Positions 1-59,501 of a stretch of 59,501 bases of DNA are shown here, piece after piece (position 1 is the first letter of the stretch; each line of letters opens with the position of its first letter). The position numbers and the translations under genes were made by a program. Source of the DNA: an uncultured Candidatus Saccharibacteria bacterium (GTDB taxonomy: Bacteria; Patescibacteriota; Minisyncoccia; Minisyncoccales; JANBVM01); assembly GCA_964493485.1 (NCBI GenBank), contig CAZBMQ010000006.1:12081-71581 (forward strand), read 5' to 3'. The notes below the pieces were generated by a model, which was not told the origin of the DNA, searched no databases, and worked only from the letters and a program-made list of their open reading frames with translations.

Positions 1-26
1 AAAAGCCTTCGGGCTTTATTTTTTTT
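1..26 (+). terminator. Intrinsic terminator of the upstream (off-window) gene
   Basis: AAAGCC-TTCG-GGCTTT hairpin with a UUCG tetraloop, followed by A and a T-run. Confidence 0.75.
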
Positions 27-50
27 GAATAGTGATTTAAAATTAGCAAT

Positions 51-2501
51 ATGGCAATTCTAGATAAAATCTTTGGAAATGCTAATGAAAAATATTTAAA
101 GAAGCTACAGCCTTTAGTTGATAAGATTAACAGCCTCGAAAAAGAATTCGAGGGCTTTTCTGATGCACAACTTAAAGACAAAACAAAAGAGTTTAAAGAA
201 AGACTACAAAAAGGAGAGACCTTAGATGATTTATTGCCAGAGGCTTTTGCCTTGGTAAGGGAAGCGTCAAAAAGAACATTAAAACAAAGACACTACGATT
301 GTCAGTTAATCGGAGGGATTGTTTTGCACCAGGGCAAGATTGCTGAAATGAAGACAGGGGAGGGAAAAACCTTGGCTGCCACTTTGCCTTTATATTTGAA
401 TGCCTTAGAAGGGAAGGGATGCCACCTTGTTACTGTGAATGATTACTTGGCAAGAAGAGATGCTGTTTGGATGGGGCAGATTTATCATGCTTTAGGATTA
501 AGCGTTGGATGTTTAAATCATGAACAGTCTTTTTTATATGATCCAGAATACAAGAAACTGCCAGAAGAAAAAGAAAAAATAAGAGATGAGCTTGGAGGAT
601 TTTATGTTGTGGAAGATTTTCTGCGTCCCTGTGAAAGGAAAGAAGCTTATTTAGCTGATATTACCTATGGAACAAACAATGAATTTGGTTTTGATTATCT
701 GAGAGACAATATGGTCTATAATCTTTCTCAGATGGTTCAGAGAGAGTTTAATTACGCCATTATTGATGAGATTGATTCTATCTTGATTGATGAAGCAAGG
801 ACCCCTTTGATTATTTCAACTCCAGATGTTGAGAGTTCAAAGTGGTATGGGGAGTTTGCCAAAATTATGCCAAAACTTACCCAGGATAAGGACTATGAGA
901 TTGATGAAAAAAGAAGGATAGTTACCTTGACTGAAGAAGGGATTAACAAGGTAGAGAAGATCTTAGGATTAGAGAATATCTATGAAGAAAAGGGGACAAG
1001 ATACCTGCATTATTTGGAGCAAGCCCTCAGAGCAGAAGCTCTTTTCAAGAGAGATAGAGACTATATTGTTAAAGACGGCAAGGTTATTATTATTGACGAG
1101 TTTACAGGAAGATTAATGCCGGGACGCCGCTGGTCTAGAGGTCTTCATCAAGCAATTGAAGCAAAAGAGAATGTGACTATTAATCCCGAATCTCTTACTT
1201 TAGCCTCTATTACTTTTCAAAACTTGTTTAGGATGTATAAGAAATTGGCTGGTATGACAGGTACTGCTCTTAGTTCAGCTGAAGAATTTGATAAGGTGTA
1301 TGGATTAGATGTTGTAGTGATTCCGACGAATAAACCAGTAATAAGAAAAGATTTACCAGATAGGGTGTATAAAACAGAGAAGGGTAAGCTTAAGGCTTTG
1401 ATTAAAGAAGTGAAAGAGAGACACTCAAGAGGACAGCCAATCTTAATTGGTACAAGATCTGTAGAGAAAAATGAGCAACTTTCAAGATTATTAGAAAGAG
1501 AAGGAATTTCCCACCAAGTTCTAAACGCCAAGAATCATCAAAGAGAAGGGGAGATTATTGCGCAAGCTGGCAGATTGAAGGCAGTGACAGTAGCTACCAA
1601 TATGGCAGGTAGAGGAGTTGATATAATCTTAGGAGGCAATCCTCCTGACCCGAAAGAGGCTGAAAAGGTAAAAGAATTGGGGGGTTTGCATGTTATTGGC
1701 ACTGAAAGACATGAGGCAAGAAGGATTGATAATCAGCTCAGAGGAAGAGCTGGAAGACAAGGAGATCCAGGTTCAAGTCAGTTTTTCTTATCATTAGAAG
1801 ATGATTTAATGAGAATCTTTGGGGGAGAAAGAATAAAATCTTTGGCTACTCGCTTGAATCTTCCTGAAGATGAACCGATTGAGGCAAAAATAATTTCAAA
1901 AGCAATAGAGGAAGCTCAGTCAAGGATAGAAGGAATAAACTTTGATATAAGAAAACATGTTCTGGAATATGATGATGTAATGAATAAACATAGAGAGATT
2001 ATCTATAAAAAGAGAAGAGAGATTTTAGAAAAAGCGCAAAAAGGAGAATTGGCAGAGCTTATTATAGAAATGTTTAAGAACGCAGGATATTCTCAGAAAG
2101 ATTATGAGAAAAAGAAAAAGGAATTTGGAGAGACAAATATGTCACAGATTGAAAAGATTATTTCTTTGAGGGTGTTGGATATGTTTTGGATGGCACATTT
2201 AGAAAATATGGACCATTTGAAAGATACTGTGAGATTAAGAGCCTATGGGAAAAAAGATCCCTTGGTCGAATATAAAAAAGAGAGCTATAAGATGTTTAAA
2301 AAATTATTGAAAGATATAGAATTGGTGACTGTTAATACTATTCTTAGAGCAAGTATAGTCCCAGCAGATACTTTAAAGTCAGAATCTGCCGGAAAAACCC
2401 ATATTGCTGGGAGTCGCAAAAATAAGCCGGGTAGAAATGACCCTTGTCCATGTGGTTCAGGAAAGAAATATAAAAAATGCTGTATGCCAAAGTATGGTTA
2501 A
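51..2501 (+). CDS. secA: Preprotein translocase ATPase SecA (816 aa)
   Basis: MKTGEGKT Walker [42 protein letters not shown] and C-terminal SEC-C motif [18 protein letters not shown]. Confidence 0.98.
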
Positions 2502-2517
2502 ATCTAACATTTAAAAT

Positions 2518-3180
2518 ATGTTTTTTATTCCTCTTACCATTTTACTTTTTATTCTTTTTCTTTTATCTTTGCCTTTTTTATTCCTCTTGACGTATTTCCA
2601 GGTTGTTATTATTGGTTTTGAAAAATTAGGAATTTCTCCGGATACTACATTGTTTATTCTTTTTTTAATTTTAATTGGTTCTTTGATTAATATTCCTTTG
2701 ACCAAAAAGAAATTGGTTTTAGTAAGAAAACCAAGCTTTTTTGGTTTTTTTAATGTGCCGAGAATTGAAACTCATTATGTGGCTATTAATGTTGGTGGGG
2801 CAGTGATTCCAATTTTAATCTCTTTTTATTTTCTCTTATTGGCAAAGATTAAAGGCTTTGAGTTGATGCCCATTTTTAAGTCGATTATTTTAATGAGTAT
2901 TGTTTCTAAACTCTTTGCTAAAGTAATACCTGGCCGTGGTATTGTTTTGCCCGCTTTTATTCCTCCTCTTTTTTCTGCGCTTTTTTCAATGATTTTATCT
3001 CCTGATTTTGCAGCTCCCTGTGCATTTATCTCAGGGGTACTCGGAACCTTAATTGGGGCAGACCTTTTAAATCTTAAGAAGATTCAGCATTATAGCGGTT
3101 ATCTTTCTATTGGCGGAGCAGGGGTGTTTGATGGGATATTCTTGGTGGGAATTGTTTCTGCCATGATTTCAGGTTTTTAG
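2518..3180 (+). CDS. DUF1614-like polytopic membrane protein, putative intramembrane protease
   Basis: Multiple TM segments; INVGGAVIP, GTLIGADLLNL and SIGGAGVFDGIFL motifs recalled from DUF1614. Confidence 0.75.
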   Translation: MFFIPLTILLFILFLLSLPFLFLLTYFQVVIIGFEKLGISPDTTLFILFLILIGSLINIPLTKKKLVLVRKPSFFGFFNVPRIETHYVAINVGGAVIPILISFYFLLLAKIKGFELMPIFKSIILMSIVSKLFAKVIPGRGIVLPAFIPPLFSALFSMILSPDFAAPCAFISGVLGTLIGADLLNLKKIQHYSGYLSIGGAGVFDGIFLVGIVSAMISGF

Positions 3181-3246
3181 GTTCACTTGACTAAAGATTT
3201 CTAAAATGGTTAAATAAAAAAATAACAAAATTAACTAATTTAAGTT

Positions 3247-4224
3247 ATGACAAAATTCGATTACCATAAGATTTGTTTAGATTTGCTTTCTGGTCTTGAT
3301 CAAAGGCAGAAAGAAATAATTTCTCGAAGATTTGGTTTAGGAAGAGATAAAAGAGAAACATTAGAATCAATTGGGAAAGATTTTGGAATTTGCAGAGAAA
3401 GGGTGCGCCAAATAGAAGCTGCAAGTTTAAACAAGATAAAGCCAAAGACGCAAGACCATAAAAAGGTCTTTAATTATTTCTTAAATCATCTAAAAAAGTT
3501 TGGGGGAGTGAGGAAGGAAGAAGTCTTATTAAAAGAACTTGGAGAGGATAACGCAAGAAACGAGGTGTATTTTTTATTAAATTTGAGAGAGCCTTTTAAA
3601 AGAATTAATGAAAACAATGATTTTTACTCTGTTTGGATAATAGGTGAGGATTCATATAATTTAGCAAAGGAAGTGGTTAATTCTCTTGCTTTGCAATTCG
3701 AAAATATTAAAAAACCGCTTCCTTTAGAGGAGCTTAATTCTCCAGCTTCTTTAGAGAAAAGAGCTTTGGAATCTTATCTTGAAGCCTCAAAAAAGATTGA
3801 TAAAAACCAAGACAATCTCTATGGACTTTCTCATTGGCCTGAGATTAATCCCAAAGGGATAAAAGATAAAGCTTATTTGGTTTTTAAGAAGATCGGCAAA
3901 CCTCTTCATTTTCATGAGGTGGCAAAATTGATTGAAAATAGTCATGTACAGACTGTTCATAATGAACTTATAAAAGATAACAGGTTTGTTTTAGTTGGGA
4001 GAGGAATATATGCCTTGGCTGAGTGGGGTTATTATCCAGGACAGGTGAGAGACGTAATACTTAAGATACTGCAAGAATCAGAAGAACCTTTAACAAAGGA
4101 AGAGATTTTAGAAAAGGTATTAAAACAAAGATTGGTGAAAAAGAACACTGTATTATTAAATTTAAGCAATAAACAATACTTTTTAAGAGATTCTCAAGGT
4201 AGATATAGAATAAAAGAAGCTTAA
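3247..4224 (+). CDS. Sigma70 region-4 HTH fused to winged-helix (HARE-HTH-like) domains
   Basis: N-term RRFGL..RETLESIGKDFGICRERVRQIE (sigma r4); C-term KDKAYLVFKKIGKPLHFHEVA..TVHNELIKDNRFVLVGRGIYAL; no sigma regions 2-3. Confidence 0.8.
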   Translation: MTKFDYHKICLDLLSGLDQRQKEIISRRFGLGRDKRETLESIGKDFGICRERVRQIEAASLNKIKPKTQDHKKVFNYFLNHLKKFGGVRKEEVLLKELGEDNARNEVYFLLNLREPFKRINENNDFYSVWIIGEDSYNLAKEVVNSLALQFENIKKPLPLEELNSPASLEKRALESYLEASKKIDKNQDNLYGLSHWPEINPKGIKDKAYLVFKKIGKPLHFHEVAKLIENSHVQTVHNELIKDNRFVLVGRGIYALAEWGYYPGQVRDVILKILQESEEPLTKEEILEKVLKQRLVKKNTVLLNLSNKQYFLRDSQGRYRIKEA

Positions 4225-4226
4225 AA

Positions 4227-5603
4227 ATGTTTTCTATATTCTCTGAGATTTGGGATATTTATAAGACAGCAGGCGGTTTAATTATTAAACCCCTCTGGTT
4301 GATTATTAAAAACTGGTGGTGGTTGTTTTTCCCTTTTTTGATTAAAAACCGCTTTTTGTTTTTCTGGAAATGGTGGAGGTTTGAGGCTTTTTTGAAAAAT
4401 GTATTCAGACCTGTTTTGTTGGAGATAAAAATACCCAAGGATATTGTAAAACCAATTAGGGCAATGGAGGATGTGATGACTAGCTTGCATAGTATTATTT
4501 ATCATCCTCCTGACTGGTGGGAAGAGTGGATTGAGGGTCAATTCCAGACCTCTTTAGGTCTTGAGATTGCTTCAATTGAAGGTAAAATACATTTTTATAT
4601 CAGAATTCATGAAGCATACCGCGATGCAGTAGAAGCTGCTATTTATTCCCAATATCCTGAGGTGGAGATTGTTGAGGTTGATGATTATACAAAGCTGGTT
4701 CCCCAAGATATTCCAAACAAAGAATGGGAAATGTGGGGCACGGATTACAGGTTCTTAAAAAACAAAATAGAAGAGAATGCACTTCCCATTCTTACATATA
4801 AGAAATTTGAGACAGGTCAGGAAGATGTGGAGGAAAAAAAGGTAGATCCAATAGCAGAGCTTGTAGAGGCATTAGGCAGAATGGGTCCTGGAGAGCATTT
4901 TTGGATACAGATTGCAGCAACACCTGTAAGTGAGCAAGAAGATAGTGTGAAAACTGTTGGTTTTAACTGGATAGAAGAAGGCAAGAAATTAAGAGATAAA
5001 TTGGCTAAAAGACCTGTGGAAGAGAAAAAGCCATACAGACCAATTATATTAGATGCTATTGATTTTCTAATTACAGGCAAGGTTCCAGAAGAACCAGAGA
5101 AACCTGAAAAAGAAAAATTTTTCCTTCCTCCTGAAATGAAGCTTACTCCAGGAGAAAGAGAAATAGTGGCTGCCATTGAAGAAAAGATTTCAAAGCCAGG
5201 TTTTTACACAAATATTCGTTTTATTTATTTAGGAAAAAGAAAGAATTTTGTGAAAGGAAAATTAAGGCTTGGTTTTACATTTTTTGGAAGTTTTTATACT
5301 CACAATCTTAATGCTCTTATTCCATACGGTGATACAATAACCAAAATTCACAGATCATGGTTTTTACCAATTAATCTCTTCCGCGCCAGGAGATTATATT
5401 TAAGAAAAAGGAAGCTTTTTAGAAATTATGTAAGCAGGGTGCATTCTTATTTCCCCAGACCTCCAAAAAATGTTAAATTTATTCTAAATACTGAAGAATT
5501 GGCATCTATTTTTCATTTCCCATCTTGGAGAATAGCTCCTGTACCTGGTGTTTCTTGGATTGAAGCCAAGAAAAAACCACCCCCAGAGCTACCTGAGCAA
5601 TAA
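4227..5603 (+). CDS. Membrane-anchored hypothetical protein, partner of the downstream ATPase
   Basis: 458-aa ORF; N-terminal Trp-rich hydrophobic segment; AIYSQYPEVEI and ELASIFHFP motifs; 3 nt from the next gene. Confidence 0.65.
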   Translation: MFSIFSEIWDIYKTAGGLIIKPLWLIIKNWWWLFFPFLIKNRFLFFWKWWRFEAFLKNVFRPVLLEIKIPKDIVKPIRAMEDVMTSLHSIIYHPPDWWEEWIEGQFQTSLGLEIASIEGKIHFYIRIHEAYRDAVEAAIYSQYPEVEIVEVDDYTKLVPQDIPNKEWEMWGTDYRFLKNKIEENALPILTYKKFETGQEDVEEKKVDPIAELVEALGRMGPGEHFWIQIAATPVSEQEDSVKTVGFNWIEEGKKLRDKLAKRPVEEKKPYRPIILDAIDFLITGKVPEEPEKPEKEKFFLPPEMKLTPGEREIVAAIEEKISKPGFYTNIRFIYLGKRKNFVKGKLRLGFTFFGSFYTHNLNALIPYGDTITKIHRSWFLPINLFRARRLYLRKRKLFRNYVSRVHSYFPRPPKNVKFILNTEELASIFHFPSWRIAPVPGVSWIEAKKKPPPELPEQ

Positions 5604-5606
5604 ACT

Positions 5607-7274
5607 ATGAAAGATAAAGATATAGTATATTTTGCTGAAACCACTTTTAGAAGAGAGAGGAAAAAAGTGGGTATTAAAACCGATGACAGGCGTCGGCATA
5701 TTTATGTTGTGGGAAAAACAGGAATGGGAAAGACAGCAATGATAGAGAATATGGCAATACAAGATATAAGAGCAGGAAGGGGATTGGGCATAGTTGATCC
5801 TCACGGAGAACTTGCCGAAGATTTATTGGATTTTGTTCCATCTAACAGAATCAATGATGTAGTTTATTTTAATCCTGCAGACACAGAGTATCCTATTGCG
5901 TTTAATGTAATGGAAAAAGTGGCTCCGGAAAATAGACATTTGGTAGCTTCTGGTTTAATGGAGGTATTTAAGAAAATCTGGCCTGATGTGTGGTCGGCCA
6001 GAATGGAATATATTTTGGGAAATTGTATTTTAGCTTTATTGGAGTATCCGAATACTACCCTTTTGGGGATAAACAGAATGTTGGCAGATGCAGCTTATCG
6101 TGAGAAAATAGTACAAAAGGTAAGAGACCCGATGGTAAAGTCCTTTTGGGTGAACGAATTTGCTCGTTATACTCAAAGATATGAAGTAGAGGCTACGGCT
6201 GCAATTCAAAATAAGATAGGCCAGTTGATTTCCAATCCTTTGATTAGGAATATTATTGGACAAGTGAAGACTAAGATTGACATGAGAAAATTGATGGATG
6301 AGGGCAAGATTTTAATTGCTAATTTATCAAAAGGAAAGATAGGAGAGGATAACTCAAAATTATTAGGTGCTCTTTTGATAACAAAATTACAGTTGGCTGC
6401 GATGTCGAGGGTGGATATTCCAGAGGAAGAAAGAAGAGATTTCTTTTTATATGTTGATGAGTTCCAGAATTTTGCCACAGAAGCATTTGCTAATATTTTA
6501 TCTGAGGCAAGAAAATACAGATTGTCCTTAACATTAGCTAATCAGTATATTGCTCAGCTTGAAGAAGTAACGCCCACTGGAAAAAGTACAAAAGTTCGTG
6601 ATTCTGTCTTTGGTAATGTGGGCACCTTGATAGTTTTTCGAGTAGGAGCTGAAGATGCAGAGTATTTAGAGAAAGAATTTGTTCCAGAGCTAATAGCTGA
6701 AGATTTAGTGAATTTGGGGAAGTATCATATTTATCTTAAGTTAATGGTAGATGGGATTGCAGGGAGACCTTTTTCTGCAAAGACTTTACCTCCTTTTGAG
6801 AAACCTGCAAAATCAAATAGAGAGAAGATAATAAGATGTTCTAGAGAAAAGTGTGGTTTTCCAAGAGAAATTGTGGAAGATAAGATAAATCGTTGGAGCG
6901 GATTTATAGAAACACCATTGCCTGTGGAAGAACCAAAGGCCCAACCCACTTTATATGATGCTCAGTGTTCTATGTGTGGCAAGAAGACAAAGGTGATATT
7001 TCCGCCTGATGGTATAAGACCCGTCTATTGCAAGTCCTGTCTTAAAAAGGTAGAAAAAGCAGGAGCTCCAAAAACAGAGATTCCTAAGAAGACTGTTGAG
7101 GAAAAAATAGAACCAGAGAAAGAGGAAATTTCTTTAAAAACAGTTGGTCAATTAGAGCCTATTTCTTTTTCTTCCTCCAAAAAACCTGACAAGAAACTAA
7201 AAAGGCCCAAAAAAAAGGTAAATATTGAAGAATTAAAAAAAGCCTTAGAAGAGGCTTTAAAAAAAGAAAAATGA
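5607..7274 (+). CDS. VirD4/TraD-like (type IV coupling-type) P-loop ATPase with C-terminal CxxC-x17-CxxC domain
   Basis: GKTGMGKT Walker A, DPHGE, LYVDEFQNF Walker B, SEARKYRL, GNVGTLIVFRVG; CSMCG...VYCKSC zinc ribbon. Confidence 0.85.
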   Translation: MKDKDIVYFAETTFRRERKKVGIKTDDRRRHIYVVGKTGMGKTAMIENMAIQDIRAGRGLGIVDPHGELAEDLLDFVPSNRINDVVYFNPADTEYPIAFNVMEKVAPENRHLVASGLMEVFKKIWPDVWSARMEYILGNCILALLEYPNTTLLGINRMLADAAYREKIVQKVRDPMVKSFWVNEFARYTQRYEVEATAAIQNKIGQLISNPLIRNIIGQVKTKIDMRKLMDEGKILIANLSKGKIGEDNSKLLGALLITKLQLAAMSRVDIPEEERRDFFLYVDEFQNFATEAFANILSEARKYRLSLTLANQYIAQLEEVTPTGKSTKVRDSVFGNVGTLIVFRVGAEDAEYLEKEFVPELIAEDLVNLGKYHIYLKLMVDGIAGRPFSAKTLPPFEKPAKSNREKIIRCSREKCGFPREIVEDKINRWSGFIETPLPVEEPKAQPTLYDAQCSMCGKKTKVIFPPDGIRPVYCKSCLKKVEKAGAPKTEIPKKTVEEKIEPEKEEISLKTVGQLEPISFSSSKKPDKKLKRPKKKVNIEELKKALEEALKKEK

Positions 7275-8416
7275 AAAGAATCCAAGATTTCGAACTCAAA
7301 GGTAAAAATGTTTTAGTGAGATGCGATTTCAATGTTCCTATTTCTAAAACCGGAGAGGTTTTAGATGATTTTAGAATCAAGAAAGCTGTTCCCACTATTG
7401 AATATTTAATTGAAAAGGATGCAAGAGTAATATTGATGAGTCATTTAGAATCAAAGGGAGAAAAGAGTAGTTTAAAATGTTTACTTCCTATATTAAAAGA
7501 GTTATTAGGAAAGGAGACAGTGTTATTTAAAGACTATCTCAAAAAGGGAGCCAGGAAAGAAATAGAAGCGTTGACTCCTCAAAATGTAGTATTGTTAGAA
7601 AACCTAAGATTCCACGATGGAGAAAAAAAGAATGATGAGGAATTTGCAAAGAGCTTAGCAAGGCTGGGAGATATTTTTATAAATGAAGCTTTTTCTGTTT
7701 GTCATAGAAAACATGCTTCTATTGTGGGAATACCAAAATATCTTCCTAAAACTAAAGGGTTTTTATTAGAAAAGGAGATTGATGTTTTTTCTCATATTTT
7801 AGAAAGCCCCCAAAGACCTTTTGTAGCAATAATTGGAGGGATAAAAATAGAAACAAAGATAAAGACGATTTTGAATATTTTAAAAATAGCTGACCATTTG
7901 ATTATAGGAAGCAAGATTGGAGAGGTTTTCTTTGTCCATAAAAATCTTTTAATAGGAAGAGATTTACCAGAAGAGAAATTAATAGAGAATATTGATTTAA
8001 CAAATCCCAAAATTCATTTACCCTTAGATGGTGTAATAGCTCTGAAGAGTTTAAAAGAAGGATATCTGAGAAAAGGAGGAATTGGTACTTTGAGAAAGGA
8101 AGAAGACGTTTTTGATATTGGGCCGGAAAGCATTAAAGCTTTTAAGGGTATAATAAGTCATGCTAAGACAATTCTATGGAATGGACCTATGGGAATGTAT
8201 GAAGATGAAAAGTTTGAAAGGGGGACAAAAGAAATTGCTGATGCAATTGTAAGAAATTATTTGGCTTTTAAGGTAGCTGGAGGCGGAGAAACAGTGTCGG
8301 CTATTAATAAATTTAAGCTGGTAGATAAATTTGATTTTCTTTCAACTGGGGGAGGAGCAATGTTGGAATTCTTAGCAGGTGAAAAATTGCCAGGGATTGA
8401 AGCGTTAAAAGAGTAA
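7271..8416 (+). CDS. pgk: Phosphoglycerate kinase (divergent)
   Basis: VRCDFNVP, LLENLRF, WNGPMG, STGGGAMLEFLAGEKLPGIEAL; ATGA overlap with the upstream gene. Confidence 0.92.
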   Translation: MKRIQDFELKGKNVLVRCDFNVPISKTGEVLDDFRIKKAVPTIEYLIEKDARVILMSHLESKGEKSSLKCLLPILKELLGKETVLFKDYLKKGARKEIEALTPQNVVLLENLRFHDGEKKNDEEFAKSLARLGDIFINEAFSVCHRKHASIVGIPKYLPKTKGFLLEKEIDVFSHILESPQRPFVAIIGGIKIETKIKTILNILKIADHLIIGSKIGEVFFVHKNLLIGRDLPEEKLIENIDLTNPKIHLPLDGVIALKSLKEGYLRKGGIGTLRKEEDVFDIGPESIKAFKGIISHAKTILWNGPMGMYEDEKFERGTKEIADAIVRNYLAFKVAGGGETVSAINKFKLVDKFDFLSTGGGAMLEFLAGEKLPGIEALKE

Positions 8417-8420
8417 TATA

Positions 8421-9560
8421 ATGCAACAAATAAAAAACTTAGAAAAAGCAGCAAGCCGTATCCTAAAAGCTGTTAAAGGGAAAGAAAGAATAATTCTTTA
8501 TGGAGATGCTGATTTAGATGGGGTTACTTCAGTTATTATTTTAAAAGAAACTATTAAAAATTTGGGCGGAGAGGTTTGTGCCGTATATTTTCCTGATAGA
8601 GAAATAGAAGGATACGGCATTACAAAAACAAGTTTAGAAAAGCTGAAGAAATTTGCTCCGGCTCTTTTAATTGCTTTAGATTGTGGAATTGGGAATTTTA
8701 AAGAAATAAAATTGGCAAAGAAGATAGGTTTCAGTGTAATAGTTATTGATCACCATAAGGTTTTGGATAAATTGCCATCAGCTGATATTATTGTAGATCC
8801 AAAACAGAAAGGAGATGAATATCCTTTTAAAGAATTTGCCGCAGTAGGAATTGTTTTTAAGCTTTCAGAGATTTTATTGGGCGAGAAAATGGGGGAGGGA
8901 TTGAGGAGAAGTTTTTTAGAATTAGTAGCTTTGGCTACTACTGCTGATATGATGCCAAAGGTTGAAGAAAACAAACTTTTTATTGAGGAGGGGTTAAGGT
9001 ATTTGGAAAATTCTTGGAGGCCAGGAATCAGAGCATTTTTTGAGGCTGATTTTTTGAAAGGATATAATCTGTATGAAAAGGTTTCCAAAATTATTTCTAT
9101 ATTAAATGTAAGAGATGTAGAAGATGGATTGCCAGCTTCTTTTAGGCTTTTAACAGCTTCTTCTCCAGAGGTTTTGCAAGAGATAATTCAGAAACTACAG
9201 GAAAAGAACAAAATAAGGAAAGAAAAAATTAATAAAATTATCCAAGAGATTACACAAAGAATTGAATACAGTAAAGAGCCTATTGTATTCGAGGGAGATT
9301 CTAATTGGGATTATCCATTAATCTCTCCTATTGCTTCACTTTTGTGTAAAGACTTAAAAAAGCCAATTTTTCTTTTTAAGAAATTAGAAAAAGAAAGCCA
9401 GGGCACAGTAAGAGTTCCCAGCGGGATTGATAGTGTTTCTTTGATGGAGAAATGCAAAAAATATTTAATCACATATGGAGGACACCCTCAAGCTTCTGGT
9501 TTTAGGATAAAAAATAAGAATTTAGAGAAATTTAAGAACTGTTTATTAGAACAATTTTAA
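8421..9560 (+). CDS. recJ: DHH/DHHA1 phosphoesterase, short RecJ-like exonuclease
   Basis: GDADLDG, LDCG, IDHH, ADMM and GGHPQASG motifs; 379 aa leaves no room for the C-terminal OB extension. Confidence 0.75.
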   Translation: MQQIKNLEKAASRILKAVKGKERIILYGDADLDGVTSVIILKETIKNLGGEVCAVYFPDREIEGYGITKTSLEKLKKFAPALLIALDCGIGNFKEIKLAKKIGFSVIVIDHHKVLDKLPSADIIVDPKQKGDEYPFKEFAAVGIVFKLSEILLGEKMGEGLRRSFLELVALATTADMMPKVEENKLFIEEGLRYLENSWRPGIRAFFEADFLKGYNLYEKVSKIISILNVRDVEDGLPASFRLLTASSPEVLQEIIQKLQEKNKIRKEKINKIIQEITQRIEYSKEPIVFEGDSNWDYPLISPIASLLCKDLKKPIFLFKKLEKESQGTVRVPSGIDSVSLMEKCKKYLITYGGHPQASGFRIKNKNLEKFKNCLLEQF

Positions 9561-9563
9561 TCT

Positions 9564-10007
9564 ATGAAAAAAATAACAATTTGTACTGACGGCGGTTCCA
9601 GAGGAAACCCAGGACCGGCTGCTGCCGGAGTTGTTTTTTATAATGAAAAAGGTCAACAGTTTAAAAAATATTCAAAATATCTGGGGGAAAATCTTACCAA
9701 CAATGAAGCAGAATATTTAGCAGTAATATTTGCTTTAGAGAAGTTTAAACACTTATTTGGAAAGAAGATTGCAAAGATTAGTGAGGTAGAAATAAAGTCA
9801 GATTCAGAGTTATTGGTAAAGCAACTGAATGGAAAATATAAAATTGTAGACCCTAAAATACAGCAGTTGTTTATAAAGGTATGGAACCTAAAGTTAGATT
9901 TTAAAAAAGTAAAATTTCATCTTATTTCTAGAAACAAAAACAAAGAAGCAGATTCATTAGTAAATGAAGCTTTAGACAGTATAGACAGGGCGAGGAGTTT
10001 GTTTTAG
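9564..10007 (+). CDS. rnhA: Ribonuclease HI
   Basis: TDGGSRGNPG, TNNEAEY, SDSELL and N..AD acidic catalytic set. Confidence 0.92.
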   Translation: MKKITICTDGGSRGNPGPAAAGVVFYNEKGQQFKKYSKYLGENLTNNEAEYLAVIFALEKFKHLFGKKIAKISEVEIKSDSELLVKQLNGKYKIVDPKIQQLFIKVWNLKLDFKKVKFHLISRNKNKEADSLVNEALDSIDRARSLF

Positions 10008-10030
10008 ATATTATTTTTATTCTAAAAGAA

Positions 10031-10063
10031 TTAAAAGAACCCATTTTGTATGGGTTCTTTTAA
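10031..10063. terminator. Bidirectional terminator between convergent rnhA and rnpB
   Basis: Perfect 14-bp inverted repeat TTAAAAGAACCCAT-tttgt-ATGGGTTCTTTTAA. Confidence 0.85.
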
Positions 10064-10064
10064 T

Positions 10065-10466
10065 GTCCTAGCAGGCCCGTAAGCCGAATTCTGTTTTAGG
10101 TGATCATTTATCTTGGCTTTAAGTTGCCTTAAAGCTCATGCGAACTACTTTTTCCTTCAACAAGCCTTGGCTAGTAGCACCAGTACAGGTACACATTGAG
10201 ATTACCTCAGCTTGTCAAAGGTTTGTTCTTGCACCCGATAAGGATTTAGCCGTTTCACCCCCGAAGTTACCTTCGGGACTTATCCAGGGAAAACCTGGAT
10301 ACTTTGAACCTTTCGGTTCAAAGCGTCTCTGCTCGCACCTCTAGCCTTTAAGCCGAGGGGTGTTACCCCCTATCTTTTTAACCCTTGTAAGAATCCAAGG
10401 AGTGGGTGTTCGGACTTTCCTCCCCCTCGAACCCTTCGAGAAGGCGATCACTCGGCCTACTAGGAC
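10065..10466 (-). ncRNA. rnpB: RNase P RNA (about 402 nt)
   Basis: Minus strand has GAGGAAAGTCCG (CR-I) and ACAGAATTCGGCTTAC (CR-V); P1 is GTCCTAGTAGGC/GCCTGCTAGGAC; three hairpins in the P12-P14 region. Confidence 0.95.
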
Positions 10467-10471
10467 ATTTT

Positions 10472-10522
10472 ATTTTATCAATTCTAAATAGCTTTGTCAA
10501 ACCTTTGTATCTGGGGTAGAAT
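10472..10522. promoter_or_regulatory. Overlapping divergent sigma70-like promoters for rnpB (-) and murJ (+)
   Basis: Minus: TTGACA (10500-10495), 17 nt, TGn-TAAAAT (10477-10472), ending 5 nt before the rnpB 5' end. Plus: TTGTCA (10494-10499), 17 nt, TAGAAT (10517-10522). Confidence 0.7.
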
Positions 10523-10550
10523 AAATGGTAGAGTTTAAGATATTACCATA

Positions 10551-12206
10551 ATGAATTTTAATATTTTTTTAAACCATCAGACAAAAACAATAGGACAAGC
10601 CGGAGTTATCTTGGCAGTTTCAGCTTTAATCAGCAGATTTTTAGGAATTACAAGAGATTGGTTGTTGGCTAAGAGTTTTGGCGCAGGAGCTGATTTGGAT
10701 ATTTATTTTGCTGCTTTTAAGATACCAGACCTTGTATATAATATTTTGATTTTGGGAGGAGTGGTAGTAGCTTTTTTACCTTTATTTTCTGAATATTTTT
10801 CTAAAGACCCAAAAGAAGCTTGGGAGTTTTCTTCAAACTGCTTAAATGTGTTTTTGACTTTATTAATTTTGCTTAGTTTTTTTCTTTTTATTTTCACTCC
10901 CCTTTTAGTAAAACTAATTGCTCCGGGTTTTGATTTTGAAAAGATGCAGAAAACAATAATATTAACAAGGATAATGTTTTTAAGCCCTATATTTTTTGGT
11001 TTAAGCTCTATTTTTTCCGGGATTTTACAGCATTTTAATAGATTTTTAGTTTACAGCCTTTGCCCTATTTTATATAACATAGGAATAATCTTTGGTATTT
11101 TGTTTCTTTCTCCTGGTTTAGGAATTATAGGGGTTGCCCTTGGTGTGATATTGGGAGCTTTTATGCATTTTGCAATTCAAGTTCCTTCAGCTTTGAATTG
11201 CGGTTTTTTTTATAAGCCCATCTTGGATTTTAGAGATTCGAAGATAAAAAGAGTTTTTTTGTTAATGATTCCTAGAACATTTGGGGTTTCAGCTTCTCAA
11301 TTGAATTTAGTTTTCATCAATGCTATTGCTTCTACTTTGTCAGAGGGTTCTATTTCTATTTTTAATTTTGCTAATAATATTCAATATTTTCCTATAGGGA
11401 TTATTGGGGCTTCTTTTGCTATGGCAAGTTTTTCAGCTCTTTCCCGAAGTTGGGCTAAAAATGAAAAAGAAGAGTTTATCCACCACTTTTCTTTAGTGTT
11501 CCGGCAGATTCTTTATTTAATAATTCCAGTTAGTATTTTGATTTTTATTTTAAGAAATCAGATTGTGGAGATTATTCTACGACATGGTCAGTTTTCAAAT
11601 CAGGCAGCTTTACTTACTTCAGCCAGCCTAGGCTTGTTTTGTATAGGTATATTTGCTTCTTCTTTAATTCTTCTTTTCTTTCGTGCCTTCTTTGCTTTAA
11701 AAGATACAAAGACACCTACATTAATAGCAGTGATTTCTGTGGCATTGAATATCTTTTTGAGTTTTGTTTTTACTCAATCTTTAAAACCATCAGCAACATT
11801 AAAATGGCAGAAGATAATGCAAGCTTTATTAGTTAATGTATTTTCTCTAAAGGGAATTAATGATATTTCTGTCTTGGGCTTGTCTTTGGCTACTTCTGTT
11901 AGTGTGATTTTTCAATTTATTCTATTATTCATTTTTTTAAAAAAGAAAATAAGGGATTTAAAGATGAAAGAAATCTATAACTCCTTTTGTAAAATTTTTA
12001 TTGGAAGTATATTGATGATTATTACAATTTGTTTTATATTGGTTTTTATTAATTCCTCATTGTATCCCGACTTTTTAAAAGGGGCTTTTTGGGAGATATT
12101 ATTAGTAGGATTAATTGGGTTTTTGGTTTATTATTTTTCAACTGCTTTTGTATTACATTCACCTGAGACAATTGCTGTAAAGTCTTTGTTTATAAAAAAT
12201 AAATAA
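10551..12206 (+). CDS. murJ: Lipid II flippase MurJ (MviN)
   Basis: SRFLGITRD, DIYFAAFKIPD, N-ANNIQYFP.GI and RAFFALKDTKTP motifs; about 14 TM. Confidence 0.95.
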   Translation: MNFNIFLNHQTKTIGQAGVILAVSALISRFLGITRDWLLAKSFGAGADLDIYFAAFKIPDLVYNILILGGVVVAFLPLFSEYFSKDPKEAWEFSSNCLNVFLTLLILLSFFLFIFTPLLVKLIAPGFDFEKMQKTIILTRIMFLSPIFFGLSSIFSGILQHFNRFLVYSLCPILYNIGIIFGILFLSPGLGIIGVALGVILGAFMHFAIQVPSALNCGFFYKPILDFRDSKIKRVFLLMIPRTFGVSASQLNLVFINAIASTLSEGSISIFNFANNIQYFPIGIIGASFAMASFSALSRSWAKNEKEEFIHHFSLVFRQILYLIIPVSILIFILRNQIVEIILRHGQFSNQAALLTSASLGLFCIGIFASSLILLFFRAFFALKDTKTPTLIAVISVALNIFLSFVFTQSLKPSATLKWQKIMQALLVNVFSLKGINDISVLGLSLATSVSVIFQFILLFIFLKKKIRDLKMKEIYNSFCKIFIGSILMIITICFILVFINSSLYPDFLKGAFWEILLVGLIGFLVYYFSTAFVLHSPETIAVKSLFIKNK

Positions 12207-12208
12207 AA

Positions 12209-14080
12209 ATGAAAAATATCAGGAATTTTATAATCTTCAGCCATATCGACCACGGAAAATCTACCTTAGCGGATAGATTTTTAGAATTAACAAACACTAT
12301 TCCTAAAGAAAAGATGCGTTCTCAGTTTTTGGATATGATGGATTTAGAAAGAGAAAAAGGAATTACTATAAAAATGCAACCTTGCCGGATGATATACCAT
12401 CTTAAAGTTCGAAATTCTAACCCTGGAATTTTAGATAAATCTGAGATCCAAAACTTGAAACAATTTACTGATTCAGATTTGGGATTATCAAGTTCAGAAT
12501 TTATTCTGAATTTGATAGATACTCCAGGCCATGTAGATTTTAATTATGAGGTTTCAAGAAGCTTAGCTGCAGTAGAAGGAGGAATCTTATTAGTAGATGC
12601 CACAAAAGGAGTGCAGGCTCAGACTCTGGCTAATTTAGATTTAGCTGAGAAAGAAAAATTGGTAATAATACCAGCTGTGAATAAAATTGATTTACCACAC
12701 GCTAGAATTGAAGAAACAAAAGCTGAGATAGCAGAGCTGTTAAAGGTTTCAAAAGATGAGATTTTTGCAATTTCAGCAAAGAACGGAACAAATGTACAAA
12801 GTCTTCTGGAGGAAGTAATAAGAAAGATTCCCCCTCCTAAAGGAGATGATAACAAACCCTTAAGAGCTTTGGTTTTCGACTCAAAATACGATGCTTTTAA
12901 AGGAGTAATTATATATGTAAGGCTGTTTGATGGAAGAGTAAGGGCTGCAGACATGATTTATTTAATGCAAGCTGGCATTGAAACAAAGATAAAAGAGGTG
13001 GGATATTTTGCTCCTACCCTGAACCAATGTCAGGAGCTAAAGGCAGGAGAAATAGGATATATAGCTACAGGTATTAAAGAGCCTTCAAAGATAAGGGTAG
13101 GAGAAACAATTACATTTACTAGAACAAAGGACATGGTTAAACCTCTCTCTGGCTACAAGACTCCAAAACCAATGGTTTTTGCTTCAATTTATCCTGAGAA
13201 TCCTGATGATTTTGATCTTTTGAAAGATGCTTTAAATAAACTAAAACTTAATGACGCTTCTTTGATATTTGAAAGAGAAACAAAAGAATTCTTAGGTAGA
13301 GGTTTCAAATGTGGTTTTTTAGGTTCTTTGCACGCTGAGATAGTTTGTGAAAGACTGAAAAGAGAATTTGGGTTAAATTTAATAATCTCCACCCCATCTG
13401 TAATTTATAAGGTAATTGATAAAAAAGATAGAGAAGACTTAATTTTTTCTGCTTCTGACTGGCCAGATATGAGCTATATCAAAGAGGTAAGAGAACCTTG
13501 GGTCAGATTAGAGATTATAACCCCAGTTGATTATTTGGGTGGAGTATTAGATCTTTTGAAACAGCAGGAAGCAAAACATATTGAAGATAAATACTTAACC
13601 CAAGAAAGATTGTTATTGGTTTATGAGGCTCCTTTAAGAAAGATAATTGTTGGTTTTTTTGACAAGCTTAAAGGAATAAGCCAGGGATTTGCATCAATGA
13701 ATTATGAGTTTTTAGGATACAGAACAGGTGATTTAGTGAAGCTTGATATTTTAATTGCAGGCAGAAAAGAAGATGCTTTTTCAAAAATTGTAGACAGAAA
13801 AGAAGCGTTTAAAGAAGGAAAGAAAATTGTTACAAAACTTAAAGAGATATTACCAGCTCAACTTTTTTCAGTACCAATTCAAGCTGCAATTTCCGGGAAG
13901 ATTATAGCAAGAGAGACAATAAAGGCAAGAAGAAGAGATGTAACAGCTCCTCTTTATGGAGGAGATGTGACAAGAAAAATGAAGTTATTAGAGAGACAGA
14001 AAAGAGGCAAGAAAAAGCTGAAAGAAAAAGGAAGGGTTGTTATTCCTTCCAAGGTATTTTTGGAAATGTTTAAAAGTTGA
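12209..14080 (+). CDS. lepA: Elongation factor 4 (LepA) with an insertion of about 25-30 aa in the G domain
   Basis: SHIDHGKSTLADR, NLIDTPGHVDF, NKID, GFLGSLH and GGDVTRKMKLLERQK. Confidence 0.97.
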   Translation: MKNIRNFIIFSHIDHGKSTLADRFLELTNTIPKEKMRSQFLDMMDLEREKGITIKMQPCRMIYHLKVRNSNPGILDKSEIQNLKQFTDSDLGLSSSEFILNLIDTPGHVDFNYEVSRSLAAVEGGILLVDATKGVQAQTLANLDLAEKEKLVIIPAVNKIDLPHARIEETKAEIAELLKVSKDEIFAISAKNGTNVQSLLEEVIRKIPPPKGDDNKPLRALVFDSKYDAFKGVIIYVRLFDGRVRAADMIYLMQAGIETKIKEVGYFAPTLNQCQELKAGEIGYIATGIKEPSKIRVGETITFTRTKDMVKPLSGYKTPKPMVFASIYPENPDDFDLLKDALNKLKLNDASLIFERETKEFLGRGFKCGFLGSLHAEIVCERLKREFGLNLIISTPSVIYKVIDKKDREDLIFSASDWPDMSYIKEVREPWVRLEIITPVDYLGGVLDLLKQQEAKHIEDKYLTQERLLLVYEAPLRKIIVGFFDKLKGISQGFASMNYEFLGYRTGDLVKLDILIAGRKEDAFSKIVDRKEAFKEGKKIVTKLKEILPAQLFSVPIQAAISGKIIARETIKARRRDVTAPLYGGDVTRKMKLLERQKRGKKKLKEKGRVVIPSKVFLEMFKS

Positions 14081-14217
14081 AAATTAATAAAAACTTTATT
14101 ACCATCTAAACATAGGAAGTATCATAAGGGTGATTGTGCTGAAAATCACAATACAAACAAGAATAATCCATATAGCTCGAGATATTTTTTTCACTACAGT
14201 TTTCTTCATATAGATAT

Positions 14218-14628
14218 ATGGTAGCAAAAGTTAAAAAATATAAAAAGATTAGACTGAAAAGCGATGTAATTTTCCAAGCTATATTCTTGGGTGTCACCCT
14301 ATTTTTAATTATAATTTTAATAGTTTCTAATTTCAAAATCAGCAAGAAGAGAGCTGCGTTGATGAAGAGGATAGAGTCTTTAAAAGAAGAGATTCAAGAG
14401 TTAGAGCAAGAAAAACAAAAATTAGAGGCAGGAATTTCTCAGACAGGGAAAGAAAGTCATTGGGAGGAAAAGATGAGGGAGCAAGGTTACATCAAAGAAG
14501 GAGAAAATCCTGTGGTGGTGATACCACCTGCAGAAACTCAGAAAGAGGAGATCCCGAAAGAACAAAACTTTTCTCAAAAGCTATTAGATAAAATCAAAGA
14601 TTTATTTGCGAGAGTAATTCAGTGGTAG
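14218..14628 (+). CDS. Septum formation initiator (FtsB/DivIC-like)
   Basis: Short basic N-term, one TM, coiled coil, EEKMREQGYIKEGE motif; last 21 nt lie inside tRNA-Gly. Confidence 0.7.
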   Translation: MVAKVKKYKKIRLKSDVIFQAIFLGVTLFLIIILIVSNFKISKKRAALMKRIESLKEEIQELEQEKQKLEAGISQTGKESHWEEKMREQGYIKEGENPVVVIPPAETQKEEIPKEQNFSQKLLDKIKDLFARVIQW

Positions 14629-14679
14629 AATGCATCCTTCCCAAGGATGACGTCGCGGGTTCGAATCCCGTCTCTCGCT
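14608..14679 (+). tRNA. tRNA-Gly (CCC), CCA not encoded
   Basis: Full cloverleaf: GCGAGAG/CTCTCGC acceptor, CATCC-TTCCCAA-GGATG anticodon arm, TTCGAAT T-loop. Confidence 0.95.
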
Positions 14680-14728
14680 CAGAGATAATCATTAATTTCT
14701 TGATAAAACTTGTTCAATAATTTGTCTT

Positions 14729-14800
14729 GCCGAGGTAGCTCAATGGTAGAGCAACGGTGTCGTAAACCGTTGGTTGGAGGTTCAAATCCTCTCCTCGGCT
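14729..14800 (+). tRNA. tRNA-Thr (CGT), CCA not encoded
   Basis: GCCGAGG/CCTCGGC acceptor; ACGGT-GTCGTAA-ACCGT anticodon arm. Confidence 0.93.
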
Positions 14801-14888
14801 CATATGTGTTCTTTTAGAACACTTTAATTTTTATAGGTTTTATTATATAATCGGGTATAATCGGGTTAGAATAAAAAGCGAGAGTGAA

Positions 14889-15963
14889 ATGGAGAAAACA
14901 GAAGATATTTTTGAAAAGAAAGAAGAATTGAAAAGAAAACTCCTCAATCTTGAGGACTGTCTTTGACATTGAAAAAAAGAAGGAAAGGGTCAAGGAGTTA
15001 GAAAAAAAGATGCAGAATCCTGGATTTTGGCAGAACAAAGAAAAGGCGGTTGCTTTTTCTCGGGAGTTTAATTATTTAAAGGAACAAATAGAGAATATTG
15101 AAAAGTTAAAAAAGAGAATAGAGAACATAAAGGGTCAAAAGGAAATTAATGAATTAGAGAAAGAAATAAGAAAAAGAGAGATAGAGATATTTTTTGCTGG
15201 TAAATATGATAATGGAGATGCCATTTTATCGATTCATGCAGGAGCTGGGGGTCAAGATGCTCAGGACTGGGCAACTATGTTGTTGAGAATGTATGAGAGA
15301 TATTGTCAGAAAAAAGGCTTTGAGACCAATATTTTACATCAGTCGTTCGGAGAAGGAGGGGGTCCTGAAGGAAGAATCGGAACAAAATCTGTAACTTTAG
15401 AGATTAAAGGCTCATTTGCTTTTGGTTTTTTGAAAAAAGAAAACGGGGTTCATAGATTAGTCAGAATCTCTCCTTTTTCGCCCAAAAAGCTGCGTCACAC
15501 CTCATTCGCTTTGGTAGAGGTAATGCCGAAGATTCAGGATTTATCCCAAGAAGACATTGAGGTAAATCCAGAAGATTTAAAGATTGAATTTTTTAGAGCT
15601 TCGGGGCCTGGAGGTCAATATGTTAATAAAAGAGAAACAGCTGTAAGAATAACACATATACCTACAGGGATTGCAGCTTCTTGTCAGTCAGAGAGGTCCC
15701 AAGCTCAAAATAGAAAAAAGGCAATGGAATTGCTGTATTCTAGGCTTTACAGCTTTTACCAAAAGGAACAGAAAAAAGAGATTTCAAAGATAAAAGGAAA
15801 AAAGGTATCAGCCAGCTGGGGAAATCAAATAAGAAGTTATGTATTACATCCTTATAAGCTGGTGAAAGACCTGAGAACAGGAGTTGAAGAGGGAGATATC
15901 GAAAAGGTGTTAGATGGAGAAATAGATAAATTTATTGAAGCTGAAATTAGACATAATGATTAA
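14889..15963 (+). CDS. prfB: Peptide chain release factor 2 with programmed +1 frameshift (about 357 aa)
   Basis: 25-codon first ORF ending CTT TGA C (14961-14967); the +1 frame carries SPF (RISPFS) and GGQ motifs. Confidence 0.96.
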
Positions 15964-16654
15964 ATTTGAAAACGTTACTAAAATTTATCCTTCAAATAAG
16001 CCTGGTTCTGAGGATACAATAGCATTAGAGAATATTTCCTTTGAAGTAAAGCCAAAGGAGTTTGTTTCAATTGTTGGAAAATCGGGTGCGGGGAAAACAA
16101 CTTTATTGAAGCTTCTTTTGGCTGAAGAAAAACCAACTTCGGGAACAATTTTTTTTGAAGGACAGGATATCAACCAGATATTACCTGAGGATTTACCTAA
16201 TCTACGGAGAAAGATAGGAGTGGTTTTTCAAGATTATAGGTTGCTTCCTTCAAAAACTGCTTATGAAAATATTGCTTATGCTATGGAAGTGATAGGAGCT
16301 TCGGACGAGGAGATTGCAAGAGATGTCCCAAAGGTGTTAGAAATTGTTGGTTTAGATGAAAAAGCCCATAATTTTCCCGCTGAATTATCAGGAGGGGAAA
16401 AACAAAGGGTTGCTATAGCAAGAGCATTGGTTCATAGACCAGATGTGATTTTGGCTGATGAGCCTACAGGTAATCTTGATCCATATCATACTATTGGGAT
16501 AATTGATCTTTTGTTAAAGATACAAGAGATGGGGACAACTATTATATTGGCTACACATGATAAAGATGTTGTTAATAGATTAGGCAAGAGAGTGATTACT
16601 TTAGAAAATGGCAGAATAATAAGAGACGATGAAAGAGGAAGGTTTGTTCTATAA
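15956..16654 (+). CDS. ftsE: Cell division ABC ATPase FtsE
   Basis: GKSGAGKTT, VVFQDYRLL, LSGGEKQRV, DEPTGNLD, ATHD; start moved to ATG 15956; adjacent to ftsX. Confidence 0.92.
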   Translation: MIKFENVTKIYPSNKPGSEDTIALENISFEVKPKEFVSIVGKSGAGKTTLLKLLLAEEKPTSGTIFFEGQDINQILPEDLPNLRRKIGVVFQDYRLLPSKTAYENIAYAMEVIGASDEEIARDVPKVLEIVGLDEKAHNFPAELSGGEKQRVAIARALVHRPDVILADEPTGNLDPYHTIGIIDLLLKIQEMGTTIILATHDKDVVNRLGKRVITLENGRIIRDDERGRFVL

Positions 16655-16660
16655 CAAGAA

Positions 16661-16698
16661 TCATATAAGTCATATAAAATCATATAAAATAAGTCATT
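16661..16698. repeat. Short tandem repeat TCATATAA(G/AA) x3
   Basis: tcatataag-tcatataaaa-tcatataaaa-taagtcat in the ftsE-ftsX spacer. Confidence 0.7.
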
Positions 16699-16711
16699 AA
16701 GACAAACAAAT

Positions 16712-17620
16712 ATGTTTACATTGTTAAGGAGAATAATAAGATCAGGATGGCAGAGTTTTCGACGTGATGGAGAAATCGCAGTAGCAACTATTTTTGTTCT
16801 TTTCTTGGCAGTAATGTTGGTTAGCGTTCTTTATCTTTTTAGAGATGTTGCCCATTCTTTGGTTGAAAATATCCAGGAAAGAATTGATATCTCTGTTTAT
16901 TTTAAAGAGGATGTAGCAGAGGCAGATATATTAGAGATAAAAAAAGAAATCTTTAGGTTTCCTGAAGTAAAAGAAGTAGAATATGTCTCTAAAGATCAGG
17001 CTTTGGAAGATTTTATTGTAAGGCATGAGCAGGATTCTATTTTGTTGGAGTCAATTGAGGAAGTAGGGAGAAATCCTTTTCTTGCTTCTTTGAATATAAA
17101 AGCTTGGGATCCCAGTCAGTACGAAAAAGTATCTGAATTTTTGAAGAATCCAGAATTTGAAGATGTGATTGAGAAGATTGATTATTATCAAAGGAAACTG
17201 ATTATTGAAAGAATATGTTCACTTAATTCTATAATATCTAAAACAGGCATGATTTTATCCGTTATTTTAATAGCAGTAGCTGTTGCAGTAACCTTTAACA
17301 CAATCAGATTATCTATCTACAACTCAAGGAAAGAGATTAAAGTGCAGAGACTTGTTGGGGCTTCTAACTGGTTTATTCGAGGACCATTTATAGTGCAGGG
17401 GATAATCTGCGGACTTTTAGCAGCGTTGATTTCTCTTTTACTTTTGACTTTGACTTGTAAGTTTGTTAGTACGAAAACTGAAAATTTCTTTTTTGATTTA
17501 GATGTTTATTCTTTATTTATCAAGAATTTTTGGACTATTGTGACAATTCAGATAATTACTGGTATTGGACTTGGTATAGTTTCAAGCAGTATTGCTATTC
17601 GGAAATATTTAAAGATTTAA
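16712..17620 (+). CDS. ftsX: Cell division permease FtsX
   Basis: Four-TM FtsX topology; VEYVSKDQAL, NTIRLSIY, LVGASNWFIRGPF. Confidence 0.93.
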   Translation: MFTLLRRIIRSGWQSFRRDGEIAVATIFVLFLAVMLVSVLYLFRDVAHSLVENIQERIDISVYFKEDVAEADILEIKKEIFRFPEVKEVEYVSKDQALEDFIVRHEQDSILLESIEEVGRNPFLASLNIKAWDPSQYEKVSEFLKNPEFEDVIEKIDYYQRKLIIERICSLNSIISKTGMILSVILIAVAVAVTFNTIRLSIYNSRKEIKVQRLVGASNWFIRGPFIVQGIICGLLAALISLLLLTLTCKFVSTKTENFFFDLDVYSLFIKNFWTIVTIQIITGIGLGIVSSSIAIRKYLKI

Positions 17621-17632
17621 AATCTTTAAAAT

Positions 17633-17706
17633 TGCGGGGTCGTCTAATGGTAGGACGCTAGGTTCTGGCCCTGGTAATCTAGGTTCGAGTCCTAGCCCCG
17701 CAGCCA
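17633..17706 (+). tRNA. tRNA-Gln (CTG), CCA encoded
   Basis: TGCGGGG/CCCCGCA acceptor, CTAGG-TTCTGGC-CCTGG anticodon arm, G73 then CCA. Confidence 0.93.
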
Positions 17707-17820
17707 GGTAGGATGTTTTGGAGAATTTGCTAAAAGATAGAGAAATTGCAAAGAAAAATTATAAAATAGCAGTTAAGATTGCACTTGATACTTTAGTGGA
17801 GTTATAAATTATAGAATTAT

Positions 17821-17851
17821 AAAATAGCTCAAGAGTTTTGAGTTATTTTTT
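17821..17851 (+). terminator. Intrinsic terminator downstream of tRNA-Gln
   Basis: AAAATAGCTCAA / TTGAGTTATTTT stem followed by T residues. Confidence 0.6.
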
Positions 17852-18140
17852 ATTTTTTCACAAAATTCATTAGCAAAAGGTTTTTCAAAGGTTTCTGACA
17901 TTATATATCCAAGAAAGCTCTGAAATTTGAAAGATATTCTAATTTGAAGACAACTTTTTAATTATATTGATATTTTTTGACTTTTAAATTCAATACAGAC
18001 ACGAAAGAGATGTTAAGTCTTATATTGTTATTAAAAATGATTGTGCTGGCAAAAAAGAAAATAGTTAATATTTAGCCAGAGTTTAATATTTTTGATAAAA
18101 TAATATTAGAAGAGATTTATTACTTAATACAAAAAATAAT

Positions 18141-18740
18141 ATGAAGGAAGAAGATTTAGAAAAAATATTTGAGAGAATTAAAAAGATTAAAGGAGAAACA
18201 AGAGGATTGTCTTTTAAGATTGTTGAAAAATTTATAGAAAAAGAAGAAGGAAAAGAAGGAGTAAAAAAGGTGGAAGAAGAGATGGTAAAGCTAGGGTATC
18301 CAATTTCTTTTGAAAAAATCCACCCAATGAATTTTTATCCTTTAAGATCGCTTGCTATTCTTTTTTATTGTCTAAAAAAATTATTCAATTATAACGAAAA
18401 AAAGGTGAGGGAGATAGGCGCTTTCAGGGCTAGGAGTTCTTTTTTTGTAAGACTTTATCTTACTTATTTTGGTTCTATTGAGAAAATTGTGAAAGATATT
18501 AAAAAAATCTGGAGAAAAGCTGTAACAATAGGGGATGTTAAGGTTTTAGAATATGATAAAGAGAAGAAATCTCTTATTTTTAGATTAGAAAATTATGACC
18601 TACACCCTTTTCAGTGTCAATATTTTATAGGACTTATCTCAGCCTTCTTAGAGATAATTGTAAAATCAAAGGTAAGCTGTGAAGAGATAAAATGTACTTT
18701 TAGAGGAGATGATGCCCATGAATTTTTAATAAAATGGTAG
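18141..18740 (+). CDS. V4R-like (H-NOX/V4R-fold) domain protein
   Basis: C-terminal C..YF.G...F...C.E.KC.FRG...HEF pattern typical of V4R domains. Confidence 0.6.
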   Translation: MKEEDLEKIFERIKKIKGETRGLSFKIVEKFIEKEEGKEGVKKVEEEMVKLGYPISFEKIHPMNFYPLRSLAILFYCLKKLFNYNEKKVREIGAFRARSSFFVRLYLTYFGSIEKIVKDIKKIWRKAVTIGDVKVLEYDKEKKSLIFRLENYDLHPFQCQYFIGLISAFLEIIVKSKVSCEEIKCTFRGDDAHEFLIKW

Positions 18741-18753
18741 AGTAAAATTTTAA

Positions 18754-18782
18754 TTGACCTCTCTGGTTTAAAGTTTTATACT
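18754..18782 (+). promoter_or_regulatory. Sigma70-like promoter of ftsZ, probably leaderless
   Basis: TTGACC, 17 nt, TATACT; ATG begins 7 nt after the -10 box. Confidence 0.65.
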
Positions 18783-18788
18783 TAAAAA

Positions 18789-20186
18789 ATGATGAAGAAA
18801 AAAAAGAAAAAGGGTACAACAAAAAAAAGAGTAAAAAAGAATAAAAAGAAAAAAGAAGTGAGAAAAACCGAACCTCGACAAATTAAAAAAATAAAAGTTC
18901 GTTTAATTGGAATTGGGGGAGGGGGAAGCTCTATCGTGTCTGAGATAGCTCAGAAGATAAAAGGAGCTTCTTTTTTTGCAGCAAATACTGATTTGAAAGC
19001 TTTGGAAAGGCTTCCAAAGAAAGTAAAGAAGTTTCATTTTGGGGAAGAATTAACCCATGGACTAGGGACAGGTATGAATCCTGAATTAGGTGAAGAAGCT
19101 GCAAAAAATGAAAAAGACAGAATAAAAAGTATTTTAGAGGGCCAGGATTTTGTGATTTTAGTAGCTTGTTTAGGCGGAGGACTTGGATCTGGGGCAGCTC
19201 CTGTATTTGCAAAGCTATCTAAAGATTTAGGAAATCTTACATATGGTATTTTTACACTCCCTTTTAAATTTGAAGGAGAAAAGAAGATGGAGATTGCCAA
19301 AAATTCCTTGGAAACCTTAAAGACTCATTTGAATGCTTTTTCCATTATTCCTAATGAAAGAATCTTTCAGATTATTGACAGAACAGCTCCTTTGAAAGAA
19401 GCACTTTCTGCAATTAACAAAAGCTTGGCTGAGAGTTTGCAGAGTCTAATAGAAATAATTTATCGTCCAGGTCTTATTAATATTGACTTTGCAGATTTTA
19501 AGACTATTTTTGGAGGGAGGGGAAGATTGACTTATTTAAACTCCATAGAGATTGAGAAAGAAGATGAAGAAGCGTTCGAAAGGGTAATAAGTTCTCCTTT
19601 GTATCCCTATAGTATTGATGGTGCAAAGGGGGTATTATTTAATATTTCAGGCCAGAAAACCCTTTCTTTATCTCAGGTAGATAAAATTTCGAAAATTATT
19701 GCCTCCCGTGCTTATAAAGAGGCGAAGATTATTTTTGGAATTTCAAAGAGTGACAAAAGTTCAAAGATCAGGGTGAGTATACTCGCTACAGGTTGCAGAC
19801 AGAAGATTTTTCCTGAAGATTCTAAACCAAAAACGAAAGCAAAACGAAAACAGAAAATAAAACCAAAATCTGTTTTGAAAGAAAAACTTGATGAAAAATT
19901 AAAAGAGAAACCAAAGAAAGAAAAATCTATTAAATCTCCTAAAAAATCCTTAGTGAAGAAAAAGAAAAAAAGAAAAAAGATAAAGAAAATAAAAGTAAAA
20001 GCTATAAAAAGCAATATTTTGCCTCCATTTGTGCAAGAACAGATAGAAGAGAAAAAAGAGGTAAAATTGAGAAAAAACGCTCTCCAGGTGAAAAAAGAAA
20101 TCGAAGAAGAAGAAGCTAAGATAATTTCCAAAGAAAAATTTTGGGAAACCCCCACATTTCTTAGAAAAAAAATGCCACAAGGTTAA
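18789..20186 (+). CDS. ftsZ: Divergent FtsZ with Lys-rich N-terminal extension and linker
   Basis: GIGGGG, ANTD, GLGTGMNPELG, GGGLGSG, PFKFEG, GLINIDFAD; C-terminal ETPTFLRK core peptide. Confidence 0.88.
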   Translation: MMKKKKKKGTTKKRVKKNKKKKEVRKTEPRQIKKIKVRLIGIGGGGSSIVSEIAQKIKGASFFAANTDLKALERLPKKVKKFHFGEELTHGLGTGMNPELGEEAAKNEKDRIKSILEGQDFVILVACLGGGLGSGAAPVFAKLSKDLGNLTYGIFTLPFKFEGEKKMEIAKNSLETLKTHLNAFSIIPNERIFQIIDRTAPLKEALSAINKSLAESLQSLIEIIYRPGLINIDFADFKTIFGGRGRLTYLNSIEIEKEDEEAFERVISSPLYPYSIDGAKGVLFNISGQKTLSLSQVDKISKIIASRAYKEAKIIFGISKSDKSSKIRVSILATGCRQKIFPEDSKPKTKAKRKQKIKPKSVLKEKLDEKLKEKPKKEKSIKSPKKSLVKKKKKRKKIKKIKVKAIKSNILPPFVQEQIEEKKEVKLRKNALQVKKEIEEEEAKIISKEKFWETPTFLRKKMPQG

Positions 20187-20209
20187 TAATATTTAATGAA
20201 ATAAGAAAT

Positions 20210-21076
20210 ATGCCAGTAGGTAAAGAAATTTTAAAAGATATTTTTAAAGAAAGAGAAAAAAATCTTTATTATAGAAAATATGATTTTGGGCTTTTATTAG
20301 TGATTGGAGGTTCGGATTTTTATTCTGGTTCACCGGCCTTATCTGCTATGGCAGCTTTTAATACTGGAGTAGATATGGTAAGGATTATTGCTCCAAAGAG
20401 GGCGGCAGATATTATTGCTTCTTTTTCACCAAATCTTGCAGCTTATCCATTAGAGGGGAAATGGCTAGAGAAAAAACATTTGGCTGTTTTACTTGCTATG
20501 ACAGAGTCAGCAAAGAGTGTTGCGAGAGGCAATGTGGCTGTAGTGATTGGCGGAGGAACAGGAAGAAGCAAAGAGACCCAAGAGGTTATTTTAAAGTACT
20601 TGGAAGAAATTTCAATTCCAGTCGTAATAGATGCAGATGCTATACATGCTGTAGGCAAGAAGCCTGAGATAGTGAAAGGAAAACCGTTTTTGATTACTCC
20701 GCATAGCTATGAGTTCTTCGTGTTGACAAAAAGAGAGGTTTATAAATTGCCGCATAAAGACAAAATCAAAGTGGTAAAAGAAGAGGCTGAAAGACTCAAG
20801 ACCACAATTTTGCTTAAAGAAAAACCAGACATTATTTCAAATGGAAAAGAGGTGGTTTTAAATGAAACTGGAAGTCCATATATGTCTGTGGGAGGAACAG
20901 GAGATGTATTAGCAGGAATCTGCGGCGCTTTAGCTGCAAGAAATATAGATCCATTTATTGTTGCTCAAGCAGCAAGCTATATTAGCGGTAAGGCAGGAGA
21001 GATAGCGGCTAGTAAATTAAAAGAAGGATTAGTTGCGACAGAAGTAATAAAGGCTATTCCTGAAGTTTTGCATTAA
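20210..21076 (+). CDS. nnrD: ADP/ATP-dependent NAD(P)HX dehydratase (stand-alone)
   Basis: IGGS..YSGSPAL, VIDADA, ITPH..EF, GGTGDVLAG (YjeF-C). Confidence 0.9.
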   Translation: MPVGKEILKDIFKEREKNLYYRKYDFGLLLVIGGSDFYSGSPALSAMAAFNTGVDMVRIIAPKRAADIIASFSPNLAAYPLEGKWLEKKHLAVLLAMTESAKSVARGNVAVVIGGGTGRSKETQEVILKYLEEISIPVVIDADAIHAVGKKPEIVKGKPFLITPHSYEFFVLTKREVYKLPHKDKIKVVKEEAERLKTTILLKEKPDIISNGKEVVLNETGSPYMSVGGTGDVLAGICGALAARNIDPFIVAQAASYISGKAGEIAASKLKEGLVATEVIKAIPEVLH

Positions 21077-21092
21077 AAAATCTTAAAAATCT

Positions 21093-22037
21093 ATGCTGTA
21101 TGATTTAATTATAGTTGGCGGTGGGCCGGCTGGTATTACAGCTGGTATTTACGCCGCCAGACAAAAACTTAATACACTTTTGATTACCAAAGAATTCGGT
21201 GGGCAGATAGCAAAGAAAGCGGTAGCTATTGAAAATTATCCAGGATTTGAAGAGATAACAGGTATGGAGTTGATAAAGAGATTTGAAAAACATTTAAGAA
21301 AGCAGAAGATTGATATTGAAAGAGACGAAGTAGTCAAAATAAAAAAGGTAAACGACACCTTTTTTGTTTCAACAGAAAGTAAAAACAAGTTTGAGAGCAA
21401 GACAATTATTATAGCTACTGGGGCTGACCCCAGGCCTTTGGAAGTTCCAGGAGAGAAAGAATTTGTCGGGAAGGGAGTCAGTTATTGTGCCGTGTGTGAT
21501 GGACCTCTGTTTTCGGACAAGATTGTAGCAGTAATAGGGGGAGGGAATTCTGGTTTTGAAACTGCTCAGTTTTTAAACAAGATAGCTAAAAAAATCTATA
21601 TCTTGGAATATGGAGCCAAAGTGAAAGCTGACAGAGAAAATCAGGAAAGAGCAGAGAGGAGTGGAAAGGTAGAAGTAATAACAAATGCAGCTTTAAAAGA
21701 GATAAAAGGAAACAAGTTTGTTACTTCTATTATTTATGAAGACAGGACAACTGGGGAGAAGAAAGAACTGGCAGTAGAAGGGGTTTTTGTAGAAATTGGA
21801 AATCAACCATGCACATCATTTGTAAAGGGTTTGGTGGAGTTTAATGAAAGAGATGAAATAAAAATAGAACCTGAAACATATCAGACAAAAACTCCCGGCC
21901 TATTTGCTGTAGGGGATGTAAATGTTGGTGTATTCAAACAGATTGTGATAGCGTGTGGAGAAGGAGCAAAGGCAGCTTTGGCAGCTTTCAATTATTTGGA
22001 GAAACTTAAGATGAAAGATGAAAAAAACAAGAATTAA
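21093..22037 (+). CDS. trxB: Thioredoxin reductase
   Basis: GGGPAG, GVSYCAVCDG, GGGNSG, GLFAVGD. Confidence 0.9.
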   Translation: MLYDLIIVGGGPAGITAGIYAARQKLNTLLITKEFGGQIAKKAVAIENYPGFEEITGMELIKRFEKHLRKQKIDIERDEVVKIKKVNDTFFVSTESKNKFESKTIIIATGADPRPLEVPGEKEFVGKGVSYCAVCDGPLFSDKIVAVIGGGNSGFETAQFLNKIAKKIYILEYGAKVKADRENQERAERSGKVEVITNAALKEIKGNKFVTSIIYEDRTTGEKKELAVEGVFVEIGNQPCTSFVKGLVEFNERDEIKIEPETYQTKTPGLFAVGDVNVGVFKQIVIACGEGAKAALAAFNYLEKLKMKDEKNKN

Positions 22038-23271
22038 AAAGATAAAAGCCAGGGAAATTTTAGATTCAAGAGGAAACCCCACAATTGAGGTTTTTTTAGA
22101 AACAAATTTAGGAGTGTCAAAAGCTTCTGTGCCGTCTGGGGCTTCTACTGGAAGGTATGAAGCTGTTGAGTTAAGGGATAAAGAAAAAAGATACTTAGGT
22201 AAAGGAGTACAGAGAGCTGTAAGAAATATAAATGAGATTATTGCCCCTAGGTTAATAAACAAGAATCCTGTGTTTCAAAAAGAAATAGATGAGTTAATGA
22301 TAGAATTAGATGGTACAGAAAATAAGTCTAATTTAGGAGCGAATGCAATTTGCGGAGTATCTTTAGCTGTGTGTAGGGCAGGGGCTTTAGCAGAAAAATT
22401 AGAACTATTTGAATATATAAAAGAGAAATTTGAAAAGAAAACAGCGAAAAAGAAATATAAAATTCCAAGTCCTTTATTCAATATTATAAATGGAGGTGTG
22501 CATGCAGGAAGCAAATTAGATGTGCAAGAATTTATGATTAACCCTGAAAAAAAGAGCTTTTCAGAAAGCCTGAGAGTGGGTTCAGAGATATACCACCGTT
22601 TAAAAGAAATTATTTCACAAAAATTCGGAAAACAGGCAACAAACTTAGGAGATGAAGGAGGGTTTGCTCCCCCTTTAATATTTCCCGGGCAAGCCATTGA
22701 ATTAATTTTGGCAGCTGCAAAAACTTTAAATTATAAAAAGAAAATAAAGATTGTTTTAGATGTAGCAGCTTCTCAGTTTTTTGAAGGTGGAAAATATAGA
22801 ATGCGGCTTGGTATCTTTACAAAGCAAGGTTTATTAAGATATTATTTAAATCTTATTTCAAAATATCCAATATTAGGCTTAGAGGATCCTTTTTCAGAAG
22901 ACGACTGGGAGGGATTTAGAGAGATTATGAGACAGACAGGAGAAAAAACCTTGATTATTGGTGATGATTTGCTGGTTACAAACCCATACAGAATAGAAGA
23001 GGCGAGAAAGAAAAAAGCTGTAAACGGAATGATTTTAAAGATAAATCAGATTGGTACAGTATCAGAAGCTCTCTCTGCAGCCAAACTAGCAAAAGATTCT
23101 GGCTGGAAAATAATTGTTTCTCATAGATCCGGAGAAACAACCGATGATTTTATCGCAGATTTTGCAGTGGGGATTGAAGCTGATTTCATCAAAACAGGAG
23201 CTCCTGCGAGAGGAGAAAGGGTTGTAAAATATAATAGATTATTGGAGATAGAAGAGAAACTTTCTTCTTAA
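22018..23271 (+). CDS. eno: Enolase
   Basis: ILDSRGNPT, GDEGGFAP, GDDL, LKINQIGT, SHRSGET. Confidence 0.96.
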   Translation: MKKTRIKKIKAREILDSRGNPTIEVFLETNLGVSKASVPSGASTGRYEAVELRDKEKRYLGKGVQRAVRNINEIIAPRLINKNPVFQKEIDELMIELDGTENKSNLGANAICGVSLAVCRAGALAEKLELFEYIKEKFEKKTAKKKYKIPSPLFNIINGGVHAGSKLDVQEFMINPEKKSFSESLRVGSEIYHRLKEIISQKFGKQATNLGDEGGFAPPLIFPGQAIELILAAAKTLNYKKKIKIVLDVAASQFFEGGKYRMRLGIFTKQGLLRYYLNLISKYPILGLEDPFSEDDWEGFREIMRQTGEKTLIIGDDLLVTNPYRIEEARKKKAVNGMILKINQIGTVSEALSAAKLAKDSGWKIIVSHRSGETTDDFIADFAVGIEADFIKTGAPARGERVVKYNRLLEIEEKLSS

Positions 23272-23321
23272 TCGCATTCTCTTAGAAAAAAGATAAATTC
23301 TTAACTATATTAAGAGTAATT

Positions 23322-24521
23322 ATGAAGATTCTTTTTATTGTTTTAGATGGTCTTGGCGATAAACCTATAAGAGAGTTTGGGAATAAAACACCTTTGGAAA
23401 AAGCTGATACTCCAAATTTAGACTATTTAGCTAAAAATGGGATATGTGGTTTAATGTCGCCCCATTATACTAGGGCTTTACCTACCTCTGAAGAGGGACA
23501 TTTTTCTTTATTTGGATATGATCCAAAGATTTATAAAATGAAGAGGGGTATATTTACAGCAATGGGGGCTGGAATGAAATTAAAAAAAGGAGATGTGGCA
23601 TTAAGAGGAAATTTTGGCACAGTAGATGAGAAACTAAATATGATTGATAGAAGGGCTGGAAGGATAAAAGAAACTCAACCTTTAATAAAATCATTAAATG
23701 GAATGGTAATTGATAATGTGAAGTTTCTTTTAAAACAAGCAGGTGAGCACAGGGTAGGAATTATATTAAGAGGAAAAGGATTAAGCAGTAATATTTCAGA
23801 CGGAGATCCTCATTATGGAAAGTTAGGAAAAAAAGCAAAGAAAATCATTCCTTTAGATAACAGCAGAGAAGCTAAATTTACAGCTGAGGTATTGAATAAA
23901 TTTTTAGCTCGAGCCCACAATATTCTTAAAGCCCATCCATTAAATGAAAAAAGAAAACAAAGAGGTCTTCCTGTGGCTAACTATATTTTAATAAGAGGAG
24001 CCAGTTCTCTTCATAGAATTCCTTCTTTTAAAGAAAGATACCATCTTAGGAGTTGCTGTATTGCAGGAAAGATTCTTTATAAACAGATAGGTAAAATATT
24101 AGGTATGAGATTGATTAATGTAAAAGGAGCCAATGGGCTTGTTTCTACAAACATTAAAGGCAAGATACAGGCTGCTAAAAAAGCTTTAAAAAATTATGAT
24201 TTTGTATTTTTGCATATTAAAGCTACAGATAGTTTGGCTGAAGATGGAAACTTTTTAGGCAAAAAAAGATTTATTGAGAAAATCGACAAACATATTAAAC
24301 CATTATTAAAACTTAAAGACGTCTTGATTGTTGTGACCTCCGATCATTCTACTTGTTGTTCTCTAAAAAGGCACTGTAGTGAACCAATACCTATACTTGT
24401 ATATGGAGATGGAAGAGATTTTGTAGATAGGTTTTCAGAAAAAGCCTGTAGAAAAGGAAAATTAGGTAGATTCGCTCAGTTGAAATTAATGTCAAAACTG
24501 TTAAAATTAGCCAAAAAATAA
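23322..24521 (+). CDS. apgM: 2,3-BPG-independent phosphoglycerate mutase, ApgM (archaeal-type) family
   Basis: LDGLGD, TPLEKADTPNLD, FSLFGYD, ALRGNF, DRRAGRI, TSDHST. Confidence 0.85.
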   Translation: MKILFIVLDGLGDKPIREFGNKTPLEKADTPNLDYLAKNGICGLMSPHYTRALPTSEEGHFSLFGYDPKIYKMKRGIFTAMGAGMKLKKGDVALRGNFGTVDEKLNMIDRRAGRIKETQPLIKSLNGMVIDNVKFLLKQAGEHRVGIILRGKGLSSNISDGDPHYGKLGKKAKKIIPLDNSREAKFTAEVLNKFLARAHNILKAHPLNEKRKQRGLPVANYILIRGASSLHRIPSFKERYHLRSCCIAGKILYKQIGKILGMRLINVKGANGLVSTNIKGKIQAAKKALKNYDFVFLHIKATDSLAEDGNFLGKKRFIEKIDKHIKPLLKLKDVLIVVTSDHSTCCSLKRHCSEPIPILVYGDGRDFVDRFSEKACRKGKLGRFAQLKLMSKLLKLAKK

Positions 24522-24529
24522 AATAAGCG

Positions 24530-24558
24530 TTGGCATTAAAAGATAATCTTGATATAAT
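24530..24558 (+). promoter_or_regulatory. Sigma70-like promoter of the ferredoxin gene
   Basis: TTGGCA, 17 nt, TGn-TATAAT. Confidence 0.7.
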
Positions 24559-24639
24559 AAACATCAGTTAATTTTATAAAGGAAATATACATGAAAGGTC
24601 TTTATTTAGGTAAAATTAACAAAAACAGTAAGAACTATT

Positions 24640-24831
24640 ATGGCACAGTTTAAAGTAAATAAAGAAAAATGTATAAGTTGTGGGGCTTGTATTTCTACTT
24701 GTCCTGGAGGAGCTGATTGGGATGAAGATGGAAAATCAAAGATTATAGATTCTCAAAAAATAGAAGAATGTGGAGGCGAGACAGTCTGTCCTTATGGAGC
24801 TATTGAAAAACAGGCAGAACAACAGGAGTAA
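24640..24831 (+). CDS. Small [4Fe-4S]/[3Fe-4S] ferredoxin
   Basis: CISCGACISTCP and C..ETVCPYGAI motifs in 63 aa. Confidence 0.88.
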   Translation: MAQFKVNKEKCISCGACISTCPGGADWDEDGKSKIIDSQKIEECGGETVCPYGAIEKQAEQQE

Positions 24832-24838
24832 ATATTAG

Positions 24839-24898
24839 TTGACAGAACTATTAGAATTTTGATATATTAAAACCGACCGATAGAGTCGGTTTTAATAT
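24839..24898 (+). promoter_or_regulatory. Promoter with overlapping palindromic Rrf2/IscR-type operator
   Basis: TTGACA (24839), 18 nt, TGn-TATATT; perfect 14-bp arms ATATTAAAACCGAC-7 nt-GTCGGTTTTAATAT; the GAC-N7-GTC core matches IscR type-1 geometry. Confidence 0.75.
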
Positions 24899-24908
24899 GA
24901 TTTGAAAT

Positions 24909-25325
24909 ATGAAATTCTCTAAGAGAACTCAATATGGATTAAGAGCAATGGCATATTTAGCAGAAGTTTTTGGAGAAAAGAAAAAGGTATGTTCTCTAAG
25001 GGAGATTTCCAAACAGGAGGGCATTTCTTTTGATTATTTAGAAAAAGTAATTTCCAGATTAGAAAAAAAAGGATTAGTAAAAGCCAAAAGAGGGGCTCGA
25101 GGTGGTTATTTTTTGGCTCGTTCTCCTCAAAAGATTAGTCTAAAGGAAATAATAAAGACCTTAGAAGAAACTACAGCTGTTGTTGAATGCGTTGCGCAAG
25201 AGAGAGGTAGAAGATATAAATGTCCACGCAGAAAAATATGTAAAACCTTTAATGCCTGGGGAAGGATTCAAGAGGCTTTAGATTCTGTTTTAAACTCTAT
25301 TACATTGTGGGATTTAATAAAATAA
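24909..25325 (+). CDS. iscR: Rrf2-family regulator (IscR-like)
   Basis: YGLRAM, ISFDYLEKV, RGARGGYFLARSP; three Cys in C-x10-C-x5-C. Confidence 0.8.
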   Translation: MKFSKRTQYGLRAMAYLAEVFGEKKKVCSLREISKQEGISFDYLEKVISRLEKKGLVKAKRGARGGYFLARSPQKISLKEIIKTLEETTAVVECVAQERGRRYKCPRRKICKTFNAWGRIQEALDSVLNSITLWDLIK

Positions 25326-25335
25326 TATTAAGAAT

Positions 25336-26499
25336 ATGCCAACAAAAAAAAGAATATATTTAGATTATGCTTCTACCACACCTACTGACCCAAGGGTGAT
25401 AAAAGCAATGCTGCCTTATTTTGATAAAGAGTTTGGAAATACTATGTCTTTGCATAGTTTCGGTCAAAAAGCAAAGCTTGCTTTGGAAGAAAGCAGGGAA
25501 AGAGTAGCTGATTTAATGAATGCAAAAAGTTCTGAGATTATTTTTACAAGTTCTGCTACTGAAAGCAATAATTTGGCTTTAAAGGGGATAGCAGCAGCTT
25601 ATAAGAAAAAAGGACGCCACATAATTATCTCTCCTATTGAACATCCTTGTATTATTGAAACTGCAAAATGGCTGGAAAAGAATGGATTTGAAGTAACGAA
25701 AACAAAAGTTGATAAATACGGTTTAGTGGATCCAAAAGAAGTAAAAAGATTAATAAGAAAAGATACTATCTTAGTCTCTGTAATGCATGCTAACAATGAG
25801 ATAGGGACGATAGAGCCTATAAAGGAAATTGGAGCTGTTTGCAAAAAAGCTGGAGTTTATTTTCATACAGATGCTGCCCAGAGTTTTGGCAAGATACCAA
25901 TAGATGTAGACAAAATGAATATAGATTTATTGACAGCAAGCTCTCATAAAATGTATGGACCAAAAGGAGTTGCTTGTTTGTTTGTAAGAGAGGGGATAAA
26001 GATAGAACCTCTTTTGCATGGCGGGGGGCATGAATTTGGATTGAGGGCTTCTACCGTTAATATTTCAGGTATTGTGGGCTTTGCAAAAGCCTGCGAGATT
26101 TGTAAAAAAGAAATTAAAAAAGAAAACAAAAGACTTTCAAGATTAAGAGATAAGCTAATTTCTAAGATATTGGAAAAAATAGATAATTCCTTTTTGAATG
26201 GTCATCCTAAAAAAAGACTACCAAACAATGTAAATTTTGGATTTTCTTTTGTAGAAGGAGAGTCATTAATTATTCAACTGGATCTTTTAGGAATTGCTGC
26301 TTCCACTGGTTCTGCTTGCTCCTCGCAAAAGTTAGAAGCCAGCCATGTACTACAGGCAATTGGATTAAAGCCTTATCAGATACACGGATCGTTAAGGTTC
26401 AGTTTGGGGAGATGGACAAAAGAAGCAGAGATTGATTATGTGATAAAGATTTTACCTAAAATAGTGAGGAAACTAAGAAAAATTTCACCATTTAAATAA
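25336..26499 (+). CDS. iscS: Cysteine desulfurase IscS/NifS
   Basis: YLDYASTTP, HTDAAQ, SSHKMYGPKG (PLP Lys), STGSACSS. Confidence 0.95.
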   Translation: MPTKKRIYLDYASTTPTDPRVIKAMLPYFDKEFGNTMSLHSFGQKAKLALEESRERVADLMNAKSSEIIFTSSATESNNLALKGIAAAYKKKGRHIIISPIEHPCIIETAKWLEKNGFEVTKTKVDKYGLVDPKEVKRLIRKDTILVSVMHANNEIGTIEPIKEIGAVCKKAGVYFHTDAAQSFGKIPIDVDKMNIDLLTASSHKMYGPKGVACLFVREGIKIEPLLHGGGHEFGLRASTVNISGIVGFAKACEICKKEIKKENKRLSRLRDKLISKILEKIDNSFLNGHPKKRLPNNVNFGFSFVEGESLIIQLDLLGIAASTGSACSSQKLEASHVLQAIGLKPYQIHGSLRFSLGRWTKEAEIDYVIKILPKIVRKLRKISPFK

Positions 26500-26994
26500 A
26501 TGACACAAAGAACCCTTTATACAAAAAAAGTGCTTGAATATTTTAAACATCCGCATAATTTCGGAAAGATTAAAAAACCCGACGGTGTAGGTAAAGTGGG
26601 CAATCTTTTGTGTGGAGATGTGATGAAGATATATATAAAAGTGGGTAAGGATAAAAAAAAGAGAGAGATAATAAAAGATATTAAGTTTGAAACTTTAGGA
26701 TGTGTAGCAGCTTTGGCGACAAGCAGTATGGTTACTGAGTTGGCAAAAGGCAAGACATTAAAAGAGGCATTAAAGATTGACAGGAATAAAATCCTCAAAT
26801 CATTGGGAGGGTTGCCTCCCGTCAAAATTCACTGCTCTGTTTTAGCAAACGATGCTCTTTCTGAGGCAATTTACGATTATTTGTCAAAAAACAATAAAAA
26901 GATACCTAAAAGGTTGAAGCTGACCCATCAGAGAATTCAAAAAGAATTGAAGATGATTGAGAAAAAATATGGAAACTTGCAAGAAATTGTTTAA
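26500..26994 (+). CDS. iscU: Fe-S scaffold IscU/NifU-N
   Basis: GNLLCGD, FETLGC, PPVKIHCS. Confidence 0.93.
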   Translation: MTQRTLYTKKVLEYFKHPHNFGKIKKPDGVGKVGNLLCGDVMKIYIKVGKDKKKREIIKDIKFETLGCVAALATSSMVTELAKGKTLKEALKIDRNKILKSLGGLPPVKIHCSVLANDALSEAIYDYLSKNNKKIPKRLKLTHQRIQKELKMIEKKYGNLQEIV

Positions 26995-28069
26995 AGAAAA
27001 AACTAAAACAAAAGGAAAAGGACGGGTTGTGATAGCTATGTCGGGAGGCATGGATTCTTCTGTAGCCGCCGCTCTTTTAAAAGAATCCGGTGATTTTGAA
27101 GTAGTGGGAGTGTTTATGAAATTTTGGAGTGAAGGCAAGACAGGAAGAAGTCAAAATAAATGTTGTTCTACTGAAGCAGAAAAAAGAGCAAGGAAAGTGG
27201 CAGCTCTTTTAAAGATTCCTTTTTATGTGTTTGATTTTAAAAGAGAATTTAAGAAAAAAATTGTTGATTGTTTTTTAAAGAAGATTAGACAAGGCGTTAC
27301 TCCTAACCCTTGTGTTGTTTGCAATAAAGAAATAAAATTTGGATTATTGTTTGAAAAAGCCAAGAGATTCGGGGCAGATTTTATAGCCACAGGTCATTAC
27401 GCTTGTCTCCGTGAAGGAAAAGAGGGTATAAAGTTAATGAGGGCAAAAGATAAAAATAAAGACCAATCCTATTTTTTATGGAGGCTTTCTCAGAAGCAGT
27501 TAGAGCATGTTTTATTTCCTATTGGGGGTTATACGAGACAAGAAGTAGAGAAATTATCAAAAAAATTTAAATTACCTCTTTCAGGAGTGTCAAAATCTTT
27601 AGAGATTTGCTTTGTTGGAGACACAATAAATGATTTTTTAAGGTCACACCTTTCTATTAGACCTGGCAAGATTATTACTTCAAATGGAAAGGTATTGGGC
27701 ACTCACAACGGATTATGGTTTTATACGATAGGTCAAAGAAAAGGAATTATGCTGCCAGGAGGTCCCTATTATGTGTTGGATAAAGATATAAAGAAAAATC
27801 TTTTGATAGTTACAAAAAATGAAAGAGACCTGTATAAAAAGGAGGTAGGGTTGAAAGAGGTAAATTGGATTTTAAAAGATACACCCAGGTTTCCTTTAAG
27901 CGTGAAGGCAAAGATTAGACATAGACATAAATCCGCAGAAGCTGTGATTGTAAGGAAGAATAAAAGATATAGACTTCAATTTAAAAGACCACAAAGGGCA
28001 ATTACACCTGGTCAATCAGCGGTATTTTATAAAGGAAACCAAGTGTTAGGTGGAGCTGTGATTTATTAA
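26969..28069 (+). CDS. mnmA: tRNA 2-thiouridylase MnmA
   Basis: AMSGGMDSS, PNPCVVCN, ATGHYA, KDQSYFL, EICF, YTIGQRKG, RAITPGQ; start ATG 26969 preferred over TTG 26957. Confidence 0.95.
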   Translation: METCKKLFKEKTKTKGKGRVVIAMSGGMDSSVAAALLKESGDFEVVGVFMKFWSEGKTGRSQNKCCSTEAEKRARKVAALLKIPFYVFDFKREFKKKIVDCFLKKIRQGVTPNPCVVCNKEIKFGLLFEKAKRFGADFIATGHYACLREGKEGIKLMRAKDKNKDQSYFLWRLSQKQLEHVLFPIGGYTRQEVEKLSKKFKLPLSGVSKSLEICFVGDTINDFLRSHLSIRPGKIITSNGKVLGTHNGLWFYTIGQRKGIMLPGGPYYVLDKDIKKNLLIVTKNERDLYKKEVGLKEVNWILKDTPRFPLSVKAKIRHRHKSAEAVIVRKNKRYRLQFKRPQRAITPGQSAVFYKGNQVLGGAVIY

Positions 28070-28088
28070 TAATATCTATTGAAGCAAA

Positions 28089-29258
28089 ATGGAATATATT
28101 ATTTGTCATTATCATGAGATAGGATTGAAGGGGAAAAATAGAAAGTTTTTTGAAGAAAAGTTAGTAGAGAACATTAAAAAAGCCTTGCCTAAAGGTTCTT
28201 TTGAGTTTGTTAAGAGGATTTCTGGGAGAATCATTGTAAAGCTGACGCAAAGAGGAATAAAACAGAAAAACGAAATTAAAGAATCCTTAAAAAATGTTTT
28301 TGGAATTGTGTATTTTGCCTTAGCAACATGTTGTGATCAGAGACTTGAAGTAATTAAACAAACCACTGTTGAGATTTTAAAGAAAAAAAGATTCAAGACT
28401 TTTAGAATTTCCACCCAAAGATCTAAAAAAGATTTTCCTTTGACTTCTCAAGAGGTTAATGAGAAGGTTGGAGAATTTGTGATAAAAAAACTTAAAAAGA
28501 AGGTAAACCTTAAAAAACCTGGAATAACATGTTTTATTGAAATAGTAGAAAAATACGCTTTTTTATATACAAAAAAAATAAAATCTTATGGAGGATTACC
28601 GGTTGGGGTAAGCGGAAAAGCCATAAGTCTTATTTCAGGAGGCATTGATTCCCCTGTTGCTGCTTTTAGGGCAATGAAACGTGGAATGAAGATTGTGTTT
28701 GTTCATTTTCATGCTTTTCCTTATACTGACAAGGCCTCGATTGAGAAAGTAAAAAGAATTGTAAGAATCTTGAATAGATTTCAATTTGAATCGAAATTAT
28801 ATCTAATTCCCTTTGCCGATCTTCAAAAAGAAGTGCTTTTAAAAGCTCCAGACAAGCTGAGGGTTATTCTTTACAGAAGATTTATGGTAAGGATTGCTTC
28901 TCAGATTGCACGAAAAGAAAAAGCCTTAGCTCTTATAACTGGTGACAGTGTTGGTCAGGTGGCTTCACAGACTTTAGAAAACATAAAGGTTATTACAGAA
29001 GCAGTAAAATTTCCTGTTTTAAGACCCTTGGTATGCCAAGATAAAGAAGAAATAATTAAACAAGCAAGAGATATAGGAACTTTTGAGATTTCAATATTAC
29101 CCCATCAAGACTGCTGTTCAAGATTTCTCCCGCGTCAGCCAGAAACAAAAGCTGATTTAAAAGAAGTTAGAAAAGCAGAGAAGAAATTAGATATTCAAAA
29201 AATAGTAAAGAATGCTATTAAGAATTCTTCTGTTGTCCTGATATCAGGCAACTTGTAA
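28089..29258 (+). CDS. thiI: tRNA 4-thiouridine synthase ThiI (no rhodanese domain)
   Basis: HYHEIGLKGKNR, THUMP domain, LISGGIDSPVA, GQVASQTLEN, DCC. Confidence 0.95.
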   Translation: MEYIICHYHEIGLKGKNRKFFEEKLVENIKKALPKGSFEFVKRISGRIIVKLTQRGIKQKNEIKESLKNVFGIVYFALATCCDQRLEVIKQTTVEILKKKRFKTFRISTQRSKKDFPLTSQEVNEKVGEFVIKKLKKKVNLKKPGITCFIEIVEKYAFLYTKKIKSYGGLPVGVSGKAISLISGGIDSPVAAFRAMKRGMKIVFVHFHAFPYTDKASIEKVKRIVRILNRFQFESKLYLIPFADLQKEVLLKAPDKLRVILYRRFMVRIASQIARKEKALALITGDSVGQVASQTLENIKVITEAVKFPVLRPLVCQDKEEIIKQARDIGTFEISILPHQDCCSRFLPRQPETKADLKEVRKAEKKLDIQKIVKNAIKNSSVVLISGNL

Positions 29259-29299
29259 AAATTATTCATTCATAATATATTGGAGATATTGTAGAAAAA

Positions 29300-30457
29300 A
29301 TGAGAAAGAATGTATTTCCACTGTTAATTATACTCTTATCGCTGACTCTATCTGCCAGCGTAGTTTTTGCTAAAGACAATTCTTTTGAGATTAATCTTTT
29401 TTATAGTGCTACCTGTCCACATTGTAAAAAGGAAAGAGTTTTTTTGGATACGCTTAAAGAAAAATATCCAGAGATTAAGATAAATGAATATGAGATAATT
29501 TATAATAAAGAGAACCAAAAACTGCTTTCGGAGTTTTATAAAAGATATCAAGTTCCAGAAAGAGAATGGGGGCTTGTTCCAGTGACCTTTACCCCTGATA
29601 AATATTTTGTGGGATTTAATGAACAAATAGGAAGAAATATAGAGATGTGTTTGGAAGAATGTATTAATTCTAATGGAAAAAGTTTAGATTCCTATAAAAT
29701 AAAAATTCCTGTTATAGGGGAGCTTGATCTTTCAAAGATGTCCTTACTTGCTATGACTGCAACATTGGGAGCTTTAGATGGTTTTAATCCATGTGCAATG
29801 TGGGTTTTGTTGTTTTTGTTAACTCTTTTGATTAATGTTCGTTCGAGAAAAAGAATGTATTTAATAGCAGGCACTTTTATCCTTGCTTCTGGAATAGTAT
29901 ATTATTTAATCTTGAATGCATGGCTAAAACTATTTTTGGCTGTCTCTTATGTTAATATTACAAGGATGTTAATTGGAATCTTTGCTATAGGACTGGGGAT
30001 TTGGCAGATTAAAAACTTTTTTAATTTCAAACCAGGAGTATGTAGTGTTACCGACGGAAATACTGGATTTCAGAGGAAGCTTAAGAATGGATTAAAGAAT
30101 CGTGCAGAAAAATTAGTATTATCTCCTCTTAATATAGGAATTATAGGAGGAGTGATAATGTTGGCTTTGGGAGTGAATTTAGTTGAATTCTTTTGTTCTG
30201 CAGGATTGCCTGCAATCTTTACTAGAGTTTTAGCTTTAAACAATGTTTCTGCTTTTAATTACCATCTTTATCTTGTTCTATATACATTCATTTTTATGCT
30301 TGATGATTTAATAATTTTTTCTATTGCAGTATTTACATTAAGCAAGATTGGATTTACAGAAAAATATAATTACTGGGCTACTTTGGTCGGAGGTGTATTG
30401 ATTTTTCTTTTAGGAGTATTGCTGATATTTAAACCGGAAGCCTTAATGTTTGTATAA
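29300..30457 (+). CDS. Exported thioredoxin fold (CPHC) fused to a DsbD/CcdA-like membrane domain
   Basis: Signal-like N-term, CPHC, then DGFNPCAMWVL and EFFCSAGLP in a multi-TM region. Confidence 0.75.
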   Translation: MRKNVFPLLIILLSLTLSASVVFAKDNSFEINLFYSATCPHCKKERVFLDTLKEKYPEIKINEYEIIYNKENQKLLSEFYKRYQVPEREWGLVPVTFTPDKYFVGFNEQIGRNIEMCLEECINSNGKSLDSYKIKIPVIGELDLSKMSLLAMTATLGALDGFNPCAMWVLLFLLTLLINVRSRKRMYLIAGTFILASGIVYYLILNAWLKLFLAVSYVNITRMLIGIFAIGLGIWQIKNFFNFKPGVCSVTDGNTGFQRKLKNGLKNRAEKLVLSPLNIGIIGGVIMLALGVNLVEFFCSAGLPAIFTRVLALNNVSAFNYHLYLVLYTFIFMLDDLIIFSIAVFTLSKIGFTEKYNYWATLVGGVLIFLLGVLLIFKPEALMFV

Positions 30458-30495
30458 ATTTGTATAATAAGCTTTAATATCAATAAAATATAAAA

Positions 30496-30711
30496 ATGAA
30501 AAAAATAACAAAAGAGACAACAATGGCAGAAATATTCTTAGTTTGTCCTGAAGCCGAAAGAGTTTTAGCAAAGTACAATGTTCCTTGTTTAGGTTGCCCT
30601 TTTGCTAAGGTAGAAATGGAGAGGCTGAAAATTGGAGAGGTCTGTGATATGTACGGAATAGACATAGAGAATTTATTAAAAGAATTAAATGAATTATATC
30701 CAGAAAAATAA
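30496..30711 (+). CDS. DUF1858 / redox-disulfide small protein
   Basis: ITKETTMAEI..P....L.KY..PCLGCPFA..E.L...C..YGID pattern. Confidence 0.8.
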   Translation: MKKITKETTMAEIFLVCPEAERVLAKYNVPCLGCPFAKVEMERLKIGEVCDMYGIDIENLLKELNELYPEK

Positions 30712-30773
30712 TTTTGTAAATCTCATTTTCTATTAGATTTACAAAAGATTTTATCTGTGATATTTTTAAATAT

Positions 30774-31763
30774 ATGAAAAAAAAGGTTAAAAATTTAATA
30801 ATAGTAGGAATGGCTTTAATCCTGGTTTCAGGAGTATTTTTATACTTCTATTTCCAAAGGAAAGGAAAATCTTTGACAGTAAAGGGAAACATAGTGAGTT
30901 CTCAAGAGGCTGCCCAGCGAGCCATAGAATATATTAATAACAATTTATTGGTTCCAGGTGTAACAGCCTCTTTGTTAGAGGTTTCAGAGGAAGATGAAGT
31001 TTATAAGATTCATATAAAAATAGGAGGGAATGAATACGATTCTTATATTAGTAAAGATGGGAAATATCTGTTCCCAGAAGGATATGACTTAACCCTAAAA
31101 AAAGAAACAGAGAAAGAAAATGCGGAGGAAAAGGACGTTGAAAAGGTTGAAAAGCCTGATGTAAAACTTTTTGTGATGTCTTATTGTCCTTTTGGGTTGC
31201 AGGCAGAAAAAATGTTTTTGCCAGTATATAATCTGTTAAAAGATAAAGCAGAAATGGGTGTATATTTTGTAAACTATATAATGCACGATAAAAAGGAACT
31301 AGATGAGAATTTGAGACAATATTGTATTCAAAAAGAAGAAAAAGAAAAATATTATGATTATTTGTCTTGCTTTATTGAAGATGGAAATTTTGATAAATGT
31401 CTTGACGATGCTAATATAAATAGAGGAAAGCTCAGAACCTGTATAGAAGATACAGACAAGCAATATAATATATATGCTCAGTATGAAGATAAAAATACCT
31501 GGTTGAATGGAAGATTTCCTAAATTTGATGTTCATACAGACCTTAATCAAAAGTATGGAGTGAGAGGTTCTCCTACTGTGGTGGTAAATGATAAGGTAGT
31601 TCAAGTAAATCCTCGTTCTCCAGAGAAATTTAAAGAAATAGTATGTGCTTCCTTTTCCTCAGCTCCTCAAGAATGCTCTGAAACCCTTTCTGATAAAGCT
31701 TTTTCTCCTGGGTTTGGTTTTAAAGAAGGAGAGGGATCAAGCGGAGGAGGTTGCGGTCAATAA
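30774..31763 (+). CDS. Membrane-anchored thioredoxin/DsbA-like fold protein
   Basis: N-terminal TM, FVMSYCPFG (single Cys), VRGSPTVVVN cis-Pro motif, several paired Cys, C-terminal GGGCG. Confidence 0.6.
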   Translation: MKKKVKNLIIVGMALILVSGVFLYFYFQRKGKSLTVKGNIVSSQEAAQRAIEYINNNLLVPGVTASLLEVSEEDEVYKIHIKIGGNEYDSYISKDGKYLFPEGYDLTLKKETEKENAEEKDVEKVEKPDVKLFVMSYCPFGLQAEKMFLPVYNLLKDKAEMGVYFVNYIMHDKKELDENLRQYCIQKEEKEKYYDYLSCFIEDGNFDKCLDDANINRGKLRTCIEDTDKQYNIYAQYEDKNTWLNGRFPKFDVHTDLNQKYGVRGSPTVVVNDKVVQVNPRSPEKFKEIVCASFSSAPQECSETLSDKAFSPGFGFKEGEGSSGGGCGQ

Positions 31764-31799
31764 AATAAAGATAAAACTTAAACAAAAATAAAAAGAAGT

Positions 31800-32033
31800 A
31801 TGGTTAAAGTTTTTACTACAAAAGTATGCCCTTTTTGTATAAGTTTGAAAGAGTTTTTGAAACAACATAATATTGAATTTGAAGAATTTGATGTGGCAGA
31901 AGATGCTGAAGCAAGAAAAGAAATGATTGAAAAATCAGGTCAGATGGGTGTGCCTGTTATTGAGATTGATGGTAAAATAGTAATAGGATTTGATAAAGCC
32001 AAGATTTCTGAATTATTAGGGATTAAAGAATAA
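31800..32033 (+). CDS. Glutaredoxin-like (NrdH/YruB-type) redoxin
   Basis: CPFC, SGQMGVPVIEIDG. Confidence 0.88.
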   Translation: MVKVFTTKVCPFCISLKEFLKQHNIEFEEFDVAEDAEARKEMIEKSGQMGVPVIEIDGKIVIGFDKAKISELLGIKE

Positions 32034-32053
32034 ACTTTTTAAAACTTATATAT

Positions 32054-32129
32054 AACACATAACATGAGGCATATCACAAAACAAATAATTTAGTTTGTTT
32101 TAGGTGTTTTATGTTTCATGTTTAGTGTT
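32054..32129. repeat. Imperfect palindromic hairpin element
   Basis: AACAC..AACATGA..AAAACAAA / TTTGTTTT..TCATGTT..GTGTT arms ending 2 nt before the gap ATG. Confidence 0.6.
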
Positions 32130-32131
32130 CT

Positions 32132-33160
32132 ATGGCAAAAACAAAAGTTGCTATCAATGGTTTTGGGAGGATTGGAAGAGCCACATTCCGCAACCTCCTA
32201 GAAAAATCACAATCTTTAGAGATAGTAGCAATCAATGATTTAACAGACCCGAAAACTTTGAGTCATTTATTAAGATATGATTCTATCTATGGGATTTATA
32301 AGAAACCTGTTAAATTTACAGAAGATGGACTTTTGGTAGATGGAGCTTTTCATGGTAGGAGAATTAAGATTTTAGCCGAAAGAGATCCAGAAAAGCTCCC
32401 ATGGAAAGAATTAAATATTGATATAGTCTTGGAATGTACAGGTATTTTTAGAAAATATGAAGATTCCAAAAAACACCTGAAAGCAGGAGCAAAAAAAGTG
32501 ATAATCTCAGCTCCTTCTAAAGATCCTGATAAAATTCCTTCATTTGTTCTGGGAGTTAATGAAGATAAATTAGATTTGAAGAAATACGATATAGTAGATA
32601 TGGCTTCTTGTACCACTAATTGTTTGGCTCCTATATCCAAAGTATTGAATGAGCATTTTAAGATTAGGAAAGGCTTTATGACTACTATTCATTCTTATAC
32701 CAACGACCAAAGAATTTTAGACTTACCTCATAAAGATTTAAGAAGGGCAAGAGCTGCTGCTTTGAATATTATTCCAACTACTACTGGAGCTGCAAAGGCA
32801 ATAGGCAATGTGATACCTGAACTGAAAGGCAAATTAGATGGTATAGCTTTAAGGATACCTACTCCTACTGTTTCTGTAGTAGATTTGGTTTGCGAAGTTG
32901 AAAAAGACACAACTGCAGAAGAAGTAAATTTTGTGTTCAAGAAGGCTTCTCAGGAAAAAAGACTCAAAGGAATTTTAGGCGTAGAAGACGCTCCTTTGGT
33001 GTCTTCCGATTATATTGGTAATTCTTTTTCAGCTGTGGTGGATGCTCTTTCCACCAAGGCAATAGGCAATTTGGTGAAAATAATAGCTTGGTATGATAAT
33101 GAATTCGGATATGCTTCAAGATTGGCTGATTTTACTGAGTTTGTTGGAAAGAAGTTATGA
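32132..33160 (+). CDS. gap: Type I glyceraldehyde-3-phosphate dehydrogenase
   Basis: INGFGRIGR, ASCTTNCLAP, NIIPTTTGAAKA, WYDNEFGY. Confidence 0.97.
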   Translation: MAKTKVAINGFGRIGRATFRNLLEKSQSLEIVAINDLTDPKTLSHLLRYDSIYGIYKKPVKFTEDGLLVDGAFHGRRIKILAERDPEKLPWKELNIDIVLECTGIFRKYEDSKKHLKAGAKKVIISAPSKDPDKIPSFVLGVNEDKLDLKKYDIVDMASCTTNCLAPISKVLNEHFKIRKGFMTTIHSYTNDQRILDLPHKDLRRARAAALNIIPTTTGAAKAIGNVIPELKGKLDGIALRIPTPTVSVVDLVCEVEKDTTAEEVNFVFKKASQEKRLKGILGVEDAPLVSSDYIGNSFSAVVDALSTKAIGNLVKIIAWYDNEFGYASRLADFTEFVGKKL

Positions 33161-33191
33161 TTTATTATAAGAGTTAAAGTTTGAGTATTTT

Positions 33192-33215
33192 AAACGGGCA
33201 TGTTGTCCCGTTTTT
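33192..33215 (+). terminator. Intrinsic terminator after gap
   Basis: AAACGGG...CCCGTTT followed by TT. Confidence 0.7.
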
Positions 33216-33272
33216 AATATTAGGGTATACTTAAAATATATAAAAATAATAAATAATAAAACTTAAAAAACC

Positions 33273-35201
33273 ATGATAAAAAAAGGCAATTTATATTATC
33301 CCGACAAAACCCTTAAAAAAACAGCTTGGATAAAAGATAAAAAGATTTATAAGGAAGCCCAAAGGGATCCTATTAAATTTTGGGATAAATTAGCAAAAGA
33401 AATAAATTGGATAAAACCATATAAAAAGGTTTTTTTGCACAATCCTCCTTATTTTAAATGGTTCTTGGGAGGAAAATTAAATATTACTCAAAATGCGTTA
33501 GACAGGAATCTTGAGAAAAGAAAGAATAAAGTAGCTTTAATTTGGGAACCAGAGCCTATAAGAGAGGAGCCTAGAATCTTCACTTATTATCAGTTATATA
33601 GAGCTGTAAATAAATTTGCCAACGCCTTGAAGAAGTTAGGAGTAAAAAAAGGAGACAGGGTTGGTATTTATCTACCAATGATTCCCGAAGTGGTTATTTC
33701 AATGTTGGCCTGTGCACGGATTGGAGCTGTGCACAGTGTTGTTTTTTCTGCCTTTTCTTCTACAGCTTTAAGAATAAGATTGCAGGATACACAAGCTAAA
33801 ATTTTAATTACAGCAGATGGGTATTATAGAAGAGGGAAGGTTATTAATCTAAAAGAAAAGGCAACAGAGGGAATAAGAGATACAAATGTAGAAAAGGTAA
33901 TAGTAGTGAAAAGGGCAGGAAATAAAATAAAATGGGACAAAAAGAAAGATTTTTGGTTCGGTGATTTAATCATGAACGAAAAAGATGAATGTAAACCAGC
34001 AATAATGAACAGTGAAGATTTACTATTTATTCTTTATACAAGTGGGAGCACAGGCAAACCAAAGGGGTGCGAACATGTATGTGGAGGTTATACTGTCCAG
34101 GCTTATTGGACTGGTAAGTGGATCTTCGATTTAAAAGATAATGATATTTTCTGGTCTACTGCTGATGTTGGATGGATTACAGGCCATACCTATAGCGTTT
34201 ATTCTCCTTTATTGAATGGAGCTACTTTTCTCATTTTCGAAGGTGCTCCTAATTGGCCAACATCTGACAGATGGGCTCAAATTATAGAAAAATATGGGGT
34301 GACTATTTTCTATACTGCTCCTACTGCAATAAGAATGTTTCAAAAAGAAGTAGAAGATATTTCAAAGCAATATAGTTTCAAGACTTTAAGAATTTTAGGC
34401 TCTGTTGGCGAGCCAATAGATGAGAAATCTTGGCTTTGGTATTATAGGGAAGTGGGAGGTAAAAGATGTCCTATAGTTGATACATGGTGGCAGACAGAAA
34501 CAGGAGGCATTTTAATTACTTCTTTACCAGGAATAGGTCCTTTCAGACCAGCTTATACAGGAATTCCTTTTCCTGGGATAAGATTTAATATTCTTGATAA
34601 TAAAGGCAAGCCATTACCCGTAGGGAAAGAAGGAAATTTAGTGATGCTTTCTCCTTTTGCTCCTAGTTTATTGAGAGGAGTATATAAAAATCCTAAAAAA
34701 TACAAAAAGACTTATTGGAGCGAATATGGAGATAAAATATACTTTACCTCAGATGCCGCTTTTAAAGACAAGAATGGATTAATTAGGATTGCAGGAAGAG
34801 TTGATGATGTTATTAAGGTGGCAGGACACAGGGTTACTACAGGAGAGTTGGAGAATATTCTCTCAAAACATTCAAATGTTGCTGAATGTGCAGTAGTTGG
34901 AGTACCTCATGAAATAAAGGGAGAAGTGCCAGTAGTGTTTGTTGTGTTGAAAAGAAAAGTAAGCCCTGAAAAGATATCGAAAGAATTACATCAAAAAATT
35001 AGAGATGAGATAGGACCAATTGCAAAACCCAAAGCAATTTACCTAGTTGAAGATTTACCCAAAACCAGGTCTGGAAAGATAATGAGAAGGATCTTGAAAA
35101 GGTTATTTACAGGAGAAAAGCTCGGAGATCTTTCTACTTTATCCAATCCTCAAGCTGTAAAAGAAGTTAAAAATACAATCAAAAAATATGAGACAAGATA
35201 A
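33273..35201 (+). CDS. acs: AMP-forming acetyl-CoA synthetase
   Basis: LYTSGSTGKPKG, TADVGWITGH, DTWWQTETG, GRVDD, PKTRSGKIMRR. Confidence 0.95.
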   Translation: MIKKGNLYYPDKTLKKTAWIKDKKIYKEAQRDPIKFWDKLAKEINWIKPYKKVFLHNPPYFKWFLGGKLNITQNALDRNLEKRKNKVALIWEPEPIREEPRIFTYYQLYRAVNKFANALKKLGVKKGDRVGIYLPMIPEVVISMLACARIGAVHSVVFSAFSSTALRIRLQDTQAKILITADGYYRRGKVINLKEKATEGIRDTNVEKVIVVKRAGNKIKWDKKKDFWFGDLIMNEKDECKPAIMNSEDLLFILYTSGSTGKPKGCEHVCGGYTVQAYWTGKWIFDLKDNDIFWSTADVGWITGHTYSVYSPLLNGATFLIFEGAPNWPTSDRWAQIIEKYGVTIFYTAPTAIRMFQKEVEDISKQYSFKTLRILGSVGEPIDEKSWLWYYREVGGKRCPIVDTWWQTETGGILITSLPGIGPFRPAYTGIPFPGIRFNILDNKGKPLPVGKEGNLVMLSPFAPSLLRGVYKNPKKYKKTYWSEYGDKIYFTSDAAFKDKNGLIRIAGRVDDVIKVAGHRVTTGELENILSKHSNVAECAVVGVPHEIKGEVPVVFVVLKRKVSPEKISKELHQKIRDEIGPIAKPKAIYLVEDLPKTRSGKIMRRILKRLFTGEKLGDLSTLSNPQAVKEVKNTIKKYETR

Positions 35202-37566
35202 AAATAAAAAATTTATTCTTTGGTTTAAAGAAATTTCAAAAAAAGATACACCTTTAGTGGGCGGTAAGAATGCTTCTTTGGGAGAAATGTTTTCCCAATT
35301 AAGCCCAAAAGGAATAAATATTCCAGATGGTTTTGCTTTAACCTCTAAGGCTTTTTGGTACTTTCTTAAAGCAAATAAACTTGATAAAAAATTAAAGAAA
35401 ATCTTTAAAGAATTTAATCCAAAGAGTCTTAATAGTTTAAAAGCTACAGGAAGAAAAGCTCGTCAGTTGATTTTAAAGAGTAAATTCCCAAAAGATTTAC
35501 GCCAGGAGATATTAGAGAGCTATAAAAAGCTATCCCAGAAATATGGAGATAAGGAAACAGATGTTGCAGTAAGATCTTCAGCTACAGCAGAAGATTTAAA
35601 AACAGCTTCTTTTGCAGGACAGATGGAGACGTTTTTGAATATAAAAGGAGGAGAGGAAGTATTAAAGGCTGCCAAGAAATGTATAGCTTCTTTGTTTACT
35701 GATAGAGCGATTTCATACAGAGAGGAGAAAGGATTTAATCATCTAAAGATTGCTTTGTCTGTTGGTATTCAAAAAATGGTAAGATCAGACTTAGCTTCTT
35801 CCGGGATTATGTTTACTATGGACACTGAGACGGGTTTTCAAAATGTAGTGCTGATTACTTCTATTTTTGGGATAGGAGAAATGATTGTTCAGGGCAAGAT
35901 AACTCCAGATGAATTTTATGTCTTCAAGCCCACGCTTAAAAAAGGATATAAATCAATAATTATTAGAAATTTAGGCAGAAAGACCAAAAAATATGTTTAC
36001 GACAAGAAAGGGGGTTTGAAAGAAGTAAAAGTCCCAGAAAGAGAACAAAGGAAATTTTCTTTAACAGACAGGGAAGTTTTAACATTAGCTCGCTGGGCTT
36101 GCCAAATTGAAGATCATTATAAGTTTCCTCAAGATATTGAGTGGGCAAAGGATGGGAAGACAAATAAATTATTTATTGTTCAATCAAGACCTGAGACTGT
36201 GCATGCTGCAAAAACAGGGAGTACTTACCAAGAATATGAAATTAAGACCAAGAAAACCCCAGTTTTAAAAGGGATTCCTGTAGGCAACAAGATAGGTCAG
36301 GGTAGAGTAAAAGTGATTCCAAATGTTTCAGAGATAAGAAAATTTCAAAAAGGAGAGGTTTTGGTGACAAGAATGACTGATCCAGATTGGGTTCCTATAA
36401 TGAGAATGGCTTCTGCTATTGTCACTGATGAAGGAGGAAAGACTTGCCATGCTGCCATAGTGAGTCGTGAGTTAGGTATTCCTTGTTTGGTGGGTACAAA
36501 AAAAGCAACCCATATTTTAAAGACAGGACAGGAAGTGACAGTAGATTGTACCAAAGGAAGAGTATTCTTAGGAAAGGTACCATTTAAGATTAAAAAATAT
36601 AATTTGAAGAAAATTCCTAAATTGCCGGTAAGAATTGTGTTAAATGTTGGGGCTCCAGAGATTGCTTTTAAAGCCTCTTTTCTTCCCGCAGATGGGGTGG
36701 GTTTAGCAAGAGAAGAGTTTATTATTGCAGAGAAGATAAGAATTCATCCTTTGGCTCTTTATCATTACAACAAGATAAAAGATAAAAAGGTTAAAAAAGA
36801 GATAGAGAGGTTAACGGTTGGGTACAAAGACAAAAAACAATATTTTATTGATAAGCTTGCAGAGGGAATTTCTCAGATAGCTGCTGCGTTTTATCCTCGT
36901 GAGATTATCGTGAGGCTTTCAGATTTTAAAACAAATGAATATGCAGCATTAATTGGAGGAGAACAATTTGAGCCGAAAGAAGCAAATCCGATGTTAGGGT
37001 GGAGAGGAGCTTCAAGATATTATGATAAAGACTTCAGACCTGCTTTTGAGATGGAGTGTCAGGCTCTTAAAAAAGCCAGAGAGGTGTTTGGATTAAAGAA
37101 TATATGGGTAATGGTACCGTTCTGTCGTACAGTTGAAGAAGGTAAGAAAGTTTTAGATTTAATGGCAAAGAATGGTCTTAAAAGAGGAAAAGACGGTTTA
37201 AAGGTTATTGTAATGTGTGAAATTCCCTCAAATGTAATATTGGCTAAGAAGTTTTTAGATATTTTTGACGGAATGAGTATTGGTTCAAATGATCTCACAC
37301 AGCTTACTTTAGGAATGGATAGAGATAGTGCAAAGATAGCTTATATTGGTGATGAGAGAAATGAGGCTGTAAAGACCTTGATTGCAAAAGTGATAAAAGA
37401 ATGTAGGAAAAGAAAAAAGTATGTGGGAATCTGTGGAGAAGCACCAAGCTATTTCCCAGAATTTGCTGAGTTTTTATTAAAAGAAGGAATAGGAGCTATT
37501 TCTTTGAATCCAGATACAGTAATCAAAACTACCTTATCTCTTGCTAAAAAAAAGGTCAAAAAATAA
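35188..37566 (+). CDS. ppsA: Phosphoenolpyruvate synthase
   Basis: VGGKNASLGEM, AVRSSATAED, QSRPET, GGKTCHAAIVSRE (phospho-His), EANPMLGWRG, SIGSNDLTQ. Confidence 0.96.
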   Translation: MRQDKNKKFILWFKEISKKDTPLVGGKNASLGEMFSQLSPKGINIPDGFALTSKAFWYFLKANKLDKKLKKIFKEFNPKSLNSLKATGRKARQLILKSKFPKDLRQEILESYKKLSQKYGDKETDVAVRSSATAEDLKTASFAGQMETFLNIKGGEEVLKAAKKCIASLFTDRAISYREEKGFNHLKIALSVGIQKMVRSDLASSGIMFTMDTETGFQNVVLITSIFGIGEMIVQGKITPDEFYVFKPTLKKGYKSIIIRNLGRKTKKYVYDKKGGLKEVKVPEREQRKFSLTDREVLTLARWACQIEDHYKFPQDIEWAKDGKTNKLFIVQSRPETVHAAKTGSTYQEYEIKTKKTPVLKGIPVGNKIGQGRVKVIPNVSEIRKFQKGEVLVTRMTDPDWVPIMRMASAIVTDEGGKTCHAAIVSRELGIPCLVGTKKATHILKTGQEVTVDCTKGRVFLGKVPFKIKKYNLKKIPKLPVRIVLNVGAPEIAFKASFLPADGVGLAREEFIIAEKIRIHPLALYHYNKIKDKKVKKEIERLTVGYKDKKQYFIDKLAEGISQIAAAFYPREIIVRLSDFKTNEYAALIGGEQFEPKEANPMLGWRGASRYYDKDFRPAFEMECQALKKAREVFGLKNIWVMVPFCRTVEEGKKVLDLMAKNGLKRGKDGLKVIVMCEIPSNVILAKKFLDIFDGMSIGSNDLTQLTLGMDRDSAKIAYIGDERNEAVKTLIAKVIKECRKRKKYVGICGEAPSYFPEFAEFLLKEGIGAISLNPDTVIKTTLSLAKKKVKK

Positions 37567-37586
37567 ATTTATAAATCATTATTATT

Positions 37587-38474
37587 ATGTTATTAAGAGA
37601 ACATTTATTAAAAAATGTTAATAAGAATTTAGCATCTTTGATTTTTGAGATAAGTAAGATGTATGAGTTGATAAAGAGAGAACTTCCTTATAGAAGAGGT
37701 TCTACTAACAGGAGAAATGTATATGGAGAGATTCAGCTGGTTGTTGATGATTGGGCTAATGATTTTATAATAGGTGAGCTTGAAAAAACAGGTCTGGTAA
37801 AGACTGTAGTTTCTGAAGAAGAAGCAGATGTTGTTAAAATAAACAAGAAGGGTATTTTTAATATCAGTCTTGATCCTTTAGATGGTTCTTCGAATATAGA
37901 AAGCAATAATTTAGTCGGAACCATAATAGGAATTTATAAGAAAGACTTTCCTACACCGGGAAGAAATATAATAGCTGCAATGTATATGTTATATGGACCT
38001 GTGGGTACCTTGGTGTATGCCACAAAGAAAGGAGTGCATGAATTTTTATTGACTGATGATGGGTTTGTTCTAACAAGAAGTAATATAAGGTTGCCAAGGA
38101 AAGGAAAATTATATAGTATTGGAGGATTGAGAAAAGACTGGATTCCAGAGTTTAAAAAATTTGTTGAAGAGATAGAAGAAAAAGGATATAAATTAAGATA
38201 TGGAGGTTCTTTTGTTGGGGATTCAAATCAGATTTTGCATTATGGTGGAATCTTTGGGTATCCTTCTTTGATAGGCAAACCAGAAGGCAAATTGAGGCTT
38301 GTTTCCGAATCAAATCCCATCTCCTTTATTATTGAACAAGCTGGAGGTCGTTCTTCAAATGGTAAAAAATCTATATTAGATTTAGAATATACTTCTTTGC
38401 AACAAAGAACTCCTACTTATGTGGGAAATAAAAAATTAATTAAAGAATTAGAAAAGGCTTTAAAAAATAAATAA
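37587..38474 (+). CDS. fbp: Fructose-1,6-bisphosphatase class I
   Basis: VSEEE, DPLDGSSN, LRYGGSFVGD, YGGIFGYP, GKLRL..E.NP. Confidence 0.92.
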   Translation: MLLREHLLKNVNKNLASLIFEISKMYELIKRELPYRRGSTNRRNVYGEIQLVVDDWANDFIIGELEKTGLVKTVVSEEEADVVKINKKGIFNISLDPLDGSSNIESNNLVGTIIGIYKKDFPTPGRNIIAAMYMLYGPVGTLVYATKKGVHEFLLTDDGFVLTRSNIRLPRKGKLYSIGGLRKDWIPEFKKFVEEIEEKGYKLRYGGSFVGDSNQILHYGGIFGYPSLIGKPEGKLRLVSESNPISFIIEQAGGRSSNGKKSILDLEYTSLQQRTPTYVGNKKLIKELEKALKNK

Positions 38475-38491
38475 TTTATTTTTAAAAAACT

Positions 38492-39436
38492 ATGAAAAAA
38501 GCATCAAAACCCAAAATTACAGCAAAAGATGTACTTGTGCCTTTGGATGTACCAAAAAGCATGAGAAGGAAGTATATTGAGAACTATTTAAATATGACCA
38601 GATATTCTGGAAGATTGATGCTTTTTGCAGGAGATCAGAAGATAGAACATTTGAACAATGATTTTTATGGAGAGGGAATTCATCCAGATGATGCTGATCC
38701 CGAACATCTCTTTCGTGTAGCAAGCAAAGGAAAGATAGGAGTTCTTGCTACCCAGAGAGGTCTTATTGCAAAATATGGAGCTGATTATAGAAATGTGCAA
38801 TATTTAATAAAACTAAATTCAAAAACAAATCTTATTAAAACAGAACAGAGAGATCCTCTTAATGGAAAAATTACTGATATTGAAGAAGCAATCGAATTTC
38901 AAAAGATTTCAGGATTAAAAATATTGGGTGTTGGTTATACAGTTTATCTTGGGAGCGAGTTTGAGGCAGAAATGCTGAGAGAGGCTTCAAGAATGGTATA
39001 TGAAGCTCACAAACACGGTCTTTTGACAGTAATCTGGATGTATCCCAGAGGCAAGGCTGTGAAAGATGAAAAAGATGCTCATTTAATTGCAGGCGCTACT
39101 GGGGTTGCTGCTTGTCTTGGTACAGATTTTGTTAAGATAAATCCTCCAAAAAAAGAAGGAAAATATGTAACAGAATTATTAAAAGAGGCAGTTTTGGCTG
39201 CAGGCAGAACTAAGGTTGTGTGTGCGGGTGGTTCTTCTGTAGATGTTGAAGCATTTTTACAAAGATTGTATGATCAGATTCAGATAGGAATTTCTGGTAA
39301 TGCAACTGGAAGAAATATTCATCAGAAGGGCTTCAAAGAAGCTGTTGCGATGTGTAATGCTATATACGCAATAACAGTAGAAGGAAAGAATGTCAAAGAG
39401 GCTTTAGAAATATACAATAAGTTTAAAGCCAAATAA
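38492..39436 (+). CDS. Class I (DhnA/archaeal-type) fructose-bisphosphate aldolase
   Basis: FAGDQKIEH, IWMYPRG, Schiff-base DFVKIN, AGG, ATGRNIHQ. Confidence 0.85.
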   Translation: MKKASKPKITAKDVLVPLDVPKSMRRKYIENYLNMTRYSGRLMLFAGDQKIEHLNNDFYGEGIHPDDADPEHLFRVASKGKIGVLATQRGLIAKYGADYRNVQYLIKLNSKTNLIKTEQRDPLNGKITDIEEAIEFQKISGLKILGVGYTVYLGSEFEAEMLREASRMVYEAHKHGLLTVIWMYPRGKAVKDEKDAHLIAGATGVAACLGTDFVKINPPKKEGKYVTELLKEAVLAAGRTKVVCAGGSSVDVEAFLQRLYDQIQIGISGNATGRNIHQKGFKEAVAMCNAIYAITVEGKNVKEALEIYNKFKAK

Positions 39437-39487
39437 CAAAGTCTGAATTTTAGTCAAAAAACTTAAATTCAGATTCTATTCCTGTTT

Positions 39488-40132
39488 ATGTTGTCTCTTT
39501 CTGCAAAAATTCGGAAGGAACTAGGGAGAGAAGTAGAAAAACTCAGAAAGGAAGGTCTTATTCCCGCTGTTTTGTATGGTCCTGGAATTAAGAATTTAAA
39601 TTTGGTATTAGATTCTAAAGAATTTGAAAAGGCGTACAAAGAAGCAGGAGAAAGCTCTTTGATTTCTTTAGAGGTTGAAGGCAAAAAAGATAAATTTCTG
39701 GTTTTGATTCATGATATCCAATTCGATCCTTTAACAGACAAACCTATTCATGTTGATTTATATCAGCCTCACCTTAAAGAGGAGGTAGAGGTGACGGTTC
39801 CTATAATTCTTGAAGGTGAGTCACCAGCCGTTAAGAATTTAGGAGGGACTTTAGTAAAGAATATCTCAGAGATTGAAATTAAAGGACTGCCTCAGGACCT
39901 TCCAAAAGAAATTAGAGTAGATATTACAGCATTAAAGACTTTTGATGATATTCTTTTTGTCAAAGATTTGCAGGTTCCAAAAGGAGTAAAAGTATTGCGT
40001 AAACCAGATGAGATTCTTATTTCAGTTTCTCCTCCTGAGAAGGAAGAAGAGAGACCAGAAGAGGAGGCAGTGGAAGAGAAAGTTTCTGAAGAAAAGCCAG
40101 AGGACTCTGAAGAGAAGGGAAAAGAAGAATAG
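39488..40132 (+). CDS. rplY: 50S ribosomal protein bL25 (long CTC form)
   Basis: LRKEGLIPAVLYG, DIQFDPL..KPIHVD, acidic tail. Confidence 0.95.
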   Translation: MLSLSAKIRKELGREVEKLRKEGLIPAVLYGPGIKNLNLVLDSKEFEKAYKEAGESSLISLEVEGKKDKFLVLIHDIQFDPLTDKPIHVDLYQPHLKEEVEVTVPIILEGESPAVKNLGGTLVKNISEIEIKGLPQDLPKEIRVDITALKTFDDILFVKDLQVPKGVKVLRKPDEILISVSPPEKEEERPEEEAVEEKVSEEKPEDSEEKGKEE

Positions 40133-40165
40133 TTTCTAATTTTTTCTACATTTCTCTCTTAAGGT

Positions 40166-41647
40166 ATGGCTATTTTTAAATCTCTTAAAAGATTTTTATA
40201 TTTTCTATTGATTTTGTGTTTTGTTTTGAGAGCTTTTGGGATTTTAGCACAACAAGAAGAAAATTCTCAGGAAGACTTAGAGGAACTATGTGACCTAGAT
40301 AGGGTTGATTTTGAATGTAATATTGTGTCTCCTCAGAAATGTGCAGAGTTGTTAGAAAAATGTAAGAATTATTATGAAGAAAAAAGCGCTCAGTTGGAGC
40401 AGGAGATTTCTGAGACTAAGAAAAAAGAAAGAACCTATGCAAACCAAGTATATCTTTTGAAAAGCAAGATACAAAAACTAAAAAATCAGATTTATCAGAG
40501 CAATTTAATAATTAAAGATCTTGGTATTCAGATAAAAGATACTGAATATTCAATTTCAAAAACATCTCTTAAGATAGAAGAGACCACAAAGAATCTGATT
40601 GCCATTCTGAGAGCTATTTACGAAGAGGATCAAAAGTCTATTGCTGAGATTTTTCTTTCCGAAGATAAGTTTTCGGATTTTTTTAATGATTTGATGGCTT
40701 TAGAGGTATTGAGCTATAAAAATCGAGAATTACTACAAGAGATAAAAAGCTTGAAATCTTCTTTAGAAAAACAAAAAGAATCTTTGGATAAGGAAGAAGA
40801 AGATTTGAGAAGACAGGTTTTGATTAAGCAACTTCAGCAGCAGCAAAGTGAAGAAGCTAAGAAGGAACAAGAATATTTGTTAAGTAAGGTGAGAGGAGAA
40901 AAAGCTTTATATCAAGAATATTTAGAAGAAGCAAAAAAGAAAGCAGAAGAGATTAGAAAGAGGATTTTCAGATTGGCTCAAATACCTGAATCGCAGGCTC
41001 CTACCTTAGAAGAGGCTTATGAGTTAGCAAAATATGTAGAAAAGGTAACTGGAGTTCGTCCCGCATTTTTGCTTGGACTTTTGCAGATAGAGTCTCGGAT
41101 TGGACAGAATGTTGGACAATGCAATTGTCCTACCTGCAGATATCCCGATATTTCTTGGAGACAGGTGATGGCAAAATCTCAACATGAAGCGTTTCTTAAG
41201 ATTACAGAAGAATTGGGACTTAATCCAGACGAAACCCCTGTTTCTTGTTGGGTGGGTGGTGGAAAGGTTCAGATGGGAGGTGCTATGGGACCAGCTCAAT
41301 TTATGCCAAGCACATGGTTGAATTTAGGTTATAAAAAAAGAGTTGAGGATATAACCTTAAAGAAGCCTGCTAATCCATGGAGGATTAAAGATGCATTTTT
41401 GGCAGCTGGACTTTATCTTGCTGATTGGGGAGCTTCTTCTCAGAATCCGTATGATGAAATTGGAGCTGCTACTGCTTATTTATGTGGAACAAATAAAATG
41501 ACCACAAGATGTATTAGGTCAGGAGGGAAAGCTTATATATATGGTTGGACTGATAAGGAAGGCAAACATCATCCCGGTGTAATGGACTATGCTGCTGAAT
41601 TCCAGGGATACATTGATAGTGGAGTATTTGAGAGTAATGATTACTAA
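40166..41647 (+). CDS. Exported coiled-coil protein with C-terminal lytic transglycosylase domain
   Basis: Signal peptide, about 200-aa coiled coil, catalytic-type LQIESRIG and GAMGPAQFMPSTW. Confidence 0.8.
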   Translation: MAIFKSLKRFLYFLLILCFVLRAFGILAQQEENSQEDLEELCDLDRVDFECNIVSPQKCAELLEKCKNYYEEKSAQLEQEISETKKKERTYANQVYLLKSKIQKLKNQIYQSNLIIKDLGIQIKDTEYSISKTSLKIEETTKNLIAILRAIYEEDQKSIAEIFLSEDKFSDFFNDLMALEVLSYKNRELLQEIKSLKSSLEKQKESLDKEEEDLRRQVLIKQLQQQQSEEAKKEQEYLLSKVRGEKALYQEYLEEAKKKAEEIRKRIFRLAQIPESQAPTLEEAYELAKYVEKVTGVRPAFLLGLLQIESRIGQNVGQCNCPTCRYPDISWRQVMAKSQHEAFLKITEELGLNPDETPVSCWVGGGKVQMGGAMGPAQFMPSTWLNLGYKKRVEDITLKKPANPWRIKDAFLAAGLYLADWGASSQNPYDEIGAATAYLCGTNKMTTRCIRSGGKAYIYGWTDKEGKHHPGVMDYAAEFQGYIDSGVFESNDY

Positions 41648-41661
41648 TACTCAATAAGTAA

Positions 41662-41699
41662 CAAAAAAATATATAGTTTTTTACTATATATTTTTTTTG
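41662..41699. terminator. AT-rich bidirectional hairpin between convergent genes
   Basis: CAAAAAAATATATAGT / ACTATATATTTTTTT inverted repeat. Confidence 0.6.
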
Positions 41700-41710
41700 A
41701 TTAATATTTC

Positions 41711-42454
41711 TTATTTTAATTTTTTCATTAATGTTTTGATAATTGGATCCAGTTTTCCATCCATTATCTTTTCAATGTTATGCCAACTTTTTTTTACCCG
41801 ATGGTCTGTTATTCTATCTTGAGGAAAATTATAAGTTCTAATCTTTTCTACTCTTCTTGCCCAGCCTATTTGAGACCTTCTTTCCTTTCCAAGCTCTTTT
41901 AATTTTTCGTTTTCTTCTCTTTCCAAGAGTTTTGCCTGCAAGATGGCTAATGCATTTTCTTTATTTTGCAATTGATTTCTTTCTGTTTGAGAAGTGACTA
42001 TAATACCTGTTGGGAGATGAGTAATCCTTACGGCTGTTTCTCTTTTGTTGACATATTGGCCTCCTGGTCCTGAAGCACGATAGAAATCAATTTTAATATC
42101 TTCCGGTTTTATTTTTATTCTTGTTTTTTCTGGCTTTAATAAAACAGCTACAGTAGCTGTAGATGTATGAATTCTTCCAGATTTTTCAGTTTTTGGTATT
42201 CTTTGTACTCTATGAACTCCGCCTTCATATTTCAAACAAGAAAAGATTTCGCTGGTCTTTCCGTTTGTAGTAGGACTAAGTTCGAAAACTATTTGTTTTA
42301 ATCCCCCAAGATCAGTAGGATGAGTATCTAATATTTTTTGTTTCCAGCCTTGGTTTTGAGCGTATTTAGAATACATTCTAAACAGGTCTGCTGCGAACAA
42401 AGCAGCTTCTTCTCCTCCTGTTCCTGCTCTGATTTCAACAATGACTGATGACAT
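41711..42454 (-). CDS. prfA: Peptide chain release factor 1 lacking N-terminal domain 1 (247 aa)
   Basis: EIRAGTGGEEAALFA, VHRVQRIPKTE (PxT), GGQ, IRTYNFPQDR.TDHR. Confidence 0.92.
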   Translation of the reverse strand: MSSVIVEIRAGTGGEEAALFAADLFRMYSKYAQNQGWKQKILDTHPTDLGGLKQIVFELSPTTNGKTSEIFSCLKYEGGVHRVQRIPKTEKSGRIHTSTATVAVLLKPEKTRIKIKPEDIKIDFYRASGPGGQYVNKRETAVRITHLPTGIIVTSQTERNQLQNKENALAILQAKLLEREENEKLKELGKERRSQIGWARRVEKIRTYNFPQDRITDHRVKKSWHNIEKIMDGKLDPIIKTLMKKLK

Positions 42455-42474
42455 ATTATAATAATTCGAATGAA

Positions 42475-42702
42475 TTATTTTTTAGATTTTTTAGTTTCTT
42501 TCTTTTTAGCTAATCTTTCCCTGAATTTTTGGACCCGTCCAACAGTATCCAAGATTTTTTCTTTTCCAGTGTAGAAAGGATGACACTTTGAACATATTTC
42601 AGTTTCAATGAATTCTTTTGTTGAGCCAACAGTAAAAGTATTGCCACAGGCGCATTTTACCTGCGCTTCTGGATAATATTTTGGATGTATATTTTTCTTC
42701 AT
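42475..42702 (-). CDS. rpmE: 50S ribosomal protein bL31 (Zn-binding type)
   Basis: [23 protein letters not shown]. Confidence 0.96.
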
Positions 42703-42862
42703 AAATTTTCTTGAAATATTATTAAGAATATTCTATATTAACAAATATTTATTAAAAATCAATATATTATATAAATATATTTCTTAAACTAGAAGAAATT
42801 TCTAAATTAAACTTGAAAAAATATTCTGAAATGATATTATTGAAATATTAAAATTAATAAAT

Positions 42863-43612
42863 ATGATAGAAGAAGAAAACAAGTTTGATATTGATATAGA
42901 AGAGATGGCAAAAGCCGGGCTTCACTTTGGACATAAAACCTCAAAAGCCCATCCTAAAATGGAGCCTTATTTGTATGGGGTAAGAAATGGAATTCATATT
43001 ATTGATTTAGAAAAAACAAAAGAAAAGCTGGAAGAGGCTTTAGGGTTTATAAAAGAGCTAATCTCTCAGGGCAAGATATTATTGATTGTAGGAACCCAAG
43101 TTCATACGAAAGATTTAGTAAAAGAATTTGCTTCTGAATGTGGCCTTCCTTATATTAACGAAAGATGGTTGGGTGGCACCTTTACTAATTTTGAGGTTAT
43201 TAAAAAAAGAATTAATTATTTTAAAGATTTACAAGAGAAAAAGATTAAAGGGGAACTGGAAAAATATACAAAAAAAGAAAGAAGTAAGATAGAAGCAGAG
43301 TTAGAGGAGTTTGAAAGAAAGTTTGGAGGAATTAAAGATTTAGAGAGATTGCCTGATGCTATTTTTGTTTTAGATATGGAAAAAGATAGTTTAGCAGTGA
43401 AGGAAGCTCGAGAAAGAGGAGTGAAGATAGTTAGTATTTCAGACACAAATACAGATCCAACACTTGCTGATTATCCTATTCCTGCCAATGATAATGCGAT
43501 GAGTTCAGTGAAATATATATTAGACAAAGTAAAAGAGGTAATATTAAAAACAAAACAAGAAACAAAAAGCGAGATACAAGAAACAAAAGACAGAGATCAA
43601 GAGAAAAATTAA
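42863..43612 (+). CDS. rpsB: 30S ribosomal protein uS2
   Basis: AGLHFGH, HIIDL, RWLGGTFTNF, LPDAIFV, DTNTDP, IPANDNA. Confidence 0.97.
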   Translation: MIEEENKFDIDIEEMAKAGLHFGHKTSKAHPKMEPYLYGVRNGIHIIDLEKTKEKLEEALGFIKELISQGKILLIVGTQVHTKDLVKEFASECGLPYINERWLGGTFTNFEVIKKRINYFKDLQEKKIKGELEKYTKKERSKIEAELEEFERKFGGIKDLERLPDAIFVLDMEKDSLAVKEARERGVKIVSISDTNTDPTLADYPIPANDNAMSSVKYILDKVKEVILKTKQETKSEIQETKDRDQEKN

Positions 43613-43618
43613 TTCTAT

Positions 43619-43669
43619 TGGAGCATAGAACAGACAGCACATACTGTGTGCTATATGTTTTATGTTCCA
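43619..43669. repeat. Imperfect palindromic hairpin element in the rpsB-tsf spacer
   Basis: TGGAGCATAGAACA / TGTTTTATGTTCCA arms around an inner AGCACA/TGTGCT stem. Confidence 0.65.
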
Positions 43670-43681
43670 TATTTATATTTT

Positions 43682-44131
43682 ATGGTGACTATTGATCAAA
43701 TAAAAGAATTAAGAAATAAAACAGGAGTTTCCATAGGAGAATGTAAAAAAGCTTTAGAAGAAGCGAATGGGGATATGCAGAAAGCTGAAGAGATTTTAAA
43801 AAAAGCAGGCCAGGAGTTTGCTCAAAAGAGGTTAAATAGAGAAACAAAAGAAGGTATTATTGATAGTTATATACATACTGGAAGAAAAGTAGGAGTAATG
43901 ATTGAATTGAATTGCGAATCAGATTTCGTAGCTCGTTCTGAAGATTTTAAAAAATTAGCTCATGAATTATGTCTCCAGATTGCTGCATTGCCCGCAAAAG
44001 ACAAAGAGGATCTTTTAGAGCAGGTATGGATAAAGGACCAATCGAAAACAGTGAAAGATTTAATTAATGGTTATATTGCAAAATTTGGAGAAAATATTAC
44101 TCTCAAGCGGTTTGTCAGGTATGAGCTTTAA
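43682..44131 (+). CDS. tsf: Elongation factor Ts, very short form (149 aa)
   Basis: IKELRNKTG...CKKALEE, ELNCESDFVAR, GENI..KRF; start moved to ATG 43682. Confidence 0.93.
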   Translation: MVTIDQIKELRNKTGVSIGECKKALEEANGDMQKAEEILKKAGQEFAQKRLNRETKEGIIDSYIHTGRKVGVMIELNCESDFVARSEDFKKLAHELCLQIAALPAKDKEDLLEQVWIKDQSKTVKDLINGYIAKFGENITLKRFVRYEL

Positions 44132-44471
44132 AATAGTAGCCTTATTCATTTTATTTGGAAGTTCTCTTGGTTTAGGAGGGATTATTATTAGTAAAATTCC
44201 TGCTTTGTGTTCTTTGCCAGAGACAATTTTTGAGGAAGATAGGGGAGTAGCTTTGAGAATAAAGACAAGAGTAAAAAAATTAAATCCCTTAAAGAGGTTT
44301 TCTTATGATATTTTTTTGCAGAAGGTTTTGACAAAAATAAGGATTTTATCTTTGAAAACAGACACTAAGACATTTAATTTACTTCAGAAATTAAGAGAAA
44401 ATAATCAAAGAAAAAAAATAAAAGAAGATGAGAATTATTGGGATAAGATAAAAAAAGCCACAAAGGGATGA
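44121..44471 (+). CDS. Hypothetical protein with N-terminal TM helix (116 aa)
   Basis: ATG 44121 overlaps the tsf end; hydrophobic N-term and basic C-term; stop 1 nt before tRNA-Thr. Confidence 0.6.
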   Translation: MSFKIVALFILFGSSLGLGGIIISKIPALCSLPETIFEEDRGVALRIKTRVKKLNPLKRFSYDIFLQKVLTKIRILSLKTDTKTFNLLQKLRENNQRKKIKEDENYWDKIKKATKG

Positions 44472-44472
44472 T

Positions 44473-44544
44473 GCCGGTGTAGCTCAGTGGCAGAGCAACG
44501 GTTTTGTAAACCGTAGGGCGTGAGTTCAAATCTCACCACCGGCT
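44473..44544 (+). tRNA. tRNA-Thr (TGT), CCA not encoded
   Basis: GCCGGTG/CACCGGC acceptor; ACGGT-TTTGTAA-ACCGT anticodon arm. Confidence 0.95.
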
Positions 44545-44553
44545 CATAGAGTA

Positions 44554-44582
44554 TTGACAGGGATTTTATAAAAAGATAAAAT
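44554..44582 (+). promoter_or_regulatory. 16S rRNA promoter
   Basis: TTGACA, 17 nt, TAAAAT. Confidence 0.75.
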
Positions 44583-44976
44583 ATAAAGGTATTAGAAAGC
44601 ACTCTTAAAGTAAATATGGTTTTTTAGAGTTGTCCCGACTATTCTTTTTATTCGAGGATTTGATCCTGGTCCAGGATGAACGCTGGCGGCGTGGATAAGG
44701 CATGCAAGTCGAACGGACCTTATGCTTTGCATAAGGTTAGTGGCGAACGGGTTAGTAACACGTGGGTAACATACCGCCGAGACAGGGACAACCCAGAGAA
44801 ATCTGGGCTAATCCCTGATGGCCTGGTAATTGATTATTCTTTTACCAGTAAAGGGTTTCGCAAGAAACCGCTCGGCGAATGGCCTGCGGCCTATCAGCTT
44901 GTTGGTAGGGTAATGGCCTACCAAGGCTATGACGGGTAGGCGGAGTGAGAGCTTGTCCGCCAACAATGGCACTGAG

Positions 44977-45008
<32 letters not shown>

Positions 45009-45525
45009 CGAGAATATTGGTCAATGGGGGAAACCCTGAACCAGCGACGCCGCGTGCAGGAAGAAGGCCTTCGGGTTGTAAACTGCTTTTCTCCGGGAGC
45101 AAGGGAGTAATCCCTGAGAGTACCGGAGGAATAAGGGGATGCAAATTCTGTGCCAGCAGCCGCGGTAAGACAGAATCCCCAAGCGTTATCCGGATTTATT
45201 GGGCGTAAAGGGTCCGTAGGCGGTCCGTCAAGTTTTCTGTTAAATCTCTAGGGCTTAACCTTAGAGCCGCAGAAAAGACTGACGGACTAGAGGGCGTTAG
45301 AGGTTGATGGAACGCTCGGTGTAGGGGTGAAATCCGTTGATATCGAGCGGAACACCGAAAGCGAAGGCAGTCAACTGGGGCGACCCTGACGCTGAGGGAC
45401 GAAAGCGTGGGGAGCAAAAAGGATTAGATACCCTTGTAGTCCACGCCCTAAACGATGGACACTGGCTATCTGTAGTGTCGACCCTACAGGTGGCGAAGCT
45501 AACGCGTTAAGTGTCCCGCCTGGGA

Positions 45526-45557
<32 letters not shown>

Positions 45558-46029
45558 AGACGGGGGCTCACACAAGCGGTGGATCATGTGGCTTAATTCG
45601 ATAACAAACGAGGAACCTTACCAGGGCTTGACAGGCTAGTGAAATCCGCCGAAAGGCGGACTACCCACAAGGACACTAGCCCAGGTGCTGCATGGTTGTC
45701 GTCAGCAGGTGTCTTGAGATGCTCCCTTAAATGGGGAAACCTGCGTAACCCTTGCCCTATGTTTCACGTGTCATAGGGGACTGCCGTAGATAATACGGAG
45801 GAAGGTGAGGATGACGTCAAATCAGCATGGCCCTTTGATGTCCTGGGCTGCACACATGATACAATGGTCAGGACAATGGGTTGCTAAGGAGAAATCCGGA
45901 GCTAATCCCATCAAACCTGATCTCAGTTCGGATTGAGGTCTGCAACCCGACCTCATGAAGCCGGAATCGCTAGTAATCGCCAATCAGCCATGTGGCGATG
46001 AATATGTCCCTGAGCCTTGTACTCACCGC

Positions 46030-46892
46030 CCTGAAATAAAGTGCCTGGTAGGTAAATCAGCTAATAGGTGACTCGTTTATTAAAAATTTGTTTAAACGAG
46101 AAATCCTATTTTATAGCCAAAAATAGCATCCTATTTTCTGTAAAGAGATAGGGGAGAGCTTGAGGCGAAAGGCAGCCCTCCAACCTTAATGGGTTGAAGA
46201 GATAAGACGACTTCTGTTGGGCGGTCAGGAGGAAGTCTCTTTATCTTTAAGCTCTATTTGAGGGATGCCTGAAAGAGTTGATTTACTGACCCAGGGAGAT
46301 CCTGATAAGGAAAGAAGCTGGTACCTGTCAGGAAGTCAGCGAGGTAATAGTACCTTATTTATCTTGACGCTATGCATGTCCAAAGATAAGATAAGGGAAG
46401 GACCTCACCTATCTATGCTTACTGAAGATTATGTTATTGGATTAACAGATGGAGAAGGAAGCTTTACAGTGTTTCAGAGAAAAATTGGAAAGTACCGTAA
46501 GATAGAGTGTCATTTTTATGTGAAGATGAGAAAAGAAGAAAAAGAATTATTAGAGAGGTTGAAAAAATTTTTTGGATGTGGTCGAGTCTCTTTTCAGAAA
46601 GATAAACGAAGAAATCATAGTGATTGTTATCGCTATGAAGTGGGGAACATAAAAGAATTGAGACAAAAAATAATTCCAGTTTTTAAAGGGAGATTGTTAA
46701 GCAAGAAGAGAAAGAAGGATTTTGAGATATTTTGTAAGATTTTGAAGCTTGTGGAAAGTAAGGCACATTTAAGCGAGGAAGGATGGGAAAGAATTAAAAA
46801 GTTGAAAGGAAAGATGCATAGATAGGGCTCCGCCCGGTACGGGAAATCCGTACGCCGGGAAGGAACGAGAAAGCTAGTTTCAAGCACTCAAT
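46030..46892 (+). mobile_element. Group II (IIC-like) intron in 16S at E. coli about 1402/1403, 863 nt; boundary could shift by 2 nt
   Basis: D1 base CCTGG/CCAGG, EBS1 loop GGGCGGT complementary to the junction ACCGCCC, J2/3 AGC, D3 GAGGT/ACCTC, 11-bp D4, CGC-triad D5, end CTCAAT. Confidence 0.85.
46415..46825 (+). CDS. Single-motif LAGLIDADG homing endonuclease (136 aa) in intron domain IV
   Basis: YVIGLTDGEGSF motif, beta-saddle F.V.MR..E..LL..L..FFGCG.V, Y.V..IKEL...IIP.F; the upstream 50 codons of the track ORF are ribozyme sequence. Confidence 0.92.
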   Translation: MLTEDYVIGLTDGEGSFTVFQRKIGKYRKIECHFYVKMRKEEKELLERLKKFFGCGRVSFQKDKRRNHSDCYRYEVGNIKELRQKIIPVFKGRLLSKKRKKDFEIFCKILKLVESKAHLSEEGWERIKKLKGKMHR

Positions 46893-47167
46893 CCGTCACG
46901 CCAAGCGAGCTGGGAATAGCTGAAGTCCCGCCGATTAAGGTGGGCCTAAGCTAGGTTCAGTGAGAGGGGCGAAGTCGTAACAAGGCACGGGTAGCGGAAG
47001 CTGTCCGTGGATCACCACATTTTATTTTTTGATTGGTCGACTAGGATTGAAATCTGGAATTCGGATTTTAATTCTAGGGGTGTTGATCGAGGAGCCTTTA
47101 AGTCTCGATCGTTGAAATAAGTCGGGACAACTCTAAGAAACCATAAAAAGACTTATATAAAATAATT

Positions 47168-47198
47168 AAAAGCCAGTTTGAATGTACAGGCTTTTTTT
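47168..47198 (+). terminator. Possible terminator after the 16S precursor
   Basis: AAAAGCC...GGCTTTT with a 7-T run; 14-nt loop. Confidence 0.5.
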
Positions 47199-47204
47199 AT
47201 TGAC

Positions 47205-47233
47205 TTGCAAAAATAAAAAAATTGACATAAAAT
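47205..47233 (+). promoter_or_regulatory. Promoter of the YbaK-MTase-tRNA unit
   Basis: TTGCAA, 17 nt, TAAAAT, ending 8 nt before ATG 47242. Confidence 0.55.
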
Positions 47234-47241
47234 TTATTTAT

Positions 47242-47748
47242 ATGCCGGTTCCAAAGAAAGTGATTAATTTTTTAGAAAAGAATAGGGCAAGATATGAAAT
47301 AGTTGAACACCGAACAGTTTACACTGCTTTTGATAAAGTGAAGACATTAAAAGTAAAACCAAATATTGTTGGAAAAACATTGGTTTTAAAAGGAGATAAA
47401 GATTTAATATTTGTGTTGATTCCAGCAAACAAGAATTTAGATAAGAATAAATTTAAAAAAATAGTTAATATTTGGAGAAAAAAACAGGGAAAGAAGAGTG
47501 TGAAAAAGATAGAATTTGTATCAGAAAGAGTAATTAAGAATAAAATAAAAGGAGTGAAATTAGGTGCTATTCCTCCTTTTGGAAGCCTTTTTGGGTATCC
47601 TACTTTTGTAAATAAATCATTGTTGAGTCAGAGAAAGATTATTCTGAATTCAGGCATTCCTGATTTTTCAGTTAGAATTACAACAGCTTCTTTTAAAAAA
47701 ATAATCCCAGATATGATATCTGCAAATTTTGTGAAGGCGAAAAAGTAA
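47242..47748 (+). CDS. YbaK/EbsC-family aminoacyl-tRNA deacylase (168 aa)
   Basis: HRTVYTA, VGKTLV (conserved Lys), GAIPPFG; start moved to ATG 47242. Confidence 0.85.
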   Translation: MPVPKKVINFLEKNRARYEIVEHRTVYTAFDKVKTLKVKPNIVGKTLVLKGDKDLIFVLIPANKNLDKNKFKKIVNIWRKKQGKKSVKKIEFVSERVIKNKIKGVKLGAIPPFGSLFGYPTFVNKSLLSQRKIILNSGIPDFSVRITTASFKKIIPDMISANFVKAKK

Positions 47749-47764
47749 TTTAAATGATTTTAAG

Positions 47765-48325
47765 ATGTGGTATCAAACTTTCTCAATATTTTATGAAAAA
47801 GCTGCAGAAAGAATGTGCCAAGAATGTAAAGAGTTTATTAAAAAGGGGAGCAGAATACTTGATTTAGGTTGTGGTTCTGGAATAGTAGGTAATACATTTC
47901 AGAATTTTTTTAAGGCAGAAGTTATGGGAGTGGATATTACAGATAGAAGAGTACTTCCTATTCCATTTAAAACTATTGATGGAAAATCTCTTCCTTTTCA
48001 GGATAATAATTTTGATGCAGTATTAATTTCTTATGTGTTACACCACAGCCAGGATCCAATGCTTCTTTTAAAAGAAGCTAAAAGAGTGACGAGGGATAAG
48101 ATTTTAGTGTACGAAGATTTGCCGGATGGGATTTTCTCAAGATTATTTTGTGCTCTTCATGGATTTTTATTTGATAAATTATTTCAGAATAAAAATAGAA
48201 CAAGCTTTAAAACAGAAGAAGAATGGAAAAAGGTATTTGCAGATTTAGACTTAAAAATGGTTTTTCAAAAAAAGGTTTCTTTTTTAAACCCAGTTAGAAA
48301 AAAATTGTTTGTATTACAGAAATAG
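47765..48325 (+). CDS. Class I SAM-dependent methyltransferase
   Basis: ILDLGCGSG, GVDI, LPFQDNNFDAV, VLHH; the last base of TAG is G1 of tRNA-Ile. Confidence 0.88.
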   Translation: MWYQTFSIFYEKAAERMCQECKEFIKKGSRILDLGCGSGIVGNTFQNFFKAEVMGVDITDRRVLPIPFKTIDGKSLPFQDNNFDAVLISYVLHHSQDPMLLLKEAKRVTRDKILVYEDLPDGIFSRLFCALHGFLFDKLFQNKNRTSFKTEEEWKKVFADLDLKMVFQKKVSFLNPVRKKLFVLQK

Positions 48326-48399
48326 GGCATGTAGTTCAATGGTAGAACACTTCTCTGATAAAGAAGAGGTCGTAGGTTCGATTCCTACCATGCCCACCA
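48325..48399 (+). tRNA. tRNA-Ile (GAT), CCA encoded
   Basis: GGGCATG/CATGCCC acceptor; CTTCT-CTGATAA-AGAAG anticodon arm; A73 then CCA. Confidence 0.95.
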
Positions 48400-48431
48400 A
48401 CATTGCTTTGCAATATAGAATTTAACACACT

Positions 48432-48505
48432 GGGCCCGTAGCTCAGTTGGCTAGAGCATCGCATTTGCAATGCGGAGGTCAGGAGTTCGAGTCTCCTCGG
48501 GTCCA
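48432..48505 (+). tRNA. tRNA-Ala (TGC)
   Basis: G3-U70 identity pair; TCGCA-TTTGCAA-TGCGG anticodon arm. Confidence 0.95.
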
Positions 48506-48657
48506 CACTTATTTTCTTTCTTTAAGTTTTCCACAAAAAGTTTTTTTGGCTCTCTTAACTATGTTATAATATAAAAATATAGTTTGTTATGGCGCATTTG
48601 ATATGCGACATAACTGTTAATTCTTAAAAGGTCGATAAATAACCTTTTACAAAAAAT

Positions 48658-49335
48658 ATGGTGAAAGACTGGTCAGTAATTACTACTGAGGCTTTACAAG
48701 AAACTTGGAGAGCATTTTTATTCTTTTTACCTAAACTGATTGGAGCAATAATAGTATTTGTTATTGGTTGGCTTATTTCTTCTGCTTTAGGCAGATTAGT
48801 GGCTGAGGCTCTGAAGCTTTTAAAGTTTAATCAGGTATTTGAAAGAAGCAATTGGAAAGAAGCTCTTGAAAAAGCAGATTTGAAGGTAAATCCTTCTGAC
48901 TTTGTTGGAGGAATTTGTAAATGGATTCTGGTAATAGTATTCTTGCTTGCTTCAGTAGACATTTTAGGGTTTGAAGAGTTTGCTGACATTTTAAGCAGAG
49001 TTATAAGTTGGCTTCCAAACCTGATAGTTGCTATAGCTATTTTCATAGTGGCTATAATTCTTACTGATATTTTAGAAAAAATCATTAAGGCTAGTGTGGA
49101 AAAGATGGGGATAGAACATGCAGGATTTCTTGGTACTTTGGTAAGATGGTCAGTTTACTTTTTTGCTCTAGTAGCTATACTTATTCAGTTAGAAGTAGCG
49201 CCGAGTATAATTAATACGTTGTTTACAGGAATAGTTGGAATGTTTAGCTTAGCTTTTGGTTTAGCTTTTGGGCTTGGGGGAAAGGATGCTGCAGCTAAGG
49301 TAATTGAAGATTTCAAGAGAAAAATTTCTTCATAA
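48658..49335 (+). CDS. MscS-associated TM-helix repeat membrane protein
   Basis: Two repeats of (F/W)LP(K/N)LI.A..(V/I)F; GLAFGLGGKD C-terminus; no cytoplasmic cage domain. Confidence 0.75.
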   Translation: MVKDWSVITTEALQETWRAFLFFLPKLIGAIIVFVIGWLISSALGRLVAEALKLLKFNQVFERSNWKEALEKADLKVNPSDFVGGICKWILVIVFLLASVDILGFEEFADILSRVISWLPNLIVAIAIFIVAIILTDILEKIIKASVEKMGIEHAGFLGTLVRWSVYFFALVAILIQLEVAPSIINTLFTGIVGMFSLAFGLAFGLGGKDAAAKVIEDFKRKISS

Positions 49336-49419
49336 ATTTTTTTCATCTGAAATTAAAACAGTAACAGAGTAACAGCTTGTATAAAATTACAAGAATGAGT
49401 TTTATTAGTTGAAGGAGAT

Positions 49420-49471
49420 AAACCCACATCACACATCATAGATATCAGTTTGAAGCGTGGTGTGGGTTTTT
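49420..49471 (+). terminator. Long hairpin with T-run just upstream of the 23S promoter
   Basis: 13-bp AAACCCACATCAC / GTGGTGTGGGTTT stem followed by TT; large loop. Confidence 0.5.
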
Positions 49472-49474
49472 AGC

Positions 49475-49502
49475 TTGACAAATTATTTTGATTTGCTAAA
49501 AT
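49475..49502 (+). promoter_or_regulatory. Promoter upstream of 23S-5S
   Basis: TTGACA, 16 nt, TGn-TAAAAT. Confidence 0.7.
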
Positions 49503-49512
49503 AAGGATATAC

Positions 49513-49569
49513 ATGAAAATGATGAGTATGATGATAAATTATTTAATAAAGAAAACAAGAAGCGGTTAG
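49513..49569 (+). CDS. Putative Met-rich leader peptide MKMMSMMINYLIKKTRSG
   Basis: 5 ATG among the first 7 codons; stop codon overlaps the antiterminator 5' arm; not in the ORF track (18 aa). Confidence 0.55.
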   Translation: MKMMSMMINYLIKKTRSG

Positions 49570-49623
49570 TGTTTGGAATTTTTATTAATTACTAGAGAGA
49601 CCGCTTCTTGGGAGCGGTTTTTT
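49556..49623 (+). promoter_or_regulatory. Mutually exclusive antiterminator/terminator hairpins
   Basis: CAAGAAGCGGT (49556-66) pairs perfectly with ACCGCTTCTTG (49600-10); alternatively AGACCGCTTC/GGAGCGGTTT plus T-run forms a terminator. Confidence 0.7.
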
Positions 49624-49707
49624 GATTAAAGAATGGGAAAGAACTCTACAACTAAATAAAGACAGTAAAAGGCATTATTCGCTAAATTTGTTTTATAGGA
49701 TTTTGGA

Positions 49708-52654
<2,947 letters not shown>

Positions 52655-52690
52655 CCAGAATTCTGTAAAACAAAATAATAAAAGGGCGCT

Positions 52691-52804
52691 TTAGTGGCAA
52701 CTATACTGGCATTGTCCCACCTGTTCCCATCTCGAACACAGAAGTGAAATATGCCAAGGCCGATGATAGTGGGTTTCCCGCGAAAGTAGGTAGTTGCCGC
52801 TAAA
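52691..52804 (+). rRNA. rrf: 5S rRNA
   Basis: GTCCCACCTG..CCCAT..CGAAC.CAGAAGTGAAA, GCCGATG.TAGT, AAGTAGG; helix I extended about 10 bp by flanks, then a T-run. Confidence 0.95.
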
Positions 52805-52836
52805 GCGCCTTTTTGTTTCTTGATATCTAATTTATT

Positions 52837-53721
52837 GTGGGTCATAATAATCTAATGAGGTTTTTAGAAGCAAGACAAATTGAAATGTTTGATAAAAAAA
52901 CCAAGAAATCTTTTTTGGTAAATGGTGTTGGGAATTTAAAGTTCAAAGCAGGGATTGTAATTTTTATTCTTATTTCTTTTTTTATTTTGAATGCAACTCC
53001 TTTTTCAAAAGTATTAAGAGGTTTTTTTTATTCTTTTTCTAGGCCTATTCAAGAAAAGCTTTGGGAAAAGGGAAAATTTATCTCTGATTTTTTTGAGACC
53101 TTGGTATATGCAAGGAGACTGAAAGAAGAAAACGAAGAATTAGAATCAAAAAATAGAGAATTAATAACTAAAATTGCAGAATTAGAGGATTTGAGAAAAG
53201 AGAATAAAATACTGAGAAGAGCTTTGGAGTTAGATTTACAAGAAGAATTTGATTTAAAGATATGTAGGGTTATTGGAAGAGAGATTGGAGCAGATTATTT
53301 AATAATTGACAAGGGAGCTGTTGATGGAATATCTTTTGGTGTTCCAGTGATTACTCAGGATAAGTCTTTGGTTGGTAGAATTAGCGAAGTGTATGAGACT
53401 ATTTCTAAGGTTCAGCTTTTAACCTCTAAAGATAGTTCTTTTGATGTAGAAATTTTTGAAAAAGAAATTTATGGCTTAGCTAAGGGTAAGAGAGACTTTA
53501 AACTTTTATTAGATCTTGTTCCAAAAGAAAAAGAGTTGAAGGAAGGTGATAAGGTTGTTACCAGCGCCCTGGGAGGCAATTTTCCAAGAGGATTATTAGT
53601 GGGAGATGTAATACACATTGATAAACCAGATCTTACATCTTTTCAAACAGCTGAAATTAAACCTTCTTTTGAGCTTAAAGAATTGAGCTCTGTGTTTGTT
53701 ATTATAAACTTTGCCAAATGA
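52837..53721 (+). CDS. mreC: Rod shape protein MreC (true start uncertain, may be ATG 52885)
   Basis: TM plus coiled coil, IIDKG..DGI, LVGRISEV, GDKVVTSALGGNFPRGLLVG. Confidence 0.9.
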   Translation: MGHNNLMRFLEARQIEMFDKKTKKSFLVNGVGNLKFKAGIVIFILISFFILNATPFSKVLRGFFYSFSRPIQEKLWEKGKFISDFFETLVYARRLKEENEELESKNRELITKIAELEDLRKENKILRRALELDLQEEFDLKICRVIGREIGADYLIIDKGAVDGISFGVPVITQDKSLVGRISEVYETISKVQLLTSKDSSFDVEIFEKEIYGLAKGKRDFKLLLDLVPKEKELKEGDKVVTSALGGNFPRGLLVGDVIHIDKPDLTSFQTAEIKPSFELKELSSVFVIINFAK

Positions 53722-54014
53722 AGAAGAAAGTTATTTTTTCGATTCTCTTTTTTTATTTTTTGGTTTTACTCCAAACCAGTTTTTTCGTTCATTTCTGTCC
53801 TGAGCACCTGAACCTTACATTAATTGTTATAGCTTTAGTGAATGTTTTTGAAGATAGAAAAGAAAATTTTGGTATTTTTTCAGCTTTCATTGGCGGCTTT
53901 TTTTTAGATATTTTTTCTGAAAAAACTTTTGGTTATTATATTTTTCTTTCTATTTGTATCTCTTTATTTATTAAATTTATTTTTAAAAAATATATCTACG
54001 CATTTCAGAAATAG
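53718..54014 (+). CDS. mreD: Short MreD-like membrane protein (98 aa)
   Basis: LVLLQTSF and AFIGGFFLDIFS motifs; located between mreC and PBP2. Confidence 0.7.
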   Translation: MKKKVIFSILFFYFLVLLQTSFFVHFCPEHLNLTLIVIALVNVFEDRKENFGIFSAFIGGFFLDIFSEKTFGYYIFLSICISLFIKFIFKKYIYAFQK

Positions 54015-54114
54015 AACTTATTTCAAAATTGAGAACTTCCAATTCTGTAAAGGATTGGATTTTTTTTGTATTTTTTGTATGGTAAGATTAGACAAAAGTA
54101 GAAATATATTCTTT

Positions 54115-56058
54115 ATGGATTATTTTAGAGGAAAAAGAATAAGGTTTCGTTTTGCTAGTGAGATTGAACCTCACGAGATTTTATTGGATAGATTGGTAGA
54201 GAAAAGAGAACAGGAAGATGATTTTTTAGAGAGAAGGATTGAGGTGCCTTTGCTAAAAAGAACTTTGCAGAGGTTCTTTGTTTTTTCTGTATTAGTGATT
54301 TTTGGACTTTTTTTGAGAAGTTTTCAATTGCAGGTGATTGAAGGAGAAAGTTTCAGTGCTTTAGCTAATGAGAACAAGTATATTTTCTATAAAATTCAAG
54401 CAGAGAGAGGAGTAATATATGATAAGAATTTAAAACAGCTGGTTTTTAATGTGCCAAGTTTTGATTTGATTTGCCAAAAAGAAAATTTACCTGAAAATAA
54501 AGCAGAACAGAAGAGAATTATAAAAGAAGTTTCTAATATTCTTAAAATAGATCCTCAAATAATTGAAGAGAAAATTCACAAAGATGAAGATTCTATTGTT
54601 TTAATTAAGGAAAATATAGAACATCAGGCATTGATTGTCTTAGAAACCAAAATAGACAATCTCCCAGGATTTAGTATTAAGCAACGTTTGATTAGGGACT
54701 ATAAAGAGGGAGATACTTTTTCTCATATAATGGGATATATGGGGAAAATAAAAAAAGAAGAGTGGGAGAAAAACCCTGAGTTTTATTCGCTTTTAGATTA
54801 TGTCGGGAGAGCAGGTATTGAGAAATCTTATGAAGAAGTATTAAGAAAAAATCCAGGTAAGGTTAGAATTGAAAGAGATGCATTAGGAAATATTATTTCA
54901 AAAGAGGTTGTCTCTTTGCCAAAATCAGGCAAGAGTTTAATTTTGTGGTTGGATTCTGATTTGCAGAGAAAGATAAAAGAAGCATTAGAAAAAGAACTTC
55001 AGGAGATAGGAAGCAAGAGAGCTGTAGCAATTGCGTTAGATCCGAAAACTGGAGGGGTGTTGTCTCTGGTTTCCATTCCTTCTTTTGACAATAATGTGTT
55101 TTTCCAGGGAGATTCTGAAAAAATACAGAAACTTTTGAATGATAAACAAAACCCTCTTTTTAACCGTGCAATATCAGGCCGATATCCTACAGGTTCAACA
55201 ATAAAACCTCTGATGAGTCTAGCAGCTTTAGAAGAAGGAATAATAGATCCAGATAAAAAAATTAATTGTCATGGGAAAATAGAGGTACAGGATTTTTGGA
55301 ACCCTGATAAAGTTTGGGAATATAAAGACTGGAGGACTCACGGTTGGACAGATATGAGAAAAGCTATTGCAGAATCTTGCAATGTGTATTTTTATCGACT
55401 TGGTGGAGGGTATAAAGAACAGGAAGGTTTAGGTCCCACAAGGATAAAAAAATATTTAGAACTTTTCGGTTGGAGTAGTAAAACCCAGATTGATCTTCCA
55501 GGTGAAGCAGAAGGATTTATACCTGACAAGGAATGGAAAAAAGAGGTATGGGGACAGGGATGGTGGGATGGAGACACCTATTTGCTTTCAATTGGCCAAG
55601 GTTATCTTTTAATTACACCTTTGGAAGTAGTGGCTAGTTTTCTTCCGATAGCTAATGGAGGAAAACTATTAAAACCTCATATTGTTCAGAAAATTATTGA
55701 TGGTTCAGCAGATTCGCCCCAAGTGGTTAAAGAAATTGCACCAGAAATCATCAGAGAAAATTTTATTGATCCCAAAAATATTCAAGTTGTGAGAGAAGGT
55801 ATGAGGCAGGCTGTAACAGGAAAAAATAGTCCTCATGCATCCGCAGTTTTATTAAATTCATTACCAGTTTCAGCTGCAGCAAAGACAGGAACAGCTGAAA
55901 CTCCTACAGAGAATCTTTATCATAACTGGATTACTGTATTTGCTCCTTACGAGGATCCAGAGATTCTCTTGACTATTATGATTGAAGATGTAAAAGGTGT
56001 AAGGGCGGCTGCGTTGCCTGTAGCAAAAGAAGTGTTGGAATGGTATTTTAGCCGATAA
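54115..56058 (+). CDS. mrdA: Penicillin-binding protein 2 (class B transpeptidase), about 647 aa
   Basis: RG.IYD.N, GRAGIEKSYE, PTGSTIKP (SxxK), SCN (SxN), KTGTA; start moved to ATG 54115. Confidence 0.93.
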   Translation: MDYFRGKRIRFRFASEIEPHEILLDRLVEKREQEDDFLERRIEVPLLKRTLQRFFVFSVLVIFGLFLRSFQLQVIEGESFSALANENKYIFYKIQAERGVIYDKNLKQLVFNVPSFDLICQKENLPENKAEQKRIIKEVSNILKIDPQIIEEKIHKDEDSIVLIKENIEHQALIVLETKIDNLPGFSIKQRLIRDYKEGDTFSHIMGYMGKIKKEEWEKNPEFYSLLDYVGRAGIEKSYEEVLRKNPGKVRIERDALGNIISKEVVSLPKSGKSLILWLDSDLQRKIKEALEKELQEIGSKRAVAIALDPKTGGVLSLVSIPSFDNNVFFQGDSEKIQKLLNDKQNPLFNRAISGRYPTGSTIKPLMSLAALEEGIIDPDKKINCHGKIEVQDFWNPDKVWEYKDWRTHGWTDMRKAIAESCNVYFYRLGGGYKEQEGLGPTRIKKYLELFGWSSKTQIDLPGEAEGFIPDKEWKKEVWGQGWWDGDTYLLSIGQGYLLITPLEVVASFLPIANGGKLLKPHIVQKIIDGSADSPQVVKEIAPEIIRENFIDPKNIQVVREGMRQAVTGKNSPHASAVLLNSLPVSAAAKTGTAETPTENLYHNWITVFAPYEDPEILLTIMIEDVKGVRAAALPVAKEVLEWYFSR

Positions 56059-56109
56059 TTTTTTAAGGTTTACTAAATAATAAAAAATTACTAAAATTAA
56101 AACATATAT

Positions 56110-57573
56110 ATGGCTATTGAAGAAATAAGAAAAATAAGATTGAAAAAGCTAAAATCAATTGAAAATGCTGGGTTTTTGGCTTATCCTGCAAAGGTCAAAA
56201 GGACGCATGAGGTAGCAGAAGCTTTAAAAAACTTTTCTTCTCTTTCTCGTCAAAAAAAAGAAATAGTGTTAGTAGGAAGGATTAAACTATTAAGAGTGCA
56301 TGGAGGTTCCACCTTTTTACATATAAAAGATGGTACGGGTGAGATGCAGGCTTATTTCAGGAAAGATAAACTTGGAGAAAGTGCTTATAAATTTTTTTTG
56401 AATAATTTCGATATCGGAGATTTTATTGAAATCAAAGGAGTATTGTTTAAGACCAAGAAAGGAGAAAAGACGATTGAGGCATATGATTTTAAAATGTTAG
56501 CCAAAAGCCTTAAACCTCTTCCAGAAAAATGGCACGGCTTGAAAGAGGTTGAGGAAAGATATAGAAAAAGATATTTGGATTTAATCTTTAATCCCGAAGT
56601 AAAGAAAAAATTTGAGCTTCGTTCAAAAATAATAAAAGAAATAAGAAGCTTTTTAGATAAAGAAGGATTTTTAGAGGTCGAGACTCCTATTCTGCAACCA
56701 ATGTATGGAGGGGCGAGAGCAAAGCCTTTTAAAACCCATTTAAATGCTTTAGATATTGATTTATATTTAAGAATATCTCTTGAGCTTTATTTAAAAAGAC
56801 TCTTGGTTGGGGGATTTGAAAAAATTTATGAGTTGGGAAAATGTTTTAGGAACGAAGGTTTAGATAGGTCTCATAATCCTGATTTTACAATGCTGGAATT
56901 CTATTGGGCATTTGCGGATTACAAAGATGTGATGAGGTTAACAGAAAAAATGTTTGTTCATATACTTAAAAATACCTTGGGTAAACTTAAGATTTCCTAT
57001 GAAGGAAAAGAGATTAATTTTAAAACTTCATGGCCTAGGGTTGAGTTTTCACACATTATCAAAAGAGAGACTAAGATAAATATAGAAGAGATGAATAGAG
57101 ACGCATTGGCAAAGAAAGCACAAGAATTAGGCGTTGTGGTTGATAAGCAAGCTCCGAAAATAGAAATTATAGATGAGATTTTCAAAAAGTTATGCAGGCC
57201 TAAGATATGGCAGCCTACTTTTGTAATCCACTACCCAGTAGGATTTCAACCTTTGGCTAAAGCCTTAGAAAAACATCCCAAAAAACTTGCTAATTTTCAA
57301 TTAATTATCGCAGGGTGGGAAATGGTAAATGCTTTTTCCGAATTGAATGATCCAATAGAACAAAGAAAAAGATTTGAAGAACAAGAAAAACTTTACAGGG
57401 CCGGTTTTGAAGAGGCTCAAAGAATGGATGAGGATTTTTTAGAAGCTCTTGAGTATGGAATGCCTCCTGCAGGTGGTTTTGGAATGGGAATAGATAGATT
57501 AGTAGCTTTATTAACAGATTCACATGCTTTAAGAGAAGTAATATTGTTTCCAACAATGAAACCAAAGTCATAA
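56110..57573 (+). CDS. lysS: Lysyl-tRNA synthetase (class II)
   Basis: RYRKRYLDL, EVETPIL, GGARAKPF, FRNEG..RSHNPDF, YGMPPAGGFGMGIDRL. Confidence 0.97.
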   Translation: MAIEEIRKIRLKKLKSIENAGFLAYPAKVKRTHEVAEALKNFSSLSRQKKEIVLVGRIKLLRVHGGSTFLHIKDGTGEMQAYFRKDKLGESAYKFFLNNFDIGDFIEIKGVLFKTKKGEKTIEAYDFKMLAKSLKPLPEKWHGLKEVEERYRKRYLDLIFNPEVKKKFELRSKIIKEIRSFLDKEGFLEVETPILQPMYGGARAKPFKTHLNALDIDLYLRISLELYLKRLLVGGFEKIYELGKCFRNEGLDRSHNPDFTMLEFYWAFADYKDVMRLTEKMFVHILKNTLGKLKISYEGKEINFKTSWPRVEFSHIIKRETKINIEEMNRDALAKKAQELGVVVDKQAPKIEIIDEIFKKLCRPKIWQPTFVIHYPVGFQPLAKALEKHPKKLANFQLIIAGWEMVNAFSELNDPIEQRKRFEEQEKLYRAGFEEAQRMDEDFLEALEYGMPPAGGFGMGIDRLVALLTDSHALREVILFPTMKPKS

Positions 57574-57580
57574 AAACAAT

Positions 57581-57728
57581 AAAAATTCTAAATTCTAAAT
57601 CTAGAGCCCTAAATAATTTCAAAATTCAAATGGTCAAAACAATCATCCAAATCTTTAAAACTGTTTCGAATTCTGATTTTTGTCATTTGAATTTATTTAG
57701 AATTTAGATATTAGGATTTAGAATTTTT
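57581..57728. repeat. About 150-nt nested palindrome of heptamer units (AAATTCT-type)
   Basis: AAAAATTCTAAATTCTAA / TTAGGATTTAGAATTTTT outer arms; ATTCAAATGGTCAAAA / TTTTTGTCATTTGAAT inner arms. Confidence 0.8.
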
Positions 57729-57735
57729 CTATAAT

Positions 57736-58959
57736 ATGCTGGATATAAAATTTATTCGTCAAAATCCAGAAAAAATTAAAGAAGGGTGCAGGAAAAAACA
57801 GGTTAATGTGGATATTGATAGGCTTTTAGAGATAGATAAAAAGAGGAGAACCTATCTGCAGGAAGTGGAAGCTTTACGAGCAGCCCAGAATAAACTTGGT
57901 AAAAATGAGATTGAAAAAGCTAAAGAAATAAAATCAAAGATAAAAGAAATAGAGCCTGAGTTAAAAAGAATAGAAAAGGAATTTAATGAGTTAATGTTAC
58001 AGATTCCAAATTTACCTTTTGATGAAGTACCCGAAGGTAAAGATGAAGAAGAGAATGTGGTATTGAGAGAAGTTGGGGAAAAACCTCAATTCGATTTCCC
58101 TTTTAAAGACTATTTAGAGATTTCTCAGAAACTTGATTTGATTGATGTAAAAAGAGCAGCTAAAGTTTCAGGGAGTAGGTTTGGGTTTTTAAAAAATGAA
58201 GCCGTTTTATTAGAATTTGCTTTAATCAATTTTGTTTTTGAGGAATTAAAGAAGGAAAGATTTATTCCTGTAATTCCTCCAGTAATGATAAAACCCGAAA
58301 TGATGGAAGGAATGGGTTATGTTGAAAGAGGAAGAGATGAGATATATTTTATTGAAAAAGATAATCTTTATTTGGTTGGTACCTCAGAACAAGTTATAGG
58401 GCCAATGCATTCTGGAGAAATTTTTGAAAGAAAGGATTTACCTAAAAGATATGTCGCTTTTTCTTCTTGCTTCAGAAGAGAAGCAGGTTCTTACGGAAAA
58501 GATACCAGAGGCATATTAAGAGTTCATCAATTTGATAAAATAGAGATGTTCATTTTCTGTGAACCTTCTGATTCTAAGAAAGAACATGAATTTTTACTTT
58601 CATTAGAAGAGAAGTTTATGCAGGCCTTAGACATTCCATATAGAGTAATTCAGATATGTACTGGAGATTTAGGCGATCCGGCAGCTGCGAAATATGATAT
58701 AGAGGCTTGGATTCCTTCAGAAAATCGTTATAGAGAAACTCATTCTACTTCGAACTGTACTGATTTTCAAGCGAGGAGACTGAATATAAAATATAGAGAC
58801 GAAGAAGGGAAATTGGCCTTTGTTCATACTCTTAATGGAACAGGACTTGCTATAGGAAGGACTTTAATCGCCATTATAGAGAACTATCAGCAAAAAGACG
58901 GGAGTGTAAAAGTACCTGAGGTCCTGCAAAAATATACAGGATTTGACAAAATAGGGTAA
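57736..58959 (+). CDS. serS: Seryl-tRNA synthetase
   Basis: MLDIKFIR, LVGTSE, FRREAGSYGKDTRG, VHQF.K.E, HTLNGTG..IGR. Confidence 0.97.
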   Translation: MLDIKFIRQNPEKIKEGCRKKQVNVDIDRLLEIDKKRRTYLQEVEALRAAQNKLGKNEIEKAKEIKSKIKEIEPELKRIEKEFNELMLQIPNLPFDEVPEGKDEEENVVLREVGEKPQFDFPFKDYLEISQKLDLIDVKRAAKVSGSRFGFLKNEAVLLEFALINFVFEELKKERFIPVIPPVMIKPEMMEGMGYVERGRDEIYFIEKDNLYLVGTSEQVIGPMHSGEIFERKDLPKRYVAFSSCFRREAGSYGKDTRGILRVHQFDKIEMFIFCEPSDSKKEHEFLLSLEEKFMQALDIPYRVIQICTGDLGDPAAAKYDIEAWIPSENRYRETHSTSNCTDFQARRLNIKYRDEEGKLAFVHTLNGTGLAIGRTLIAIIENYQQKDGSVKVPEVLQKYTGFDKIG

Positions 58960-58966
58960 ATTAATT

Positions 58967-59501
58967 ATGGAGGAAAAGACTCTTTTTATTAATAATTTAG
59001 AGGCTAACTTTAAGATAGCAGGCCAGGGTCCTGCTGTTTTAATTCTGCACGGATGGGGAGGATCTTCTGATTCTTGGATTAAAATTCAAGAAATTTTGTC
59101 AGAAAAAGGATATAAGATAATTTGTCCTGATTTTCCTGGATTTGGAAAAAGCAAAACCCCCAATGAAGCTTGGAGCGTTGCAGATTATGCAAGATGGTTA
59201 AATAGATTTATAGAATCTCAAAAATTAGATAATTTTTTTATTTTGGGTCATTCTTTTGGAGGGAGAGTGGCAATAAAGTTTGTTGTAATGTTCCCTGAAA
59301 AAATAAAAGGATTGATTCTATGTGATTCAGCTGGTATTAAACATAAGCCAGACTTAAAGACAAAAATTATTTTTGAACTGTCTAGGATAGGAAATATGGT
59401 TTTTAGTCCAAGACTTTTAACAAGATTCAAAGACACAGCAAGAAATATTTTTTATATTTTTTTACGACGGAAAGATTATGTAAAAGCTAATGGAATTATG
59501 A
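58967..59501 (+). CDS. Alpha/beta hydrolase (truncated by window end)
   Basis: ATG 58967; LHGWGG, PDFPGFGKS, GHSFGG nucleophile elbow; open to the window edge. Confidence 0.9.
   Translation, partial: MEEKTLFINNLEANFKIAGQGPAVLILHGWGGSSDSWIKIQEILSEKGYKIICPDFPGFGKSKTPNEAWSVADYARWLNRFIESQKLDNFFILGHSFGGRVAIKFVVMFPEKIKGLILCDSAGIKHKPDLKTKIIFELSRIGNMVFSPRLLTRFKDTARNIFYIFLRRKDYVKANGIM

Follow-up and report, generated by a model that had tools for sequence, protein, structure and literature searches.

A putative ribosome-mediated transcription attenuator ahead of the 23S-5S rRNA genes of Parcubacteria

How bacteria regulate rRNA synthesis is a core question of their physiology, and in model organisms this regulation is known to act through promoter initiation and antitermination. 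In the DNA analyzed here, a stretch of 59,501 nucleotides that we refer to as the window, a promoter, a tiny ORF, and an RNA switch precede the 23S-5S genes of an ultra-small, Nealsonbacteria-like member of the Parcubacteria/Paceibacteria (CPR). The question raised by this locus is what such an arrangement does in front of rRNA genes. A sequence-only reading of the window had proposed ribosome-mediated attenuation, a mechanism it did not know for rRNA genes. Our searches agree on the latter point: Rfam returned no family at gathering score over positions 49400-49720 and, at E values up to 10, only chance microRNA and snoRNA matches, and literature searches on leader peptides, uORFs, or attenuators at rRNA genes or in CPR/Patescibacteria yielded no description of the element.

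The element occupies positions 49475-49623; it and the parts listed below lie on the + strand. Inspection of its sequence reveals the order near-consensus promoter, uORF, arms A, B, and C, and T-run. Every feature named in the sequence-only reading could be found again. The σ70-type promoter of the 23S-5S unit (49475-49502) is predicted from TTGACA (49475-80), a 16-nt spacer, TG (49494-95), and TAAAAT (49497-502), exactly as first described, and scores 11/12 with an extended –10 region. A hairpin followed by a T-run at 49423-49472 (CCCACATCAC...GTGGTGTGGG then TTTTT) is the predicted terminator of a membrane-protein gene (48658-49335) and would shield the 23S unit from transcription entering upstream; a GC hairpin is located immediately 5′ of the promoter in relatives, too. 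From position 49503 to the 23S gene, no promoter-like site of at least 9/12 is present on the + strand, in line with the earlier statement that no other clear promoter precedes the 23S gene. The best promoter 5′ of the uORF reaches 10-12 of 12 in 75/78 related loci, and the best site in the interval between the terminator and the 23S gene scores 9 or less in 69/78. We considered a second promoter in this interval and rejected it, as no site is conserved across the related loci. The candidate promoter 5′ of the uORF is the only strong and conserved one. Scanning the window for further copies of the element, including the region before the 16S gene, identified none, and its copy number in the window is 1.

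The uORF (49513-49569) comprises 18 codons and a TAG stop (49567-69) and encodes MKMMSMMINYLIKKTRSG. Its ATG is located 10 nt past the –10 box, and from the transcription start that we infer here, the 5′ UTR would be only ∼2-4 nt long and the ORF nearly leaderless. Among the copies from other genomes described below, the distance between –10 box and ATG is mostly 7-17 nt, with a mode of 10. The sequence AAGGA 5′ of the ATG was evaluated as a Shine-Dalgarno sequence and rejected, because transcription is expected to start at or downstream of it and because the 3′ end of the 16S rRNA (..GGATCACCACA) lacks CCUCC. Shine-Dalgarno-like motifs precede only 2/42 long ORFs. The organisms carrying the element combine unlinked rRNA genes with a lack of Shine-Dalgarno/anti-Shine-Dalgarno pairing, and a literature search on anti-Shine-Dalgarno loss in CPR found nothing.

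The last codons and the stop of the uORF overlap with arm A (49556-49570), the 5′ strand of the predicted antiterminator, which consists of CAAGAAGCGGT (49556-66) and the adjoining TAGT. Positions 49556-66 are the exact 11-bp complement of arm B (49600-49610, ACCGCTTCTTG), and the resulting helix is lengthened by TAGT/ACTA (49567-70/49591-94). The spacer between both arms (49571-49599) continues the A:B helix as an imperfect inner hairpin with a U5 tract (49579-49583) at its top. Alternatively, positions 49600-07 of arm B pair with arm C. Arm C (GGAGCGGT, 49611-18) and the T6 tract at 49618-23 make up the segment 49611-49623, which together with B represents the predicted intrinsic terminator, that is, the attenuator. 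In the window and at each related locus that was examined, the B:C stem is followed by a run of 5-7 T, where termination would be expected. Since arm B is shared, pairing of A:B excludes the B:C terminator. These three arms, the TAGT/ACTA extension, and the T-run had all been noticed in the sequence-only reading. We folded both states, as had been suggested. The minimum-energy fold of 49509-49630 is the A:B hairpin (–25.5 kcal/mol, z = –3.6, 0/200 shuffles as good), while B:C is stable when folded by itself (–15.9 kcal/mol, z = –4.3). The ORF region of the window forms only a weak local hairpin.

Downstream of the attenuator, we identified a box at 49641-49657 (GAACTCTACAACTAAAT) that we take to be boxA-like, judging from its resemblance to boxA consensus sequences. 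It is probably a loading site for the rRNA antitermination complex. A GAACTTTGAAAATTnAAT-type box is located 10-110 nt past the T-run in most related loci, and a similar one is found in the 16S leader (GCACTCTTAAAGTAAAT). The 5′ strand of the 23S processing stem (49698-49715) pairs with 52646-52663; this stem (TGGAGGACAAGA/TCTTGTCCTCCA) contains a perfect 12-bp helix (49704-49715 with 52646-52657) and a G-U/A-U extension. It begins ∼75 nt past the T-run, a correction of the 64 nt reported before. The 23S rRNA (49708-52655; Rfam LSU_rRNA_bacteria, 2456.8 bits) and the 5S rRNA (52693-52802; Rfam 5S_rRNA, 81.2 bits) complete the unit. The 16S gene had been credited with a terminator of its own, which we could not confirm: no clear terminator was found directly 3′ of it.

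To place the element in a broader context, we collected 88 non-identical copies, 29 via the neighboring gene and 59 via a DNA pattern in metagenomes. In all copies checked, a 23S gene lies 55-580 nt downstream; where a regular expression for the 23S 5′ end had missed it, Rfam scans confirmed its presence. Likewise, each AAGCGG-type three-arm match in 720 kb of related DNA lies 5′ of a 23S gene, and the same applies to every checked metagenome match that has the ORF feature. Relatives whose neighboring protein is only 36-72% identical retain both the gene order and the element. The predicted attenuator geometry is conserved ahead of the 23S-5S genes across many lineages of the Parcubacteria, and conservation over dozens of species at exactly this position excludes the earlier suggestion that the element could be a relic of a displaced Met-related gene.

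An ATG-initiated ORF of 8-24 codons that ends at arm A (ORF end at –2 to +12 nt relative to the core of arm A) is present in 80/88 copies compared with 6.8 ± 2.4 or 10.0 ± 3.0 in shuffled sequences, a control that overstates significance because the copies are mutually related. The modal length is 13 codons, and all three stop codons are used (TAA 39, TGA 27, TAG 14), starting 1 nt past the arm A core in 59/80 copies and 6 nt past it in 10. Of the eight exceptions, two ORFs end just 5′ of arm A (L024, L046) and four end 16-26 nt beyond its core (L063, L071, L108, L142); the ORF of L058 exceeds the length limit with 31 codons yet ends at arm A, and L092 alone lacks any ORF. All three frames relative to arm A occur (..AGC GGN stop; ..AAG CGG AAA CGN stop; ..CAA GCG GNN ..). 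The frame over arm A varies by lineage, and the length and end point of the ORF stay similar. Within the ORFs, 34 ATG triplets are in frame and 9 out of frame, versus null expectations of 14 and 28.5. The uORF thus carries the statistical signature of a translated frame, which suggests that it is translated.

The encoded peptide sequence is not conserved, and relatives encode, for example, MEKKYWKEKIYIKSG, MDDKKIVLNKESG, and MNSLKNLFKKRKR. Part of the peptide, the C-terminus ..ILNKGSG, recurs in many copies and may reflect either a role of the nascent peptide or a constraint acting purely at the RNA level. C-termini of the type ..NKGSG or ..KRKR are recurrent but differ between classes. We found neither a stalling motif nor a codon cluster common to all uORF classes, and across the copies no residue is enriched beyond the amino acids of AT-rich codons (K, I, N, S, L).

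Both helices are supported by covariation. A MAFFT alignment of the whole A-to-C region misaligned several arms, so we used gap-free blocks fixed at the invariant GCGG/CCGC cores instead. In the 29 species identified via the neighboring gene, A:B is paired at 86% (35-49% in slid controls), with changes on both sides at 7/10 pairs, and B:C at 93% (33-62% in slid controls), with changes on both sides at 6/10 pairs. Both helices exceed 500/500 shuffles in the percentage paired, the cells changed on both sides, the pair types, and the covariation score, and they exceed all slid registers; here, too, the kinship among copies makes the shuffles overstate significance. In the 59 metagenome copies, which were selected by a pattern that itself fixed the helix cores, an A:B position that this pattern left free and that is not shared with B:C is occupied by GC 25, CG 14, AT 5, and TA 3 times. 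RNAalifold on 15 copies recovered only the local B:C terminator and is therefore uninformative with respect to A:B. Based on the uORF (80/88 versus 7-10 in shuffles) and on covariation in both helices, the element goes beyond chance.

How the two states could be exchanged was addressed by folding partial transcripts. For transcripts ending after B, A:B is the predicted fold in 86/88 copies, and once C is present, the mean difference between both states is 1.8 kcal/mol. With the 5′ part masked as far as 13 nt beyond the arm A core, corresponding to ∼12 nt beyond the usual stop, B:C forms in 87/88 copies. These predictions agree with the polarity initially proposed, in which poor translation of the leader leads to read-through. 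In 23/88 copies, B:C is already more stable at equilibrium without a ribosome, so that partial termination may be the default and the switch could have a less simple polarity. Most spacers between A and B measure 28-38 nt, and in 51/88 copies (null 14 ± 3) the spacer contains a T-run of at least 5, the 3′ end of which is mostly located 15-23 nt past the arm A core. A simple attenuation model does not account for this conserved U-tract.

Taken together, the covariation of both helices, the short ORF running into arm A (80/88), and the conservation before the 23S-5S genes bear out the attenuation geometry recognized in the window. We propose that the element probably controls the 23S-5S unit, which is transcribed separately, as a ribosome-mediated transcription attenuator. 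RNA polymerase would start at the strong promoter, and the transcript would open almost directly with the AUG of the short ORF, ∼13 codons long in most lineages and 18 in the window. If this ORF is not translated in time, A:B would pair as soon as B emerges and thereby block the terminator, and polymerases reading through would pass the boxA-like box and transcribe 23S and 5S. A ribosome at the stop codon would cover arm A and leave B free, so that B:C forms and transcription ends ∼110 nt from its start. With the usual ribosome footprint, a terminating ribosome would span A while B remains free, given the 28-38-nt spacer. The faster ribosomes initiate on and complete this nearly leaderless message, the lower the output would be. 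Spare translational capacity would in this way be coupled inversely to the output, and the net effect would be a cis-acting negative feedback of translational capacity on rRNA synthesis. It is not obvious why such a device should act on 23S-5S but not on 16S, which counts against this explanation. As a more tentative extension, Parcubacteria might count their own idle ribosomes in cis: free 70S ribosomes loading on the nearly leaderless 13-codon ORF would abort the pre-23S transcript, and a direct feedback from the ribosome to the rRNA genes would set ribosome synthesis. We regard this as possible rather than as the expected outcome. Such “ribosome feedback” is a long-debated idea.

The same geometry would also suit a device that responds to stalling. 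Here, a ribosome arrested in the uORF by a ribosome-targeting antibiotic, by amino-acid shortage, or because ribosomes are damaged would never reach arm A, A:B would form, and more 23S-5S would be made, while unperturbed translation would mostly result in termination. uORF attenuators of such logic are known for bmrCD, vmlR, and mef/mel (PMC4191407, PMC9226507, PMC4335068), and the recurrent ..NKGSG or ..KRKR C-termini could matter for stalling. We nevertheless consider this unlikely, since a stalling motif or codon cluster shared by all classes was not found, low basal read-through would leave a single-copy rRNA unit poorly expressed, and the target is rRNA and not a resistance factor. A further reading dispenses with translation altogether: a ribosomal protein, Nus factor, or small RNA could bind arm A or the A:B hairpin and thereby select the terminator or the antiterminator, the ORF being untranslated or irrelevant. 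Ribosomal-protein-dependent attenuators exist, for example L10(L12)4 at rplJL of B. subtilis (PMC4538822), and the conserved U-tract together with the inner hairpin could be a binding site. However, this would leave unexplained that 80-87 of 88 copies have an ATG frame, that its length is constant at ∼13 codons, that all three stops are used, that the ORF is retained across changes of frame over arm A, and that out-of-frame ATGs are depleted; moreover, Rfam detects no likeness to any known leader. This makes a trans-acting switch improbable.

With a promoter, an ORF, and a terminator of its own, the element could also be an independent tiny gene for a micropeptide or small RNA that merely adjoins the 23S gene, which would be transcribed from elsewhere or by leakage; the ∼110-nt terminated leader would then accumulate as an abundant small RNA. 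We judge this very improbable: no other conserved promoter precedes the 23S gene, the peptide sequence is not conserved, an arm A that covaries with B would be purposeless in a simple gene with a terminator, and the element was never seen away from a 23S gene. The remaining possibility, that a run of Met codons stalls the ribosome when methionyl-tRNA is scarce, draws on the window peptide with 5 Met in its first 7 codons and on some relatives that begin with MMM.. or MM... In most relatives, however, the initiator is the only Met, internal Met accounts for 2.9% of residues overall, and the excess of in-frame ATGs at codons 2-7 fits redundant start codons. Of the uORF, its Met-richness, and the A/B/C covariation that were to be sought in relatives, the uORF and the covariation are conserved and the Met-richness is not. 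With neither peptide nor Met-richness conserved, Met sensing is unsupported, and we reject the Met-rich peptide as a sensor; that methionine supply is the input is hardly credible. The additional ATGs are more plausibly redundant starts in the ORF frame (34 in frame versus 9 out).

If the preferred reading as a ribosome-mediated attenuator is correct, a translated leader before the 23S-5S genes would tie ribosome production directly and physically to translational capacity. This leader is small and modular, and its conservation extends over much of the Parcubacteria. Unlinked rRNA genes are common in Patescibacteria (bioRxiv 10.1101/705046), and the element bears on how the output of 16S and 23S stays coordinated without a shared promoter. 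Our analysis of sequences and predicted folds suggests that this bacterium and dozens of its relatives limit their rRNA synthesis by means of the ribosomes themselves.

The element shares its basic layout with the attenuators of amino-acid operons (trp, his, leu, thr, ilv, pheA, pheST). In both, a short ORF directly follows the promoter, antiterminator and terminator hairpins share a strand, a terminator with a U-tract precedes the genes, and a ribosome at the stop codon of the leader favors the terminator. In contrast to these systems, the element has neither a regulatory codon cluster nor a conserved peptide, its ORF is nearly leaderless, and its targets are rRNAs instead of biosynthetic enzymes. 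Nor does it have a “region 1” farther upstream to pair with the antiterminator strand, and an untranslated leader is therefore predicted to read through and not to super-attenuate. The uORF attenuators of bmrCD and vmlR in B. subtilis and of streptococcal mef/mel-msrD sense translation inhibition (PMC4191407, PMC9226507, PMC4335068). As in those cases, the translation status of the uORF would select between terminator and antiterminator, and the state of the ribosome would be sensed rather than a single amino acid. Those systems control resistance factors through drug-dependent stalling at particular codons, whereas the element described here has 23S-5S as its target and shows no shared stalling motif. 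At enterobacterial pyrBI and pyrE, the outcome likewise hinges on the distance between ribosome and polymerase in the leader ORF, and U-rich tracts could set the timing. There, the leader ORF crosses the terminator, and a ribosome that follows closely keeps the polymerase from terminating, whereas in the element the ORF ends at least ∼30 nt ahead of arm B and the ribosome is predicted to promote termination.

Antitermination in rRNA operons relies on boxA/boxB/boxC and Nus factors (PMC10250234), and the leader studied here resembles those of other bacterial rRNA operons in carrying a boxA-like sequence. This box is positioned 3′ of the attenuator, so it cannot shield polymerase from it, and the attenuator would be an additional decision point earlier than boxA. 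Finally, ribosome components also feed back via a leader terminator in ribosomal-protein operons, such as L10(L12)4 at rplJL (PMC4538822) and L4 at the S10 operon. In these leaders, a protein binds an rRNA-like structure and protein genes are regulated, whereas the evidence presented here points to the translating ribosome as the effector and to rRNA genes as the target.

The region from 49200 to 49900 contains every part of the attenuator-like switch described by a sequence-only reading of this DNA: promoter, short leader ORF (uORF), arms A, B and C, and T-run. Directly after a terminator-like hairpin of the upstream gene (49423-49472, read from the sequence) lies a predicted promoter consisting of TTGACA at 49475-80, 16 nt, a TGn element and TAAAAT at 49497-502. 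Only two sites in 11 kb match 11 of 12 promoter positions, this one and the 16S promoter. The leader ORF starts with ATG at 49513, encodes MKMMSMMINYLIKKTRSG and ends with TAG at 49567-69. Arm A (49556-66) is the exact complement of arm B (49600-10), and TAGT/ACTA lengthens this putative antiterminator helix. Alternatively, positions 49600-07 of arm B pair with arm C (49611-18), which is followed by six T, as in a terminator. Folding gives the A:B hairpin as the structure of minimum energy (-25.5 kcal/mol, z = -3.6), and B:C folded alone reaches -15.9 kcal/mol (z = -4.3). As first read, the stretch from the T-run to the 23S gene of the window has no promoter-like site. The stem for 23S processing pairs 49704-15 with 52646-57 and can be lengthened to 49698; it starts ∼75 nt past the T-run and not, as had been stated, 64 nt downstream. 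The window holds a single copy of the element, which is absent from the 16S leader.

Protein genes sit among the rRNA and tRNA genes of the window (∼33% G+C). Rfam places the 16S gene at 44648-46067 (44648 to ∼47021 with its insertion), tRNA-Ile and tRNA-Ala at 48325-48506, the 23S gene at 49708-52655 and the 5S gene at 52693-52802, all on the + strand. The 16S gene is split by an 863-nt insertion (46032-46894) right after ..CACCGCCC, and its 3′ exon restarts with GTCAC.. at 46895. Within the insertion we found a LAGLIDADG endonuclease ORF (46265-46825), and Rfam called no group I intron there. A 16S processing stem (44627-44640, AGAGTTGTCCCGAC, with 47121-47134, GTCGGGACAACTCT) encloses the insertion-containing precursor. 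Between the 16S and tRNA genes (47182-48325), two genes encode an aminoacyl-tRNA-editing-domain protein and a class I methyltransferase; because no clear terminator was seen between them and the 16S gene, they may be co-transcribed with it. The 16S gene had been credited with a promoter and terminator of its own, of which only the promoter (11/12 match) was recovered. The gene directly before the element (48658-49335) encodes a membrane protein of 225 aa that contains a mechanosensitive-channel TM-helix domain, and the closest named homologues of this protein belong to Candidatus Nealsonbacteria and other Patescibacteria. It lies between tRNA-Ala and 23S, within the ancestral rRNA operon, a placement kept in many Parcubacteria lineages (loci L001-L085). 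Flanks lengthen helix I of the 5S rRNA (AAAAGGGCGCTTTAGTGGC ... GCCGCTAAAGCGCCTTTTT), and a T-run follows (52681-52815); this is probably the terminator of the 23S-5S unit. Nearly all window genes are on the + strand, RNase P RNA (class A, 10064-10463) on the – strand.

Our comparison, which is computational throughout, covers Parcubacteria/Paceibacteria. Contigs with membrane-protein homologues at 71-72% identity, including complete Nealsonbacteria genomes of ∼0.65-0.69 Mb, keep the gene order membrane protein, 23S-5S, mreC. Their intergenic region has the same hairpin, TTGACA promoter, short ATG ORF, arms A/B/C and T-run as the window, with the leader peptides MEKKYWKEKIYIKSG and MKNMNKAVMILIKSGSG. 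With a protein alignment as query, a set of genomes representing each GTDB species once yielded 80 loci with 36-65% identity to the membrane protein, labelled Nealson-, Staskawicz-, Sung-, Niyogi- and Nomurabacteria, Paceibacterota and Parcubacteria. A recognisable 23S start lies within 800 nt in ∼35 of these 80 loci, nearly all with the same architecture, and at further loci missed by the 23S pattern Rfam identified a 23S gene immediately after the element. Metagenome contigs were scanned with the three arm cores only (AAGCGG N26-56 CCGCTT N3-11 AGCGGNTTTT), requiring no ORF, promoter or rRNA. Among 120 matching loci, 51 have a 23S motif at most 600 nt downstream, and for eight more ORF-bearing matches Rfam locates a 23S gene 70-400 nt downstream; this check covered the ORF-bearing matches apart from three (L154, L194 and L090-type cases), with contigs too short or unscanned. 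The other matches mostly lack promoter and ORF and resemble chance matches. In 720 kb of related DNA, all AAGCGG-type three-arm matches precede a 23S gene. Such conservation excludes the suggestion that the element is a relic of a displaced Met-related gene. Some relatives have group I introns within their 23S genes (L163 7946-8175, L201 5131-5459, L059 7996-8265), and in locus L180 23S-5S comes first and 16S ∼8 kb further downstream, the rRNA genes thus being unlinked or reordered.

For the following analysis we used 88 non-identical copies, 29 found through the membrane-protein gene and 59 by the metagenome pattern. An ATG ORF of 8-24 codons whose stop starts -2 to +12 nt from the arm A core end is present in 80/88, compared with 6.8 ± 2.4 for shuffled flanks and 10.0 ± 3.0 (maximum 22) if only the upstream part is shuffled, shuffle statistics being generous here since the copies are phylogenetically related. 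Thirteen codons is the modal length (42/80), and the stop starts 1 nt past the core in 59/80 copies and 6 nt past it in 10. TAA (39), TGA (27) and TAG (14) are all used, so the conserved feature is a stop and not a particular sequence. Outside the 80, L058 has a 31-codon ORF ending at arm A, four ORFs end 16-26 nt past the core and two 8-13 nt before it; L092 alone among the 88 has no ATG ORF. ORFs contain 34 in-frame and 9 out-of-frame ATG triplets, where composition predicts 14 and 28.5. Most informative are metagenome copies, one from a Kaiserbacteria-like Paceibacterota lineage, that keep an 11-17-codon ATG ORF and read arm A in a different frame: ..AAG CGG AAA CGN TAA (peptide ..KRKR) or ..CAA GCG GNN .. 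in place of the usual ..AGC GGN stop. ORF length and end stay constant despite the frame change over a conserved RNA arm, which is hard to explain other than by selected translation. From the –10 hexamer to the start codon there are 7-17 nt (mode 10), which would give a 5′ UTR about 0-10 nt long. Initiation in the window organism appears to be Shine-Dalgarno-independent, judging from a 16S 3′ end (47009-47023, GGATCACCACATTTT) without a CCUCC anti-Shine-Dalgarno and from SD-like motifs before only 2/42 long ORFs.

Both helices show covariation in the 29 protein-found species, as counted in ungapped arm blocks anchored on the invariant cores (alignment A3). A:B is 86% paired (35-49% in slid registers) with 7/10 pairs altered on both sides, B:C 93% paired (33-62%) with 6/10. 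For either helix, 0/500 shuffles, again a generous measure, came up to the real alignment in percentage paired, in cells changed on both sides, in pair types or in covariation score. By eye, three-way A/B/C changes are seen in four related loci: GCGA/TCGC/GCGA (L052), GCGGAT/ATCCGC/GCGGAT (L056), GCGGAG/CTCCGC/GCGGAG (L071) and GGCGGT/ACCGCC/GGCGGT (L084). The 59 metagenome copies were picked with helix cores fixed by the search pattern, and at the A:B position just beyond it they are 86% paired versus 43% when shuffled (GC 25, CG 14, AT 5, TA 3). The matching C:B position is merely 46% paired, so A:B is a real helix, separate from B:C.

Folding of both states, which the first reading had proposed as a check, agrees with the polarity suggested there. 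In RNA cut off just after B, B pairs with A in 86/88 copies. Once the RNA includes C, the mean difference between the two states is 1.8 kcal/mol, with A:B preferred in 65/88. If the RNA is masked from its 5′ end to 13 nt beyond the arm A core (∼12 nt beyond the usual stop), to mimic a terminating ribosome, 87/88 form B:C. The A-B spacer, mostly 28-38 nt, folds as an inner hairpin prolonging A:B; given the usual ribosome footprint, a ribosome at the stop would cover arm A and leave arm B free. In 51/88 copies (null 14 ± 3) the spacer has a U-tract of at least five, and its distance from arm A is fairly constant; in the window the tract lies at 49579-49583, the top of the A:B hairpin. We suspect that it is a transcriptional pause site for timing.

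Upstream of the ORF, the top-scoring promoter matches 10-12 of 12 positions in 75/78 loci; from terminator to 23S the best site matches 9 or less in 69/78, with no conserved position across the 78. Given a strong promoter upstream and none conserved downstream, polymerases would have to pass the attenuator to reach 23S and 5S. Most loci carry a boxA-like box, GAACTTTGAAAATTnAAT, after the terminator (GAACTCTACAACTAAAT at 49641-57 in the window). A similar box occurs in the 16S leader (44598-44614), but only in the 23S leader does an attenuator precede it. By analogy to boxA systems of other bacteria (PMC10250234), polymerases would gain antitermination factors only past the attenuator.

The best-supported reading is ribosome-mediated attenuation, in which a translated leader would cause termination and an untranslated one read-through. 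The data show the parts and how they are conserved, the covariation, the coding signature, the occurrence of the element only before 23S and the folds predicted for it; where transcription starts, that it terminates, that the ORF is translated, the polarity and the physiological role are inferred. Initiation would be needed on a nascent, nearly leaderless message in the roughly one second that passes until arm B appears, so the outcome should hinge on the number of ribosomes free to initiate, and spare translational capacity would exert negative feedback on 23S-5S synthesis. The same device could instead serve as a stall sensor, a possibility we consider unlikely. The peptide is not conserved; K, I, N, S and L abound in it, as AT-rich codons predict. 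Sensing of Met or Met-tRNA, proposed from the window's five Met codons, is not supported and is the least probable reading; these make the window an outlier, and internal Met amounts to 2.9% of leader-peptide residues. In related 23S leaders, where the first reading had suggested looking, the uORF is conserved and arms A/B/C covary; the Met-richness is not conserved. In many copies further in-frame ATGs lie towards the 5′ end, and these fit redundant start codons.

A factor-driven switch, improbable in our view, has the constant ORF against it. An independent tiny gene is less credible still; the variable peptide, the covariation of arm A with B, the lack of another conserved promoter before 23S and the constant association with 23S speak against it.

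The element matches no Rfam family, and a full-text literature search found no published description of it, in line with the earlier remark that attenuation was not known for rRNA genes. Polarity and geometry set it apart from pyrBI-type coupling, and the effector from ribosomal-protein leaders (PMC4538822). Translation-stress uORF attenuators (PMC4191407, PMC9226507, PMC4335068) sense the ribosome and not an amino acid, as the element would, but no arrest motif in common with it is visible. The element would work like the leader-peptide attenuators of amino-acid operons, but it lacks two features that define them, a regulatory codon run and a region 1, and its target is rRNA.
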